Assembly: GCA_963795855.1 (NCBI GenBank)
Contig: CAWCIZ010000001.1
Location: forward strand, 192,001 to 256,000
Direction of reading: 5' to 3'
Length of the DNA: 64,000 nucleotides
DNA from: Vulcanimicrobiota bacterium
GTDB taxonomy: Bacteria > Vulcanimicrobiota > Vulcanimicrobiia > Vulcanimicrobiales > Vulcanimicrobiaceae
Made by a program: the position numbers and the translations under genes
Shown: positions 1 through 64,000 of the stretch, in pieces
How the letters are laid out: every line of letters begins with the position of its first letter
How positions within the stretch are numbered: the first letter of the stretch is position 1
The notes under the pieces: model-generated
What the model saw: the letters and a program-made list of their open reading frames with translations, nothing else
Databases searched by the model: none
Told to the model about the DNA's origin: nothing

Positions 1-3
1 TAG

Positions 4-1119
4 ATGACACGAGCGTTCTGTAAACTCGCGGCCGTGCTGCTGGGCGCGGCGATCTCTCTAGCGCCGCTCGCTTCGCGTGCGGCCTTCATGGCCGATCCGG
101 TAAAGCTCTACAATGAGATGATGGCGGCCTACACTCGGGGCAACCAGCAAGGCTGGACGTTTTACAACCAAGAATACTACCTCTCGACGATCTTCAATGC
201 GGGCCGCGCCTATTCACTGCAGCGCTCCTCGGACCCGCAATACGCGAAAATCGAGCAGATGACCGTCGACATCGCATCCTCGCTTCATTACGATCCGCTG
301 ATCAATCACGAGGCGGTTCCGTGGTACGTGCGGGAAGCGGCGGTGTACGTGCAGCGCAACAATCCGGATCCGGCGGAAGTCGACAAAGCGAAAGCCCTTC
401 TGGCGCGCGTCGATGCGCTCGAGGATCCCGCCGCCATGGCGGAATTCGCGGACTCCGATGCAGCAGCTGTTTTGGAGCAGTACCCGCACGACACGAACGC
501 GCAGCTCCTGCGCGTGGAGGCGAATTGGCGCGGCTGGGTGCTCACGCAGGATCCGTCGTGGCGAAGTCTCGCGCTCGCCCGCGCGAACGATAAGGATTTT
601 CCGCTCGCAGATCTGCCCGCGACATGGGGCCCGGAATTCCTGAACGCCATCCACAATGCGGCCGCGGGCGCGGAGGGGTACACGGAAGGCGATCAGACGA
701 ATGCGAAGGCGCTGGAAGCGCGCATCGCACAACTGCCGCAGTTGAAGACGATCGCGAGCATCAACGCGGAAACGCACGCTCGAATCATGTCGACGCTGGC
801 GCCCGCGGACGAGTATTTCGGTCCGATGGGGATGTCGATTCTGGGCATACGGAACGAACTGAACCGCGTGAATTATCTCATCGGCTACGGCTACGCCCGC
901 CAGGAGAGCCCGATGGCCGTTCAGGTCGCCGTCGCGATCGACGACCTGCACAAAGTATATCCGCGCGATCGCGATTTGCCGCAGTTGCTGTTCGACGTCT
1001 ATTCGACCTTGCAGAAGATCGATACGGCCGATGCAAAGGCCGCAAGGCAGCATATCCGCGGCATTCTGACCGTTGAGTATCAGGATACCAAGCAGGCGCA
1101 CGACGTTTTAACGGGGTAG
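4..1119 (+). CDS. Secreted hypothetical protein (helical), signal peptide
   Basis: 371-aa ORF with N-terminal signal peptide (KLAAVLLGAAISLAPLASRA) and coding-like codon usage; no family recognised. Confidence 0.75.
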   Translation: MTRAFCKLAAVLLGAAISLAPLASRAAFMADPVKLYNEMMAAYTRGNQQGWTFYNQEYYLSTIFNAGRAYSLQRSSDPQYAKIEQMTVDIASSLHYDPLINHEAVPWYVREAAVYVQRNNPDPAEVDKAKALLARVDALEDPAAMAEFADSDAAAVLEQYPHDTNAQLLRVEANWRGWVLTQDPSWRSLALARANDKDFPLADLPATWGPEFLNAIHNAAAGAEGYTEGDQTNAKALEARIAQLPQLKTIASINAETHARIMSTLAPADEYFGPMGMSILGIRNELNRVNYLIGYGYARQESPMAVQVAVAIDDLHKVYPRDRDLPQLLFDVYSTLQKIDTADAKAARQHIRGILTVEYQDTKQAHDVLTG

Positions 1120-1192
1120 CGCCTGCTAGAAACAAATCGCTGTCCCACTGGTAGAGACTCCTAAGCCGCTTAGCAGCCGACTTGGGGGTAGT

Positions 1193-1387
1193 ATGATGCA
1201 GCAATTCGTTCTCTGCCGCAATATCGTCGACGACGCCGAATGCAGCGTGGTCGTCGGCGCCGACACGTTGGAAGAACTCGTAGAGGCCGCTATCGAGCAT
1301 GCGCATGCGACCCATGCGGAAGAAGACACCCCGGCTTTGCGCGAGCGAGTGAAGCACAGTATCAAGTTATCCGGCGCGGGCGTATAA
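1193..1387 (+). CDS. DUF1059-family small metal-binding protein
   Basis: C..C..A.T.EEL..A.EHA...H pattern typical of DUF1059. Confidence 0.7.
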   Translation: MMQQFVLCRNIVDDAECSVVVGADTLEELVEAAIEHAHATHAEEDTPALRERVKHSIKLSGAGV

Positions 1388-1422
1388 TGAGCTGCCACTT
1401 GGTGGCGAAACGGATGGTTGAC

Positions 1423-1620
1423 ATGACCCGTAAGTTCATTGACTGTCGCGCGTATCCGAGCGATAGCCACTGCAGCGTTGAAATATCGGCAGACCGCGAA
1501 GACGAACTCATCGAAGCCGCGACGGTACACGCGGTTCAGGCGCACAAGCACGCCGATTCACCGGAACTGCGTCGCTGGCTTCAGGACGCCGTTCAATCTC
1601 GGGAAGAAGCGCTGACGTAG
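1423..1620 (+). CDS. DUF1059-family small metal-binding protein (paralogue 2)
   Basis: MTRKFIDCRAYPSDSHCSVEISADREDELIEAATVHAVQAH, the DUF1059 signature. Confidence 0.8.
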   Translation: MTRKFIDCRAYPSDSHCSVEISADREDELIEAATVHAVQAHKHADSPELRRWLQDAVQSREEALT

Positions 1621-1796
1621 CGCGCTACCGCAGCCCTAACCAAAGCCTTTAAAGGCGGCACGCACCCACACCGGCACGCCTCTCCACTTTCACTCTTCAA
1701 CCACGTTGGGGCCGGCCTGTTTGATGGCGCCCGAATTGCGCGAGCTACTCGCCGGGCCAATCGTCGATCTCGTTGATGCGCTCGTCGATCACCATC

Positions 1797-3090
1797 TCAC
1801 AGTGCCGCTAGCGACCCTTCCAGCGCGCGCAAGAACTCCGTGCAGTCATCCGCGGTGAAGATCAGCGGCGGCTGGATGCGAAGGACGTTTCCGAAGCGGC
1901 CGCCCTTGCCGACCAGTACGCCGCGTTTGCGCATCTCGTCCACGACGCGCGTCGTTTCTGCGGTTGCGTACGCTTTCGTTTCGCGGTCCTTCACGAGTTC
2001 GACGCCGATCATCAGACCGCGTCCGCGCACGTCGCCGATTAACGGATAGCGTTTTTGCAGGTCGCGCAGGCCGGCCAGAAGCGTTTCACCTTGGCGCTTC
2101 GCGTTGCCGATCAGATCGCGCTTTTCGATGACGTCGATCGTAACGCTTGCCGCGCGGCTGGCGAGCGGATTTCCGCCGAACGTGTTGATGTGCGGGCCTT
2201 TGAATACGTCCGCAAGTTCCGGGCGCGTGATCGTTATGCCGATCGGCACGCCGCTTCCCAAGCCTTTCGCGGATGTGATGATGTCCGGAATTACGCCGTA
2301 ACTGGACACCATGCCGAACATGCCGTCTCCGAGGCGTCCCCACCCCGCTTGCACTTCGTCCGCGATCAGCAGGGTGCCGAACGGTTCGAGCGTCTCTTTG
2401 AGAACCTTGAAATACTCGTCGGGCGGCGTGATGATTCCGCCGACGCCGGCAACCGTTTCCGCAATCATTGCGGCGGGCGCGCCGCTGGTCTGCGTTTCGA
2501 TGACGCGCTTTGCTGCGCGCGCGCACGCAAGTTCGCATGACGGAGACTTCGAGGCCGAGCGGGCAGCGATAGCAGTACGGACTCGGAACGAACGCGACGT
2601 GCGGATATTCTGCGGCGAAATTGCGCCAGTTGCTCTGGCCCGCGAGCGCGACGGTGTAGACGGTGCGTCCGTGGTAGGCCTGTTCCAGCGCCAGAAAATC
2701 GAGCGACTTGCGCGCCGTGCGCGCTACCAGCGTCGCCATTTCGTTCGCTTCCGAACCGGAGTTGCTGAAGAAACTCTTCGTCATGCCTTCAGGCGCGACG
2801 CGCGCGACCGTTTCCGCTAAGTCCAGCATTTCGTCCGTGAGATAGAGCGTGGAGACGTGAACGAGCTTCTTCGCTTGATCCGCCACGGCTTGCGCGACTT
2901 CGGTGTCGCCGTAACCGACGGTGTTCGTGGCGATGCCCGCGAACGCGTCCAAGTACTCGTTGCCCGCGTCGTCTTTGACGTGCGTGCCTTCACCGCCGAT
3001 GAGCGTGATCGGCTCGTCGTAATACGTTTGCTGCGCGGCGAAGAGATGTTTGCGCGCGCGTTCCGCGTTGGTGGTCTTGAGGGTCTGCAT
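1797..3090 (-). CDS. Class-III PLP aminotransferase (probable beta-alanine aminotransferase); one frameshift near 2545
   Basis: YLDAFAGIA, FSNSGSEANE, LIADEVQAGWGR, TSAKGLG, NTFGGNP; split over ORFs 2086-3090 and 1797-2468; last gene of the pyrimidine catabolic operon. Confidence 0.88.
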
Positions 3091-3094
3091 GCGT

Positions 3095-4564
3095 TCACGC
3101 CTCCGTCGGCAGCAGCGTTGTGGTTTCGGTTTCGGTTTCGCCGGCCGTCGAACGTTCTCCGCGCATGAGTATCCAATACGCCGCTAGTCCGCCGACCAGG
3201 CTGAATATCCAGCCGCCGCTCCACAAGAAATGGACGGCGGGAACGAAGAATCCGACTAGGGTCAAAATCCATCCGGCAAGCAGCGCGCCGATCGCGCGCA
3301 CGTTCACGCCCTTGGCGTACGAATAGATTCCGCCGGGCGTGTAGAGTTGGGCCAAGTCGATGCGCCGCTTTCGCACGAGCCAGTAGTCGGCGATTGCAAT
3401 GCCGTCGAACGCGCCGAGCATTGCGCCGTACGTGCCCAGCCACGTGAAGATGTACGCGCCGTACGTCTCGAGCATGCGCCACGGCTCCATCGCCAGACTC
3501 AGCAGCCCGGTAAGCACGGCACCGATCGCAAACGTAATGTACCGGGGCCAGAGATTTTCGAAAGCGCGCGCGGGCGCCATAACGTTGGCTCCGACGTTGA
3601 TCGTTACCGAGGAAAGGATGACGATGATGCCTGCGATGATGACGACCGGCGTCGGGAACTTCGTGATGAGTTGAACCGGATTCCACAGCGCCGTTCCGAA
3701 GAGCAGAACGGTTGCCGACGTGACGGCGATGCCGACGAAGGAGAAGAGCGCCATCGTGAGCGGCATGGATACGGTCTGTCCGATCATTTGGCCGCGCTGC
3801 GAACGTGCGTACCGCGTGTAATCGGGAATGTTCAACGCCATCGTCGCCCAAAACGCTATGACGCCGACGACGGACGGATAAAACGCATTCCAGAACGCCG
3901 GGCCGTGAATCTTCGCCGGCGTCGCCAGCATCGGTCCGAATCCGCCCGCGCTCGTGGCCGCCCATACCAGCAGCGCGACCGCACCGGCGCCGACGGTCGG
4001 CGCAGCGATCTGCGCGAGCCTGCCGATTGCTTGCGGCCCGCGCATTGCAATCGCGACGTTGATCACCCAGAAGATCAGAAACGCGAATCCGAGGTGGAAT
4101 GACCAGCCGTGCCATGCCGGCGCGGTGCGCAAAAGTATCGCGTCGAGTGCTTGTCCGCCGAACCACGAATTTATTCCGAACCATCCTGCAGCGATGACCG
4201 CGCGGGCCAGCGCCGGAATGTGCGCGCCGCGCGTTCCGAACCAAAGCCGGGCGAAAACCGGGTACGGAATGCCGTACTTCGTGCCGGCGTGTGAGACGAG
4301 CAAAATCGCTCCGAGGACGATGCAGCTCCCGGTAAAGACGGTGAGCACCGATTCCCACCAGTTCATGCCGAGCGCGATCATGCCGCTTGCGAGCGAATAC
4401 GTGGGCAGGCACAAGCACATGCCGACCCAGAGTGCGGCGAATTTCGAGCCCGGCCAGGAATGTTCCGCGAGCGTACACGGACGCAGGTCTTCGTTCCACA
4501 TCGACGCGTTCTGCGCAAGCTTGGCTTGCGCTTGCGGACTTAGAACGACGATATCGCCGGCCAT
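3095..4564 (-). CDS. NCS1 nucleobase:cation symporter
   Basis: LWVGM, GTKYGIPYPVFAR, WFGINSW, NIPDYTRYA, WNPV motifs; multi-TM; true start ATG at 4564. Confidence 0.92.
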   Translation of the reverse strand: MAGDIVVLSPQAQAKLAQNASMWNEDLRPCTLAEHSWPGSKFAALWVGMCLCLPTYSLASGMIALGMNWWESVLTVFTGSCIVLGAILLVSHAGTKYGIPYPVFARLWFGTRGAHIPALARAVIAAGWFGINSWFGGQALDAILLRTAPAWHGWSFHLGFAFLIFWVINVAIAMRGPQAIGRLAQIAAPTVGAGAVALLVWAATSAGGFGPMLATPAKIHGPAFWNAFYPSVVGVIAFWATMALNIPDYTRYARSQRGQMIGQTVSMPLTMALFSFVGIAVTSATVLLFGTALWNPVQLITKFPTPVVIIAGIIVILSSVTINVGANVMAPARAFENLWPRYITFAIGAVLTGLLSLAMEPWRMLETYGAYIFTWLGTYGAMLGAFDGIAIADYWLVRKRRIDLAQLYTPGGIYSYAKGVNVRAIGALLAGWILTLVGFFVPAVHFLWSGGWIFSLVGGLAAYWILMRGERSTAGETETETTTLLPTEA

Positions 4565-5449
4565 TACACTTCCACGAGGTCGTCGTACGTTTCGGGGCGC
4601 CGGTCGCGGTAGAATTGCCACGTGTTGCGGACTTGCGTGATCGTCTCGCGATCCATCACGCCGATGACCACCTCGTCCCGATCTCGGCTCGCCGTTGCAA
4701 CGAACTGGCCGCGCGGATCCACGAGATACGATTGCCCGTAGAATTCGCCCATGTCCCATGGCTTTTCGTAGCCGACGCGATTGATCGCGCCGACGTAGTA
4801 GCCGTTCGCCACCGCGTGCGCGGGCTGTTCGAGCTTCCAAAGATATTCGGAAAGGCCCGCGACGGTCGCGGACGGATTGAACACGATCTCCGCGCCGTGC
4901 AATCCCAGCATTCGCGCGCCCTCGGGGAAGTGCCGGTCGTAACAAATGTACACGCCGACTTTCGCAAATGCCGTTTCGAAAACGGGATAGCCGAGGTTCC
5001 CCGGCCGGAAATAATACTTCTCCCAGAAGCCGCATCCGGCCGGCCCGGCCTGCACCTGCGGAAGATGATGTTTGCGATACTTGCCAAGATACGTGCCGTC
5101 CGCGTCGATGACCGCCGCGGTGTTGTAATACACGCCGGAAAATTCTTCTTCGTACATCGGCGCGACGATCGCGATCCCGAGTTCCTTGGCCAGGTCCTGC
5201 ATCAAGCGCGTCGTCGGGCCGTCCGGGATCTGCTCGACGGCCCCATACCATTTCGTCGTCTGCTCCGTGCAGAAATACGGGCCATAGAATAATTCTTGCA
5301 GGCAGACGATCTGCGCGCCGCGCTGCTTTGGCCTCGCGAATCAGGCGAACGTGCTTTTCGATCGCGTTTTTCTTGTGCGTCTCGACCGGCTCGCCGCCGT
5401 CCGTGTCGTGATGCGCTTGAACCAGGCCGATGCTGACTTTGCCGTCCAC
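4564..5449 (-). CDS. Nitrilase-family beta-ureidopropionase (N-carbamoyl-beta-alanine amidohydrolase); frameshift near 5325
   Basis: CN-hydrolase triad motifs CLQELFYGPYF, YRKHHLP, ICYDRHFPEG; lies after hydA. Confidence 0.88.
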
Positions 5450-5459
5450 GTACTGCTCC

Positions 5460-6851
5460 TTAGAGTGAGACTGGGAAAAAACGATCGCTTTTGACGTGCT
5501 TGCCGGCGCCCTTCGCGCCGAGGAACTTATCCGATTCGACGACCTTACGGCCGCGTGAGAAGACGTAGCGGGGACGCCCTTCGATCGTCATGCCGTCGAA
5601 GACGTTGTTGTCCACGTTCATGTGATGGGTCTTCGCAGAGATCGTGCGTTTTTCGCGCGGATCCCAGACGACGATGTCCGCATCGCTCCCGGCCGCAATC
5701 GTGCCCTTTCGCGGAAACAAACCGAAAAGTTTCGCCGCATTCGTGCTGCCGAGCGCAACGAAATTGTTCAGGCCGAGCACCTTGCGGTTTACGCCGACCT
5801 CGTAGAGAATCGAGAGGCGGTCTTCGATCGTCGGCGCGCCGTTCGGGATCTTCGAGAAGTCGTTCTTGCCGAGATCTTTCTGCCCGCACAAGTTGAACGA
5901 GCAATGATCGGAGCCGAACGCGTGCAGTTCCAGATTCTTCAGTTTGCGCAGCAGCACGGCCTGGTTCCACTTGTCTCGGATGGGCGGAGATAGCACGTAC
6001 TTCGCGCCTTCGAAATCCGGCCGCTCGTAATCCGAAAAATCGCAGACCAGATATTGCGGGCACGTTTCGCCGTAGATGTTCAGGCCGCGTTTACGCCCGT
6101 CTGAAATGGCGTCGGCGGCCATCGCGCTGGAAACGTGCACGACGTAGAGCGGTGCGCCGGCAATCTCGGCCAATCGGATGGCGCGGTGCGTCGCCTCGCC
6201 CTCGCACTCCACGGGGCGCGTGAGCGCATGCCATTTCGGCTCCGTCTTTCCCGACGCGAGAGCCTGCTTGGTGATGACTTCGATCACATCGCCGTTTTCC
6301 GCGTGCACTTGCACGAGGCCGCCGTGCGCCGCGCAGGTCTGCAGCGTCTTGAAGATCGTCTCGTCGTCCACTTGCAGGACGTGCTTGTACGCCATGAAGA
6401 CTTTGAAGGAGTTCACGCCGTGCTCGCCGATCATGCGCGGAATCTCCGCCATCGTCTCTTCGCGCCCGTCTGCGATGGTCAGATGGAACGCGTAGTCCAC
6501 GCACGCTTTGCCGGAAGCCTTTTCGTGCCACGTGTCGAGCGCGCTTTTGAGCGAGTTGCCGCGCGTATGCAGTGCGAAATCCACGATGGTCGTCGTCCCG
6601 CCCATTGCCGCAGCGCGCGTGCCGCTTTCGAAATCGTCGGCGGTAATGGTTCCGCCGAAGGGCATGTCCAAGTGCGTATGCGGATCGATGCCGCCCGGGA
6701 AGAGATAAGCGTCCGACGCATCCACCACTTCGTGCTTCGAACCATCCAGGTTCAGCCCGATCGTAGAGATCGTTTCGCCCTCGACGAGGACGTCGCCGCG
6801 ATAGGTGTCCGTCGCGGTGACGATCGTTCCGCCGCGTATGAGTGTGCCCAA
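5460..6851 (-). CDS. hydA: Dihydropyrimidinase
   Basis: PGGIDPHTHLDMPF, SFKVFMAYK, VHAENG, SDHCSF, IPNGAP. Confidence 0.95.
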   Translation of the reverse strand: MGTLIRGGTIVTATDTYRGDVLVEGETISTIGLNLDGSKHEVVDASDAYLFPGGIDPHTHLDMPFGGTITADDFESGTRAAAMGGTTTIVDFALHTRGNSLKSALDTWHEKASGKACVDYAFHLTIADGREETMAEIPRMIGEHGVNSFKVFMAYKHVLQVDDETIFKTLQTCAAHGGLVQVHAENGDVIEVITKQALASGKTEPKWHALTRPVECEGEATHRAIRLAEIAGAPLYVVHVSSAMAADAISDGRKRGLNIYGETCPQYLVCDFSDYERPDFEGAKYVLSPPIRDKWNQAVLLRKLKNLELHAFGSDHCSFNLCGQKDLGKNDFSKIPNGAPTIEDRLSILYEVGVNRKVLGLNNFVALGSTNAAKLFGLFPRKGTIAAGSDADIVVWDPREKRTISAKTHHMNVDNNVFDGMTIEGRPRYVFSRGRKVVESDKFLGAKGAGKHVKSDRFFPVSL

Positions 6852-6861
6852 CCTTCGTACC

Positions 6862-8118
6862 TCAGGATGACAGCGTGTGGTGTTGACGTTCCTTCCAGGA
6901 CTCCGGTGCCAAGCCGGTATCGATTTCGACCATTTCGATGCAGTTCTCGACGGGGCACACCATTTGGCACAAGTTGCAGCCGACGCAGTGCTCTTCGTCG
7001 ACTACTACCATCGCCGAGCCGTTCTGCGTAATGCGATCGATGCACTGATGCGCGGCGTCTTCGCACGCGATATAGCACTTGTTGCAGCGGATGCACTTGT
7101 CCTGATCGATGCGCGCGACGATCTTGTAGTTGAGATTCAGGTTTTCCCACGTCGTGATGCGATCTTTAGCGGCGCCCACCAGGTCGTTCACGCTGCCGGC
7201 GCCGCGCGTGTCGAGGTAATTCGACAAGCCCTCGATCAGGTCGCCGACGATGCGAAAACCGTGATGCATCACCGCAGTGCAGACCTGAACGTTCGTCGCG
7301 CCCAGCGCGAGAAACTCGACCGCGTCCGTCCACGTTTCGACGCCGCCGATTCCGGAGATCGGCAAACGAACCTGTGGATCGCGCGCGCACTCGTTCACCA
7401 TGTTGAGCGCGATCGGCTTGACGGCGGGGCCGCAGTAGCCTCCATGGCTGCTCTTTCCGTCCACGTGCGGAATCGGATTGAGCGTCTCGAGATCGACGCC
7501 GATGATGCTGTTGATCGTGTTGATGAGGCTGATGGCGTCGGCGCCGCCTTGCGCCGCGCCGCGCGCAGCCCAGCGAATGTCCGTGATATTCGGCGTGAGT
7601 TTCACGATGACGGGCACCCGCGCGACCTCTTTGACCCATTCCGCCACTTGCGCGATGAGGTCGGCGTGCTGGCCGACCGCGGAACCCATTCCGCGCTCGC
7701 TCATGCCGTGCGGACAGCCGAAATTCAATTCGAATCCGTCGATGTCCACTTCTTGCACGCGTTTGACCAGGTCGTGCCACGCATCGCGCTCGCACGTTTC
7801 CATCAGCGATGCGATCACCGCGCGATCGGGAAAAGCGCGCTTGCACTCGGCGATTTCTTTGAGATTCTCTTCGAGCGGACGATCCGTGATCAGCTCGATG
7901 TTGTTCATCGCCAGCATCTGGTTCTGCTTGTAATTCAGCGCGGCGAAGCGCGAGGTGACGTTGACGATCGGCGTCCCGAGCGTTTTCCAAACCGCGCCGC
8001 CCCAGCCGGCCTCGAAGGCGCGCATGACTTGGTAGCCGCTGTTGGTCGGCGGCGCGGACGCAAGCCAAAACGGATTCGGGCTTTTGATTCCCGCAAGATT
8101 GGACGAGAGATCAGCCAT
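6862..8118 (-). CDS. preA: NAD-dependent dihydropyrimidine dehydrogenase subunit PreA
   Basis: NPFWLASAPPT, ELNFGCPHGMSERGMG, KLTPNITD, C-terminal 2x[4Fe-4S] motifs; start ATG 8118. Confidence 0.95.
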   Translation of the reverse strand: MADLSSNLAGIKSPNPFWLASAPPTNSGYQVMRAFEAGWGGAVWKTLGTPIVNVTSRFAALNYKQNQMLAMNNIELITDRPLEENLKEIAECKRAFPDRAVIASLMETCERDAWHDLVKRVQEVDIDGFELNFGCPHGMSERGMGSAVGQHADLIAQVAEWVKEVARVPVIVKLTPNITDIRWAARGAAQGGADAISLINTINSIIGVDLETLNPIPHVDGKSSHGGYCGPAVKPIALNMVNECARDPQVRLPISGIGGVETWTDAVEFLALGATNVQVCTAVMHHGFRIVGDLIEGLSNYLDTRGAGSVNDLVGAAKDRITTWENLNLNYKIVARIDQDKCIRCNKCYIACEDAAHQCIDRITQNGSAMVVVDEEHCVGCNLCQMVCPVENCIEMVEIDTGLAPESWKERQHHTLSS

Positions 8119-9421
8119 TGTCGCCCCGTTCGGAAAGGTAGCCGTCAACGCTGCGCGCCGCGATTTTGCCTTGCTCCGCAGCCTCGACCACCATCGCTTC
8201 GCGCGAGCCTTTCGCGAAAATGCAATCGCCGGCGGCGAAGATTCCCGGCCGCGTCGTTTGGAGATTCGCATCGACGCGCAGCACGCCGCCGTCGTGCGCG
8301 ACGCCCAGATGCTCCAGCGTCTCGAGCAGCCGGCTTTGCCCGATCGCCCGAATCACCGTATCCGCGGCTTCGGTGAATTCCGTGCCCGGAATCGGCCGCG
8401 CGTCGGCGGTCGTTCGCACGAATTCGACCGCCGTTACACGGCCCGCTTCGCCGACGATGCGCACCGGCGCGCAGAAGAAGCGGAACTCGATGCCTTCGTG
8501 TTTTGCGAATTCGTATTCGAACTCGTACGCGGTCATTTGCGCTTCGCCGCGCCGGTAGTAACACGTGACGCGAGCGTCTTCGCGTCCACTTTGCCGCAGA
8601 AGGCGTTTGCTGCAGGTGAGCGCGTCGATGGCGGTGTTGCCCGCGCCGACGACGGCAACGCGCGAACCGAGATGGCCGGTGTCTTGGCCGAGTTTGGCGC
8701 GTTCGATGAACTCGAGCGCATCCCACACGCCGGGCAAATCTTCGCCCGGAATGCCGAGCTTGGGGACGGCGCCCATTCCGCACGCGACGACGAGCGCGTC
8801 GTACCGCGCGATGAGGTCTTCAGCCCTGACGTCCACGCCGACGCGCGTGCACGTGCGAACGTCGACGCCCATGCGTACGACTTGCTGCGCCTCCCAAAGC
8901 GCCGTGTCGATGTCCAGGCGGAACGGCACGATTCCGTAGGTGTTCAGGCCGCCCAACTCGTCTTTGGCGTCGAAAATCGTCACCGCATGTCCCAGACGGC
9001 GCAAATCCCGTGCTGCGGAAAGGCCGGCCGGTCCACCGCCGATGACGCCGACGTGCTTGCCGGTCGGCGGTCCCGGTTCGAACAGCGTGAGATCGTTGTG
9101 CATCGCGAAGTCCACCGCGTAGCGCTGCAGATCTCCGATGCGAATCGGGGAATCGCCCGCGGCGTGGTAGACGCACGCGCCCTCGCACAGCTGTTCGGTG
9201 GGGCAGACGCGCGCGCAGCTCGCACCCATCGGGTTTGCGTCCATGATCGTGCGGGCGCTGCCTTTTACGTTGCCGCTCGTAATTTTGCCGATGAACCCCG
9301 GCACGTCGATATGCGTCGGACACGCGTGCATGCACGGCGCGTCGTAACAGTTTAGGCACCGGTTCGCTTCCAGTTTGACTTCGACGCCGGAGAGCGGCCG
9401 GTGTATCGATTCGCCGAGCAT
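8111..9421 (-). CDS. preT: Dihydropyrimidine dehydrogenase subunit PreT (GltD-like)
   Basis: EANRCLNCYDAPC, CARVCPTEQLCEGAC, GGGPAG, GAGNTAID; directly upstream of preA. Confidence 0.9.
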   Translation of the reverse strand: MLGESIHRPLSGVEVKLEANRCLNCYDAPCMHACPTHIDVPGFIGKITSGNVKGSARTIMDANPMGASCARVCPTEQLCEGACVYHAAGDSPIRIGDLQRYAVDFAMHNDLTLFEPGPPTGKHVGVIGGGPAGLSAARDLRRLGHAVTIFDAKDELGGLNTYGIVPFRLDIDTALWEAQQVVRMGVDVRTCTRVGVDVRAEDLIARYDALVVACGMGAVPKLGIPGEDLPGVWDALEFIERAKLGQDTGHLGSRVAVVGAGNTAIDALTCSKRLLRQSGREDARVTCYYRRGEAQMTAYEFEYEFAKHEGIEFRFFCAPVRIVGEAGRVTAVEFVRTTADARPIPGTEFTEAADTVIRAIGQSRLLETLEHLGVAHDGGVLRVDANLQTTRPGIFAAGDCIFAKGSREAMVVEAAEQGKIAARSVDGYLSERGDNG

Positions 9422-9431
9422 TCGTACCTCT

Positions 9432-10940
9432 TTATTTATGCGTTGGAAAACCGAGATTCATGCCGGCGTTGTTCTCGGTCCACCGGCTGGTCACGACTTT
9501 GCCGCGCGTGTAGAAGCGGAAGCCGTCTTCGCCGTACACGTGCAAATCGCCGAAAAGCGACGCCTTCCAGCCGCCGAAGCTGTAATAGCCGACGGGCACG
9601 GGGATCGGCACGTTGATTCCGACCATGCCGACGTCGACTTCGTTTTGAAATTTGCGGGCCGCTGCGCCGCTGCGCGTGAAGATCGCCGTTCCGTTTCCGT
9701 ACGGATTGTTGCGCAGAATCGCAAGCGCTTCATCGAGCGAATTCGCGCGCAGATTCACCAGGACGGGACCGAATATTTCTTCGCGATAGATCGACATCGA
9801 AGGCTGTACGCGGTCGAACAGCGTCGGCCCGATGAAGAAACCGCGCTCGTGGCCCGCCACTTGCAGATCGCGTCCGTCGGCCAGCAGTTGCGCACCCGCC
9901 TCCTCGCCCTCTGCGATTGCATTCGAAATTCGATCGCGCGCCGCGCCGGTCACGACCGGACCCATGTCGTTGTTGCGATCGTGACCCGGACCGATTTTCA
10001 GTTTTGCGATCCGCGCGAGCACACGTTCCATCAGCGCATCGCCGGCCTCGCCGACGGATACGCTGGCGGAAATCGCCATGCAGCGCTGGCCTGCCGAACC
10101 GTATGCAGCCGACACGAGCGCATCCGCGGCGGCGTCCAAATCCGCGTCCGGCATCACGACCATGTGGTTTTTCGCTCCGCCGAGCGCCTGAACGCGTTTG
10201 CCGTTGGCGGCTGCGGTTTCATAGATGTAACGCGCGATCGGCGTGGAGCCGACGAAACTGATCGCGGCCACGCCGGGATGCGCGAGCAGCGCGTCCACCG
10301 CCGCTTTGTCGCCGTGCACGACGTTGAAAATTCCCGCCGGCAAGCCGGCGCGTTGCAGCAGATCGGCCACGAGCAGCGAGGCCGACGGATCGCGTTCGGA
10401 CGGTTTGAGCACGAACGCATTTCCGCATGCGATCGCGATCGCGAACATCCACGCCGGGACCATCATCGGAAAGTTGAACGGCGTGATGCCGGCGCAAACG
10501 CCGAGCGGCTGACGCAGCGAATACGTGTCGACAGACGTTGAAACGTTCTCGCTCAGTTCGCCTTTGAGTTGGTGCGCGAGCGAACACGCGAAGTCGACGA
10601 CCTCGAGCGCCCGCGCTACTTCGCCTTCCGCGTCGCTGACGATCTTGCCGTGTTCGCGCGAAACGATCTCGGCAAAATCCGTGGCGTGCTCTTTGAGCAG
10701 CGCGCGAAAGCCGAACAGCACTTCCGCGCGTCTGCCGAGGGGAGTCGTGCTCCACGCGGGAAAAGCCGCGGCCGCTGCCCCGACGGCACGGTCCACCGTT
10801 GCCGCATCGGCAAACGCTACGCGCGCCTGCACCTCGCCGAGGGCAGGATTGTAGACCTCGCCGAAGCGCGCGGAGTCTTCTCCGTCGGGTTTGCCGGCGA
10901 TGTTGTGGAGTATCGTGCCGATTTTTGCGGGGGCTTGCAT
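9432..10940 (-). CDS. mmsA: CoA-acylating (methyl)malonate-semialdehyde dehydrogenase
   Basis: ITPFNFP, KPSERDP, GGAKNH, GSAGQRCMA, GINVPIPVP. Confidence 0.93.
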   Translation of the reverse strand: MQAPAKIGTILHNIAGKPDGEDSARFGEVYNPALGEVQARVAFADAATVDRAVGAAAAAFPAWSTTPLGRRAEVLFGFRALLKEHATDFAEIVSREHGKIVSDAEGEVARALEVVDFACSLAHQLKGELSENVSTSVDTYSLRQPLGVCAGITPFNFPMMVPAWMFAIAIACGNAFVLKPSERDPSASLLVADLLQRAGLPAGIFNVVHGDKAAVDALLAHPGVAAISFVGSTPIARYIYETAAANGKRVQALGGAKNHMVVMPDADLDAAADALVSAAYGSAGQRCMAISASVSVGEAGDALMERVLARIAKLKIGPGHDRNNDMGPVVTGAARDRISNAIAEGEEAGAQLLADGRDLQVAGHERGFFIGPTLFDRVQPSMSIYREEIFGPVLVNLRANSLDEALAILRNNPYGNGTAIFTRSGAAARKFQNEVDVGMVGINVPIPVPVGYYSFGGWKASLFGDLHVYGEDGFRFYTRGKVVTSRWTENNAGMNLGFPTHK

Positions 10941-10946
10941 ACGAGG

Positions 10947-11498
10947 CTATTCGTGCACGCGCAGCAGCGCTCCCGGATCGTCCACGTCGAAATACGCGCC
11001 TTCCTCGGCAACCTCGACCGCCACCCGGGAAAGGCGCGGATCGTCGCGCAGGGCCTGCAGCGAGTCGCCCCGGCACTCAGGTATGCCGCTTCGCGCTCGC
11101 GCCGAAAAGTACACCGGATGCCCACCGACGCCGTCTCGCACGGGAAAGCAAACGTCTGCGCCGCTTCGCAGCGCCGTGTCGATTATCGTCTGCGCCAGGG
11201 ATGCGGTCACCAGCGGTTTGTCTCCCAAAAAGACCAAGATCGCGCGATCGGCCGAAATTTCGGCATGCGCCAATACCAACGAGTATGCCATGCCCAGTTC
11301 CGGACGAGAGTTTACGACGACGTGGGCTGCGTTGCCGCCCAACTCCTTTGCAAGATCCGGCGACGCCACGACCACCGTCGGCAGATTCGCGCACGCGTCG
11401 AGCACGCAATCGATCATCCGGCGGCCGCGTACCGGAAGCAGCAGTTTTTGCACGCCCATTCGCGACGCGATGCCGGCAGCCAAAACGACGGCGGTCAC
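10947..11498 (-). CDS. MocA-like molybdenum cofactor cytidylyltransferase (NTP transferase)
   Basis: VVLAAGIASRMGVQKLLL, LGDKP, GHPV, DVDDP; GTG start overlaps the xdhC stop. Confidence 0.85.
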   Translation of the reverse strand: MTAVVLAAGIASRMGVQKLLLPVRGRRMIDCVLDACANLPTVVVASPDLAKELGGNAAHVVVNSRPELGMAYSLVLAHAEISADRAILVFLGDKPLVTASLAQTIIDTALRSGADVCFPVRDGVGGHPVYFSARARSGIPECRGDSLQALRDDPRLSRVAVEVAEEGAYFDVDDPGALLRVHE

Positions 11499-12586
11499 GG
11501 ACTGCGCCCGCGCAGCGGACCGCTGCCGTGTTTCAGCAATCCGCCCGAGCGTCCGTTGCGCAGCGCGAGAAGCTCGGAGGCAATGGAAACGGCGATTTCT
11601 TCGGGCGTGCGCGCGCCGACGTCGAGCCCGGCCGGTGCGCTCAGCCGCTGCAGCTGATCCTCGGCGACGCCAAGTTCGCGCAGCTGCGTCATGCGCCGTT
11701 CGTTGGTGCGGCGGCTGCCCATCACGCCGATATAGCACGCAGGCGTGGCGAGCGCGGCGCGAATCAGCGGCAGGTCGAATTTTTCGTCGTGCGTCATCGC
11801 GATTACGGCGCTGTGCTCGTCGATCGCTTCGCGCGCGAGCAACTCGTCCGGCCACGAAACCTCGATGCGATCCGCGTCCGGAAAGCGTGCGCGCGTCGCG
11901 AACGCGGCACGCGCGTCGCAAAGGATCGTTTCGTAGCCCAAGAGCTTCGCGACGCGCAACATCGGCGCGGCAAAGTCGACAGCACCGAACACGTACATCC
12001 GGGGCGGCGACACGAGCCGCTGCATGAAGATGCGAATGTCGCCGTGCGGCTCGCCTTCCTCACCAAACGAGCGGAGCACCGCAGACCGGCCTGCTCCGAC
12101 CATTCGCAGTTCGACCGCCACGGCTTCGTCGAGATCCGCGTTCCCGAGCGTCCCAATCGCGCCGTTTTCGAACGCGGCAAGCCTCGCACCGAGCCCCGCC
12201 TTATCCAAGCGGACCGCTACGCCTCCGGCGCGAGCGTCGAGCGTTTCTGCCAGTCGCCGCACGAGTTCGGGCTCGGGCTCGTCCAGAAGTATCTCGAGCG
12301 TGCCGCCGCAACTCAAACCGACCGACTGCGCCTGGCTATCGCTGATGCCGTAGGTCACGGCACGCGCCCGTCCTTGCGCGAGCGCTTGCGCTGCCTGCGT
12401 GACGAGCGCCGCTTCGATGCAGCCGCCGGTGAGGGCGCCGCAGAGTTCGCCGTCCTGCGCGATTAACATCGCGGACCCGGGGTCGCGCGGCGCCGAGCCT
12501 TCCACCGAAATGATGGTAGCGACGCATACTCGCCGGCCGCGGCTTTGCCAGGCCTCCAGCGTGCGCAGATGTTCGAACACGCGCAT
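11495..12586 (-). CDS. XdhC/CoxI xanthine dehydrogenase maturation factor
   Basis: GSAPRDPG, GGCIE, GLSCGG, MTHD, YIGVMGSR, PAGLDVGARTPEEIAVSI. Confidence 0.92.
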   Translation of the reverse strand: MRVFEHLRTLEAWQSRGRRVCVATIISVEGSAPRDPGSAMLIAQDGELCGALTGGCIEAALVTQAAQALAQGRARAVTYGISDSQAQSVGLSCGGTLEILLDEPEPELVRRLAETLDARAGGVAVRLDKAGLGARLAAFENGAIGTLGNADLDEAVAVELRMVGAGRSAVLRSFGEEGEPHGDIRIFMQRLVSPPRMYVFGAVDFAAPMLRVAKLLGYETILCDARAAFATRARFPDADRIEVSWPDELLAREAIDEHSAVIAMTHDEKFDLPLIRAALATPACYIGVMGSRRTNERRMTQLRELGVAEDQLQRLSAPAGLDVGARTPEEIAVSIASELLALRNGRSGGLLKHGSGPLRGRSP

Positions 12587-12618
12587 GGCTTCAACGGCGC
12601 AGCGGGGAAATCCATGGT

Positions 12619-14016
12619 ATGTGGGAGCGCCTGTACCAGCCGCGCTCGGTCGCGGCCGCAGTCGAGCTGCTGGCGCGTTTCGGCGCGCAGGCGCGGATCG
12701 TCGCGGGCGGCACCGACGTCCTGGTCGAATTGCAGCGCGGCGTCAAACCGGCGGCGACGTTGATCGACGTCAGCGCCCTGGCCGAGCTGCGTTACGTCCG
12801 CGGCGATGACGGCTTCATCGCAATAGGCGGGCTTGCCACCCACAACGACGTGTTGGCTTCCGGCCTCTGCCGCGGGCGGGCGTTGCCGCTCGTTCAGGCT
12901 TGTATGGAAGTGGGCGCTCCGCAAATTCGGACGCGCGCGACGGTTGCGGGCAACCTCATCACCGCTTCGCCTGCGAACGATACGATCGTGGCGCTCGTGG
13001 CGATGGGCGCGGAACTCGTGCTCGCGAGCGCGCGCGGTGAGCGGCGCATTGCGATCGAAGATTTTTTTACCGGCTTCCGCGCCACGGCGATGCGGCCCGA
13101 CGAGTTGCTGCGCGAGATCCGCGTACGTCCGCTCGGCGCATCGCAACGCGGCGTTTTCCTCAAACTCGGACTGCGCCGCGCGCAGGCCATTTCGGTCATC
13201 AGTCTCGCGGCAATCGCCGACGTCCACGCCGAACGCGCCGAAGCCGTTCGCATTGCGCTCGGATGTCTCGCTCCCACCGTCGTGCGCGCGACGAATACGG
13301 AGGCGCTGCTGAACGGCGCGCAGCTCGACGAAGCAACGATAGCGCAGGCATGCCGCCGCATCGCGGATGACGTTTCGCCGATCGACGACGTGCGAGGTTC
13401 GGCCGCGTACCGGCACGTTGCGCTTTCCGCGCTGCTGGAACGCGCGCTGCAGCGGATTGCGGCGGATCGATGCGCGGACGGTATACCGGAAAGTCACGTG
13501 CTTCTCGACACGGGCGATGAAGAGCCGCTCGACGTGTCCGAGTTCGACGGCACGGTCGTCGCGCGCATCAACGGCAGCCGCACCGAATTGCGCGACGTGC
13601 AAACCGAGACGCTGCTGAACGCGCTTCGCGACGGCGCGGGCTTGACCGGCGCGAAAGAGGGTTGCGCGGAAGGCGAATGCGGAGCGTGTACGGTTTGGCT
13701 CGACGGCAAGGCGGTCATGTCGTGTCTGGTTCCCGCGGCGCAGGCGCACGGCCGAAACGTCGTGACGATCGAAGGCCTCGCCGATAGCGAAGAACTGCAT
13801 CCCCTGCAGCAAGCGTTCGTGGACTGCGGCGCAGTGCAATGCGGCTTTTGCATTCCCGGCATGCTGATGGCCGGCGCAAAAGTGCTCGACGAACGTCCGA
13901 ACGCGCAACTGGATCAAATACAGAGCGCGATCAGCGGAAATCTGTGCCGCTGCACGGGCTATCGCAAAATTCTGGACGCGATGCAATCCTGCACGCGCGC
14001 GGAGGTTTCGGCGTGA
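12619..14016 (+). CDS. Xanthine dehydrogenase-family FAD subunit fused to a C-terminal 2x[2Fe-2S] subunit
   Basis: AGGTD, QIRTRATVAGN, ASPAND (FAD); GAKEGCAEGECGAC, QCGFC, GNLCRCTGY (FeS). Confidence 0.9.
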   Translation: MWERLYQPRSVAAAVELLARFGAQARIVAGGTDVLVELQRGVKPAATLIDVSALAELRYVRGDDGFIAIGGLATHNDVLASGLCRGRALPLVQACMEVGAPQIRTRATVAGNLITASPANDTIVALVAMGAELVLASARGERRIAIEDFFTGFRATAMRPDELLREIRVRPLGASQRGVFLKLGLRRAQAISVISLAAIADVHAERAEAVRIALGCLAPTVVRATNTEALLNGAQLDEATIAQACRRIADDVSPIDDVRGSAAYRHVALSALLERALQRIAADRCADGIPESHVLLDTGDEEPLDVSEFDGTVVARINGSRTELRDVQTETLLNALRDGAGLTGAKEGCAEGECGACTVWLDGKAVMSCLVPAAQAHGRNVVTIEGLADSEELHPLQQAFVDCGAVQCGFCIPGMLMAGAKVLDERPNAQLDQIQSAISGNLCRCTGYRKILDAMQSCTRAEVSA

Positions 14017-16188
14017 CGCTCATCGGCAAAGCGGTCCCGCGTCCCGACGCGCTCGAGAAAGTAACGGGCGCGGCGCGCTATCCCGCCGATCTCGTTCGGC
14101 CCGAGATGCTGCAACTCAAGGCGGTGTTCGCGAACCGGCCCAGCGCGCGCATCGTTTCAATCGACGTCAGCGCGGCGCTTGCGCATCCGGGCGTCGTTGC
14201 CGTTTTTACCGCCGCGGACGTTCCGTACAACCGCTACGGTCTGATTGAAGAAGATCAGCCGCTGCTGTGCGAGGACGTGGTTCGTCACAGCGGCGATCGC
14301 GTCGCGCTAGTCGCAGCGCAGACGCGAGCCGCAGCCGAACGTGCGGCCGAACTCGTCAAAGTGACGTACGAAGATTTGCCGGCGGTCTGCGACGCGCGCG
14401 CGGCGATGGCGGCCGATGCGCCTCTCGTTCACGCCGATCGCGGAAGCAACGTGCTCGAGCACGTTCGCATTCGCAAGGGCGACGTGCAGGCCGGCTTTGC
14501 CGCAGCGGACGTGGTGCTCGAAGAAACGTTCGAAACGTCGTGGCAGGAGCACGCGTACTTGCAGCCGGACGCCGGCGTCGCTTACTACGAAGACGGAAAG
14601 CTCGTCGTCGAGACCGCAGGTCAGTGGCTGCACGAAGATCGCCGGCAAATCGCAAAAATGCTGCAGCTCTCCGAGGACGACGTCGTCGTGCGTTACGCCA
14701 ACATCGGCGGGGCGTTCGGCGGCCGTGAGGATTTGAACGTCCAGCCGCTGCTCGCGCTCGCGACGTGGAAGTTGCAGCGGCCGGCGGCAATCGTCTGGAG
14801 CCGCGAAGAATCGATCGTCGGCCATCACAAACGCCATCCGTACTTCATCCGCTCGAAGTGGGGCGCGCGCAAGGACGGCCGAATCGTCGCAATAGAAACG
14901 GAACTGCTCGCCGACGGCGGCGCGTACGCCTCGACCAGCGCGGAAGTACTCAAAGGTTCGACGCTTTTCGCGAGCGGTTGTTACGACGTCGAAAACATCG
15001 CCACCGACGGATACGTCGTCTACACGAACAACGTGCCCTCCGGCGCGTTTCGCGGGTTCGGTTCGCCGCAAGCGCAATTCGCCGCGGAGTCGATGGTCAC
15101 GCGCCTCGCGCACGCGCTCGACGTCGATCCGGTCGAGCTGCGGCTGCGAAACGTCTATCACGAGGGCAGCCTCGAACCGACGCAGCATCCGTTGCCGCCC
15201 GGCGTGAGTGCGACGGCGGTGCTGCAGCGCTGCGAACGCGAAGCGCGCACGCGTCTGGGATACGGCATGCCGAATCTGCGCGAGAGCGATCCGCACCTGA
15301 AACGCGGAGTCGGCATAGCATCCGGCATCAAGAACGTCGGCTACTCCTTCGGTTTTCCCGAACAAGCGACCGCGACCGTCGAACTATACGGCAGAAGTTC
15401 GATAGAACGCGTCGTGCTGCGCGTCGGCGCGGCGGAATGCGGTCAAGGCGCGCACGTGGTGCTGCGGCAGATTTGCGCGCAAACGCTGGGCGTGGCCATG
15501 GAGTGCATCGAACTAATCGCCGCGGACAGCGCGCAATCTCCGAACGCCGGGAGCGCGTCCGCATCTCGTATGACGCTGATGGGCGGCCGCGCAGTGAAGG
15601 ACGCGGCGGAGGCCGCGCTTCGCAAGTTTCCCGGACCCGCGCGCGCACGCGACGGTGCAGTATCGTCCGCCGCGCACCACTCCGCTCGAACCGCAAACGG
15701 GGCGCGGCGTTCCGAATTATTGCTACGGCTACGTCTCTCAGGGCGTCGAGGTGGAAGTCGATATCGCCACGGGTCTGGTACGCGTGCTGACGATCGTGAG
15801 CGTGCACGACGTTGGACGCGCGATCAACGTTCAGCAGGTCGAAGCGCAAATCGAGGGATGCTTGGCGCAGGCCGTCGGGTACACGCTGACCGAGAATCTC
15901 CAAGTGCGCGGCGGAAAAATTCTCACGCCGTATTTGAGCACGTATCTGCTCCCGACGACGCTGGACATGCCGGTGAACGTGATCCCCGTCATCTTGGAAT
16001 CGGCCGATCCGAACGGTCCGTTCGGCGCGCGGGGCATGGCGGAAATGCCGCTGGTGCCGTTCGCGGCCGCGGTTGCAAGCGCCGTTCATGCGGCGACGGG
16101 CGCATGGGTCACGCAGCTGCCGATGACGCCCGAACGCGTCCTGCGCGCGATCGATCAGGCGAACAAACCGCGCGAAATCTCGTTGTGA
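14013..16188 (+). CDS. Xanthine dehydrogenase-family molybdopterin subunit; frameshift near 15640
   Basis: KVTGAARY, QEHAYLQ, GGAFGGR, AFRGFGSPQ, GQG, SASASR, GPFGARGMAE. Confidence 0.9.
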
Positions 16189-17507
16189 CGGCGCACGTGC
16201 GCCGCCCGATCGAAATCGACGATTTCGCCCCGGCGCACGCGAATGCGGCCGTTGACCAGAACCAAATCCGCGTTGCCCGGCCTGCAAAACACGAGCGCTG
16301 CAAGTGCGTCGTGCACCGCGCCGCCCGCGAATTCAAGCGCGTCGGCGCGCCAAGCGGCGATGTCCGCGGCCATGCCGGGGGCTATCGCGCCCACGTCGTC
16401 GCGTCCTAAAGCGGAAGCACCGCCGCGAGTCGCGGCATGCAGCACGTCGCGCGCCGATACCGCGCCGGCGCCTGAAACGACGCGCTGAAGCAGCAGCGCA
16501 TGTCTTGCTTCGTCCAGCATATGCGATCCGTCGTTCGAAGCCGATCCGTCCACGCCGAGGCCGACGCGCATGCCGGATGCGATCTGGCGGCGCAGCGGCG
16601 CGATTCCGGAACCGAGCCGCATGTTCGACGTCGCGCAATGCGCGGCGCCGGTTCCCGACGCGCCCAGACGCTCGCACTCTGCTGCCGTAACGTGCACCAC
16701 GTGCGCGTGCCACACGTTCGGACCAATCCATTCCAACCGCTCCGCCAACTCGATCGGGCGGCAGCCGAAGTGCTGCAGGCAATACCGCTCTTCATCGGCG
16801 GTTTCCGCCAGATGCGTATGCGCGTGAATGCCGCGCCGGCGCGCGAACGCAATGCTTTCGCGCATCAGATCCGCGCTGACCGAAAACGGCGAACACGGCG
16901 CGACGACGACGCGCGTCATCGCGTAGCGCGATGCATCGTGATATGCATCCACGACGCGCTCGCAATCCGCGAGAATCGCCTCTTCGTCTTCGACGAGATC
17001 GTCGGGCGGCAGACCGCCGCGCGATACGCCCAGCGACATCGAACCGCGCGCGGCGTGGAAACGTATTCCCATGTCGCGCGCGACCTCGATTTGATCGTCC
17101 AGGCGGCAGCCGTTCGGCCACAGATACATGTGATCGGACGTCGTGGTGCATCCCGATAGCAGCAACTCGGCAATCGCGGTTGCGCTCGCCACTCGCAGCG
17201 CCTCCGGCGTGATGCGCGCCCAAACCGGATAGAGCCGCCGCAGCCAATCGAAAAGTTCCGCGTCTTGCGCGCCCGGGACGGCGCGGGTGAGCGTTTGATA
17301 AAAATGATGGTGCGTGTTGACCAGGCCCGGAACGAGCACCAAATTCGCGCAGTCGATTTCCTCATCGGCGCGCGGCACGGCCGTTCCATTTTCGACGACG
17401 TCCGCGATGACGTTGTCGCGAACGAAAACCGACGCACCGGAAAGCTCGCGGTTCTTTTCATCGAACGTCGCCACGAGCGCGGCATTGCGAAGCAGTATCG
17501 TGCCCAT
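16155..17507 (-). CDS. 8-oxoguanine deaminase-type amidohydrolase (AtzB-like)
   Basis: PGLVNTHHHFYQTLTR, APCSPFS, HTHLAET, GLGVDGSASND. Confidence 0.88.
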   Translation of the reverse strand: MGTILLRNAALVATFDEKNRELSGASVFVRDNVIADVVENGTAVPRADEEIDCANLVLVPGLVNTHHHFYQTLTRAVPGAQDAELFDWLRRLYPVWARITPEALRVASATAIAELLLSGCTTTSDHMYLWPNGCRLDDQIEVARDMGIRFHAARGSMSLGVSRGGLPPDDLVEDEEAILADCERVVDAYHDASRYAMTRVVVAPCSPFSVSADLMRESIAFARRRGIHAHTHLAETADEERYCLQHFGCRPIELAERLEWIGPNVWHAHVVHVTAAECERLGASGTGAAHCATSNMRLGSGIAPLRRQIASGMRVGLGVDGSASNDGSHMLDEARHALLLQRVVSGAGAVSARDVLHAATRGGASALGRDDVGAIAPGMAADIAAWRADALEFAGGAVHDALAALVFCRPGNADLVLVNGRIRVRRGEIVDFDRAAHVRRHNEISRGLFA

Positions 17508-17549
17508 TCGTGAGCGGGTACGAGCCGGAACGGCGTCTAACCTCGCGGC

Positions 17550-18469
17550 GTGAGCGTGTACGAGCATCCGCGCGATTTCGTCGGCTACGGTGCGGCCCCG
17601 CCGAACCCGCGCTGGCCGGGCGGCGCGCGGCTCGCGCTGCAGATCGTGATGAATTACGAGGAAGGCTCGGAGTATTCGATCCCGGACGGCGACGGCGTTT
17701 CCGAAACGTATCTCACGGAGGTTCCCGGCGCGGGCCTCGGGCCGGGCAAACGCGATCTGATCGTCGAGTCGATCTACGAATATGGAAGCCGCGCCGGATT
17801 TTGGCGGCTCATGCGGTTATTCGCCGAGCGCGAGATGCGCGTCACCGTTTTCGCCGCGGCGCTCGCACTCGAGCGCAATCCCGCCGCGGCTGCGGCCATT
17901 CGCGACGCCGGACATGAGGTTTGTTCGCACGGCTGGCGTTGGGTCGGCTTTCAGGACATGAGCGAAGAGCGGGAGCGCGACGAGATGCGGCGCGCGATTG
18001 CGTCGATCGCAAGTACGATCGGCGAACGCCCCTACGGATGGTATTGCCGCTACGCGCCCAGCGTTCGAACGCGGCGGCTCGTCGTCGAAGAGGGCGGCTT
18101 CTTATACGATTCCGATGCTTACAACGACGACTTGCCGTACTGGGTCGACGTCGGCGGCAAACGGCACCTGGTTATTCCGTACACGCTCGACGTCAACGAC
18201 ATGAAGTTTTCGGTCGCCCCCGGATTCTCGGCTCCGTCCGGTTTTTACGAATATCTGCGCGACGCGTTCGACGTGCTGTATCGCGAAGGAAAAACGCATC
18301 CGAAGATGCTCTCCGTCGGGCTGCACGCGCGTCTGGCCGGAAGACCGGGACGCGCGGGCGCGCTCGAGCGTTTTCTCGACTACGTCAGGCAGTTCGACGA
18401 CGTTTGGATCTGCCGCCGCATCGACATCGCGCAAGCCACTGGATCGCCACGCATCCCGCCGATGTTTAG
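17550..18469 (+). CDS. puuE: Allantoinase PuuE (polysaccharide deacetylase fold); indel near 18433
   Basis: RDFVGYG, NYEEGSE, ESIYEYGSRAGFWR, SHGWRW, PYTLDVNDMKF, SVGLHAR; the natural end HWIATHP lies in a shifted frame. Confidence 0.9.
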
Positions 18470-19682
18470 CAACGTCGCCGCGCGGCTGGCGCAGCTCGCC
18501 GAGATCGGCAAACACGCCGGCGGCATCGATCGTGCTCCGGCGACACCCGCGGAACGCCGCGCGCGCGAGCTCTTCGTGCAGTGGGCGCGCGAGGGCCGGC
18601 GCGAAGTGCGGCAAGATCGCGTCGGCAACGTGTTCGCTAAACGGGGCGGCACGCGCGACGGTGCAGCGCCGATCCTCACCGGTTCGCACTTGGATACCGT
18701 GCCTACCGGCGGTGCGTACGACGGCGCGTATGGCGTGGCCGGCGCGCTCGGCGCGCTGCAATTGCTCGACGAACGCCGCATCGAGACGGCGCATCCGGTG
18801 GAAGCCGTTGCATGGACGGGAGAAGAGGGCAGCCGTTTTCCGCTCGGGTGTTTGGGAAGTTCCGCGTTTTGCGGCGTGCGATCGATCGATGACGTGCTCT
18901 CGTTGCGCGACGAGCAAGGCATTTCGCTGCGCGACGCGCTCGCTGACGACGCGCATGGATTGCTTCCGCGCGTGCCGATGCGCGAAGCGGACGGCATCGC
19001 GGCGTATTTGGAATTGCACGTCGAGCAAGGCCCCGTGCTCGAACGCGAAGGCGTCCCGCTCGGCGTCGTCACGGCAATCGCCGGTCAGCGCCGGTACCGC
19101 ATCACCGTCGACGGCGGGAGCGGACACGCCGGTACCGTGCCGATGGATTTGCGCGCAGATGCGCTTTGCGCCGCTGCGGAATTGATTCTGCAGGCCGAAT
19201 CGTCGGCGCGCAGCACAAAGGCGTTCGCGACCGTCGGCCGTTTGAGCGTCGAGCCGGGCGGAACGAACGTCATTCCGGCGCGAGCGCGGTTTTCTCTCGA
19301 CGTGCGCGGCACGTCGGACGAAACGATCGACGCGATCGAGACCGCGGTGCGCGAGAAGGCCCGTGCAGTGGAACGGGCGCGCGCGGTTCACGTGACCATC
19401 GAGCGCCTCGAAGCACGCGCGCCCGCACTGATGGACGAACGCGTGCGCGCAGCGGTTCATCGAGGCATCGCTTCGCTGGGCGAACGCGCCGTCGACATTC
19501 CGAGCGGTGCCGGTCACGACGCGATGTGTCTGGCGCAGATTGCGCCGGCCGCGATGATTTTCGTGCCGAGCGCGGGCGGCCGCAGTCACGTGCGCCAGGA
19601 GTACACTGCCGACGCCGATCTCAATCGCGGCGTCGAAGCGCTGGCCGCCGCCATCGTCGAGGTCGACGCGGCGATCGCCTAG
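18462..19682 (+). CDS. M20 Zn-dependent hydrolase (allantoate amidohydrolase/N-carbamoylase)
   Basis: GSHLDTVPTGGAYDG, EEGSRF, ELHVEQGP, HAGT, SGAGHDA; ATG overlaps the puuE end. Confidence 0.88.
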   Translation: MFSNVAARLAQLAEIGKHAGGIDRAPATPAERRARELFVQWAREGRREVRQDRVGNVFAKRGGTRDGAAPILTGSHLDTVPTGGAYDGAYGVAGALGALQLLDERRIETAHPVEAVAWTGEEGSRFPLGCLGSSAFCGVRSIDDVLSLRDEQGISLRDALADDAHGLLPRVPMREADGIAAYLELHVEQGPVLEREGVPLGVVTAIAGQRRYRITVDGGSGHAGTVPMDLRADALCAAAELILQAESSARSTKAFATVGRLSVEPGGTNVIPARARFSLDVRGTSDETIDAIETAVREKARAVERARAVHVTIERLEARAPALMDERVRAAVHRGIASLGERAVDIPSGAGHDAMCLAQIAPAAMIFVPSAGGRSHVRQEYTADADLNRGVEALAAAIVEVDAAIA

Positions 19683-19683
19683 A

Positions 19684-20073
19684 ATGCACGCGCCGATGCG
19701 ATTTTTCATCTGCGGTTCGGCATTGCGCGGACAGCCCGACCACAAAAATCTTGGTGACGCGACGTTCTTGGGCGAGGCTCGCACGGCGCCGCGATATCGG
19801 CTGCATTCGGTTCGCGACGAACATCCGGGAATCTATGAAGTGGATGATGGCGGAATTTCCATTGCCGGCGAACTGTACGAATTCACCGAAGAGCAGCACG
19901 GCCATCTGCTCGAGACCGAACCGCCGGACTTGTACGAAGCGCCGATCCTGCTCGACGACGGCTCCAGCGTCAACGCCATGGTGTATCCGCGCGAACTAAT
20001 CGAAGAGCGCGGCTATCGCGATATTTCGCAATTCGGCGGCTGGGCTGCGTTCAAACGTCAGCTTCCGCGATAG
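19684..20073 (+). CDS. Gamma-glutamylcyclotransferase-fold protein resembling the allophanate hydrolase C-terminal domain
   Basis: FFICGSALRG, TAPRYRL, IAGELYE, EPPDL, DISQFGGWAAF. Confidence 0.75.
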   Translation: MHAPMRFFICGSALRGQPDHKNLGDATFLGEARTAPRYRLHSVRDEHPGIYEVDDGGISIAGELYEFTEEQHGHLLETEPPDLYEAPILLDDGSSVNAMVYPRELIEERGYRDISQFGGWAAFKRQLPR

Positions 20074-20387
20074 GTCGAGTATCCCCACGGCGAGAGCAGC
20101 AGCGGCACGTGATGGTGCCGCTCCTCCGCGACGCGAAACCTGATCGGAATCCGGTCGTAAAACGTTTGCGTTCCCGCGGCTTCGAAATACGCGCCCGCGT
20201 TGAACTCCAGTTCGTATTCTCCGGCGGGTAAATCACCGCCGAACGGCGCGGGGATGCGGCCGTCGCCATCGGTGGTACTGCGCGCCAATTCATCGCGTCC
20301 TCGCTCCGTAAACTTGTACAGCGCGACCTCGAGATTCGCGGCCGGGACGCCGCGCGAGAGATCCAGCACGTGGGTCGACACCGTCAT
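20058..20387 (-). CDS. uraH: 5-hydroxyisourate hydrolase
   Basis: STHVLD...DGR...HVPLLLSPWGYSTYRGS C-terminal signature. Confidence 0.96.
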   Translation of the reverse strand: MTVSTHVLDLSRGVPAANLEVALYKFTERGRDELARSTTDGDGRIPAPFGGDLPAGEYELEFNAGAYFEAAGTQTFYDRIPIRFRVAEERHHHVPLLLSPWGYSTYRGS

Positions 20388-21571
20388 GGTTTGGCTCCTT
20401 GCGAAATCCAAGCGCCGACGAGCGATCGTTCTTCCGGCGTCATGTGCGTCGCGTTTCCGAGCGGCATCGCGTGCGATGCGACGGCCTGCGCGTAAACGCG
20501 CTGCGCGTTCAGTGCGATGTCGTGCGCGTCATCGAGCAGTACGCCTGCAGGCGGCGCGCTAAACCCGGGCTGCGCCGGATGGGGTGAATGGCACACCGCG
20601 CAGCGCTGCTGAAAGATCGGAGCGACGCGCGCGAACGAAACGTTTCCGGCCGGCGCGCTCGGCGTCTGCGGCAGCGCGACGATCGCAGCGGCGGCAACGA
20701 TTAATGCGGCGCCCGCGGGCAATGCGACGACGAGCCGGTGTTTGTGCGAGAGAATGAAAAAGTACCGCACGGCGACGCCGGCGCAGCCGAGCAGCACGAG
20801 CACCAGCCAGCCGTAGCCGTTCGCGTACGTCATCGGATAATGGTTGCTGATCATCGTGAAGAGCACGGGAAGCGTGAGATACGTGTTGTGGACCGAACGG
20901 ATCTTGCCCAAGCGTCCCGGACGGGGATCGGGGCTGCGCCCATCCCGAATTTGCGCGAGCATCTTTCGCTGTCCCGGAATGATGACGAAAAATACGTTCG
21001 CGACCATGATGGTTCCGATAATCGCACCGACGTGAATGTACGCAGCGCGGCCGCTGAAGACGTGCTGCAACCCGAACGCCGATGCGGCAAGCAGGACGAA
21101 AATCAGGATGCTGAGTAGCCGCGGACGCGATTCCAAAACGCGGCAGAGCACGTCGTAAACGACCCAGCCTGCGACGAGCGTTCCGAGACTGATCAGAATT
21201 GCTTGCGCGGGCGTGAGGCGCAGCACCGCCGGGTCGATGAGAAACGTGCTCGCGTTCGCATAATACACCAGTGCGAGCATGGCGAGCCCCGAAAGCCACG
21301 TGCTGTACGCTTCCCATTTGAACCAGTGCAGGTTTTCCGGCAGCGGCCGGTCGGTGGGGCCGGTTGGATATTTCTGGTTGTGATAAAATCCGCCGCCGTG
21401 CACCGCCCACAATTCGCCGAGGATGCCGCGTGAGCGTTCGGCGTCACGCGGCGGGTCGAGGCTGTCGTCCAACCAGATGAAATAAAATGACGCGCCGATC
21501 CACGATATTCCGGCGACGAAGTGAAACCAGCGCGCGAGCAAACTGAGCCACTCGAGCACGTACGCGCTCAT
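20384..21571 (-). CDS. puuD: Membrane urate hydroxylase PuuD with cytochrome c domain
   Basis: RWFHFVAGISWIGASFYF, VHGGGFY, WFKWEAY, RSVHNTY, SNHYP, CAVCH, MPLGN. Confidence 0.93.
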   Translation of the reverse strand: MSAYVLEWLSLLARWFHFVAGISWIGASFYFIWLDDSLDPPRDAERSRGILGELWAVHGGGFYHNQKYPTGPTDRPLPENLHWFKWEAYSTWLSGLAMLALVYYANASTFLIDPAVLRLTPAQAILISLGTLVAGWVVYDVLCRVLESRPRLLSILIFVLLAASAFGLQHVFSGRAAYIHVGAIIGTIMVANVFFVIIPGQRKMLAQIRDGRSPDPRPGRLGKIRSVHNTYLTLPVLFTMISNHYPMTYANGYGWLVLVLLGCAGVAVRYFFILSHKHRLVVALPAGAALIVAAAAIVALPQTPSAPAGNVSFARVAPIFQQRCAVCHSPHPAQPGFSAPPAGVLLDDAHDIALNAQRVYAQAVASHAMPLGNATHMTPEERSLVGAWISQGAKP

Positions 21572-22078
21572 CGGTCGGTCACCGTATCCTGCAAACGCAG
21601 CCGCGCGATCTTCGCGATCTCCTGCAACGCTTCGCGCATTTCGCCGTGCCGGTCGTGGGCCAAACGCGCGTCCAAAGCTTCGAGAATCGTCTCTTTGCTG
21701 TGCTCCCGCACGCAGATGACGAACGGGAATCCGAAATGCGCGCGATACGCGTCGTTCGCCTTCTCGAAGCGGGCGATCTCCGCCGGCGAGAGCCGCTCCA
21801 AACCGGCGGAGCGCTGTTCGTTCGCCGACGCCGGCGTCAAGCGCCCTTCGCGAGCGACTCGCCCTGCGAGATCCGGGATGCGCCGCAATGAGCGCCGTCT
21901 GCCGCTCTTCCGTTGCGCGTTCGACGACCGCAGCGAGCGCGGAGTGAAGCTCGGCGACGGTGCGAAAAGGTCGCCGGTTCGCGGCTTCCCGCGCGATCCA
22001 AGGCGAGCCTTCGAACGCGAATCCGACGGCGTCGACAAACGCGTCCGTGTCCATGGCGTTCAACTGCTCGATCGTCAC
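21568..22078 (-). CDS. uraD: OHCU decarboxylase; frameshift near 21880
   Basis: FEGSPWIA, AHPDLAG, SANEQ, YRAHFGFPFVICVR, EIAKIARLRL. Confidence 0.9.
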
Positions 22079-22141
22079 GGCTCGTACTTCAGGCGCGGCG
22101 CGGCGGGTGCCTTTCGCGATGCGCGTCTAACCTCGCGCCCC

Positions 22142-23327
22142 GTGAATACCGGCGATTTGCTCGCGGGATACGACCGTTCCGCGCTCACCCTGTGCTCCAT
22201 CGGCAGCCACTCCGCACTCGAAGTGGCGTACGGCGCTCGCGCGCAAGGGCTGCGCAATTTGGTCGTGACGGCGAAGGGCCGCGAAAAGACGTACACGCAG
22301 TACTACGCGCGCCGGCCGGATCCGCCTCGCGGATGCGTGGATGAAACGCTCGAACTCGGCGCATTTACCGAGTTGCTTCGCGACGACGTCCAGCAGCAGC
22401 TGCGCGAGCGCAACGTCGATTTTTCTCGCGAACCGCTCCTTCGAGGTCTATCTGCATCAGCAGTTCTGCTACGACGAGATCGAGCGCGGCATGAAGGTGC
22501 CGATGTTCGGCAACCGGCGCTTGCTGCGCGCCGAGGAGCGCGACGAAGAGCACAATCAGTACGCGCTGATGCAGCGAGCGGGGATCCGCCACCCGCTGCA
22601 GTTCGCTTCGCCGGACGAAATCGATCGCCTGGTGATGGTGAAAGCGCCGCACGCGAAGGTGAGTTTCGAACGCGCGTTTTTTCTTTGCTCCTCGCCGCAA
22701 GAATACCGCGATGTTTCGCAGCGGTTGATACGCGACGGCATGCTGACGCAAGCGGGCCTGCAGAACGCCGTCATCGAGGAATACGCGCTCGGCCCATCCG
22801 TGAATCTGAATTTTTTCTATTCGCCGATTTTTGGCGAGTTGGAATTGAGCGGAACCGACACGCGGCGCCAAACGAATCTCGAGGGTTTTCGCAACGTGCC
22901 GCCCGCTGCGTTCGAGGCGCTGCGCAACGTACCGATGCGGTTGGAAGAAGCGGGCCACATCGCGGCGACGCTGACGGAATCGACGCTGGAAAAGGCGTTC
23001 GAGATGGGCGAGCGATTCATGAGGGCCGCGCGCGAAGCGAATCCGCCGGGCGTCATCGGCCCGTTTGCGCTGCAATGCATCATCGTTGCCGGGCCGCCGA
23101 AAGAGTTCGTCTGCTACGACGTTTCATTGCGCATCCCGGGATCGCCGGGAACGCGTTTCACGCCGTACTCGGCTTACCGCTGGGGACGCGACGTTTCCGT
23201 GGGCGAGCGCATTGCGATGGAAGTCGTTTTGCGCGCGACGCGCCGGTTCGAGAATTCTCACGTAAAACGTCGGAGGAACGATATGACGTCACATCAAGGG
23301 AACCGTCACCCTGAAGGCCCGAGCTGA
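22142..23327 (+). CDS. PurP-family ATP-grasp protein (FAICAR synthetase-like, DUF1246/DUF1297); frameshift near 22420; 3' end uncertain
   Basis: SIGSHSALEV, ANRSFEVY, PMFGNRRLLRAEER, ERAFF, IEEY, DTRRQTNLEG, GHIAATL, PPGVIGPFALQ, DVSLRIPGSPG. Confidence 0.82.
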
Positions 23328-23753
23328 AGGGCGACCGGCGCCCGATTCACGTTGTCACGGACTTGCAACCGTTACGCTGGACGCGTAACGCAGAACGGAC
23401 GCGCAACGCACTGCTGATCGTCGTGCCGTCGCTCGACACCGGCGTGTGTTCGATGGAATCGCAAATTCAACGCGCGCATCGGCGAATTGCCGGCCGACTT
23501 GCGCTTATGTCGTAAGCCGCGATCTGCCGTTTGCGCAGGCGCGCTGGGCGAAGAGCAGGGCGACGTGAACTCGCTCTCTCCGATACCGATCCAGATTTCG
23601 GCCGGGTCGGCGTACTGATAGGACTGGATTGCTGGCGCGCTCGTCTTCATCATCGGAAAGACAAGACGATCCTTACAAGCAAATCGTCCCGAGGTCGCAG
23701 GAGCCGGACTACGAGACGTCATCGCGGCCGCGCCCGCACGTCGTCGGCGGTAA
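23283..23753 (+). CDS. tpx: Thiol peroxidase (atypical 2-Cys peroxiredoxin), heavily frameshifted in this sequence
   Basis: RBS GGAGG before ATG 23283; joining frames gives KGN..EGPELK..AP, LLIVVPSLDTGVCSME, KFN, SRDLPFAQAR, GLLAR, VPEVA. Confidence 0.65.
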
Positions 23754-23762
23754 ACGCATACG

Positions 23763-25314
23763 ATGACGCCTGCGACCGCAACCGTCTTCATTCTCGACTT
23801 CGGCGCTCAGTACAGCCAACTGATCGCGCGGCGCATGCGCGAGGCAACGTGTACTGCGAATCGTTCCGTACGACACGCCGTGGAGCGACTTCGCGCGCAG
23901 CCGCGGCATAATCTTGAGCGGCGGCCCGGAAAGCACGCTCGTGCCCGATGCGCCGCAGATGGATCCGGCGATCATTCGCAGCGGCGTGCCGATTCTCGGG
24001 CATCTGTTACGGCATGCAACTCGTCGCGCGCGAATGCGGCGGCGGAACTGGTCAAACTCGATCATGCGGAGTACGGACCCGCGACGCTGCTGGCCGTTCG
24101 ATCCCGAGACGCCGCTGTTCGAAGGCGTTCCGACGCGAATCGCGCGTGTGGATGTCGCACGGCGACTCGGTTGTGCGCATGCCGGAAGGTTTCGACAAGC
24201 CGGCTCGACGGCCCGCTGCAACGTTGCGGCCATGGCGAACGACGAGCGCAAAATGTACGGCGTGCAGTTTCATCCCGAAGTCGTGCACACCGAATACGGC
24301 AAGCAAGTCATCAACAATTTTCTGCACCGCGATTGCCGGCATCGCCTCCGACTGGCAGATGGAATCGTTCGTCGATCGCGCCGATCGCGCGAGATTCGCG
24401 AAAAGGCCGGCGGAGCGACAAAGTGATCTGCGCGCTTTCGGGCGGCGTCGACTCGGCGGTCGCGGCGACGCTCGTCTCGCGCGCGATCGGCGAGCAACTC
24501 ACGTGCATCTTCGTCGATCACGGCTTGCTGCGCAAGAACGAAGCGGAGCGCGTCGATCGAAGCGTTTCGCGACGTCATGCATCTGAACGTCGTTGCAGTC
24601 GACGCGCGCGAACGCTTTCTGGACAAACTCGCGCGGCGTCGAGGACCCGGAACAGAAGCGCATCATCATCGGGCACGAGTTCATTCGCGTGTTCGAAGAA
24701 GAAGCGGCGAAGATTCCGGGCGTCAAGTACTTCGTGCAAGGCACGCTGTATCCGGACGTCATCGAATCGAAAACGCCGGAAAGCAAAGCCGGCCACAAAA
24801 TCAAGTCGCACCACAACGTCGGCGGCCTTCCGGAACAGATGAGCTTCGCGCTGATCGAGCCGCTGCGCGCGCTCTTCAAAGACGAAGTGCGCGCGGTCGG
24901 GCGCGTGCTGGGATTGCCCGAGCACATCGTGCAGCGTCAGCCGTTCCCGGGTCCCGGTTTGGCCGTGCGCATCATCGATGCGATTACCGAAGAACGCTTG
25001 CACTGGTGCGCGAAGCGGACGCGATCGTCTGCGAAGAGATCGACAGCGCCGTGCTCGATCCCAAGCCGTGGCAGTATTTCGCCGTGCTCACGCCGGTGAA
25101 GAGCGTCGGCGTGATGGGCGACGGCCGCACGTATTCGAATCTCGTTGCAGTGCGCGCGATTACGAGCGAAGACGGCATGACGGCGGACTGGGCGCGCCTG
25201 CCGTACGAATTGCTCGAACGCATCAGCACGCGCATCGTGAACGAAGTCCCGGGCGTGAACCGCGTCGCGTACGACATCACCTCGAAGCCGCCGTCGACGG
25301 TCGAATGGGAATAG
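23763..25314 (+). CDS. guaA: GMP synthase (glutamine-hydrolysing); several frameshifts
   Basis: [64 protein letters not shown]. Confidence 0.93.
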
Positions 25315-25318
25315 CGCC

Positions 25319-26586
25319 GTGAGAATTCTCGTCGTCGGCGCGGGCGCACGGGAAGATGCGCTGTCGTGGCGTTTGCGCAGTCGCCGTCGTGCGAAGCGAT
25401 CTTTGCCGCGCCGGGAAACGCCGGCACCGCGTCGCGCGGCGAAAATTGGAACGTGCCGCCGACCGACGGCAAAGCGATTGCCGCGCGTTGCGTGAAGAGA
25501 GCATCGATCTCGTCGGTGCTCGGACCCGAAGTCGCGATCGCCGCGGGCGTCGGCGATCGGTTGCGCGAGGCCGGCATAGCCGTGTTCGGCCCAAACCGCT
25601 CGGGCGGACGCCTGGAGTCCAGCAAGATCTTTGCCAAGCGCTTCATGGAACGGCACGGCGTCCCGACGGCGCGCGCCGTCGTCGTCCATTCGCTCGAGGG
25701 CGCGGTGAAAGCGCTCGAAGAGTGGAGCGGCGCCGTCGTCGTCAAAGCCGACGGTTTGGCGGCGGGCAAGGGTGTAGTGGTCGCCGACGATGCGCAAGCG
25801 CGCGCGTGACGTGCTGCAGGATTGGTACGGCGGAAATCGCGTTCCCGGCGGCGGCAACGACGTGCTGCTCGAAGAAAAACTCGAAGGGCGCGAAGTCAGC
25901 GTTTTCGCGCTTTGCGACGGACGCGCGATGTTTCCGATCGCATCGGCATGCGATTACAAACGCGCCGGCGACGGCGACACCGGTCCGAACACCGGCGGCA
26001 TGGGCGCATATTCGCCGCCGAAAGGGTTTCCGGCGGATCTCGAAGATCGAGTGCGCGAGCGCATTCTCGCGCCGGTATTGCGCGGATTGCTCGCGGAAGG
26101 CGAGCAGTACATCGGCGTTCTGTATTGCGGTTTGATGTGGACCGAAGACGGACCGTCGGTGATCGAGTTCAACGTGCGCTTCGGCGATCCCGAAACGCAA
26201 GTGCTGATGCCGCGCGTGACCGGCGACTTTGCCGCATTGTTGAAATCCGCCGCCGACGGCGCGCTCGATCTGAGCGCGGCATCATTTGCGGCGCGCGCGT
26301 GCGTCGGCGTCGTAGTCGCGACGGCGGATTATCCACGCAGCAGCACGCCGCTGAGTGGGCTGCCGCGCGACGTCGACCTCGGGCTGGACGCTCAAGTGTT
26401 TTGGGGCGGTTCGAGTGTGGACGGCGGCACGATCGTCATCCGGCGGCGGCCGCGTGCTTACGGTCACGGGCCTGGGCAACGATCTGGATTCGGCGCGCTT
26501 GCGGGCATACGACGCCGTGCAAGATCTTGCATCGCGCATTCGGCGCGCGCGGCTTGACCTATCGCACCGACATCGCGAAGGTGTAG
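25319..26586 (+). CDS. purD: Phosphoribosylamine-glycine ligase; several frameshifts
   Basis: LVVGAGARE, APGNAG, LESSKIFAK, KADGLAAGKGV, GPNTGGMGAY, EFNVRFGDPETQ, GGRVL, YRTDIA. Confidence 0.93.
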
Positions 26587-26588
26587 AT

Positions 26589-27182
26589 TCAGCCGCTGCG
26601 CTCTGCGCGCTCGTCATGGTCGCAAACGCAGCCCGAGCGGTCGCCGCGCCGGCGCGATTGCAGCGAGTTCTTGAGCAGGCCGAGCAGCACGTCGCTTCGC
26701 GTGCTGGGCGGTGCCTGCGCGAGAATCGGAAAACGATCTCCGAGGAGCATCCGTAAACCGCTGCGCGCGAGGTCGGTAACAGCGCTGGATTGATCGATCG
26801 GCGTTCCCTTGCGGATCGGCCGGAGTTCGGCATCGATGAGATTTCGCTCGAGCAATTGTATCAGCGTCGTTTCGCACGCGGGTCTCGCGTACGCGTTCTG
26901 ACCGGCGGCGCCGGCCTTGCGCAGGCGTCGAATGAGGCACAAGTCCTCGAGCGCGCGCAACGAATCGAAGACGACGGAATCGCTGAGCAACCCCATATCT
27001 TCTTGAATCTGACGCACCGTCGGCTGGCTCATGCCCGTTCCCACGCCGAGCATCGCGACGTACGTGTACACCGCGAGTTGGCGCGTGGAAACCAAATGAA
27101 ACAAGAAGCTCGACCACCACGCAGGCATGTACACAAAGGGCTCGCAGTCGCAGAGATCCTGCGCCGCGTCGATCAATTCCAT
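26589..27182 (-). CDS. Hypothetical protein with probable winged HTH
   Basis: PTVRQIQEDMGLLSDSVVFDSLRALEDLCLIRR resembles an HTH. Confidence 0.55.
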   Translation of the reverse strand: MELIDAAQDLCDCEPFVYMPAWWSSFLFHLVSTRQLAVYTYVAMLGVGTGMSQPTVRQIQEDMGLLSDSVVFDSLRALEDLCLIRRLRKAGAAGQNAYARPACETTLIQLLERNLIDAELRPIRKGTPIDQSSAVTDLARSGLRMLLGDRFPILAQAPPSTRSDVLLGLLKNSLQSRRRGDRSGCVCDHDERAERSG

Positions 27183-27291
27183 GGCGTAGCGATTTGCTTA
27201 AACCGAGCAGGCTCCCGCAACGTGGATAAAACTGCTTGGTCCGAAAAAGTGGACGGAGGACGCTAGCCTGGCGGGCAACAACGAAAATGCT

Positions 27292-27620
27292 ATGCTAGAC
27301 GAGCACATCAGCGGCCGTCAGGATGGCGGCCCCGCGGTGCTTCGGCTAGCGGGGGAATTCGACGTCTTCCGCATTGCCGAGCTGGACAGCACGCTCCAGA
27401 CTGCCTATACGGCGCATACCGCCGTTATCGACCTCCGCGACGTCACGTATATGGACTCCAGCGCTCTTGGCTGCTTGGTTCGGCTGAAGAAACGCATGGC
27501 CGAACATGGTGAAGCCCACGTGTACTTGATCAATCCGCATCCGAACGTTCGCCGCGTGCTCGAACTCGACGCGATTGGACGAATTCTTTTTGTTGCGAGA
27601 CTCCTGGGACGACGATGTAG
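27292..27620 (+). CDS. STAS-domain anti-sigma-factor antagonist; frameshift near 27570
   Basis: LRLAGEFD, VIDLRDVTYMDSSALGCLV. Confidence 0.82.
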
Positions 27621-27633
27621 TGTAACGCCGCCG

Positions 27634-27840
27634 TTACGCATCGTCGCACTCGCGCGCGACCATCTCGCGGTATTCCTGGGCGTAGAACCGCAGCGCGGGC
27701 GCCGGAAGTTCGAGCGCTCCCTCTCTTTTCGCAATCGCTTTCACGCGCCTGATCGCTTCCGCTTCGGAAATCACCGCCGTCTCGCGCTGCGCGAGCTGTT
27801 TGAGGGCGTTCCAGAGGCGTTCGGAGGGATCTCGGGTCAT
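27634..27840 (-). CDS. Small hypothetical protein (68 aa)
   Basis: MTRDPSERLWNALKQLAQRE...; helical and coding-like; appears fused to the radical SAM ORF only through an indel. Confidence 0.55.
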   Translation of the reverse strand: MTRDPSERLWNALKQLAQRETAVISEAEAIRRVKAIAKREGALELPAPALRFYAQEYREMVARECDDA

Positions 27841-27974
27841 GCCGTCACCATACCGAATGCGCAGGGGCGGCCGACATACTCGAAACTCGGTAGCGGAAGC
27901 AGGGACCCCAGCGCTGCCGGTAGCGCGCGTTCGGCACGAGATACAGCATCGAGCGCGAGTAGTCGAAATGCTGC

Positions 27975-28860
27975 TTACAGTAAAGACAGACTGGCGCAGC
28001 CCCGCCGGTTGGATGGCGGGCGTAGCGACTTTCGGGAAGCGGCGCATCGCTTGGGAGACGCGTGTTTCAATCGCGTCGTGCAGTTCGCGCGGCGCGTACT
28101 TTCCTCGGTAGTACGAGGCATAGCGCGCGAGCAGATCCGGGCGGTTCTCGCGCAGGTAATTAAAAAACGCTTCGCGCGTGACGTCGTGCAGATAGAGCGT
28201 GTTGTGCCAGATGGCATGCGCACCGGCTTCGCGAGCCGATTGCACGACCGCCGCGATGCTTTCGTCCGAATCCGTGATGTGCGGCAGTATCGGCGCGAGC
28301 GCGACGTTTACATGGATGCCCGCCGCCGCCAATTTCGCCGCTGCCTGCATGCGTTTCTTTGGAGGCGCCACCGTCGGTTCGATCTCCCGCGAGACGGCTT
28401 CGTCCATCGTAGCGACGCTGATCGAAACGCTTGCGCCCGAAGTTTGCGCGAGCTGCTGGAGCACGTCGATGTCGCGAACGACGAGCGGCGATCGCGTAAT
28501 CAAACGCGCCGGCGTGTCGTAATCGCGCAATGCTTCCAAGACGCCGCGCGTGATGCGATACCGCCCTTCCAACGGCTGGTACGGATCGGTGACCGTTCCA
28601 ATCGCAACGCTCTCGTGCTTCCAAGATCGCTTCGCGAGTTCGGTGCGAAGCACCGCGGGAGCGTTCACTTTCACGTAAATCCGGCTGCCCCACCGTCCGA
28701 CGCCGTCTTCCTCGAGATACGCGTGGGACCGGCGCGCGTAACAAAACACGCATTGGTGGTAGCAGCCGCGATACGGATTGATGGACCACGGGAAGGGCAT
28801 GCCCGTGACCCGGTTCAACACCGATTTGGCCGGCGCTTCGATGACCTCGACCCCGCGCAT
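27975..28860 (-). CDS. SplB-like/Rv2578c-family DNA-repair radical SAM protein
   Basis: SINPYRGCYHQCVFCYAR, IGTVTDPYQPLE, TRSPLVVRDID, EPTVAPP; removing one base near 27990 gives C-terminal QLSLL*. Confidence 0.88.
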
Positions 28861-28874
28861 ACCCCGAGCATACA

Positions 28875-28890
28875 TCGAACGTATGTTCGA
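28875..28890. promoter_or_regulatory. LexA SOS box (GAAC-N4-GTTC type)
   Basis: TCGAACGTATGTTCGA, 15-30 bp upstream of the radical SAM start. Confidence 0.8.
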
Positions 28891-28936
28891 GCGCAAGGCT
28901 GAAACTTCGCGCCCGGCCGCCGGTTATAGAGTGCGA

Positions 28937-29602
28937 ATGGCTATGCGTTTTCAGACTCCGCCGCGGCCGTACGGTTATGCCCCGGCGATTCCCGTACAGT
29001 CGCTGCTCGGGCAGGTGCTCGGCATCACCGCGGTAGGCTTGCTCGTAACGGCGGGATCCGCGTATCTCTTCCAAGGCGTGAGCTATGGCGCGGGCTTGCT
29101 CGCAATGATCGTGGGCTTTTTGCTGCTGATCGGGATCAACGTCGCGCGGAATAATCCGGCGCTCTCGCTCGGGATGTTTTACGCCTTCGCGCTGCTCGAA
29201 GGGATCGGCATTGCGCCGACGATTCACTATTACGTCGCCACGATCGGCTCGGGCATCATCGTTGAAGCTGCCTCTACCACGGGCCTTGGAATGCTTGCGC
29301 TCGGATGTATCGTTTACGCGACCGGCATTGACTTTCGGCGGTTCCAAGGCTATTTGTTCGTTGCGCTGATCGGCCTCGTGATTGCCGGCATCGTCTCGGC
29401 TTTTACGCACTGGATTCACCCCAGCACGTACTCATGGCTGGTCTTGCTGATCTTTACCGGTTTGGTGCTGGTCGATTTTGCGCGAATTCGAGCGGGCGGC
29501 GACGGCCTCTCGCCCGTTCAGCTTGCCGTCCAAATCTATTTGGATGCGATCAACATCTTTTTGGCCGTCCTGCAACTGCTCGGCCGGCGCAGCCGCGATT
29601 AA
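28937..29602 (+). CDS. Bax inhibitor-1/YccA-family membrane protein
   Basis: About 7 TM segments; VDFARI, AVQIYLDAINIFLAVLQLLG. Confidence 0.88.
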   Translation: MAMRFQTPPRPYGYAPAIPVQSLLGQVLGITAVGLLVTAGSAYLFQGVSYGAGLLAMIVGFLLLIGINVARNNPALSLGMFYAFALLEGIGIAPTIHYYVATIGSGIIVEAASTTGLGMLALGCIVYATGIDFRRFQGYLFVALIGLVIAGIVSAFTHWIHPSTYSWLVLLIFTGLVLVDFARIRAGGDGLSPVQLAVQIYLDAINIFLAVLQLLGRRSRD

Positions 29603-29646
29603 AAGCGGGTGCCGGAACGCTCCGGCCGCTGTAGAATAGACATCTC

Positions 29647-31008
29647 ATGTGCGGCATAACCGGTGTTTACGCACCCGGGCATGACGCGGCGCGCCTAGCG
29701 TACTTCGCGCTGTACGCGCTGCAGCACCGCGGTCAGGAATCAGCGGGAATCGCCGCAGGCGACGGAGGCACGATCCGCTCTCACAAAGAGATGGGCCTCA
29801 TCGGCGCAATTTTCGACGAAGAGATCCTCGGGCAACTCGGCGGTCACATTGCGGTCGGGCACACACGCTACTCGACGACCGGTTCCTCGATCGTGGTCAA
29901 CGCGCAGCCGCTGCTGGAACGCACGGACGTCGGCGATTTCGCGTTCGCGCACAACGGCAATCTGACCAACACCGACGAGTTGCGGGAAACGCTCTCGCCC
30001 GGCACCACGCTGCAGGCTTCAACAGACTCCGAAGTAATGGCGAAGGTCCTCGTCGAGGCGAGCGGCTCGATGCTCGACCGTATCAAAAGCGTGCTTCGCC
30101 GCGCGCGCGGCGCGTACTCGATCGTGCTTTGCACCGCCGACGAACTGTACGCGTTCCGCGATCCGTGGGGCGTGCGCCCGCTGTGCTTAGGGCGCTACAA
30201 CGAAGGCTGGATGGTCGCGTCCGAATCCTGCGCGCTTGCAACGATTGGGGCAACGTACGTGCGCGAACTCGAGCCGGGCGAAGTGCTGCGAATCGACCGC
30301 AACGGCATCGAGTCCACGCGCGTGGACGTGGGCGAGCCGCCGGCGCTGTGCATGTTCGAGTACATTTATTTCGCGCGCCCCGATTCCCGGTTGAACGGCG
30401 AATCGATTTACATGGCGCGCTACCGCATGGGCCGCCGCCTCGCCAAAGAATATCCCGTCGAAGCCGACGTCGTGATGGCGATTCCCGATTCCGCGGTTCC
30501 CGGCGGCATCGGATATGCCGACGAAGCGGAACTGCCGTACATCGAAGGGCTGATCAAAAACCGCTATATCGGGCGCACGTTCATCAGTCCCGATCAGCGA
30601 ATGCGCAGCCGCGGCGTGCAACTCAAGTTCAATCCGCTCGTGGAGAATTTGTCCGGCCGCCGCGTCGTGGTCGTCGACGACTCGATCGTGCGCGGTACCA
30701 CGACGCCCCGCATCGTTCAATTGCTGCGAGACGCCGGCGCCGAAGAAGTGCACGTGCGTGTAACGTCTCCGCCCATCAAGCATCCGTGTTATCTAGGCGT
30801 CGATCTCGCGACCTACGACGAACTGATCGCGGCCAACTTCACCGTCGAGGAAATTCGTCAGAAGATCGGCGCTGATTCACTGGGCTACTTGAGTTTGGAA
30901 GGTCTCGTTGAAGCGACGGGCCGCGACGGCAACGAAATGTGTCTGGGCTGCCTCACCGGCGTCTATCCGAACGTTCCCGCGGCGCACGAACCACGCGTTT
31001 TGGCGTAA
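29647..31008 (+). CDS. purF: Amidophosphoribosyltransferase
   Basis: MCGI, LQHRGQESAG, HTRYSTTG, HNGN, FEYIYFARPDS, VDDSIVRGTT. Confidence 0.97.
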   Translation: MCGITGVYAPGHDAARLAYFALYALQHRGQESAGIAAGDGGTIRSHKEMGLIGAIFDEEILGQLGGHIAVGHTRYSTTGSSIVVNAQPLLERTDVGDFAFAHNGNLTNTDELRETLSPGTTLQASTDSEVMAKVLVEASGSMLDRIKSVLRRARGAYSIVLCTADELYAFRDPWGVRPLCLGRYNEGWMVASESCALATIGATYVRELEPGEVLRIDRNGIESTRVDVGEPPALCMFEYIYFARPDSRLNGESIYMARYRMGRRLAKEYPVEADVVMAIPDSAVPGGIGYADEAELPYIEGLIKNRYIGRTFISPDQRMRSRGVQLKFNPLVENLSGRRVVVVDDSIVRGTTTPRIVQLLRDAGAEEVHVRVTSPPIKHPCYLGVDLATYDELIAANFTVEEIRQKIGADSLGYLSLEGLVEATGRDGNEMCLGCLTGVYPNVPAAHEPRVLA

Positions 31009-31012
31009 CGCG

Positions 31013-32560
31013 TTGAACGCAGGCAACAAGCGCTGGTGGACGCTCGCGAACGCGGGCATCTCGGTGCTGATGGCGCTGCTCGACGTGACGATCGTCAACG
31101 TGGCGCTGCCGACCCTTCAGCGCGATCTGAACGCGCGTTTCGACCAGCTCCAATGGGTCGTAAATGCTTACGCGCTTTCGCTCGCCGTCGTGCTCGTTAC
31201 GGGCGGCCGCCTCGGCGACATGTTCGGCCGGCGGCGGCTTTTTACGATCGGCGTGATAATTTTCGTTGCCGGCTCGGCGCTGGCGGGCCTCTCCGGGGTG
31301 TTTCGCATCTCCGGCTTTCCGCAAATAGATGCGCTGCTCGGCGCGCGCGCGATTCAAGGCGTCGGCGCTGCGATCATGATGCCGGTTTCGCTCGCGATCG
31401 TCTCGGCGGCTTTCGAAGGAAAAGAACGCGGCGTCGCAATCGGAACGTGGGGCGCGCTCGCGGGTCTGGGCCTGGCTGCCGGACCGATCATCGGCGGGTT
31501 GCTGATCGTCACCATCGGCTGGCCGTCGATTTTCTTTTTGAACGTTCCCATTGGGATCGTCTCGATAGTTGCGAGTGACGCGACCATCGACGAGTCGCGC
31601 GACGAGAACGCCTCGGGCCGCATCGACTGGTACGGCATCGTCACGCTCTCCCTTTTCGCGTTCTCGCTCGTGTGGGGATTGATCCGGCTCGACGGACTGC
31701 ACGGCGCGGCGCTGCTTCAGATTCTGTGGCCGTTTTTGGTTGCACTCGCGGCACTGGCTGCATTCATCGCCGGAGAGCTGCGCATCGAACATCCCATGGT
31801 CGATTTAGCGCTGTTCCGCAACCGCAGTTTTGCCGGCAACGCCGTCGCGGTGTTCGCGCTCTCGGCCGCACTGGTCGCATTCATCTTTTTTCTGACGCTC
31901 TACTTGCAGAACGCGTTGGGATTCGACGCGCTGCAAACCGGAATCCATCTGCTGCCGATGACGATCCTCGTCGGCATCTGCGCGCCGATTGCCGGGCGCT
32001 ACGTCGATACCATCGGCCCGCGCTGGATTATCACGGGCGGTTTGGCGCTCGGCGCGATCGGCGCTTTTTTGGTTGGACGCGTTACACCGGCCGATCAGCA
32101 GGCGCAATGGACCGTGCTCCTTCCGTCTTTCGTGCTCATCGGCTTGGGCTTGGGCAGCGCGAACGCGCCAATCAACACGGTTGCGGTCGGAACCGCCGAC
32201 CCCGGAAAAGCCGGCGTTGCATCGGGTATCGTCAACGTCTGCCGGCAAATCGGAACCGCATTCGGCATCGCATTCCTCGGCGTATTTTTGACCACGCAGT
32301 ATGACGGCGCGCTCGCGAAGCAGCATCTTTCACCGGCCGTTACGCGTGCCGTTCAAAAAGCGGGTCCGCAGGCCGGAAGCGGAGGGTTGCAGCAGGCGCC
32401 GCCGCGCATCAAACGTCTGCCGATTTTCCCGCAGATTTCGCATGAAACCCGCGCTGCATGGATTGAAAGCTTCGCGCTGACGATGCGCGTCGCGGCGCTG
32501 TTCATCGCCGCGGGCGCGATAGTCGCCGCGGTGACCATTCGAAAACGCGATCTGCGTTAG
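31013..32560 (+). CDS. DHA2 (EmrB/QacA) MFS transporter
   Basis: LDVTIVNVALP, WVVNAY, GRLGDMFGRRR, GPIIGG, IFFLNVPIG. Confidence 0.9.
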   Translation: MNAGNKRWWTLANAGISVLMALLDVTIVNVALPTLQRDLNARFDQLQWVVNAYALSLAVVLVTGGRLGDMFGRRRLFTIGVIIFVAGSALAGLSGVFRISGFPQIDALLGARAIQGVGAAIMMPVSLAIVSAAFEGKERGVAIGTWGALAGLGLAAGPIIGGLLIVTIGWPSIFFLNVPIGIVSIVASDATIDESRDENASGRIDWYGIVTLSLFAFSLVWGLIRLDGLHGAALLQILWPFLVALAALAAFIAGELRIEHPMVDLALFRNRSFAGNAVAVFALSAALVAFIFFLTLYLQNALGFDALQTGIHLLPMTILVGICAPIAGRYVDTIGPRWIITGGLALGAIGAFLVGRVTPADQQAQWTVLLPSFVLIGLGLGSANAPINTVAVGTADPGKAGVASGIVNVCRQIGTAFGIAFLGVFLTTQYDGALAKQHLSPAVTRAVQKAGPQAGSGGLQQAPPRIKRLPIFPQISHETRAAWIESFALTMRVAALFIAAGAIVAAVTIRKRDLR

Positions 32561-33405
32561 GTTCCTTCGGGAAATTTGCCGTCGCGCACGTCGCCGGCGT
32601 ATGCGCGGAGCGCTTCGGTCGCGACGTTGCCGATCTGCGCGTATTGCTTGACGAAACTCGGGGGGTTTGGATACATGCCGAGCACGTCGTAGAGCACGAG
32701 CACTTGCGAATCGCAGTGCGGTCCCGATCCGATGCCTATCGTGGGGATCGAAAGCGCTTGCGTAATTTCGCGCGCTACGGCGTGATCGATCACCTCGAGC
32801 ACGATCGCATAGGCGCCCGCGGCTTCAACGGCTCTCGCATCGGCGAGCAGCCGTTCGCGGTTGCTGCGAATTTTGTATCCTGGTCCCAGGCCCGCGGTTT
32901 GCGGCATGATGCCGATGTGTCCGACGACGGGAATGCCGGCGCCGTAGATTGCGCGGATGCGATGCGCGACTTCCGTGCCGCCTTCCATTTTGACCGAACA
33001 CGCGCCGCCTTCTTTCACCAAACGAATGGCGCTGCGGATCGCGTCTTCATCGCTTACTTGATAAGAACCGAACGGCATGTCGACCATCACGTGCGCGTGC
33101 GCGGTGCCGCGGCATACCGCCTGCGCGTGATGAATCATGTCGTCGAGCGTGACCGGCGTGGTTTCATCGTGCCCCAGCACGACGTTCCCGAGGCTGTCGC
33201 CGACCAGGATCACGTCGATGCCCGCCAGTTCCGCGAATTCGGCGAACGGCGCGTCGTACGCGGTCACGATTGGAAAAAGCGTCTTGCCTTTGCGGCGTTT
33301 GATCGCTCCGGCGGTCACGCGCCGAAGCGTGCGCTTTTCCGGGACGTACGGGCGCGAGTCGTGGCCGTCCGAGGCATGCCGCCCGCGAGGTGAAACCGTG
33401 CTCAC
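32557..33405 (-). CDS. panB: 3-methyl-2-oxobutanoate hydroxymethyltransferase
   Basis: TAYDA, LVGDSLG, DMPFGSY, KMEGG, GHIGIMPQ, IGIGSG. Confidence 0.96.
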   Translation of the reverse strand: MSTVSPRGRHASDGHDSRPYVPEKRTLRRVTAGAIKRRKGKTLFPIVTAYDAPFAEFAELAGIDVILVGDSLGNVVLGHDETTPVTLDDMIHHAQAVCRGTAHAHVMVDMPFGSYQVSDEDAIRSAIRLVKEGGACSVKMEGGTEVAHRIRAIYGAGIPVVGHIGIMPQTAGLGPGYKIRSNRERLLADARAVEAAGAYAIVLEVIDHAVAREITQALSIPTIGIGSGPHCDSQVLVLYDVLGMYPNPPSFVKQYAQIGNVATEALRAYAGDVRDGKFPEGT

Positions 33406-33548
33406 ACGCTGAGCCTTCTGCGCTGCCCGGTAAAGGCCCCCGGGCAGTGACGCTAAGCATTTCCTTACGGCGGGGGAGGCACCGGCTTAACCATCGCGGG
33501 CGTATACTTGCCTCACCACCACCCGCTTAGAGCAAGAAGGGTATTCGT

Positions 33549-34100
33549 ATGTTGCTTCTCCGCGCGGCCGCTCTCGCAGTGGCTGCATCGTTATTATCAT
33601 CGGCCGGCGTTTTCGCACAGGTCGAAAGCACGCCGATTCCGATGAGCCCGAAACCGGACTTTTCGAAGCTGTCCTACATGTCCGGCAACGTGCGCTGCAG
33701 CGTCAAGAGTTCGAGGCGTCCCAGCGCATATATAACCACTTCCACGTCGAACGTCAGCAGCGACGGGTATTGGATGACCGTGCGAAGCACGACGCACAAG
33801 GCGTCTTGGATTCCCCGGGAACTCACGAGCGTGGACCGCGTGACGTACGATCCGTCCACGTCGCGTTGGGTCGACATCAACACCGACGACGAAGGCGGCT
33901 ACAACGTGAGCACGTCGCCGGGTTGGCGCGGCAACACCATCACCTGGACCGACGCCGTGATTACGAAAGCCAATGCGACTGCATCGACGAGTCCTACCGT
34001 CGTCACGAAGGTGAACGATTCCAGAAGCACCGCGAAGTCGTCGTTCAGAGAACCGTCGGGACGCATGGTCACGGTCTCGACTGTCTGTACGAAATCTTAG
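33549..34100 (+). CDS. Secreted hypothetical protein (beta-rich)
   Basis: Signal peptide, plausible RBS, followed by a terminator. Confidence 0.7.
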   Translation: MLLLRAAALAVAASLLSSAGVFAQVESTPIPMSPKPDFSKLSYMSGNVRCSVKSSRRPSAYITTSTSNVSSDGYWMTVRSTTHKASWIPRELTSVDRVTYDPSTSRWVDINTDDEGGYNVSTSPGWRGNTITWTDAVITKANATASTSPTVVTKVNDSRSTAKSSFREPSGRMVTVSTVCTKS

Positions 34101-34104
34101 ACCA

Positions 34105-34135
34105 TAAAAGGCCCCGCATTCGCGGGGCCTTTTTT
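34105..34135. terminator. Intrinsic (likely bidirectional) terminator
   Basis: AAAAGGCCCCGC-ATTC-GCGGGGCCTTTTTT between convergent genes. Confidence 0.85.
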
Positions 34136-34148
34136 CCGGACGAGCCCG

Positions 34149-35681
34149 CTAGACGCCCGCCGTTTTCTTCGCCGTTCCGTTCGCGTGGATCACCGGCGAA
34201 CCCGCGAGCTGTTCGACGAGTGAGAGGAACGCGCGCACCGGCGTGCCGGTCGGGCCTTTGGCTTGCCATGACGATTCACCCTCGAGATAGGCGGTGCCGG
34301 CGATGTCGAGGTGAATCCACGGAGTTTCGTCCACGAACGCTTTGAGAAACGCCGAGGCGGTCAGCGTTCCGGCCGGCCTTCCGCCGGTGTTCTTCAAGTC
34401 GGCGATGTCGCTCTTCATTTGGTTCGTGTAGTCTTCGTAGAGCGGCATGTGCCAATAGCGCTCGCCGGTCGGTTTGGCCGCGCCCAGGAATTGCTGGACG
34501 AAGTCGTCGTTGTTGCTGACGGCAGCGCTGGCCGCATGGCCGAGCGCGATGACGCACGCGCCGGTCAGCGTTGCAGCGTCCACGATTCTGCTCGCGCCGA
34601 CTTTGTTCGCGTAGCAGAGTGCGTCCGCGAGAATCAACCGCCCTTCGGCGTCGGTGTTGATCACTTCGATCGTCTTGCCGTTCATCGCGGTGAAGATGTC
34701 GCCGGGTTTCGTCGCCCTGCCGCCGGGCATGTTTTCCGTCGCGGGAACGATGCCGACGACGTTGAGTTTGGGTTTCAACTTTCCGATTGCGGTCATTGCC
34801 GCAATGACGCCCGCGCCGCCCGACATGTCGTACTTCATCTCTTCCATGCGCTCGGCCGGCTTGATCGAGATGCCGCCGCTGTCGAACGTGATGCCTTTGC
34901 CGACGAGCGCGAGCAGCTCTTTGTTTCCAGGATCGCCGGTATACTTGAGGACGATGAATTTTGGCGGCTGCGAGCTGCCTTGAGCCACCGAAAGAAACGA
35001 TCCCATGCCTTCCTTGCGACAGCGGTCTTCATCGAAAACGTCGACTTCCAAGCCGCTCTCTTTTGCGGCTTTCGTCGCCTCGTCGGCAAGACGCGTCGGC
35101 GTCATGTCGTTGGCCGGCGTGATGGCCAAGCGGCGCGCGAAGTTCACCGCGTCGCCCAGAATTTGTCCGCGGTCCGCGCCTTTGCGAAGCGCCGCTTCGT
35201 CGAAACCTTGCGCTAAGATCGTAACCTTTTCGGCCCCGCTGCGCTTGTCGGGATCTTTCTGGTACAGCGTGGTATCGAACGCGCCCGCCGTCGCGCCTTC
35301 AATCAAGAACGAAGCGCAAGCGGTTTCGTCGCCTTTTGCTTGCTGGGGAAGCGCGAACGCAACGTCGCGCACGTTCTTGCGCCCGAGGTGCCGCACGGCG
35401 GTACCGGCGTAACGCGCGAGCATCCACGGCTCGAATTTGGAAGCTTCGCCCAATCCGATCAGCAGAACGCGGTTGTACGGCTTGCCGTGCGCGTGGACCA
35501 AACTCGATTCGCAGAGTTTGCCTTTGATCTCGCCCGAGGAAAGTACCTCGGCAACGGCGCCGTTCAATTCGCCGTCGATGCTCTTTGCGACGCCCTCCAG
35601 CGCAGCGCCCGAGAACACAGGGACTACCAGCGCTCCGATGCTGCCCGGCGCATCGGTAACGATACGAACTTGCATGGTCAA
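34149..35681 (-). CDS. pepA: Leucyl aminopeptidase (M17)
   Basis: VGKGITFDSGG, MKYDMSG, NTDAEGRL, ATLTGA, HLDIAG. Confidence 0.95.
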   Translation of the reverse strand: MTMQVRIVTDAPGSIGALVVPVFSGAALEGVAKSIDGELNGAVAEVLSSGEIKGKLCESSLVHAHGKPYNRVLLIGLGEASKFEPWMLARYAGTAVRHLGRKNVRDVAFALPQQAKGDETACASFLIEGATAGAFDTTLYQKDPDKRSGAEKVTILAQGFDEAALRKGADRGQILGDAVNFARRLAITPANDMTPTRLADEATKAAKESGLEVDVFDEDRCRKEGMGSFLSVAQGSSQPPKFIVLKYTGDPGNKELLALVGKGITFDSGGISIKPAERMEEMKYDMSGGAGVIAAMTAIGKLKPKLNVVGIVPATENMPGGRATKPGDIFTAMNGKTIEVINTDAEGRLILADALCYANKVGASRIVDAATLTGACVIALGHAASAAVSNNDDFVQQFLGAAKPTGERYWHMPLYEDYTNQMKSDIADLKNTGGRPAGTLTASAFLKAFVDETPWIHLDIAGTAYLEGESSWQAKGPTGTPVRAFLSLVEQLAGSPVIHANGTAKKTAGV

Positions 35682-35776
35682 CCTTTCGATAGGGTGAAAC
35701 GTAAGGGCCGTGATGGCAGACCGACTGTTTTATCGCCTCGTGCTACCCGGCCCTCCGGGCCGAGCGGGAGGCCGCG

Positions 35777-36796
35777 TTGTCTAAGGACGCGTATGCGGCC
35801 GCCGGGGTCGACATCGCTGCCGGAAACGAGGCAGTGGCGCGCTACAAGGACGTCACCCAAGCATGGCGGCATCCGCTGCAGCTCGATGCGATAGGCGGCT
35901 TCGGCGGCCTTTTTCGCGTCCCCGGCGATGAAGGACGGGCGCTCGTCGCTTCTGCGGACGGCGTCGGCACGAAAATCCTGATTGCCGCTCGGATGCGGCG
36001 GTACGGCACGGTGGGCGCCGACCTGGTCAATCATTGCGTGAACGACATTTTGGTGGTCAATGCATCGCCGTTGTTCTTCCTCGACTATCTCGCGGTCGGA
36101 AAGCTCGATCCGGCCATGGCGGCGGAGGTAGTGCGCGGCTGCTTTGAGGCGTGCCGCGAAAACGCGTGCGCGCTGCTGGGCGGGGAAACGGCCGAGATGC
36201 CCGGGCTGTATACGCCCGGCGATTTCGATCTGGCCGGCACGATCGTCGGCATCGTCGAGACGGCGGACGTGCCGGATCCGCGCAGCGTTCGAGCGGGAGA
36301 TGCCGTCGTCGGCTTGCCGTCGATCGGACTGCACACGAACGGCTACACGTTGGCGCGCAAACTGATTCCGGAAGACGAGTACGACGCACCGTTTGCAGAA
36401 ACGACGTACGGCGATGCGTTGCTGGCGATCCATCCGTCGTACTACGCGGAGGTGCGTGCAATACAGAAAGTCGCGAGCGTAAAAGTGATGGCGCACATCA
36501 CCGGCGGCGGTCTGCTCGAGAACGTGCCGCGTACGCTTCCGACCAACGTCAAAGCCGTGTTCGAGCAATCGCGCTGGCAGGTTCCACCGATCGTTCTCGA
36601 ATTGTGCGCCCGCGGCAACCTGCAGCACGAGGAGAAGTACCGGACGTTCAACATGGGGATCGGCTACACGCTGGTCGTGCCGCTCGCCGACGCCGCGAAA
36701 GCGGTGCAAGCCGTGCCCGGCGCCAAAATCATCGGCTGGATCGAAGCGCGCGTCGAAGGAGAAGCGCAAGTCGTCGTTCATCCGGCGCGCAGTTGA
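35777..36796 (+). CDS. purM: Phosphoribosylformylglycinamidine cyclo-ligase
   Basis: YAAAGVDI, IGGFGG, DGVGTK, GGETAEMP, GLHTNGY, HITGGG, FNMGIG. Confidence 0.96.
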   Translation: MSKDAYAAAGVDIAAGNEAVARYKDVTQAWRHPLQLDAIGGFGGLFRVPGDEGRALVASADGVGTKILIAARMRRYGTVGADLVNHCVNDILVVNASPLFFLDYLAVGKLDPAMAAEVVRGCFEACRENACALLGGETAEMPGLYTPGDFDLAGTIVGIVETADVPDPRSVRAGDAVVGLPSIGLHTNGYTLARKLIPEDEYDAPFAETTYGDALLAIHPSYYAEVRAIQKVASVKVMAHITGGGLLENVPRTLPTNVKAVFEQSRWQVPPIVLELCARGNLQHEEKYRTFNMGIGYTLVVPLADAAKAVQAVPGAKIIGWIEARVEGEAQVVVHPARS

Positions 36797-37929
36797 TGGA
36801 CGATCTGGTCAATCTGCTCGTCGATCTGCAGAGTGCGCAGTTCGACGAGGATGCGCTTGCGCGCGCGCTCCGCGGCATCGAGAGCGCGGGCTTTTCCGTG
36901 CAGCGCGCCGCGCCGGGGAACGAAGCGTACCTCGCGTGGATCGACCTGGAATTCGGCGGGACCTGGAGTTCCGAAGCGTTCGCGGGGAAAAGCGTCATCG
37001 CTGCTTCCGGCAATGGCTTCGCGGGGTTCGCTGCGTACGATCCGCGCGGTTTGCGTTTCTCGTGGCTGCGCGGTTTGGGCGCGCAGCCGGGCGTCGGCGT
37101 CTTCGGACCGTTCGGCGTCGCACCGGAGATGCGCGGTTCGCCCATCGGTCCGCATCTGCTCGTCGCGGCGCTCGCCTCGCTCCGTGAAGCGGGCTATACG
37201 CAGGCGCTCATTCCGGCCGTGGGTCACGAGAAGCTCGTCGAGTATTACGGCAAACATGCGGGCGCGCGCATCGCCGAACGATTCAAAAAAACGCAGTGGC
37301 GCGCGCGCAAACACCGCACGGTCGTGCTGGCTTCCGGAAGCGGCACGAATTTCCAATCCGTGATCGACGGCGTTGCCGCAGGAACCCTACCGTTGGATCC
37401 GGCGCTCCTCGTCACCAATAAAAGCAGCGCGTATGCGCTCGAACGCGCACGCGCGGCGGGCGTCCCGGCGGTCGCACTGCCGTGGGACCGTAACGCGCAA
37501 TCGCGCTCGCTTTACGATGCGTCGCTCTACGAACTCGTGCAGCGGCAAGAGCCGGAATTGCTGCTGCTGCTGGGTTGGATGCACGTGCTGCCCGATCGCT
37601 TCGTCGCAGCGTTTCCACAGACGATCAACATTCATCCGGCGTACCTGCCGCTGGATCAGCGAAGCGACGAGGTCGGATTTCCGGACGGCTCCGTCACGCC
37701 GGCATTCCGGGGCGCGTACGCAGTTCGCGATGCAATCGCGTGGGGAAGCCGCTGGGCCGGCGCGTCGTCGCATTTGGTGACGCTCGAAGCCGATCGCGGT
37801 CCGGTGCTGGTACGCAAACCGCTCGTGCTTTTGCCGGGCGAATCGCAAGAAGCGGTCATGCAGCGTCTGCACCCGCTCGAACATCGCGTGCTCGCCGGCG
37901 GAATCATGCGCTGGGTGTACGAGCGCTGA
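36796..37929 (+). CDS. purN: GNAT domain fused to phosphoribosylglycinamide formyltransferase (PurN)
   Basis: N-half: FGPFGVAPEMRGSPIG, EYY (GNAT). C-half: VLASGSGTNFQ, LLGWMHVL, INIHPAYLP, HLVT..ADRGP, EH. Translationally coupled to purM. Confidence 0.85.
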   Translation: MDDLVNLLVDLQSAQFDEDALARALRGIESAGFSVQRAAPGNEAYLAWIDLEFGGTWSSEAFAGKSVIAASGNGFAGFAAYDPRGLRFSWLRGLGAQPGVGVFGPFGVAPEMRGSPIGPHLLVAALASLREAGYTQALIPAVGHEKLVEYYGKHAGARIAERFKKTQWRARKHRTVVLASGSGTNFQSVIDGVAAGTLPLDPALLVTNKSSAYALERARAAGVPAVALPWDRNAQSRSLYDASLYELVQRQEPELLLLLGWMHVLPDRFVAAFPQTINIHPAYLPLDQRSDEVGFPDGSVTPAFRGAYAVRDAIAWGSRWAGASSHLVTLEADRGPVLVRKPLVLLPGESQEAVMQRLHPLEHRVLAGGIMRWVYER

Positions 37930-37933
37930 GGTT

Positions 37934-38764
37934 TTAGATCGTCCCGCGGTAAAAGCGCGCTTTGAGGTCCGCGAAACGCGGCGAGAGCGCGACGAAATTC
38001 GAATATTCGAAATACTCTTCGTACAAGCCGTAATTCAGCGAGTACAAGCCGTCGCGCTTGAGAACGAACACTTCATAGCCGCAGCGCTGCAAAAAACTCA
38101 TCGCGGCGTACAGCGTGTCGCCGGCGAGCTGCCAACTGCGGTTGTATTCGAATTGCACCGCGCCGACGCGTCCGGCCTCGAGATGACGGCGCGCACCGAT
38201 CAGCACGCGCATGTCGTAGCCTTCCGCGTCGATCTTGAGCAAGTCGACGCGCTCCCAGCCCGCTGCGGCGATCTCGTCGTCCAAGCGCACGACGTCGACG
38301 GTGCGTTTGAATCCCGCGCCCGCGCCGAACCCGGAAACGATCGAACTCCCTTTGCCGGCTTCATATTCTTCGAAAAACTCGAGCTGCGCGGTTTGGTCGC
38401 CGGCCGCGCAGTTCTTCAGCGTGACGTTGGCGTTGCCGCCGAAGCGCTGCGAGAGGCGCGCGAATGCGCTGGAAGACGGTTCGTACGCGAGGGCGGAAAA
38501 CGGCTCGCCGGCCCGCAGTAGCGCAATCGAGGCCAGCCAGTCGCCGACGTTCGCGCCGACGTCCACGACGTACGCGCACTCCGCGGCCAGCGCTTGACGC
38601 AGCCACACCTCGCCCGTTTCGTTTACGTCCGGGCTTTCTGCCAGGCGGTATTTGATGATGCAGCGGCACTGGTTGCGGACGAGCACGGCAAGACGCACGA
38701 GGGCCGGAGAATGCGCGACCGCTCGCTGCGCTCGATCTGCCCAGCGAAGGAAGTACCGCTTCAT
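37934..38764 (-). CDS. FkbM-family methyltransferase
   Basis: VDVGANVG, YEP, VRLDD, LLKIDAEGYD. Confidence 0.88.
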   Translation of the reverse strand: MKRYFLRWADRAQRAVAHSPALVRLAVLVRNQCRCIIKYRLAESPDVNETGEVWLRQALAAECAYVVDVGANVGDWLASIALLRAGEPFSALAYEPSSSAFARLSQRFGGNANVTLKNCAAGDQTAQLEFFEEYEAGKGSSIVSGFGAGAGFKRTVDVVRLDDEIAAAGWERVDLLKIDAEGYDMRVLIGARRHLEAGRVGAVQFEYNRSWQLAGDTLYAAMSFLQRCGYEVFVLKRDGLYSLNYGLYEEYFEYSNFVALSPRFADLKARFYRGTI

Positions 38765-38865
38765 GTCCTAGCCGTCTCGACTAGGTCCGCGCAATTCCTG
38801 CCGGTGGGAAAGCTTCGATGGGAAGCGAAGAAGCGCAGACCTTCTCGTCGATGGGGTGTCCACGG

Positions 38866-41499
38866 TTGAAACGTTTGGCTTTATTGATAAGCGCCCTTGG
38901 GGTTTTTCTATTCCCCGCGGCGGCGCATGCCGCGCAGCCTGCGGCGCCTCAGGCGGCGCACGGTCCGGCATCATCCGAGGGCAGCTCGCTCGTGCCGTAT
39001 TCGAAATTCACGGAAGGTGCGACCGCGCAGCGCGGATTGTTCACGATCTGGCGTAAAGACGGCAACGTCGCGATCGAACTGCGTCCCGATCAATTCAACA
39101 CCGACTACGTCGAACTCGGCGTTCCGGTGAACGGCATCGGCAGCGGCGGCATCTTCTCCGGCATCACCGATCTGCAGAACTGCCGCATCATGCGGTTCGT
39201 GAAGCAAGACGATCGCGTTGCACTGCTTTTCCCCACGACGCGCTTTCTGGCCGCGCCGAATTCGCCCGAAGCCAATGCGGTCGCCGCAGGCACCGCAAAC
39301 ACCGTAGCGGGCGTAGCGAAGGTACTCTCGGTCGATGACGCGACGGGAGACGTCGTCTTCGACGCGTCTCCGCTGCTGCAAGACATCACGGACGTAGCCG
39401 ACGTTCTCACGCAGCTCAACGGCGGGCGCCAACTGAATCCGATGGGCAGCTACCGGTTGGATTCGATGCAGACGTACTTCGGAACGACGAAATCATTTCC
39501 GGACAACGTCGTGCTCGTGGCAAACCAAACGTTCAGCACGATGAATCCGCAGTACATCGACGCCGTGCCGGACGGACGCAACATCCAAATCCAGCTGCAG
39601 TACAACATCGCGGCGCTTCCGCAAAACGACGGCTATATGCCGCGCTACTACGACGATCGCGTCGGCTATTTCGTCAACTCGCATCAAGACTTCAGCACCG
39701 ACGACACCTTCGACAAAGACGCCAACTACATCGTGCGCTGGAACGTTCAGGCTTCGGATCCGTCCAAGCGCGTCTCGCCGGCCAAAACGCCGATCGTGTA
39801 CTATTTGAGCGACACCATTCCGGTGCGTTACCGTCCCGCGATTCGCAAGGCGCTGCTGACCTGGAACAAGGCGTTTCTGCCGCTCGGCATCTCCGACGCG
39901 GTCGAAGTCAAAGATCAGCCCAACGATCCGAATTTCGATCCCGACGACATCCGGTACAACGTGATCCGCTGGCTTACCGAAGAGCAAGGCGGATTCGCCG
40001 AAGCGCAGCTGCTCTATAACCCGTATACGGGCGAGATGATCAAGAGCGGCGTCGTCATCGACAGCGATCTCATGCGCTACGGCAAGTTCGACTATCCGGT
40101 GCTCGTGCAGCCGCAGCACGGCACGCAAGCGCTGCGAGCCCGCATGGCAAGCGAATACACCCAAGGCGAGCGCGCGCAGTTCTCGTACGGCATGGCGGCG
40201 CTTTCGATCATGTCGGGGCAAAACGGCTACTACGTTCCGGACAAGTTCGCCAACGAGTTCCTGGAATCGATCGTTTTGCACGAGTCCGGGCACGATTTCG
40301 GGCTGCGTCACAACTACATCGGGTCGGAAGCGTACACGGCGGCGCAGCTGCGCAGCCCAGCGTTTACGCAGCGTTACGGCGTCGCGACCTCCGTCATGGA
40401 GTATTCGCCGATGAACCTTTGGCCGAAGGGCCAAGGGCAGGGCGAGTACTTCCAAACGGTGCTCGGCCCGTACGACTACTACGTCATTCATTGGGGATAC
40501 GCGCGCATTCCGGGCGCTAAGTCGCCCGACATGGAGCGTTCCACGCTCAGCCATTGGGCCGCGCAGTGGAACAATCCGCACGACGCGTGGTCGTCCGATG
40601 AAGATACGGACTGGTACAGCGGTGCGGCCGTCGATCCGCGCAATCAGCAATGGGATCTGACGAACGACAACATCGCCTGGTGCCGGACGCAGATGAAGAT
40701 GGATCACGACCTCATCGGCAAGGTGGACAGCCGTTTCCCGCGCGCCGAAGGTTCGTTCGACGACCTGCGCATGGCGTTTGGCTCGCTCGTCGGCCAGTAC
40801 GGCCGGTGCGCGCAAATCGTCGGCCGCTACATCGGCGGCGAGTACGTCTCGCGCTCCAAGCGCGGCGACGGGCGCACGGCGATGCCGCTTTCGCCCATTC
40901 CGAAGAGCGAACAGCTGCGTGCGTTCAAGGTGCTGGAATCGAACCTGTTTTCGGCGCAGGCGTGGAACTTCTCGCCGCAACTGCTGCGTCAGGCCGTCAC
41001 GCAATACCGCTACGACGATTGGAACGGAAATCTGCCGCTGCGGCACGACATCGCCGTCGAACAGATTGCCGCGCGATATCAATACATGTCGCTCGTCCGC
41101 ATGTTCGCACCCGTAACGCTGCAGCGTCTCGACGACATGCAATACAAGTACGGAGAGGGCAAGACGATGGATCTTGCGGATCTGTTCACGTGGATGCAGT
41201 CGGCGGTGTACGACGACGTTTCGCACCCGAAGCACGGAAACATTCCGCTGGTTCGGCGGAACCTGCAGCGCAACTACGCCGCGCTGCTCTCCGAACTGGC
41301 CGCGCAGCCGCAACCCGGAACGCCGCAAGATGCGCAAGCGCTCGCGCGGTACGAGCTCGCGGCGCTGCACGGACAAATTCAGAGTTCGCTCCGTTCGAAC
41401 ACGCTGGATTTGATCACGAAAGCGCATTTGGCATCGCTCGACGACGACGTCCAGCGCACGCTTCATTCCCAGGCGGTGATTCCGGCCGGGCGGATGTAA
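38866..41499 (+). CDS. Secreted zinc-dependent metalloprotease (DUF5117/DUF4953, EcxA-like)
   Basis: Signal peptide; PRYYDDRVGYF, WNKAF, DIRYN, HESGHDFGLRHN, SVMEY, GPYD. Confidence 0.88.
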   Translation: MKRLALLISALGVFLFPAAAHAAQPAAPQAAHGPASSEGSSLVPYSKFTEGATAQRGLFTIWRKDGNVAIELRPDQFNTDYVELGVPVNGIGSGGIFSGITDLQNCRIMRFVKQDDRVALLFPTTRFLAAPNSPEANAVAAGTANTVAGVAKVLSVDDATGDVVFDASPLLQDITDVADVLTQLNGGRQLNPMGSYRLDSMQTYFGTTKSFPDNVVLVANQTFSTMNPQYIDAVPDGRNIQIQLQYNIAALPQNDGYMPRYYDDRVGYFVNSHQDFSTDDTFDKDANYIVRWNVQASDPSKRVSPAKTPIVYYLSDTIPVRYRPAIRKALLTWNKAFLPLGISDAVEVKDQPNDPNFDPDDIRYNVIRWLTEEQGGFAEAQLLYNPYTGEMIKSGVVIDSDLMRYGKFDYPVLVQPQHGTQALRARMASEYTQGERAQFSYGMAALSIMSGQNGYYVPDKFANEFLESIVLHESGHDFGLRHNYIGSEAYTAAQLRSPAFTQRYGVATSVMEYSPMNLWPKGQGQGEYFQTVLGPYDYYVIHWGYARIPGAKSPDMERSTLSHWAAQWNNPHDAWSSDEDTDWYSGAAVDPRNQQWDLTNDNIAWCRTQMKMDHDLIGKVDSRFPRAEGSFDDLRMAFGSLVGQYGRCAQIVGRYIGGEYVSRSKRGDGRTAMPLSPIPKSEQLRAFKVLESNLFSAQAWNFSPQLLRQAVTQYRYDDWNGNLPLRHDIAVEQIAARYQYMSLVRMFAPVTLQRLDDMQYKYGEGKTMDLADLFTWMQSAVYDDVSHPKHGNIPLVRRNLQRNYAALLSELAAQPQPGTPQDAQALARYELAALHGQIQSSLRSNTLDLITKAHLASLDDDVQRTLHSQAVIPAGRM

Positions 41500-41504
41500 C
41501 GCTC

Positions 41505-41531
41505 AGGGAACCTCTGATTCAGAGGTTCCCT
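41505..41531. terminator. Hairpin at convergent gene junction
   Basis: AGGGAACCTCT-GATTC-AGAGGTTCCCT, 11-bp perfect stem. Confidence 0.55.
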
Positions 41532-42481
41532 AGAATAGACGAGAAGACGTCCGGTTCCGCAAGGAACGCGTCGTGGCCGTGATCGGATTCGATCTCCGCA
41601 TAGCGGCTGTCGTATCCGAGCGACGCAAATCGCTCGGCCGCGGCGCGAACGTCTTTGGGTAGAAAGAGCCAATCCGAACTAATGCCGACGAAGAGGAGCG
41701 ATGGCTTCGCGCCGGTCGGCCGGGCCGATCGCACGTCGAACGAGTCCATCGCTTCGGTGAGCGCGGCGTAGCAGCGCGCGTCCATCCGCGCTTCGAAGAG
41801 ATCGGCTTGATAGTCGAGGTAACCCTCGACGTCGAAGCGGAAACGCCCCTTGCGGTCCGGCCGGCGATCGTGCCGGCGTTTGAACAACGCGTCGCTCTTG
41901 TACGAGAGCATCGCGATCTTGCGCGCGATGCGCAATCCCCCGGCGGAATCCAGCGCGATCGCTTCGCGTTGAATCGAGTTGAGGGCAATGCCCATCGCCG
42001 ACTGATGGTCGTGCGAGCCGACCATGACGGCCCGTTCGACACGTTCGCCGTAATCGAGCGCCCACTGCAGCGCCTGCATACCGCCGAGCGACGCGCCGAT
42101 CGCGAGCGAAAGACGATCGACGCCGAGCCGGTCCAGCGCGCGTGCTTGCGCCGCGACGATGTCGCGCACCGTGACGTGCGGAAAATCCGGTACCGTGGCG
42201 GGACCGCTCGATCCGTAACAACTGCCCAGCGCGTTGATGCCGATGACGTACCAACGTTCGGGGTCGAGCAATTTGCCCGGACCGACCAAGCCGCCCCACC
42301 ATTCGGTGACGCGGCTGCTGCCGGTAAGCGCGTGCGCGACCAAAACCGCGGGCGAACGCGGATCGCCGTACGTGGCGATCCGCTGTTCGACCGTGTCGAG
42401 CCGGCTGCCGTTCGCGAAGGTGAACGGGCCGACGTCGACCGTGAGCTCCCGACATCGCTCCAAATCGTGCGTCACGCTCAC
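41519..42481 (-). CDS. metX: Homoserine O-acetyltransferase
   Basis: [44 protein letters not shown]. Confidence 0.92.
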
Positions 42482-43774
42482 GACGCCGCGAGCGCCTGTT
42501 CGACGTCCGCAATGATGTCGCGCACGTCTTCGATGCCGACGGAGAAGCGGATCGTCGACCCGTCGACGCCGTTGGCGAGTTGCTCCTCGGCGCTGAGCTG
42601 CTGATGCGTCGTGGTCGCCGGATGAATCACGAGCGATTTCGCGTCGCCGACGTTGGCAAGGATCGAAAACAGTTTGAGCGAGTCGATGAAGCGCTTCGCC
42701 GACTCTTCTCCGCCCTTGAGCCGGAAGGTCAGAATCGCGCCGCCTTTGCCGTCGAAGTAGCGCTTCGCCAGCTCGTAAGCCGCATGCGAGGGCAGTCCCG
42801 GATATGCAACCGATTCGACTTCCGGACGGCGCTCCAGATACTCCGCTACGGCCTGCGCGTTCTCGTTGTGGCGCTGCACGCGCAAGCCCAGCGTTTCGAG
42901 TCCTTGCAGCAGCAGCCAGGAATTGAACGGAGAGAGTGCGGCGCCGACGTCGCGAAGCAGCTGCACCCGCGCTTTGATGATGTACGCGAGGTTGCCGAAC
43001 GACGGCGGAATAGCGAATGCCGTGATACGACGGATCGGGCTGCGTGAAATCGGCGAATCGATCCGACGCCGTCCAATCGAACGTGCCGCCGTCGACGATG
43101 ACGCCGCCGATCGCGGTTCCGTGGCCGCCGATGAATTTCGTCGCCGAATGAACGACGACGTCGGCGCCGTATTCGATTGGACGCACGAGGTACGGCGTCG
43201 CGAGCGTGTTGTCGACGATCAGCGGAAGCCCGTGTTCGTGCGCGACGCGCGCCACGGCCTCGATGTCCAGCACGTCGATCTTCGGGTTGCCGATCGTTTC
43301 GGCGAAGATCGCCTTGGTGTTCGGCCGGATCGCGCGCCGAACGCTCTCGACGTCGCCGATATCGACGAGCGCGACGTCTACGCCGAACCGCGGAAGCGTA
43401 TGCGTAAAGGCGTTGTAGGTGCCGCCGTACAGCGAGTTCGAGGCGACGATGGAGTCGCCGGCCTTCGCGACGTTGAGCAGCGCGTAGACGTTCGCGGCTT
43501 GTCCGCTCGCAACGCCGAGCGCCGCGACGCCGCCTTCGAGCTGCGCGACGCGCTGTTCGAACACGTCCGTCGTCGGATTGTTGATGCGCGTGTAGATATT
43601 GCCGAACTCTTCGAGCGCGAAAAGGCGTGCGGCGTGATCGACGTTATCGAATTTGTACGACGTCGTCTGATAGATTGGAACCGCACGCGATTTGGTCGCG
43701 GGATCGCCCGCGTGGCCGCCGTGGACGGCGACCGTGTCAAACCGCGGAGAGCGTTCGGGGGCTGTAACCGACAT
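42478..43774 (-). CDS. metY: O-acetylhomoserine aminocarboxypropyltransferase; frameshift near 43000
   Basis: [53 protein letters not shown]. Confidence 0.92.
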
Positions 43775-44813
43775 GAGTATCTCCTTGCGTGAATACGGGA
43801 TAGCCGGCGAATGCCGGAAAACGATCGAACACCGAATCGACGTCCGTGACGCGCTGCGCATACGGCGTTGCGGGACGCGTGCCGTGGCGTTCGGCAATGG
43901 TGCGGAGCGCGCCGACGACGTCGCCGAGAACCGCGGACGCCGCGGCAGGTCCGCCTGCGCCCGCGCCGCTGAAGAGCAGCGGGCCGGCGGCGGCGCCGGT
44001 AACGCGAACGATATTGTCGACGCCCGTCACGCGCGCGAATGGATGCGCGAAAGGAACGAGCACCGGACCTACGTCCGCAAAGACGGAATCACCGCTGCGC
44101 CGCGCGTAGGCGAGCAATTTGAGTTCGTAGCCGTGTTGGCGCGCGCGCCGCACCGACGCGCTCGTGACTCCGGCGATTCCGCGATGCGGCACATGCGGCG
44201 TGATGACCGGCAGGCCGAACGCGTGCTGAATCAGAATCGCCAGTTTATGCGCGGCGTCGATTCCCTCGACGTCGTTGCGCGGATCCGCTTCGGCATAACC
44301 GGCGGACTGCGCTTGCGCGAGCGCGTCGTTGAAAGAATTTCCCTCGCGCATCTTACCGAGGATGAAGTTGCACGTTCCGTTGAGCACGCCGCCGATTTCG
44401 ACGATCTCGTCGCCCGCAAGCGCGTGATCGAGCGTGCTGATGATCGGAACCGCGCTGGCGACCGAGGCTTCGTAGCGCAACGTTACGCCGCGCGCCGCGG
44501 CGAGCGCGCGCAGCCGCGGCCCTTGCGTCGCGATGACGTCTTTATTCGCGGTGACGACGTGTTTGCGATGGTCGAGCGCGCGCTCGATGCATTCCAGCGC
44601 GATGCCGCTGCCGCCGATCGCTTCGATGACGACGTCGACGCGCGCGTCGTCGACGAGCGCGATCGGATCGCGGGAACGATTCGCGACGCCGATGACGTCG
44701 TACGAGACGCCGCTGCGGCGCTCGATCTGCGCCTTGCGCTGCGCGAGCAGTTCGGCGACGCCGCCGCCGACGGTCCCGCAACCCAAGAGCGCGATGCCCA
44801 CGGTTGATTCCAT
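43737..44813 (-). CDS. hom: Homoserine dehydrogenase
   Basis: [55 protein letters not shown] upstream. Confidence 0.92.
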
Positions 44814-44851
44814 CCTCTTGCCTCCTGTTGAGATGGGAAAGCGAGGAAATC

Positions 44852-44880
44852 AAAAACCCCCCGCTTTGCGCGAGGGGCTT
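44852..44880 (-). terminator. Attenuator terminator in the hom-metY-metX leader
   Basis: Minus strand AAGCCCCTCGC-GCAAA-GCGGGGGGTTT-TTGATTT. Confidence 0.8.
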
Positions 44881-44909
44881 TGCAAACTCGATTATTCAGC
44901 CGAGATCGG

Positions 44910-45005
44910 TTATGCAAATGCCGTCCGCGCCGCTTGCTCGCGGCAGCAGCACATACAGAACATAGGCGAATACGAAATCGGCATTGCGGTCACGATAGCA
45001 TGCAT
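44910..45005 (-). CDS. Met/Cys-rich attenuator leader peptide MHAIVTAMPISYSPMFCMCCCREQAARTAFA (31 aa; may start at the second Met)
   Basis: Hand-translated; MFCMCCC run upstream of mutually exclusive antiterminator/terminator hairpins before the met operon. Confidence 0.75.
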   Translation of the reverse strand: MHAIVTAMPISYSPMFCMCCCREQAARTAFA

Positions 45006-45016
45006 GCGCTGATGCG

Positions 45017-45685
45017 TCAAGCCGAAAGGCCGATGCGAATCGCGTGGGCGAGCCAAAAGGCGGTGAGCAGTCCGGCGATGAGCAGAAGAATGGTAAACAA
45101 GACCGGCGCTGCGCCGAGAACGAACGCGACGTTCATGCGCAAGGCCATAAAAGCGCGCAAAAAAAATTCACCCACGAGCAGCGCGCCCCAGCCCGAACGT
45201 CATGGCGCGTATCGTGCGCCGGAAATACTGCGACGCCAGAGCACGTCCCACCGTTCGTGCGGAAGCGCCTCGTTCGCAGTCAAGAACTCGCGGATGACGT
45301 AAAACGCCAGCGGGCGGTGCAGCAGCGCCGACAGGATGAGCACGAGGCCGAGTAGTCCGCTCACAAAAGATTCGCGCACCAGCAACAAGCGTTGGCTGCC
45401 GCCGAACACCGCCGGCAGCACGCCGACGAGCAGCCCGACGAGCACGATGAGTCCGACGACGTCGAAAGTGCGGCGGCGCACGAAATTGAACACGTTCGAG
45501 ATCAGCGGCACCAGCGAAGCGCCCAGAATCGGCCAAATGCTCGTTGTGCCGAAATGCGGCAGTAGAAGGTAGTACACGGCCATCGTGCCGGCGATGTCGA
45601 ACGCCAGCGTCGGCAGAAGCGCGCGAATGCTTGCCCACAGGAAATTGCGCAGCGCAGCGGCTGACACCGGATGATGCTCGGCCAT
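45017..45685 (-). CDS. VC0807-like integral membrane protein; frameshift near 45215
   Basis: Multi-TM; RLLLVRESFVSG, RPLAFY, MTFGWG..LVGE. Confidence 0.7.
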
Positions 45686-45724
45686 CGCGAAATGATCTAC
45701 CCGGCGAAATCGGCGGCAACGCGT

Positions 45725-46532
45725 TCAGGCGATAATCGTGGCGTTGCCTGCCGGGCGCTCGCAATCGCACCGGGTTTCGCGCTGCAAATAAAGGCGCGCT
45801 GAGCGCCGCCGGTGACGGCATCGATCGCGGCCAGCATCTTCGGCTTCATTCCGCTCGCGCACGCGTCCGACGTCGCGAAATGCAGCGCGTCCGTGAGCGT
45901 GAGCGTTCCGATGCCGGTGCTTGGATCTGCGGATCGCGCAGCATGCGATCGACGTTGGTGAGCGCGATGTACGCGTTGGCTCTCACGGCAGCCGCGATTG
46001 CGCCTGCGACCGTGTCGGCATTCACGTTATACGCGTGATCCGCGCGCTGATCGACGGCGATCGGCGACACGACAGGAAGATAACCCGCCCGTAGAAGCGC
46101 CAGCAGCGGCGCGGGGTCGACCGAAACGATCTCGCCGACGAATCCGAGATCGTAGCCCGAAGGCGAGAGCGCGCGCCGGACACGGACGAGTCCGCCGTCT
46201 TGCCCGCTGATGCCGACGGCTGGAATTCCGTGCTGCAGACAGGTGCGAACCAGGCGTTTGTTGGCCGTCGCGCAGAGGACCGCTTCTGCGACCTGCAGCG
46301 CGTCCCGGTCCGTCACGCGCAGGCCGTCGACGCGGCGCGCGGTCAAGCCCGCGGCGGCTCAGAGCCTCATCGATCTCCGGTCCGCCGCCGTGCACGAGGA
46401 TGACGGCGTGCCCGGCGGCGCGGAGATCGGCGAGTTCGGTCAGCAAGGCGTCGTCGGTCGCGTGGCCCATGGCGTTCCCGCCATACTTTACGACGATGGT
46501 GGCCGTGAACGGCTTGCAAAATTATGCAGCAT
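45725..46532 (-). CDS. argB: Acetylglutamate kinase; frameshifts, start uncertain
   Basis: IVVKYGGNAM, VHGGGPEI, GLRVTD, GISGQDG, NVNADTVA, GMKPK. Confidence 0.88.
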
Positions 46533-46549
46533 ATGCATAAATATACAGC
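46513..46549. promoter_or_regulatory. Tandem ARG boxes (ArgR operator)
   Basis: TGCAAAATTATGCA (46515-46528) and TGCATAAATATACA (46534-46547) between divergent argB and argF; argR is in the operon. Confidence 0.75.
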
Positions 46550-46550
46550 A

Positions 46551-47548
46551 ATGTACCTGTAGCGCCAGCCGCATCCGAAAAAATCGGCGCCGGCTCCTTA
46601 GCCGGACGGCATCTGCTCGCCGTCGACGACCTTGCGCCGTGCGAGGTCGCCGCGCTGTTACGCTTTGGCGGAGTATCTGAAACGCCGTCGAGCCGAGCGA
46701 GCACGCGCAGATATTCGCAAGGCAAAACGCTGGCGATGTTCTTCGAAAAACCGAGCCTGCGCACGCGCGTTTCCTTCGAAGTCGCGATGACGCAGCTCGG
46801 CGGTCAACGTCTGTTCGCCAAGGGCGACGAATTTTCGATCGGAACGCGTGAAACGCCGGAAGATGCCGCGCGCGTGCTCTCGCGCTATGCGGATGCGATC
46901 GTCATACGCACGCACGCTCACGAACCGCTGCAGCGCTTCGCCGCGGCCTCGAGCGTACCCGTAATAAACGGCCTTTCCGCGCTAGCGCATCCGTGCCAAG
47001 CGCTTGCGGATTTGCTGACGCTCAAAGAGCGCTTCGGTCAGCTTGGCCGGACTGCGCGTCGCATATTTTGGGCGACGCGAAAAACAACGTCGCCGCGTCG
47101 CTCGCGCAAGCCGCGGTCATGTCCGGCGTGCACGTGCAGTTCGGCTCTCCTCCGTCGCATCGTCCGCAGCGAAACGTTTCTCGCGCAGCTCAAGAAACTC
47201 GGAAGGCGAGCGGCGGAAGCTGCGCGCGCGTTTTCGAATGCCGTGCGTGCGGTGCGCGGCGTCGATGCAATCTACACGGACGTCTGGACGTCGATGGGTG
47301 AAGAAGCGGCAAGCGAACGCAATCGCGCGGTGCTCGCGCCGTACCGCGTCAGCGAAGCGTTGTTGCGCCACGCCGCGCCGCACGCGGTGTTCATGCACTG
47401 CCTGCCCGCGCATCGCGGCGAAGAAGTGACCGCGGGCGTGATCGACGGATGCGCAAAGCGTCGTCTTCGATCAGGCCGAAAACCGCATGCACGCACAAAA
47501 AGCGATGCTGGCCGCACTCTGACGGACTTGAAAGGATTTCCAGTATGA
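46551..47548 (+). CDS. argF: Ornithine carbamoyltransferase; frameshifts
   Basis: FEKPSLRTRVSF, HPCQALAD, YTDVWTSMG, HCLPAHRGEEV, DQAENR. Confidence 0.92.
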
Positions 47549-47565
47549 TCGCTTTGCAATTCAAA

Positions 47566-47743
47566 GATACCGCCTACGCAGCCAAGTGCAGGCGCCGCTA
47601 CGTCGCGACCGCTCGGCCGGAGCGCCGTATGCGCTCTTTGCAAGCAAAGAATTGCTGCGTCGTAACGCAGCAATTCGATACCGCCTACGCAGCCAAATGG
47701 GGGCCCCGCTACGCGGGGGGCGCGGCGGCTCGGCCGGAGCGCC
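47566..47743 (+). repeat. Two imperfect ~61-67 bp direct repeats flanking a perfect 12-bp hairpin
   Basis: GATACCGCCTACGCAGCCAA...CCGCTACG...GCTCGGCCGGAGCGCC at 47566-47626 and 47677-47743; GAATTGCTGCGT-CGTA-ACGCAGCAATTC at 47649-47676. Confidence 0.85.
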
Positions 47744-47750
47744 TTTTCAA

Positions 47751-48213
47751 ATGAAAGAGCGACGACAGCGAGCCATTCTCACCCTCGTTTCGACGCGACC
47801 CGTGCGATCGCAGGACGAACTTGCGGAGTTGCTGGAGGCGCAAGGGTTCGAAACCACGCAGGCGACGATCTCGCGCGATATCAAGGAGCTGGGATTGGTG
47901 AAGGTGCCGATGAAAGACGGCAGCGCGCATCAGTTCAAGTACGTGCTGCCCACCGCGGAAACGCGTCGTTCCAGCCGCCTGCACCGTCTGGTTTCCGAAC
48001 TGGTCGGATCCATCAAGAGCAGCGACAATCTGATCGTGCTGCGCACGCCGCCCGGCAGCGCGATGATGGTCGCTGCCGCAATCGACGAGGCGCAGTGGCC
48101 GGAGATCATCGGCACCATCGGCGGCGACGATACGATTCTCGTCATCGTCGAACGATCCCAAGAGCACGCCAATCATCGTGCAACGCTTTACCGATTTGAA
48201 AGAGAGTTCGTGA
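47751..48213 (+). CDS. argR: Arginine repressor; frameshift near the 3' end
   Basis: RQRAI, SQDEL, TQATISRDIKELG, RTPPGSA, GTIGGDDTI. Confidence 0.93.
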
Positions 48214-49419
48214 ACAGCAAGACCATCGTTCTAGCCTACTCCGGCGGCTTCGACACCTCCGTACTGCTCAAACGCTTTATTTTGGAAGGGCACGACGTTA
48301 TCGCGCTGACCGCCGACTTGGGCGAAAGCGATGCGATTGCGGGCAGCGGCGCGGCGCAAGCGCTGCAAGGCGTGAAGGCAAAAAGCGATCGCGCTCGGCG
48401 CGCGAGACGCGGTGCTCGTCGACGCGAAGCAGCGTTTCATCGAAGACTTTGCTTATCGCGCGCTGCACGCGAACGCTCTGTATCAAGGCGTGTATCCGCT
48501 TTCGGCAGCGCTCTCGCGCCCGCTGATCGCGCATCTGCTCGTCGAAACCGCGCATGCGTACGGTGCCGGTGCGGTTGCGCACGGGTGCACCGGAAAAGGC
48601 AACGACCAAGTGCGCATCGAGCTCGGCGTGCGCGCGCTCGACCCGCAGCTCGAGTGCCGTGCGCCGCTGCGCGAGAAACCGCTCTCGCGCCCGGACGCAA
48701 TCGCGTTCGCAAAGCGAGACGGCGTGCCGGTTGCGCACACCGCCGAGAAGCCGTACTCCATCGACGCGAATCTCTGGGGTCGGTCGATCGAAGCCGGCGT
48801 GCTTGAAGATCCCTGGAACGCGCCGCCGGAAGATGCGTACGCGTGGACGGCGTCGCCGCGAAGATCGTCCCGTCGACAGCCGGACGAAGTCACGATCGAG
48901 TTCTGCGGCGGTCTGCCCGCATGGAACGGCGCGACGGGCTGGCAGTTGATCGCGCAGTTGAACGCGATCGCCGGAAAACACGGCGTGGGCCGCATCGATC
49001 TGGTGGAAGATCGCGTCGTCGGTTTGAAGTCGCGCGAAGTCTACGAATGTCCCGGGCATCCGTTTTGCTCGTGACGGCGCGAAAGGCGCTGGAACGCGTC
49101 GTGCTCACGCGTGACGAGTTGCGCTTCAAATCGCAGCTGCGATCAGAAGTATGCGGAATTGGTGTACGACGGCCTGTGGATGTCGCCGCTGCGCGACGCT
49201 CTGGATGCATTCAATGCCAGCAGCGCGCAGCGCATGAGCGGCAAGGTTCGCGTGCGCTTGCATCAGGGCGCCGCAACCGTCACCGGCGTGCAATCGCCGT
49301 TCGGGCTGTATTCCGAGGCGCTCGCCACATACGGCAAAGACGATGCATTCGATCATCAGGCGGCGGAGGGATTCATCAAATTGCACGGTTTGCCGCTCGA
49401 GATGGTCGCGCGCACGTGA
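48210..49419 (+). CDS. argG: Argininosuccinate synthase; frameshifts
   Basis: VLAYSGGFDTS, ALSRPLI, HGCTGKGNDQVR, YSIDANLWGRSIE, GLKSREVYE, AEGFIKLHG. Confidence 0.93.
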
Positions 49420-50773
49420 CGAATTCGCTGCAGTGGGGCGGCCGCTTCAGCGCGCCGCCGGATCCGGTGCTGCTGCGGTTCGGATCCTCGCTGGAAGAAG
49501 ACCTCGTGCTCGCACCGTTCGACGTGCAGTGTTCCAAAGCGCACGTTGCGGCTCTGGAAGCGGGCGGCGTTCATCGCATCATCGCGCGCGAGCGAGTTGC
49601 GCGCTGCGCTCTGGAAGCGGTCGCATCCGAAATCGCGCAAGGGACTTCGAGCGGATCGCGCGTGCGAGCGGTGCGGAAGATATTCACGGCGCGATCGACG
49701 CGCGCGTGCGCGAACTCGCGCCGGAAGCCGGCGAACTGCTGCACGCGGGCCGCAGCCGCAACGATCAAGTCGCAACGACGCTGCTGCTGTATTGCGCGGA
49801 TCGCGCCGCGAGGGCGCAACGCAGTAACGGCCGGAATCGCATCGGCGCTGTGCGCATCCGCGGAAGACGAACTGCAAGCGGGCACGTCTGCTCGCAGCGA
49901 CGACGCATTGGCAGCCGGCACAACCCGTGCTGCTCGCCTTCTGGCTGTGCGCCGCCGCGGAACCATTTCTGCGAGATGCGCAGCGCTTTGCCGGCGTGCG
50001 GGCGCAATCGCTCGCGCGCATGTCCGCTGGGCTCCGCCGCGCTGGCCGGATCCTCGCTCCCGTTCGATCGGCGAGATCGCTGCAAACGCGCTCGGCTTCG
50101 CTGCGCCGTCGCGCAATGCTTTGGACGCGGTCGGCAACCGCGACGCGGCACTGGATCTCGCGCACGCGTGCGTTCGCGCGCTCGTTACGGCTTCGCGGCT
50201 TTGTGAAGAGATCGTGATCTGGAACACGCCGAACTTCGGGTACGTAACGCTGGGAGACGAAGCGGGCACCGGTTCGAGTTTGATGCCGCAAAAACGCAAC
50301 CCCGATCCGTTCGAATTGGTGCGTGCAACTTCGGCCGCGATGATCGGCCGATTTGCGGGTGCGCTCGCGACCGTGAACGGAATGGCGCTCTCGTATCACC
50401 GCGACCTGCAAGTCACCAAAAGCGCTGCAATCGAAATCGTCGAGGCGTGCTTGGCTTCGCTGGAAGCGTTCGCGCGCGCGCTCGAGCACTTGCAGTTCAA
50501 TCGCGGCCGGATGACCGCGCTCGCCGGCGAGGCGTTCACGGTGGCGACCGACGTTGCGGATCGACTGATCTGCAAACGGCGCGACCGCACGCGAAGCGCA
50601 TGCCGAAGTCGGGGCTGCCATACTGAAAAGCGAGCGCGAAAACACGCTGCTGGAGTGGCCTGACGCTCACGCGTCGGTCGAAGGAAAGGAGACTGCGGGT
50701 TCGACGCGTCCCGACTGCGGTGCGCGAGTCGCTGAGTGCCCTGCAGGCGGACGTCGAGGCGCTGCTTCGCTGA
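49416..50773 (+). CDS. argH: Argininosuccinate lyase; frameshifts
   Basis: WGGRF, EDIH, HAGRSRNDQV, PLGSAALAG, GSSLMPQKRNPD, YHRDLQ. Confidence 0.92.
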
Positions 50774-50786
50774 TGCCGGCGCCGGC

Positions 50787-51620
50787 TTACTGTTTGACGA
50801 ACAGCGCGTCCTTACACGTCAAACAGTTGCGCCCGAAGAAATCCGCGTAGTACGTGTCCACCAGCACCGTATCGCCGGTCGCGTCGACGAAAGCTTGAAT
50901 ATCCGTGCTTTTACGCTTGCTGTCTTCCACGATGACGTAGTCGCCGGGTTGCAGCAAAGGAGCAAGGTGGCGCAGCACGCCTTCCACGTTGACGTGCGCA
51001 TCTTCGATCACGAACCATGGGTGCGGTAAAGCTTCCAGCATGCTTGCGGGCAGATCGCAGTCGATCGTTTCACAGTCGCCTCGAACGAAGGTGATTCGCG
51101 CATCGTCGACTTGCGGCCGTTCCTTGTCGAAGGAGACGATCGACGGCGAAGGTTGAAAAGCCGACAGCACGTCGCAGAGCCATAAGGCGCTACCGCCCGC
51201 GCCGGCGCCGATTTCGATGACCGTGCGCGGCTTACGCTCCCACAGCATCATCGGATAGACGGCGATCTCGAAAACGCTCTTGAACAACGGAATGCCTCGC
51301 CAATTGGTGCAGTGCCGCACGCCTTGAAGCGAAGCAGATTGCAATCCGGCGATCTCCCAAGGGCGTCGAACGTAGTTTTGCGATTCGGCAGCGCGCTGCG
51401 CGTAGCGCACGTATCGCGGATGCTCCCGCGCAAGCTCGTAATATGCAGCCACGAGGGCGCTCTCGCACCACTCGGCGCCGGAGTCGTTGCTCCGAAGTGC
51501 CTCCAGCAGGCTGAGAACCATCTTATCAAAGCCCGCGTTCGTGCCGTGCTGCGCGCGCAGCGCCTTGTCCGTCACGATGCGCTCGAGATCGACGAGCATT
51601 TGAGGCGGCAGCGTGCCCAT
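50787..51620 (-). CDS. CmcI (cephalosporin hydroxylase)-family SAM-dependent O-methyltransferase with N-terminal extension
   Basis: WRGIPLFKSVFEIAVYPMMLWERKPRTVIEIG..GGSALW, VIEDAH, GDYVIVED, D.YY.DFFG.N. Confidence 0.82.
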   Translation of the reverse strand: MGTLPPQMLVDLERIVTDKALRAQHGTNAGFDKMVLSLLEALRSNDSGAEWCESALVAAYYELAREHPRYVRYAQRAAESQNYVRRPWEIAGLQSASLQGVRHCTNWRGIPLFKSVFEIAVYPMMLWERKPRTVIEIGAGAGGSALWLCDVLSAFQPSPSIVSFDKERPQVDDARITFVRGDCETIDCDLPASMLEALPHPWFVIEDAHVNVEGVLRHLAPLLQPGDYVIVEDSKRKSTDIQAFVDATGDTVLVDTYYADFFGRNCLTCKDALFVKQ

Positions 51621-53044
51621 CAAGACGTCCCGTTCAAGCGGCTATCGCAAGGGGCTGGCGCTCCGCATGGTTCTTTCGCTCGCCCTTTCACTTTATGATT
51701 CGGAATCGATACGATATGAGGTGCTGCGGGGGCTGGCTTCACCCTTTCACTGATGTTCTCGTATCGCAGCTTATTGAGCGGAATCGCGTAGACCGTTGTG
51801 CTTCCTGCTACGAATACCGTGTCTCCGACGACGACAGGCGGCGAGGTCGTAAATGGCTCCGCGAAGTCTAGACTCCTAATCATCTTACCTGTTCGCGCAT
51901 TTAACGAGTATAGGATTCCCGACGTGTCTCCCGCGATCAGCATCCCCCCTGCAATCACCGGGCTCATCTTTATCGGCGCAAGGGAGGTGAATGACCACCG
52001 AATTTTACCGGTGCGGGCGTCAAACGCCATAAGACGATCGTGCGTGCAAATCGGCTGATAGTAGGTCCCGTCCGCATACGTGCCTGCAATCGATCCCTCA
52101 TCCGATCCAACCGATGAATACATGCCTCGGTTTGGCGTGTGGTAAATCCATCTGAGCCTACCGCTATGGGCATCCAAGGCCGTGACGTCGGCAACGGTAT
52201 AATGCGTAATGGGTGACGTACCTGGCGCAAACCGGCTGCTACTGCAGAATACGGCTCCGTCGCCGTATGTTGGTGAACAATCCCAGTTCCCGTATGGCGC
52301 TCTCCAAATGATTCGTCCGGTTCGGGAATCCAATGCGTCCGTCTGGCACGCTTTGTCGGGCAACCTGTCGACACAGGTTGAGACGAAGATGGTGCTTCCG
52401 AGGAAATTCGCTGATGCCATTGCCGCGGGGCCTCCGAGCGTGCGCACCCAGCGCAGGCGGCCGGATTTCGCATCAATCCCGTAAGCGTGGCTGTCCCCAT
52501 TAGCAAATATGAGCGTATCGTTAACGAGCGCGGCGGACGGCATGTCCTCGCCGACCGTTTTGAACGACCAGACCTGCTTTCCGGTTTGCGCGTCGAACGC
52601 GGTCACTTTGTCGCCCTGCGCTCGGCCTAGCACGTCATAAGTTGTGAATGGCAATTGGACAGTGCCGGGGTCCGTGAGCGTACCATGCATACCGGAACCG
52701 ACGTAAACAAGCCCGTGGCCGACGACGGGCGTCGTCATGACGATATTGTCGGTATGGGCACGCCAGATAGGTCTTCCCGTCCTGACGTCCAGCGCTATCA
52801 CGTCTTTACCGAACGAGTCGACGTATAGCACGTCGTTCAAAATCGCTAAGCTGCCGTTGATCTTGCCTTCGGCCGTAAATTTCCAATGCGTGCGAAAGCC
52901 ATGCCGCGGAAACACCGCGTTGTGGCTGGGCGCATATTGGTACATCGGCCAAGACGCCGAAGAAAGCACATTAGCGTGACCGGTGTGGCAAGCCGCGAGA
53001 AACACGCACACTGGTAGCAATTTGTGAACCATACGAACTCTCAT
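51620..53044 (-). CDS. PQQ-like (BamB-type) beta-propeller repeat lipoprotein
   Basis: Lipobox-like FLAAC; repeated A(L/F)DA.TG...W motifs; WPMYQY...HN. Confidence 0.82.
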   Translation of the reverse strand: MRVRMVHKLLPVCVFLAACHTGHANVLSSASWPMYQYAPSHNAVFPRHGFRTHWKFTAEGKINGSLAILNDVLYVDSFGKDVIALDVRTGRPIWRAHTDNIVMTTPVVGHGLVYVGSGMHGTLTDPGTVQLPFTTYDVLGRAQGDKVTAFDAQTGKQVWSFKTVGEDMPSAALVNDTLIFANGDSHAYGIDAKSGRLRWVRTLGGPAAMASANFLGSTIFVSTCVDRLPDKACQTDALDSRTGRIIWRAPYGNWDCSPTYGDGAVFCSSSRFAPGTSPITHYTVADVTALDAHSGRLRWIYHTPNRGMYSSVGSDEGSIAGTYADGTYYQPICTHDRLMAFDARTGKIRWSFTSLAPIKMSPVIAGGMLIAGDTSGILYSLNARTGKMIRSLDFAEPFTTSPPVVVGDTVFVAGSTTVYAIPLNKLRYENISERVKPAPAAPHIVSIPNHKVKGRAKEPCGAPAPCDSRLNGTS

Positions 53045-54593
53045 TTTTTCGCCACTACCCATTGCATGAGTACCTCGCGGTCACGGCGTCCGCCGGTTAT
53101 CGTGAATGGAACCTTGCTGACGCAACATCCAAGTGCGCGCTCATACCGGCCCTTATCTACGGGGAAGCCAAGTAAATACACGCTTCCAAAATGGCGTAAA
53201 ATCGCTGGTGACGGTGGAGAAGACACCAAGTCCATATGCGCGCGAGGATTCAGATAAAAGAGCTACGTCGAGCGCATCGGCCCACGTTACCGGCATCACG
53301 AGCACCGGGTCATCCGCGGCGTTCACGCGAGCTGCGACGGGCTTGACCCAGCCGTTGAAGTCGTTGTCCCACCAGACGCCGGACCGTGCGTCGACGAACG
53401 AGGAGGCCGCACACAGGAGCATCAACGCGATTGCCGCGCATGCCCATGCATTGCGTGTCGCCGATCGCCTGCATCGGATACGAGAAGCCAAGAATCCTGC
53501 AACGCACACGACTAACGTCACCCACAACGGCATGCCATAACGTGTCACGCTGGAGCGGTGTGCATGAAACATGGCGTCAGTCCCAACCAAGGAAACAATC
53601 GGAACGAGCACGAGCGCCGCGGTGATGATACGCGTTCGTGGTGTGGCGCGCAAAAAATTCCAAACCAATGCGCTCAGCCCAATCGCTGCCACCGGAATAA
53701 GCACCAACCACGCACGGCGATGAACGTACTCGAGGTCAAAGAACGCAGAGCCGGCATTGAACGCCCAGGACGTTGCGAGCACCGAAAGCGACAACGAGCC
53801 CGCGCTCCACCGATTCAGAAAAAGAATTTCGCGCAGGTGTTCCGTCATTATCAAGAGCCACGGCACAAAGCCAATGGATGCAATAGCCAGACTAAGAAAA
53901 AATCTGCGCAGGCGTCTTCCGCGTAGCAGCGCAACGGCGTAGATGCTGTGAGCGAACAGCGTAACTGCAAATAGAGTATCCGTATAAAGGCCGAGCATCG
54001 CCATCGTGCAGTACGCCGCCCACCATCCCGTCGAGCTGGATCGACTGGCTCGTAAAAGGAGCGCCGTGCAAAGTGCGAAGATCAGCGACCACAGAGTGTA
54101 TTCGCGAGCCTGCTGCGAATGTATCAAGAGGACTGGTGACAGTGATGAGAGAGCAAAGCCTGCAGCCGCGGCAAGCCGGTTCCCATATCAGCTCCCAACA
54201 CAGGCCAGCTACCGCGAACGGCACGAGCAGGCCGAACAGTAAAGCAGGGGCGCGCAACTGCGCAATCGACATCCCGGCGACGCGAGTCCACAGCGCTGTC
54301 ATGACATAAAACAGTGGCGGATGCTGCGCGTCCTCGTTGGCTAACGAACGCACCGTATCGACCGCAGATCCGTGTTCGCCTCTACCGGTGAAACGCAGTA
54401 TCTCCGATACGCTTCGCGGTTTGCCAACTGCGTTGGCGGCGACGAACGCGCGAGCGGTGTGGCCGGACACCCGCAGAGCAGTCACGGCTTCATCGCTCCA
54501 GAACAGTCGCGTCGGTTCGCCGGTAAAGCGCAATGCCAGTCCTAATAAACCCGCAAGCACGAGCAGCGCGATGAGCTCGAAGGCGCGAGGCAT
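53041..54593 (-). CDS. GT39/ArnT-like (GT-C) membrane glycosyltransferase; frameshifts near 54170 and 53235
   Basis: FWSDEAVTALRVSG, DAQHPPLFY, SQQAREY, multi-TM. Confidence 0.78.
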
Positions 54594-55068
54594 CGCACCC
54601 GTTTTCCTCCGCGGGACCACAGTGCGGAACTCCCAGAGTGCCGGCGTGCGCTGGGCAACGCGGAATATATTCATTCTTCTGTAGTATAGGTTGCGCAGTA
54701 GTGACACTAACCGTCCCACCGCTCTCACAGAGCGATGGTGCTTATGGAGCCGTGGAAACCGGTCGCCATGGCTTACGATTCTGTGCTCATTCCGTAGGGC
54801 CGCCCGCCTGTCCGCGTGCGGGACGAATTACCCACCTTACGATCGGCAAATCGTGATCGACAAAGCCGCGCTATAGCGATCCGTTTGTTGGCGGCCGGCG
54901 ACGCTGCCGCTTTTCCATCCGAACTCGATCATGGCGCGGCTGGGGCGCAGGGCAACATCAGGAACAGTCGCTCCGGGGCGCGCATTGGACCCATGAAGCC
55001 CTAGTCATGATGCACCACGCCGCCTGCATCCGTGCGGGCGTTTCGCCCAGGAAGCCGCGGCTGATACG

Positions 55069-56337
55069 GTGAGTGCAAGGATCTATTTGCACATGTGGGA
55101 CACCAGCCGGCGCGAGGTGATGGATTGGCTTTTGCAGCCGTTCTCCATTGAAGCCTTCGCGTCCGAGTATTACGAGCGGCGTCCGCTCTATGTCGAGCGC
55201 AGCGATGCCGGTTATTACGACGGCCACGCGAGCCTTACGGACGTGGAAGCGTTGCTCTTCGGCGTCGAGCTCGAAAAGGGCGATTTACGCATAACGAAGG
55301 ACGGGGCGGACGTTCGGCCCGAGGAGTGGCTGCACGTCCTCGAGTCCTATAACAACGTCACAAAAAAAATTACCACGCGCGAGATCGTCGACCCGCACAA
55401 AGCCGTACAGTTGTTCGCAAGCGGCTGTACGCTGTTTTTCGAGCGCGCGGGGCGCCATTGTCCGGCGGTTGCCGCGATGCAATATCGGCTCGAATCCTTC
55501 TTCGGCCATGCGATCGATGCGGGAATATTTCTGACACCCGCCGGGGCGCAGGGCTTAGCCGTGCACTACGATTCGATCGATGCCATCGTCTTGCACTGTG
55601 AAGGCCGCAAACGCTGGCGCGTGTACGAGCCCTGCATCGAACTTCCGCTCGACGAGGCTCCGCGCAATCAGAAGGACAAGCCCGGAGCGCTATTGCTCGA
55701 CGTCGAGATGCGGCCCGGCGATATGCTGTACATGCCGCGCGGGACGTTTCACGAGCCGCGCGCAAACGACGCCAGCTATTCCTTGCACGTAACGTACGGT
55801 CTGCGGCCTGTGAAATGGCATCACGTTTTGCGCGAAGCCCTGCAGGATGCCGCTCGCGCGAATCCCCTGCTGCGTGCGAGCGCGTGCGCGCCCACGAGCG
55901 AAGAGTCGATTGCCGCAATCGTCGGGCAGACGTTTGCTCTCGCCAACCTGCGGCGTATCGAGCAGCGCCTGGACGACCGCAATCGTGAAACGATCCGCAA
56001 CCCGGGGAACGGCGTGCTGCAGCAGGCGGTTTCGCTTGACGATTTGACGCCGTCGTCGACGGTGCGCCTCCGCCCCGGCGCGATCTATTCCATAAAATCG
56101 AACGGCAGCGGGTGCGTCCTCACCTGCTCCGGCGTGCGCATACCGTTGCCGGAGCAGGCGCAGACCGCTGTTTCATTCCTGGAGCGCTGCGGCAGCGCTG
56201 CAATCGAAGACCTTCCGCTGGAGCCGTCCCGAGCCGTCGGGATCGTGCGTAAACTCATTGCAGCGGCCGTCCTCGAACAGCCGGGGTTACGCGCGCGCAG
56301 CGTTGAGAACGCGGTCTTCGCCGGAGCGGGTGAATAA
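55069..56337 (+). CDS. JmjC/Cupin_4 (ROX/YcfD-like) 2OG-Fe(II) oxygenase, paralogue A (alternative start 55093)
   Basis: F.SEYYERRPL, TPAGAQGLAVHYD, EGRKRWRVY, PGDMLYMPRGTFHE, SLHVT; C-terminal winged-helix-like domain. Confidence 0.88.
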   Translation: MSARIYLHMWDTSRREVMDWLLQPFSIEAFASEYYERRPLYVERSDAGYYDGHASLTDVEALLFGVELEKGDLRITKDGADVRPEEWLHVLESYNNVTKKITTREIVDPHKAVQLFASGCTLFFERAGRHCPAVAAMQYRLESFFGHAIDAGIFLTPAGAQGLAVHYDSIDAIVLHCEGRKRWRVYEPCIELPLDEAPRNQKDKPGALLLDVEMRPGDMLYMPRGTFHEPRANDASYSLHVTYGLRPVKWHHVLREALQDAARANPLLRASACAPTSEESIAAIVGQTFALANLRRIEQRLDDRNRETIRNPGNGVLQQAVSLDDLTPSSTVRLRPGAIYSIKSNGSGCVLTCSGVRIPLPEQAQTAVSFLERCGSAAIEDLPLEPSRAVGIVRKLIAAAVLEQPGLRARSVENAVFAGAGE

Positions 56338-57529
56338 CGGGCGAAGCCACTCGAAGGCGTGCAATTTGAACCAATCGTCTTCCAGCGCGCGCATCTCGCG
56401 CGAATCACCGCACGCACACCGGGCTGCCGCTTCGCCGAACGTCAAACCCTCAAGGGCGCATCGCAGTAAAAGACCGGGTGACTTCGAGGCGAAGTCGAGC
56501 GAACGCAGTCTGCACGAACCGGTCGAAGAGTTCCGCAAGTTTATCGCGCGGATCGATGCCTGGATACCGGTTTGCAAGGAATCGTTCGACGACGGCGATG
56601 TCGGGAGCGTGCGTCAACAGTGCGATCAGCAAGCGGATCTGCGGATCCGGGATCGACGCCATCGACTGCTTCGCGAAATGCATCTTCGCGCGCGATTTGA
56701 GCGCGCCGGCGAGAGTGTACGCCAAGCCGGCATGTCGCTTGGCGAGGATGGCGACCAATCGCGCACGAGAGACCGGGCTCACGCGATCCAGCGCGGGCAT
56801 CATGATGACGCTGCACGCGTCCCAAAACTCCGCCGTTTCGACGACTTGCGCGGCGGCCTCTTCGAAGAGCGCCGGATCGACTTTTGCGACGCTGCTCAGC
56901 AGCGCGAGTTTGGTTCGAAGCGGTTCGGGCTCGTAGGAAAAATCGTACGCAAGCCCCGGCCCGAGAAAGCTGTAGCGCTCGGTTTGAACCTCTTTCCTCG
57001 ACCGCACCAGCACGCTGATGGACGGCGATTCCAAGTGGAGAAGCGCATGGATGAAGCCGTTGCCGGCTGCGATCGCACGGATGCAGCCTTCCGAGAGATA
57101 CTCGGCGCTCTTAAAGCGGAGATCGCCCAAAGCCAGACGTTCGGTGATTTGCTCCGAGCGGTCAAACGAATATTGACAGTGGAAACTCGACCCTCTGAGC
57201 ACGCCCCACGCGCCCGCGAACGTATGCGAGTGTATCGACGTCGGCGCGTTGATCCAAAACAGCAGTTGCACGATCACGCTCTCGCCGATGAAGACGCAGA
57301 CGGGCGGGTCCGCGACCTTCGAAAGGGGAGGTCCGTTTTGCTGCGCCATTTCCCACGTGAGGATGTCCTCCAGGAGCACGGATCGCCAGCCGTCGTCGCG
57401 CTCGAGCGCCGCCGCTGCCAATTCGGGAAGTGCAGCAGGATCGCACTGCGTTGCTTGCCAGCGCCGGTCGACCGATTCCCCAATGCGGCGAAGACAATCG
57501 ATCTTTGCCGCAGCGGCCGTTGCGCTCAC
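56287..57529 (-). CDS. Cupin protein with cysteine-dioxygenase-like 3-His motif plus helical C-terminal region; frameshift near 56480
   Basis: TSIHSHTFAGAWGVLRG...FIHALLH..SISVLVR; starts 7 nt after the JmjC-B stop. Confidence 0.65.
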
Positions 57530-57536
57530 ACGAAGT

Positions 57537-58771
57537 CTATGCTACGGCGGTTTGCGCCGCCGGCTCGGTAGCGCTGGAGAGTTGAATCGCAAAACCGTCT
57601 TGGATGAGTTTGCGCACGACCTTCAACGCTTTTTCGTCGTGCTTGAGCAGATCGCCCGCGCGCACGCTGGTGCGGCTCTGCAATTCGTTGATGATTGCGG
57701 CCGCGTACGGCGCCAGCGTGAGCGTCTTGTTGGAGAACGTCAGTTTGGTGGCGTGCTCCGTCTGCTCGATGCTGCAGAGCATATCCGGCCGCACCGCCAC
57801 GATCGAATCCTCGGAGAGATCCTTTAGCCTTGCGATCTGCCCCAACTGTCCGCTGAGGTCGTTGCGGTAGCGCTCGTTGACGTAGCGGTTCGTCATCGAT
57901 TCCAGCGTCTCGCACAACGTTTGCGGGGAAAGCATTGCAGCGACGGCCTCGGCTATTTGCGCTGCGGTTTCCGGTGAGGCGTTTTTGCGGAGGACGGCAT
58001 CGGCGTGCGCCGATTCCTTGAGTGCCTCGTGCAGCACTTCAATCCAGCGCCTTTGGTGGATTCCCAGGGTAACGTGCAAGGAAAGGTCCTCGTTGGCGCT
58101 GGCCTCGTGCAAGAACCCGCGAGGGATGTACAGCATGTCTCCGGGCTGCATAGCGATGTCGAGCAGCGTTTCTTTTGAGGCGTGTATCTTTTTGTCGTGC
58201 GGCTGCGTCTCGAGCGGCAGTTCGACCGGGCTGTCGTAGACGCGCCAGTGCTTCGAACCGGTAATTTGGATGATCGCCGTGTCGTGCGTATCGTAGTGAA
58301 CGGCAAAGCCCTGGCTGCCGGGCGGCGTCATGTAGATATTGGGCTGGACGTCGCAGCGCCAGAAACGCTCCAGTTTCCGGCACAGCGTTGCGAGGGGGGG
58401 TGCGAACCGGTCCACACGGTCGAAAACGATCGTGCAGCCGTCGGCAAAGAGCGAAGAAACGAGATCGGGCTCGATGATTTCGCCGGGCGAAAGCTCTGAT
58501 CGCGCCGTATCCGGGTCTTTTTTGTGACGTACGTTTCCGGGCGCGCTTCAGTTCCGTCCTTTACCGGCCGCAAGTCTTTGGTGGTGATGACCGAGCCGAA
58601 CAGCACCCGCTCGTACTCGGCCAAACTGAAGTACTCATCGTAAAACCCCGGCACGTTACGCGATACGTGCAAGGGGCGCCGCTCGAAGTAGTCATTTTGA
58701 AACTGCTCGATCGACAGCGATCCTAACAGCCACGCTAATGTCGCGCGATCTTTCGCTTCGGTGCTGGGCAT
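57537..58771 (-). CDS. JmjC/Cupin_4 2OG-Fe(II) oxygenase, paralogue B; frameshift at an A6 run (~58520)
   Basis: F.NDYFERRPL, TPPGSQGFAVHYDTHD, GSKHWRVY, PGDMLYIPRGFLHEA, SLHVTLG; C-terminal winged-helix-like domain. Confidence 0.88.
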
Positions 58772-58908
58772 ACGGGTCGTCCTCCAAAGGTGCACAGAGC
58801 CCGTCTGGGTGGGCTGCAGGGCTTTACCGTGAAGCTACCTCACGTCGTACCACTCGGCAACGTCTAGTTGCATCATGGCAGCCTGCGTCGATGGGCCCCC
58901 GGCAAAAT

Positions 58909-58940
58909 AATTAGGCTCCCCGCTTGCGAGGAGCCCAATT
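58909..58940 (-). terminator. 14-bp hairpin after the small peptide gene (partial terminator or mRNA stabiliser)
   Basis: Minus strand AATTGGGCTCCTCG-CAAG-CGGGGAGCCTAATT-ATTTT. Confidence 0.7.
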
Positions 58941-58960
58941 CGGGGAGTGAGGCGCCGGAT

Positions 58961-59122
58961 TTAGTGGCTGTCGCCGCTTCCGAACGCACCGTCATTGGTG
59001 ATGTCGCACACGCCGTTCGGATCGGTCGGGCCGTCCGGGCACGAGGACGAGAAGCCGCTGCCATCGCCGTACAGCGCCGGTACGAAATACGAGGTCAGCA
59101 GTTGAGGGGTCTTGTATTCCAT
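58961..59122 (-). CDS. Putative RiPP precursor peptide, 53 aa: MEYKTPQLLTSYFVPALYGDGSGFSSSCPDGPTDPNGVCDITNDGAFGSGDSH
   Basis: Hand-translated (below the ORF-track cutoff); RBS AAAGGAGG 7 nt upstream; GC3-rich codons; YxxPxL motif; co-oriented upstream of the JmjC and cupin genes. Confidence 0.75.
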   Translation of the reverse strand: MEYKTPQLLTSYFVPALYGDGSGFSSSCPDGPTDPNGVCDITNDGAFGSGDSH

Positions 59123-59514
59123 GGGTTAGCCTCCTTTAAAAGTAGCGCCGCTGTCGCTATACAGTGGGCGGTACATACAAAGGTAGCAGCAGCGCTGCAA
59201 GGGCGGAATTTCCGTTGGCATCATTTCTTGCTAAGGAGTGCTGCTCAGGCTTATACGCCATGGTTTTGAACTTCTCACGCCGGTAGTCTGGTCGGCACCG
59301 GGCCGAATGGCGCTCGACACTCTTCGGACGGTTGCTTTTTCTGTCAGCGGGCGAACGGGCTTAATCCGAAGCGCACGAAAACGGAAAAATTTTTGAAGCA
59401 TTACGCTTTGCGCACGCAGGCCCGCGACAAAAGCAGGTGAATTGGTTAGGGCGATCGTGCTTACACGCCGGTCGGGCATCCCTTTTTTGCTTTTTCACCC
59501 AGAGAAAGTCTTGC

Positions 59515-60933
59515 ATGCACACCTCTTCCAAGATTGCCGCGCTTGCGATCGCTGCGTCCGTTCTGGCAGCGTGTTCCGGCGGCGGTGGTTCGCTCACTCC
59601 GCAATCCAATCTCTCTACGGCGCCGGCGGCGCCCGCGTCGGGCGCATCGCGCTTCATCGCAAGCACCGCCGCGGCAACCAACACTCAGGATTTCACCTAC
59701 GACGCGAATCCGCCGACCAAACCGTTCGGCAACGGCGCGCCGGTAACCGCAAATGCTCTACCGCCGCCTTCCGTCTGCGAGCAAGTATACGGGCTTGCAT
59801 GCTATACGCCGTCGGAAATCAAAACCGCGTACGACGTTCCGTCGCAGTTCAATGGGAGCGGCCAAACGATCGTGATCGTGGACGCCTTCGGCAGCCCGAC
59901 GATTCAGAGTGATTTGCACGTTTTTGACACGGTTATGGGTTTACCCGATCCCGCCTTCGACATCCAGTATCCGGGCGGCCAGCCCTCTGCTTTTGACGGC
60001 AGCAATAATCGATCCGGCTGGGCCGGAGAGACCTCGCTCGACGTGGAGTGGGCGCACGCTATTGCACCGGCCGCGACCATCCATCTCGTTATTGCAAAAA
60101 CCAACTCGAGCACCGACATCAGTACCGCGGAAGCGTACGCTATGCAAACGTATCCGGGGAGCGTCATCTCAATGAGCTTCGGCGCCGGCGAGCCGGCGAT
60201 TCCGGGCGGGGCGAACAACTCGCACTTGCAGCACGACGACAAATTCTTCCAGCAGGCGCAGCATCAGAACACCACGCTGATCGCGAGCGCGGGAGACACC
60301 GGAGCGACGAACGGCACGGGCACGCTGACCGCGGAGTTTCCGGCATCGGATCCCTCCGTGTTGTCGGTCGGCGGCACCGACCTGTTCATGAGCGACGCCG
60401 GCGTCTATCAGCAAGAGACGGTGTGGAACGATACCGTTTCGTCGTTGTGTCCGTTCGGCTGTTATTACGGCGCCTTTGGCGTGACGGGCGGCGCGCCCAG
60501 CCGCCTCTTCCGCGCGCCAAGTTATCAGCAGAGCCTCTTTCATCCCGACACGCGCGAGACGGCCGACGTCAGTTACAACGCCGGCGTCTACACCGCGGTC
60601 CTGGTCGCAGAGGGTTTCAACTCGCCGGGTCAGGTCGGATTCTATTTCGTGGGCGGAACGAGCGCCGGCGCACCGCAATGGGCCGGCATCATCGCGCTTG
60701 CGAATCAGGCCGCGGGACATTCGCTTGGATTCGTGAACAAATCCCTGTACCATATTGCGAAAAACGGGCCGTACGCTTCCGCGTTTCACGACGTCACCGT
60801 CGGCAACAACGCGCTGTTCAGCCTTCCGGGAGAAAACGCGGGACCCGGTTACGACATGCCGACCGGTCTCGGATCGCCGAACGTGGCGAACCTGATTACC
60901 GCGTTGACCGCGGACGGAAACTCCGGGAACTAA
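59515..60933 (+). CDS. S53 (sedolisin/kumamolisin-like) serine peptidase, lipoprotein
   Basis: Lipobox LAAC; ETSLDVEWAHAIAP, SAGDTG, FPASDPSVLSVGGT, GGTSAGAPQWAG, GYD.PTGLGSP. Confidence 0.9.
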   Translation: MHTSSKIAALAIAASVLAACSGGGGSLTPQSNLSTAPAAPASGASRFIASTAAATNTQDFTYDANPPTKPFGNGAPVTANALPPPSVCEQVYGLACYTPSEIKTAYDVPSQFNGSGQTIVIVDAFGSPTIQSDLHVFDTVMGLPDPAFDIQYPGGQPSAFDGSNNRSGWAGETSLDVEWAHAIAPAATIHLVIAKTNSSTDISTAEAYAMQTYPGSVISMSFGAGEPAIPGGANNSHLQHDDKFFQQAQHQNTTLIASAGDTGATNGTGTLTAEFPASDPSVLSVGGTDLFMSDAGVYQQETVWNDTVSSLCPFGCYYGAFGVTGGAPSRLFRAPSYQQSLFHPDTRETADVSYNAGVYTAVLVAEGFNSPGQVGFYFVGGTSAGAPQWAGIIALANQAAGHSLGFVNKSLYHIAKNGPYASAFHDVTVGNNALFSLPGENAGPGYDMPTGLGSPNVANLITALTADGNSGN

Positions 60934-60956
60934 CCACCGAAAATTCGTTCGAGAAG

Positions 60957-60988
60957 AAGGGCCCGCTGCTGCAGCGGGCTTTTTTTTG
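60957..60988 (+). terminator. Intrinsic terminator
   Basis: GCCCGCTG-CTG-CAGCGGGC-TTTTTTTT after the S53 gene. Confidence 0.85.
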
Positions 60989-60991
60989 CGG

Positions 60992-62630
60992 TTATCGCGG
61001 CGCGAGCGTCCAGTGCGCGACGTTCCACCACACGCCGTCCTGCGAGACGCTTTGCCCGCGCAGCCGGCTGGTGAACGTGTCGACTTCGTTGCGGTTGTAG
61101 ATCAACACGATCGGCAGATCCGCGGAAAGCAGCCGTTCCAGTTTCGCATAGATCGCCTTACGCTGCGCCGGATCGAACGTGCTGCGGCCTGCGCGCAGCA
61201 GCGCGTCGATCTGCGGATCGCAGATGCGCGACTTGTTGTAGCCGTGCGGCGGCACGTTGCCGCACGCGAATTGATCGGTCGTGTCGGGATCGTCTCCGTT
61301 CACGAACGAATACAGCGCGAGGTTGAACTTGCCGCCGTAAACCGGTCCGCCTTCGCTGGCCGGCGCGACGAACTGCGTGATGTTGAATTGCTTGAGCGAC
61401 ACGCGGCGCCGGCCGCGCGTTCGTATTGCGTCACGGAGTTGCCGATAATCGCATCGCCGGGAGTCGCGGCCTGGACGATCATCTGCAGATCGAGCGGGTT
61501 GCCGTCCTTGTGGCGCACGCCGTCCGCGCCGGCGCGCCAGCCCGCGGCATCGAGCAGTTTGCGCGCATCGTGCGCGATCGTACGGAACGTCCGGATATGC
61601 GTGCGGATCGAACGCCCAGAAGAAGAGTCCGCGGCCGGCCTGCGCGCTCGACACTGCGCCGCGATAGGCTTTGGCGACGAGGCTTTTGATGTCGATCGCT
61701 TCCGCGAGCGCGCGACGCACGCGCGGATCCGCCGTCGCGGCATTCTGCGTGTTGAAAATGATCGCGCCGACGCCGGCGACCGGGCTCGCGGTCGTGCGGT
61801 AGCCGGACAACGCCAGCGAGCTGCGGATACTGCGAGTAATCCTGTGTCGTTGAAGTAGCCCTGCACTTCAGCGTCTGAAGCAGGTTCAGCGCCGTCTGCG
61901 CGTCCGGAACGAAGCGGATGGTCAGGCGATCGATCTTCGGTTTGCCGCCGAAGTAGTACGGATTCGCGTGCATGACGACGCGATCGCCGTGCAGCCAGCG
62001 CGTCACGACGTACGGGCCGGAGCCGATCGGCTGCTGATCGAACGCGATGTGATTGAAGTCTGGATACTTCGCGAGCAGATGTTGCGGGAAGAATCGGAAA
62101 GCCTTGCGGCGCGAGCACGAGCGTCAGCAGCGGCGCAAAGGGCTCCTTCAAATGCAGCACCAGCGTGTAGTCGTTGGGCGCCTCGGCTTTCGCGATGCGA
62201 TCGTAGCCGTATCGCGACTGCACGTTGTTCGCCGGATTGTTGATGGCGTCGATGGACCACACGCAATCGCGCGCGGTCAGCGGCGCACCGTCCGCAAAGC
62301 GCACGCCTTTGCGCAGATGGTACGTCATCGTCAGGCCGTCGCGGCTGATGCCGCCGTTCGCGATCGACGGCGCCTGCGTCGCAACGTCGCCGATCGAGGT
62401 TTCCGCGATCGTCGTACTTCACGAGATAACGAAAAGAGCAGAAATCCCCACTCCGTCGAGGACTGTCCGTTTTCCAGCGCGGGATTGAGCGATCGCGGCT
62501 CACGCTGCTGCGCGATTTGCAACGACGTTTGCGTGTGCCGGCGCGCCGATTAGTTTGGGTGCGCGCTGTCAAAAGCGCACAGCGCCGAGCAGCACGCCTG
62601 CGGCAACTCGGGTGCGCGATGCTTCAGCAT
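60992..62630 (-). CDS. Peptide/oligopeptide ABC transporter substrate-binding protein (family 5); multiple frameshifts, start approximate
   Basis: EPRSLNP, YHLRKGVRFADG, PIGSGPY, ANPYYFGGKPKI, DPRVRRAL, AGWRAGADGVRHKDG. Confidence 0.85.
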
Positions 62631-63640
62631 GGCACCAGTCGAACGGCAGGTTGGGATCGGCGCTCAACGTGAGCGCATCGGCGCGCACGGCATCACCTTG
62701 GTGCGCGGCGGCCGCGGCAATCATCGCCGCGTTGTCGGTGCAATATTTCGGCGGCGGAACAAACGCGGGCACGCCGTTGCGCGCACTCCATTCGGCGAGC
62801 GCGGCTTGCAGCGCGGAGTTTGCGGCGACGCCGCCGGAAAGCACGACGCAGGTGTACGCGCTGCGTTCGAACGCCGCGTTCGAGACGCTGCATCAGCACG
62901 TCAATCACCGCCGCTTGAAACGATGCGGCGACGTCCGCCTTCTCGGCTTGCGCGCCTTCGGGATTCCAAGTAATAGCGAACCGCCGTTTTCAGGCCGGAA
63001 AACGACATGTCGAGCGAGCCCGGATCCGGGACGATGTCGCGGAAACGCAATCGCCTTTGCGTTGCCGCCTTTGGCGAGTTTGTCGAGTGCGGGCCCGCCG
63101 GGAAAGCCCAAACCGAGTAGACGCGCCGTCTTGTCGTACGCTTCGCCCGCTGCGTCGTCTTTCGTCCGCCCGATGACGCGCATCTGCGTCGCGCTTTCGA
63201 CTTCGACGAGTTGCGAATGTCCGCCGGAGACCAGCAGCGCCAAAAACGGATACTGCGGCGTCTGCTCGCGATCCAGAAACGCCGCAAAAATGTGGCCGTG
63301 CAAATGATTGACGCCGTACAGCGGTTTGTCGATCGCGAACGCGAGCGCTTTCGCCGCCGCGACGCCTACGACCAAACTGCCGATAAGGCCCGGGCCGCGC
63401 GTTACGGCGATGCCGTCGATTCGTCATCGAGTCGTCGTGCCGGCGCGGTCGACCGCGTCCTCCACCGCGGCGGAGAGCAGCGCGACGTGCCGGCGGCTCG
63501 CGATCTCCGGCACGATGCCGCCGTACTTCGCGTGAAACGCGTCTTGGTTCGTCGAGACGCTCGCACGAACGCGCACGGCCGTCCTCAACCACGGCGGTCG
63601 CCGTGTCGTCGCACGAGGTTTCGATCCCGAGCAAAAGCAT
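62569..63640 (-). CDS. tsaD: tRNA N6-adenosine threonylcarbamoyltransferase; multiple frameshifts, 3' end approximate
   Basis: [66 protein letters not shown]. Confidence 0.93.
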
Positions 63641-64000
63641 GACGTGTACCTGGCTACGTTACGTACTTTCCGGGCCCATCCTCCGTCCAGACGCGCTCGT
63701 GGCCCAGCGCGCGCTGCTCTTCCGCGCCTAGATCGCCAAAAAGCAGCAGCAAGCAGTATCGCTGCAAGGCCCGTGAAGATGCATCGAAGCTCCGACCACG
63801 AGCTCATGGCCGATGCAGCGTCCAGCAGTAAGCGCCAGCGCAAGCAGCACGCGGCCACGGAGACTGTCCTCCTTCGATGAACAGACTGCCGAACGTCTTC
63901 GCCCGGCGACGATTCCGTCTTCGCTGCCGCGTCTTCGTCCGATCGTCGCCGGCGAGATGCGCGCTGCGCTCGAAGATCATTGCATAGCCCGCCGCGAACC

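Follow-up and report, generated by a model that had tools for sequence, protein, structure and literature searches.

A peptide-oxygenase cassette in a Vulcanimicrobiota bacterium as a candidate satellite of a dispersed, LPP-like RiPP system

Genes and features of the insertion

The window, a 64,000-nucleotide stretch of a Vulcanimicrobiota genome (G000), contains a small peptide gene, a hairpin, two JmjC genes, a 3-His cupin gene and an S53 protease gene (Table 1). ORF and sequence checks located each of these parts where the original prediction had placed it. The peptide, both JmjC genes and the cupin are real and comprise one cassette; the S53 gene lies outside it. The block had been described as lying between argH and an ABC binding-protein gene, which is correct, but its extent was underestimated: the insertion spans approximately 50.7 to 61.0 kb, not only 55 to 61 kb. 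In G005, locus comparison places the genes flanking the insertion ~350 bp apart, and G001, G002, and G003 carry different cargo at the same argH/binding-protein site. The GC content of the insertion is 0.56 to 0.64 in 1-kb windows, versus 0.64 to 0.66 in the immediate flanks.

Table 1. Features of the variable insertion in the window.
Feature	Position	Strand	Remarks
Variable insertion carrying the cassette	50700..60950		between argH and ABC binding-protein gene
PQQ-type beta-propeller gene	51620..53062	-	possible accessory
JmjC-A	55093..56337	+	PF08007; second type of JmjC in the clade; inverted relative to peptide operon
3-His cupin	56287..57529	-	ORF 57529-56450 plus C-terminal tail in shifted frame
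JmjC-B, NO66/MINA (ROX)-like Fe/2OG oxygenase	57537..58771	-	PF08007, E 3e-31
Hairpin, 14 bp, GC-rich	58909..58940	-	directly 3' of peptide stop
Precursor peptide gene, 53 aa	58961..59122	-	ORF and RBS; 19-member family
S53 (sedolisin/kumamolisin-like) protease	59515..60933	+	lipoprotein-type signal (LAAC)

The JmjC-B gene shifts frame at an A-run near position 58520, which splits it, and the C-terminal tail of the cupin lies in a different frame (~56500-56287). Both are probably assembly errors, because argG, argH, and the gene for the ABC binding protein are disrupted in the same way, although genuine frameshifts are possible. For JmjC-A, the ATG at 55093 is a likelier start than 55069. The beta-propeller gene is a possible accessory of the cassette: its orthologs (48-50% identity) adjoin the JmjC operon at 3 of the 15 other cassette loci (L137, L176, and L181).

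The S53 gene (kumamolisin match, E 5e-36; likelier start ATG 59515) displays ETSLD, SAGD, and GTSAG, which we take to be the Glu-Asp-Ser triad motifs of S53 sedolisins. This protease was initially counted as a component of the system, and it could be the leader peptidase of the cassette, given that it is adjacent to and divergent from the peptide gene within the same insertion and that G037 and G038 have 57%-identical orthologs somewhere in the genome. However, S53 is absent from all 15 other cassette loci, its homologs occur in 34 of 60 relatives, most of them without the peptide system, and no peptide, JmjC, or cupin match was found within 1.5 kb of 19 S53 homologs. Furthermore, the protein bears an export signal, and an S26 peptidase is already encoded in the hub described below. 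A leader peptidase role is therefore very improbable, and we judge the S53 gene to be a co-inserted passenger.

Precursor peptides and cassette oxygenases

The 53-aa ORF is preceded by AAAGGAGG 8 nt upstream, and residues 3-8 of the peptide, YKTPQL, match YxxPxL, the leader motif originally proposed. That motif holds for the window peptide, but in the family it broadens to YxxPx[I/L/V], with L in only 5 of 19 members. All 19 precursors examined share the pattern YxxPx[ILV]...[A/V/G]-x-G followed by x-x-S. Among these JmjC-adjacent precursors, which diverge at third codon positions, the Y, P, Y, G, and S positions are invariant; numbered from the motif Tyr, the last two are Gly21 and Ser24, and position 19 is A, V, or G. 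Signal peptidases follow a -3/-1 rule. The cut site was predicted from this rule together with the published LPP (linear polyphosphorylated peptide) system (PMC13381572). If the cut follows the invariant Gly, Ser occupies core position 3 in 19 of 19 precursors, while it makes up 6% of later core residues. In the window peptide, the predicted leader comprises residues 1-23 (YxxPxL...G-x-G), with cleavage after Gly23, and the predicted 30-aa core begins with F-S-S (Ser3 is residue 26), is rich in Asp, Asn, and Gly, and has two Cys. Across the family, leaders are conserved and cores are variable; Asp and Asn account for a quarter of core residues, and Cys is absent from 3 of 19 cores. The window's genome encodes six peptides of this leader family, the 53-aa ORF among them. 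The peptide is supported as a conserved RiPP-type precursor with a leader of the RRE-bound type, as originally proposed.

The hairpin region has a z-score of -2.77 (2 of 200 shuffles were equally good) and no Rfam match, and the 80 nt 3' of the stop codon reach z <= -2 in 12 of 19 precursors (mononucleotide shuffles). The hairpin probably stabilizes or partly terminates the transcript, which would raise the peptide:enzyme ratio.

Both JmjC proteins match PF08007 and belong to the peptide-linked clade, in agreement with the original assignment of both genes to the peptide. In JmjC-B, the motif HYDTHD...G.K.W...HE supplies HxD...H and the 2OG-binding Lys. The 24 close JmjC proteins form one clade (support 0.999), in which 23 members have the first facial-triad motif and 20 have the distal-His pattern under a strict definition. 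JmjC-A groups with proteins from L137, L140, L177, and L181, each of which shares an operon with a second clade member; at L140, the order is peptide-JmjC-cupin-JmjC, all co-oriented.

With a precursor profile built only from G000 peptides, JmjC genes of the close clade were seen to have a peptide directly upstream in 7 of 7 other genomes (6 of 6 if the unpublished G266 is set aside) and at 5 of 6 metagenome loci. The profile finds none at 95 generic JmjC loci (22 genome and 73 metagenome loci, 57 of the latter with at least 500 nt upstream) and matches 0 of 59 genomes that have only generic JmjC. Among 401 genomes the profile matches 10: the eight clade genomes and two with weak matches beside HprK-like genes. 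Because a profile from G000 alone matches upstream of close JmjC relatives and at no generic locus, the peptide-JmjC pairing exceeds chance. Absence of small peptides from the flanks of close homologs had been named in advance as the outcome that would count against the prediction, and peptides are present.

Over their whole length, the closest structures to the JmjC enzymes are NO66, MINA53, and YcfD. The JmjC-A model matches NO66 over its full length (Z 29.3, rmsd 4.5, 370 aligned residues, ~24% identity) and has the ROX architecture of a JmjC domain, dimerization helices, and a C-terminal winged helix. This likeness invites the interpretation that the enzymes act on cellular proteins, as ribosomal oxygenases do, and that the peptides are unmodified regulatory or signaling ORFs that precede them by coincidence; L181, where two clade JmjCs occur and the 6-kb flank lacks a peptide, fits it. 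On the other hand, ROX enzymes are encoded by single housekeeping genes, whereas this clade is patchy (8 of 401 genomes), reaches four copies per genome or locus, and nearly always follows a small peptide. The peptides also show a conserved leader with a variable core, and the same leader precedes RRE and kinase genes. Moreover, cores are more alike where JmjC active sites are more alike (rho 0.365, permutation p 0.0008, from related loci that are not independent); leader similarity shows no such trend, and the whole-peptide correlation is not significant (rho 0.115, p 0.15). We consider action on cellular proteins highly unlikely.

The cupin has no Pfam or NCBIfam match, and its family comprises 2042 clusters at 50% identity. 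Its assignment to the cassette is upheld; the L006 and L140 cassettes are the only ones to carry it besides that of the window. His102/104/163 are invariant in 127 of 127 aligned relatives. The AlphaFold2 model of an intact relative, P0002 (pLDDT 93), retrieved thiol dioxygenases or their homologs as all of the listed top Foldseek matches (E ~2e-6), at 10-18% identity and a TM-score to targets of ~0.43-0.66. As modeled, the cupin is an unannotated family with a thiol-dioxygenase (CDO/MDO/ADO-like) fold. Like these enzymes it has a 3-His metal site in a cupin barrel; unlike them it is ~410 aa long and ends in a C-terminal domain that is large and helical. No Ser-His-Tyr outer triad like that of CDO is evident; conserved in its place are a fourth His, an Arg, and a Tyr. 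Among sampled neighbors of 72 distant cupin loci, only nine included a RiPP class enzyme or a C39 transporter.

A candidate hub in trans and its likeness to LPP

On contig C2 of G000, at ~119.9-124.5 kb and beside a capsule locus, a hub encodes a discrete RRE, a SipW-like S26 peptidase, an HprK-like kinase, an NTP transferase, an ABC exporter, and two peptides with the same leader. The RRE matches PF05402 above the cut-off (C2:121207-121404) and the NTP transferase matches PF14907 (E 1e-47). The best match of the peptidase is TIGR02228 (E 2e-8; 34 bits, under the 51.85 cut-off), with Ser/His/Asp visible, and that of the kinase is TIGR04352 (E 3e-9). For the exporter, the hub has a 262-aa ABC ATPase that stands alone and, as a gene of its own, a membrane protein that reads by eye as an ABC-2-type permease. 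Kinase and NTP transferase are conserved in G229, G369, G037, and G038, all four of which have the full hub with two peptides, and G402 has an uninterrupted run of RRE, peptide, JmjC, and two HprK-like genes. Seven of the eight cassette genomes contain the closest relatives of the RRE, and the best non-seed matches among 67 genomes are in G266, G038, and G037, all cassette genomes.

This gene set resembles the lpp cluster of Paenibacillus alginolyticus, reported in 2026 and described as restricted to Bacillota, whose precursors are cut three residues before phosphorylated Ser3 (PMC13381572). Common to both are a discrete RRE, a signal peptidase I of the archaeal type, an HprK-like kinase, an NTP transferase, and an exporter in a capsule locus, with the peptidase-RRE pair present here in trans to the cassette; a YxxPx[V/I/L] leader; a conserved Ser three residues past the presumed cut; one to three precursors at the core locus; flanking capsule-type genes; and, as far as these incomplete genomes allow, no detected macrolactam cyclase or B2 peptidase. 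There are differences as well. The host belongs to another phylum. Compared with the LPP consensus YxxPxVLxHQxIxFETxxS (PMC13381572), the leader retains YxxPx[ILV][LV] and the terminal xxS, lacks HQ and FET, is six residues longer up to the cut and five up to the Ser, and ends in [A/V/G]-x-G rather than F-E-T, with Gly instead of Thr at -1. The exporter is an ABC ATPase plus ABC-2 permease, whereas LPP has an MsbA-like transporter. Additional precursors are dispersed in satellite cassettes with the dedicated JmjC clade, the CDO-like cupin, and sulfotransferase-like or GNAT genes; the main text of the LPP paper mentions no oxygenase, cupin, or JmjC (PMC13381572).

The best NCBIfam matches of the hub kinase and RRE are to the HPr-rel-A system (TIGR04352/TIGR04353) and a paeninodin-type lasso tailoring cassette, far under curated cut-offs (36 versus 200 bits; 25 versus 35), and unlike those cassettes the hub has no lasso cyclase or B2. 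We give hardly any credence to the idea that the peptides are lasso or lanthipeptide precursors with a cyclase elsewhere in the genome, despite the YxxP leader, the Ser/Thr and Cys of the cores, and one LanC-like gene in G000. PF13471 (lasso B2) is absent from G000 and occurs in one of five other cassette genomes, on another contig; the only strong Asn_synthase match is a full amidotransferase in a glycosyltransferase locus; and none of the cassette or hub loci read showed a cyclase-like gene. Neither a dehydratase nor a precursor was seen with the solitary LanC-like gene, and five other cassette genomes gave no LanC-like match, although control genomes gave no match either.

The hub also bears on the original proposal that primary modification falls to the oxygenases. 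As that proposal stated, no class-defining enzyme lies nearby, but an LPP-type set with two same-leader peptides is present on C2, and the precursors retain two features suited to this set, a signal-peptidase-type site and an invariant Ser3, which weakens the proposal. In its full form, it would make the oxygenases class-defining and independent of the hub, with the JmjC winged helix as a built-in RRE and a general protease freeing the core. In an RRE, three strands precede three helices that bind the leader; the JmjC-A C terminus, read within the whole-protein model, runs from three strands to a helix, a short strand, and a second helix (E341-360, H362-374, H386-398), which may fit a built-in RRE, and JmjC-fused RRE-like folds with bacterial homologs in RiPP-like contexts have been described (PMC12710340). 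G000 (86% complete) yielded no YcaO, SPASM, or lasso B2, and G179 (93% complete) has peptides and clade JmjC with no RRE found. However, a winged helix is also present in NO66 and YcfD, neither of which has a RiPP role; hub peptides without an adjacent JmjC begin with this leader too and share its [A/V]-x-G site; the kinase and S26 peptidase account better for the small-residue site and Ser3; and RRE relatives accompany nearly all cassette genomes. We regard hub-independent oxygenases as unlikely; they are probably tailoring, not class-defining, enzymes.

Proposed pathway and significance

Our preferred reading, to which we assign a probability of about two in three, is that the cassette in the window is a satellite of a dispersed, LPP-like RiPP system whose hub modifies its peptide in trans. 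Points against this reading are the departures of leader and exporter from LPP, the cassette genome G179 with no RRE found, the L181 locus with no peptide nearby, the three cores that lack Cys, the restriction of the cupin to three cassette loci, the scarcity of RiPP neighbors at distant cupin loci, the nonsignificant whole-peptide correlation, and the chance that the frameshifts are genuine. We infer all of the chemistry. From LPP biochemistry, the RRE would bind the YxxPx[ILV] leader, the HprK-like kinase would phosphorylate the invariant Ser, and the S26 peptidase would cut after [A/V/G]-x-G, the x-x-S... core then being exported. JmjC-B and JmjC-A probably hydroxylate core side chains, each tuned to its neighboring core; the beta-carbon of Asp/Asn is the likeliest target given the abundance of these residues. 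More speculatively, the cupin might oxidize core Cys thiols. Such a pathway would yield a short, highly acidic phospho-hydroxy-peptide associated with the cell surface or capsule, where it perhaps binds metal or acts as a signal.

We found no description of this combination of peptide, hub, and oxygenases in the literature. JmjC enzymes that hydroxylate RiPP precursors are known, namely BipG/PbsQ (biphenomycin) and CzlI (curacozole) (PMC12707348, PMC11575548, PMC12257519). Like the cassette enzymes, they are Fe/2OG JmjC proteins with a 2-His-1-Asp site encoded beside the precursor, and their reaction is a +16 Da hydroxylation; unlike them, they occur singly, as accessory enzymes of rSAM/MNIO or YcaO pathways, and their targets are Orn or Phe. 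At the cassette loci, one to four JmjC paralogs follow acidic cores rich in Asp, Asn, and Cys.

If the preferred reading is correct, the LPP-like family extends to another phylum with a different design, in which one hub serves several dispersed precursor-oxygenase cassettes. Satellite cassettes would be candidates for secondary modification by the partners beyond the core cluster suspected in the LPP study, in which neither the final product nor the NTP transferase activity was identified (PMC13381572). Defined small substrates would be supplied for two uncharacterized enzyme groups, the bacterial NO66-like JmjC clade and the CDO-like cupins that lack a Pfam model, which bears on what bacterial ROX-like proteins modify and whether their winged helix reads leaders. 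A bolder and rather doubtful possibility is that the JmjC clade and cupin carry out the chemistry that defines a new RiPP class, with multiple beta-hydroxylations of Asp/Asn and oxidation or cross-linking of Cys in a core that is phosphorylated (and elsewhere sulfated), yielding a ribosomal metal chelator, with one RRE/peptidase/kinase hub serving a genome-wide library of precursor-oxygenase cassettes. Were this true, the cupin would be the first characterized member of a ~2000-cluster family of peptidyl thiol dioxygenases across RiPP pathways.

Genes in the window and their insertion site

Every gene listed in the original prediction is present in the window. A strong RBS precedes the 53-aa ORF, which contains a YKTPQL motif and is followed, 3' of its stop codon, by a 14-bp hairpin; both JmjC-A and JmjC-B match PF08007. 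A Pfam search of window genes returned no family for the cupin, the peptide or the S53 protein, the last of which was identified by its kumamolisin match. No Rfam match and no sigma-70 consensus promoter was found in the region. The reading frame of JmjC-B shifts at an A-run near 58520, and the C-terminal 60-70 residues of the cupin lie in a different frame; because argG, argH and the ABC binding-protein gene show breaks of the same kind, we treated these frameshifts as assembly errors, and the indel rate of this assembly is probably high.

A genome of the same genus (G005) has only ~350 bp between argH and the binding-protein gene, and three further genomes (G001-G003) carry different cargo there; the whole 50.7-61.0 kb block is therefore an insertion at a variable site. 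Its CmcI methyltransferase and two membrane glycosyltransferase-like ORFs have no homologue in the 15 other cassette loci.

Coordinates of features in the window, elsewhere in the source genome (G000, contigs C1-C3; the window is C1:192001-256000) and at one metagenome locus; L-numbers are fetched loci
Feature	Location	Remarks
argG, argH, ABC binding-protein gene, tsaD	window 48400-50600 and 61000-63600	frameshifts in the first three; fragmented ORFs over tsaD
CmcI-like methyltransferase	window 50787-51623	inside insertion
PQQ-type beta-propeller	window 51620-53062	48-50% orthologues flank JmjC operon in three other loci
Membrane glycosyltransferase-like gene	window 53153-54728	frameshifted; inside insertion
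Stand-alone LanC-like gene	C1:289.0-289.7 kb (L326:7048-7686)	neither dehydratase nor precursor seen
Tandem 'RYAAPVRRV'-like repeat ORF	C2:103.6-105.0 kb	5' of peptide-JmjC locus
Peptide-JmjC cassette L004	C2:108.6-110.2 kb	
Family peptide	C2:108622	5' of JmjC paralogue
Hub	C2:119.9-125.2 kb (L005:7933-13202)	adjoins capsule locus
Two family peptides in tandem	G000	5' of PqqD/RRE gene
Peptide-JmjC cassette L006	C2:563.7-569.3 kb	intact JmjC-B-type paralogue (563.7-564.9 kb), cupin paralogue, two sulfotransferase-like genes, opposite-strand methyltransferase
Family peptide	C2:565274	5' of JmjC paralogue; cupin paralogue and two sulfotransferase-like genes also there
Second RRE-like ORF	C3:252.5-252.8 kb (L317:8546-8824)	isolated; no peptide found nearby
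Family peptide	C3:683.8 kb (L007:8653-8811)	5' of GNAT-like gene, no JmjC; similar in G179 (L175); third satellite type
Metagenome gene set	L181:426-5971	CysD/CysN-like (by eye), TauE-like permease, sulfotransferase-like, two clade JmjCs, gene shared with L137

A precursor family and its JmjC clade

The window peptide belongs to a real, undescribed family of precursors, which has a dedicated clade of oxygenases. The source genome encodes six peptides with the same leader, the window peptide included. Among 401 genomes from the phylum, 67 carry a JmjC relative (E <= 1e-25), and those of eight genomes (G000, G037, G038, G179, G229, G266, G369 and G402) score >300 bits, the remainder scoring <=252 bits. 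A leader profile built solely from five source-genome peptides detected a peptide directly 5' of a high-scoring JmjC in all seven other genomes (6/6 without the unpublished G266; the weakest matches scored 15.8 and 18.8 bits) and at none of 22 loci of other, generic JmjC relatives fetched with 1.5-kb flanks. A 14-peptide profile, to which seven of the eight genomes contributed sequences, matched 10 of the 401 genomes, namely these eight and two with weak matches beside HprK-like genes; it matched 0/59 genomes with generic JmjC only.

An independent metagenome scan of 79 loci found the peptide at five of six close JmjC loci and at 0/73 generic ones, 57 of which had at least 500 nt upstream. The sole close miss, L181, has no peptide within 6 kb, and its two clade JmjCs lie 3' of sulfate-activation-like and sulfotransferase-like genes, a gene set that suggests sulfation. 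A midpoint-rooted tree combined the 24 close JmjCs with 32 of the 91 generic ones, and in it the close JmjCs form one clade with a support of 0.999. JmjC-A groups in a subclade with four JmjCs, each of which shares an operon with another clade member. At locus L140, a peptide, a JmjC, a cupin and an A-type JmjC are co-oriented, that is, the same four genes as in the window without the inversion. Both JmjC-A and the cupin belong to the cassette.

Statistics on the peptides were drawn from 19 JmjC-adjacent precursors, with G266 left out. Leader codon identity at positions 1, 2 and 3 is 59, 66 and 39%, in agreement with the expectation under protein-level selection. Counted from the motif Tyr, position 19 is A/V/G, position 21 Gly and position 24 Ser in every one of the 19. 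Signal peptidases favor small residues at -3/-1; a cut after the Gly would fit this rule and would place the invariant Ser at core residue 3, and for the window peptide the prediction is a leader of 23 residues followed by a core of 30. The cores are rich in Asp and Asn (together 25%) and Gly (15%), and contain exactly two Cys in 16 precursors and zero in three. In the ESM Atlas, similarity to the peptide is at most 0.85, to unnamed clusters. We found no published description of a system combining JmjC/cupin enzymes, such a precursor and RRE/S26/HprK genes in literature searches that covered few subscription journals.

The cupin family and the S53 protease

The cupin represents a large family that lacks annotation and forms 2042 clusters at 50% identity, with three invariant His residues and, according to a structure model, a thiol-dioxygenase fold; in the ESM Atlas it reaches 0.97 to hypothetical proteins in unnamed clusters. 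It is present in only 3 cassette loci, and a single-protein query found none in 60 relatives. In other phyla, a radical SAM, lasso-cyclase-like, Lan or C39 gene is the immediate neighbor at 9 of 72 sampled cupin loci and a carbamoyltransferase at three, in a scan that covered 101 of 103 picked ORFs, some of them probably in wrong frames. Only part of the family is RiPP-associated.

At L048, L057, L047 and L054, short ORFs that look like precursors of the double-Gly or acidic-leader type lie directly 5' of cupin homologues; the first two loci also have radical SAM neighbors. In Acidimicrobiales (L052, L058, L060, L070, L073) the cupin is found near PqqD-like and lasso-cyclase-like genes. Family members P0129, P0064, P0019, P0014 and P0015 include cases in which a LanC-like, LCM methyltransferase or TPR domain is fused to the cupin, and several that are ~710-750 aa long, with an unannotated second half.

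The proposal that the S53 protease is a member of the system did not hold. Homologues occur in 34 of 60 relatives; S53 is absent from all 15 other cassette loci, and neither a peptide nor a JmjC nor a cupin lies in the 1.5 kb around 19 homologues. It was rejected as the leader peptidase, and so were routes of the lasso, lanthipeptide, YcaO and SPASM types; no lasso B2, YcaO or SPASM gene was found in the source genome, which is 86% complete.

A probable hub in trans and the proposed chemistry

The core machinery that is not at the cassette is probably encoded in trans by the hub, which comprises genes for a response regulator, an NTP_transf_5 protein, an ABC ATPase, a permease, two family peptides, an RRE, an HprK-like kinase and an S26 peptidase carrying Ser, His and Asp. 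A capsule-type gene block connects it with the peptide-JmjC pair at C2:108.6 kb. Complete hubs with two peptides are also present in G229, G369, G037 and G038; that of G266 has at least the permease, peptides, RRE, kinase and peptidase, and in G402 an RRE, a peptide, a JmjC and two HprK-like genes are contiguous. No RRE was found in G179. RRE relatives occur in 67/401 genomes. More distant RRE/HprK/S26/ABC clusters from the phylum (L320, L321, L322, L323 and L154) have no JmjC, and some have shorter related leaders.

By analogy, the system probably works like that of linear polyphosphorylated peptides (LPP), whose gene set was defined in Bacillota capsule loci. The LPP leader is YxxPxVLxHQxIxFETxxS, its cleavage by a SipW-like peptidase is RRE-dependent, and core Ser3 bears 1-4 phosphates (PMC13381572). 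The hub gene set in a capsule setting and the predicted Ser3 position are common to both; however, the leader consensus and the transporter type of LPP were not found here, and we therefore file the system as a variant rather than as an LPP member. The main text of that paper mentions no JmjC, cupin, oxygenase or Eremiobacterota, and 'Cupin_4' is one column heading of 834 domains in the header row of its supplementary matrix (PMC13381572).

Beyond the genes, motifs, family, co-occurrence and folds, which are observed, we propose on the LPP model that the hub would bind the leader, phosphorylate, cleave and export the peptide. The JmjC enzymes, following JmjC precedent, would hydroxylate the core, and more tentatively the cupin might oxidize core Cys. 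Our best guess for the hydroxylation target is Asp/Asn, because these residues occur in every core. Among reported enzymes, BipG hydroxylates Orn (PMC12707348), CzlI hydroxylates Phe and requires flanking precursor sequence (PMC11575548), and PbsQ adds 16 Da (PMC12257519). Sulfotransferase-like genes at L006, L137, L176 and L181 and extra HprK-like genes at L141 and L180 suggest that hydroxyl groups are further esterified.

Across 17 peptide-JmjC pairs, similarity between cores goes with similarity between the active sites of the JmjCs (rho 0.365, p 0.0008), a result that is no more than suggestive, because the loci are related; no such correlation is seen for the leader (rho -0.17) or the whole peptide (rho 0.115, p 0.15). 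Nearest peptide and nearest JmjC come from the same locus in 12 of the 17 pairs, the window's own pair being one of the five exceptions. This is suggestive of a shared RRE that reads the leader and a local oxygenase that reads the core. A less likely but live alternative is that the C-terminal winged helix of the JmjC proteins is a built-in leader reader and that the oxygenases act without the hub; RRE-like folds fused to JmjC domains have been noted (PMC12710340). The JmjC-A model aligns with NO66 over its length. A wide structure search with it, which barely probed the C-terminal domain, gave no RRE among the matches listed, and profile comparison of the JmjC and hub RRE alignments, both too shallow for this to bear on the fold, gave no match (probability 0.2%). 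The predicted complex of JmjC-A and the peptide scored 0.00, with controls not folded, and counts neither for nor against the interaction.

Distant loci in G087, G316, G060 and G113 contain RRE, HprK-like, S26 and ABC genes, with related leaders at two of them, and these four genomes are not among the JmjC-matching ones (E <= 1e-25, 401 genomes). The JmjC cassettes are therefore an add-on to a wider system.

Follow-up and report, generated by a model that had tools for sequence, protein, structure and literature searches.

Linear polyphosphorylated peptides (LPPs) were described in 2026 and called restricted to Bacillota, with the final product and its role unknown; in the accessible part of that report, leader cleavage by SpI depends on an RRE, Ser3 of the core is polyphosphorylated, and the gene set consists of a discrete RRE, a kinase resembling HprK, an SpI-like peptidase, an NTP transferase and an exporter (PMC13381572). 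Hydroxylation of a precursor peptide by JmjC-type enzymes is known from biphenomycin, where BipG/BpmG act on ornithine in the precursor, as the accessible sections of two papers describe (PMC12707348, PMC12257519), and bacterial PF08007 proteins occur in RiPP-like contexts, with a model Cupin_JmjC_RRE (RREFam042) listed, according to the available text of a third (PMC12710340). For the ribosomal oxygenase NO66, the substrate His is reported to be bound through Tyr328 and Ser421 (PMC9994133). A literature search, with most subscription papers outside its coverage, returned no description of the leader family reported here or of an LPP-like system with a JmjC enzyme, and the LPP paper, in its main text and six supplementary files, contains the term JmjC 0 times (PMC13381572).

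The window, a 64,000-nucleotide stretch of a Vulcanimicrobiota contig to which all unprefixed positions refer, contains a short precursor-like gene next to a set of oxygenase-type genes:

58961..59122, minus strand: gene for a 53-aa precursor peptide (ATG start, translation, residue counts, family conservation)
59130..59137, minus strand: ribosome-binding site AAAGGAGG, the sole copy in the window
59054..59122, minus strand: leader, residues 1-23, with a YxxPxL-type RRE motif (Y3, P6, L8), S11-Y12, L17 and the presumed peptidase site G21-S22-G23
58964..59053, minus strand: core, residues 24-53, Asp/Asn/Gly-rich, with F1-x-S3 (S26, the putative phospho-site) and a C28-x10-C39 loop
58900..58946, minus strand: terminator-like or stabilising hairpin, U-rich in its tail, separating precursor and oxygenase (z -2.25)
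57537..58771, minus strand: NO66-like JmjC oxygenase (PF08007, JmjC_2), HxD...H intact, downstream of the precursor on the same strand (Pfam match, alignment)
56330..57529, minus strand: cupin with a thiol-dioxygenase-like fold, three invariant His and a helical C-terminal domain (structure model, Foldseek, alignment)
55069..56337, plus strand: a further JmjC oxygenase, convergent and in the clade of the first (Pfam match, tree)

Conceptual translation confirmed the 53-aa minus-strand ORF and its sequence as given in the original prediction, and a residue count returned the composition claimed for the C-terminal 30 residues (5 Asp, 2 Asn, 3 Pro, 2 Cys as C28-x10-C39, and 1 His). The ribosome-binding site, predicted to be strong, is present at 59137-59130, 7 nt 5′ of the ATG, and its sequence occurs once in the window and 18 times in the genome. 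GC content at the third codon position of the ORF is 0.81, versus 0.55 and 0.53 at the other two. A dN/dS-type check across relatives, proposed with the original prediction, pointed the same way: over 24 leader codons, a region picked for its conservation, pooled pS was 0.72 and pN 0.34 in 11 comparisons, and pairwise differences by codon position were 0.36/0.35/0.64. Because of the GC3 bias, the excess of pS over pN and the codon-position pattern, we judge from sequence that the ORF is a real small gene, more than a chance reading frame, and presumably translated; that it encodes a precursor of some kind is very likely. The hairpin 3′ of its stop codon was equalled by 5 of 200 shuffles, and hairpins also lie 3′ of two paralogues on contig C2 (z -4.37 and -1.56). 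A strict scan called no promoter or terminator at the precursor locus, and an Rfam search of window positions 50000-64000 gave no match. Pfam and NCBIfam had no match for the window precursor or 7 relatives, none of the NCBIfam leader models matched the precursors, the precursor profile had no match in the PDB, and the peptide leads in the ESM Atlas all scored <0.9. A 34-aa ORF at 59157-59261 was rejected as a precursor, having no family match in Pfam or NCBIfam.

A leader profile search found 6 family members in the source genome (G000), several of which had contributed to the profile, and a short-ORF scan picked up the paralogues on its contig C2. Profile searches placed the family in at least 4 of 61 relatives (G000 included) and at least 8 of 401 genomes of the phylum; the first pass scored no more than 16 candidates per genome, so that members may have been missed. 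A weak match in G048, inside a 1149-aa frame, was dropped, as was one in G342, a long frame without YxxP that had brought the phylum count to 9. Source labels of the relatives are Eremiobacterota and Baltobacteraceae, and many of the precursors had been missed by gene callers. In a 50%-identity library there were 63 matches, 54 of which fit a strict motif; the other nine comprised 5 variant-like peptides, 1 related tandem peptide and 3 unrelated sequences.

The members share the block YxxPx[ILV]xx[ST][YF]x4Lx3[AGV]xG-F-x-S, which in the window precursor begins Y3-K-T-P6-Q-L8 (YxxPxL) and is followed by a variable, Asp/Gly-rich core with mostly two Cys (exactly two in 45 of the 54 library cores). 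Y3, P6, L17 and G23 are invariant among 21 aligned precursors, Asp occurs in 50 and His in 15 of the 54 library cores, and mean identity over 66 pairs is 0.51 for leaders versus 0.38 for cores, which bears out the reading as a precursor with conserved leader and variable core. Unpublished genome G266 supplies 4 of the 21 aligned precursor rows, 1 of 12 JmjC-adjacent pairs, 2 of 5 non-adjacent precursors, one cassette and one row each in alignments A5 and A6, and unpublished G254 one outgroup row of the tree; the conclusions are independent of both. A related leader type, YE[AT]P.V.A[ST][FY]...E without the GFxS end, occurs at L194 (G259:C55) and in protein P0060, one of which adjoins a more distant PqqD; it is possibly a sister RiPP family.

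The same leader heads the precursors of a gene cassette on contig C2 of the source genome:

G000:C2:119932-124521 (L001 15933-20000): LPP-like cassette with nucleotidyltransferase, ABC ATPase and permease, two tandem precursors, PqqD, HprK-like kinase and SpI-like peptidase
G000:C2:121195-121449: discrete RRE (PqqD)

This cassette ends a polysaccharide cluster whose opposite end carries a precursor and JmjC unit, and in its first tandem peptide the Ser lies one position later than in the family register. Tandem cassette peptides with this leader stand beside polysaccharide genes in G000 (C2), G229, G369 and G266, and JmjC units flank the cassette-side polysaccharide cluster in G229, in G369 (C17) and for one G000 paralogue. 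In G037 and G038, precursors, PqqD, kinase-like, peptidase and ABC genes are grouped away from the precursor and JmjC loci, and in G402 a precursor, PqqD, JmjC and two HprK-like genes lie on one strand. The C2 peptidase matches PF00717 (E 5.5e-9) and, as its best match, the archaeal-type SpI model TIGR02228 (E 2.5e-8, under cut-off); it has the Ser, His and Asp motifs and lies 0.9 kb from PqqD. The kinase matches TIGR04352 (E 3.3e-9, under cut-off) with Walker A intact, the NTP transferase matches PF14907 (NTP_transf_5) in a 384-aa open frame, and the exporter is a separate DrrA-like ATPase plus permease (the G037 permease is ABC2_membrane). The RRE profile found the lasso protein TfuB1 at E 6.7e-5 versus LppB (9x8z) at E 0.018. 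A cognate PqqD is present in 7 of 8 precursor genomes, and SpI is strongly matched in 6 of the 8; G179 (93% complete), which has precursors and JmjC, lacks a cognate PqqD and shows no more than a trace match to the peptidase. Among 11 window proteins scanned against Pfam and NCBIfam, there was no RRE, kinase, SpI or exporter, and we therefore assume action in trans. Processing of the window precursor by the C2 cassette is, in our estimate, likely.

Signal peptidase I follows a small-residue rule at positions -3 and -1. We place the cut after Gly23 because it fits this rule and sets the invariant Ser26 at core position +3. In the strict-motif peptides, position -3 of this presumed site is A, G or V in 54 of 54, core position +1 is Phe in 53 of 54, and +3 is Ser in all 54, a residue that the motif filter did not demand but that the profile search favours. 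The boundary guessed in the original prediction (SG|F) coincides with this site, but conservation extends past it into F24-x-S26. Double-glycine/C39 cleavage was set aside, since position -2 is never Gly in the 54 peptides. A kinase whose gene lies on a different contig probably phosphorylates Ser26.

Set against the accessible text of the LPP report (PMC13381572), the family shares, next to capsule genes (here on C2), a discrete RRE with HprK-like kinase, SpI-like peptidase, NTP transferase and exporter; it also has the same arrangement of one to three precursors with a YxxP leader, a variable C-terminus and no cyclase, and, given the presumed cleavage site, the same conserved Ser at core position 3. 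The differences on that comparison are the Eremiobacterota/Baltobacteraceae labels of the relatives in place of a restriction to Bacillota; a leader consensus that in LPPs is YxxPxVLxHQxIxFETxxS, whereas the one here (YxxPx[ILV]xx[ST][YF]x4Lx3[AGV]xG) is 5 residues longer and has no FET site; an ABC-2 type exporter rather than an MsbA-like one; and satellite precursors that are partnered by JmjC (or GNAT) genes and carry two-Cys cores. On sequence grounds, then, the family is LPP-like in its apparent working but fails two LPP features, leader consensus and exporter type.

The JmjC gene downstream of the window precursor is split by a frameshift near 58527 at an A6 run, which is probably an assembly error, because many genes in the assembly look similarly split. 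Homologues near oxygenase genes had been named as a test of the original prediction, and the precursors do adjoin such genes: 12 of 17 non-cassette precursors have a JmjC gene immediately downstream on the same strand (one with PqqD between), and the other 5 do not, 2 of them preceding GNAT-like genes. The two GNAT-adjacent family precursors are at G000:C3:683652-683810 (L010) and G179:C55 (L049), which suggests acylation as another satellite modification. All five PF08007 matches in G000 sit at three precursor loci, and in G037 and G038 the locus is only a precursor and a JmjC gene amid housekeeping genes. An unbroken pair in the source genome is the precursor at G000:C2:565104-565274 with the JmjC at C2:563705-564949. 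NO66-like JmjC proteins occur in 74 of 401 genomes, with scores of >=590 bits in the 8 precursor genomes and <=276 bits in the other 66, a gap that is partly circular in that the profile was built from those 8; all 16 top matches in this search sit at precursor loci. A quick 58-row tree, which sampled 10 of the 22 other genome loci and 35 of the 80 metagenome loci besides the 13 precursor-locus proteins, unites those 13 JmjCs and L081 on one branch (SH-aLRT 98). The leader was found at 0 of 102 other JmjC loci, a set with many short flanks that includes L081 with almost no upstream DNA. A related-locus search of genome contigs with the window JmjC found one distant locus. A sister NO66-like JmjC clade (L059-L080), found in each of the 18 genus g50 genomes, lacks such a precursor upstream. 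Sulfotransferase-like genes (PF13469; L002:12386-14289 and L042:12215-13177) adjoin JmjC/precursor loci of G000, where there are two copies, and of G229.

The closest solved structure to the window JmjC is human NO66 (best PDB match, E 2e-28). NO66/MINA53/YcfD ribosomal oxygenases share with the window-type proteins the HxD...H motif and, by alignment, the Tyr328 position; the window-type JmjCs differ in lying beside short precursors and in having Gly at the Ser421 position in 11 of 13 members of the precursor-locus clade, a change also seen in many distant homologues, and Arg is absent from most of the adjacent cores and His from many. Twelve JmjC-adjacent cores contain Asp in 12, His in 7, Arg in 2 and Lys in 1. 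It is quite likely that the JmjC acts on the precursor. Since Asp is in all 12 adjacent cores and Arg in 2, and Ser421 is changed to Gly, we lean somewhat towards Asp or Asn as the hydroxylation target; the Asp/Gly richness of the cores could instead reflect loop structure and not substrate choice. The original prediction had listed Asp, Asn, His and Pro as substrates of 2OG oxygenases; Asp stands up across the family, whereas His, found in 7 of 12 adjacent and 15 of 54 library cores, is a poor candidate and was rejected as a general target. BipG/BpmG offer the precedent for JmjC hydroxylation of a precursor core; BipG, going by the accessible descriptions, is set apart by its ornithine target, its MNIO/rSAM pathway and another precursor (PMC12707348, PMC12257519).

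The cupin ORF ends at 56450, beyond which a different frame extends the homology to about 56330. A model of the 359-aa protein, built from 6 sequences, reached pLDDT 73.7 (a single-sequence model, pLDDT 41.7, was set aside), and its top Foldseek matches are thiol dioxygenases (E 1.7e-5, TMt 0.60). With CDO, MDO and ADO it shares the cupin fold and three invariant His (His100, His102, His161); it differs from them in its ∼18-20% identity, its extra helical C-terminal domain and its lack of a Pfam match. Its ESM Atlas clusters, likewise without Pfam, score 0.95-0.96, as for an unnamed family. The cupin family occurs both with and without precursors, at three G229:C1 sites among others, and lies away from precursors at G402:C1 (304778-305974) and two G229 sites; because of this, a role of the cupin on the peptide, modelled from its fold, is the weakest step of the pathway proposed below. 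The two Cys had been suggested as a possible disulfide or thioether loop: no radical SAM or lanthipeptide enzyme was present among the 11 window proteins scanned, leaving the thioether unsupported, and we keep the disulfide as a proposal.

Other neighbours were also recorded. Positions 59437-60933 (plus strand) encode a divergent lipoprotein-like protease with motifs ETSLD, SAGD and GGTS and no Pfam match, which we take to be S53 sedolisin-like; it was rejected as a dedicated leader peptidase, having no homologue in 17 related loci. Housekeeping genes at 47586-50663 and 62555-63640, presumably argR/argG/argH-like and tsaD-like from their translations, appear to be broken up across several frames, in keeping with indel errors of long reads. 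On the minus strand, 50787-54728 holds a split GT-C/PMT-like membrane glycosyltransferase, a PQQ-repeat beta-propeller lipoprotein and a CmcI-like methyltransferase. G229 homologues of the GT-C/PMT-like and PQQ-repeat genes flank a JmjC/polysaccharide/LPP-like region, which gives the window locus the look of a fragment that came away from a cluster of this kind.

We regard an LPP-like satellite precursor, processed step by step in trans, as the best explanation of the locus and, on the whole analysis, a reasonably probable one. The observation that two-gene loci exist in G037 and G038, and that G179 lacks a cognate PqqD, would also fit a stand-alone JmjC RiPP, in which the oxygenase would itself bind the leader, through a C-terminal winged-helix (RRE-like) domain, and hydroxylate the core, and in which the LPP cassette would have the leader in common by ancestry without processing the window peptide. 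As far as the accessible texts go, RRE-like folds are fused to PF08007 domains (HMM Cupin_JmjC_RRE; PMC12710340) and RREs tell similar leaders apart (PMC13381572). Alignment of the JmjC C-terminal domain with PqqD gave an hhalign probability of 0.1%, with no PqqD match by sequence. We consider this reading unlikely, given that satellites retain [AGV]xG-F-x-S, as they should if they are still substrates of SpI and kinase, that G037 and G038 have the cassette elsewhere in the genome, and that the G402 JmjC operon holds PqqD and kinases. Distinctly less probable is that the precursor is LPP-like but JmjC and cupin act elsewhere, on polysaccharide-related metabolites or a protein, their linkage reflecting shared capsule islands. 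Oxygenase loci do abut polysaccharide clusters in G000, G229, G369 and G179, G229 has four JmjCs versus two satellite precursors, the cupin sites without precursors point the same way, and JGI automatically names several clade members 'L16 Arg81 hydroxylase'; yet the precursor-then-JmjC order recurs 12 times, including in housekeeping surroundings without polysaccharide genes, and the top JmjC matches all fall at precursor loci.

Two further readings have very little probability. That the ORF is untranslated, or its peptide unmodified, would accord with the lack of a Pfam or NCBIfam match and of expression and proteomic support, but it is highly improbable in view of the ribosome-binding site, codon-position pattern, family conservation and enzyme synteny. 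Least probable is a lasso peptide precursor with a YxxPxL leader and an Asp-rich core, a reading to which the motif itself, Asp at core positions 7 and 11, and a kinase and nucleotidyltransferase as in paeninodin clusters had given some appeal. Paeninodin-type phosphorylated lasso peptides do share the YxxP-type leader, RRE, HprK kinase, NTP transferase and capsule-locus context, but the precursor loci here have no cyclase or B2 peptidase. The B2 peptidase (PF13471) was found in 1 of 5 genomes only (G369, on another contig) and in none of G000 (86% complete), G229, G402 and G037, PF00733 cyclase matches lie far from all precursor loci, and no NCBIfam leader model matched. Lasso identity is thus largely refuted by the absence of B2 from G000 and of a cyclase near the precursor loci.

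Returning to the LPP-like satellite precursor, from the gene, the family and the gene neighbourhoods that we observed we infer the chemistry (modification, cleavage and expression) as a hub-and-satellite RiPP system. The discrete RRE of C2 would bind the YxxPxL motif of the leader, the C2 HprK-like kinase would (poly)phosphorylate Ser26, and the SpI-like peptidase would cut after Gly23, making Ser26 core residue 3 as in LPP. The downstream JmjC may be a locus-specific tailoring enzyme that uses Fe(II)/2OG to hydroxylate C-3 of a core residue, Asp or Asn most probably, and Cys28 and Cys39 may form a disulfide loop or undergo oxidation by the neighbouring thiol-dioxygenase-like protein. The product, to which nucleotidyl or glycosyl groups may also have been added, would exit through the ABC-2 exporter of the cassette and act at the cell surface together with capsule/EPS. 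More tentatively, this soil phylum may have a RiPP network in which a single LPP-like hub, made up of RRE, kinase, SpI, nucleotidyltransferase and exporter, serves many dispersed precursors, each with its own tailoring enzyme, with relatives of ribosomal oxygenases as dedicated peptide Asp/Asn beta-hydroxylases, a thiol-dioxygenase-like protein oxidising core Cys, and phosphorylated, hydroxylated, Cys-looped acidic peptides, tied to capsule and possibly metal-binding, as products; that all of this holds jointly is doubtful.

The window peptide is probably trimmed, phosphorylated and hydroxylated after synthesis and, as judged from sequence, resembles the LPP class, though it belongs to another phylum and has an oxygenase besides. 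If so, the SpI/RRE/kinase logic would extend to another phylum, with oxygenase tailoring and action in trans added to it. Many of the precursors were missed by gene callers, and such loci therefore escape genome mining. The family would also give bacterial NO66-like JmjC proteins, which databases mislabel as ribosomal L16 hydroxylases, candidate substrates that can be named, and since precursor and JmjC occur as two-gene units, the question of substrate is directly testable in E. coli.
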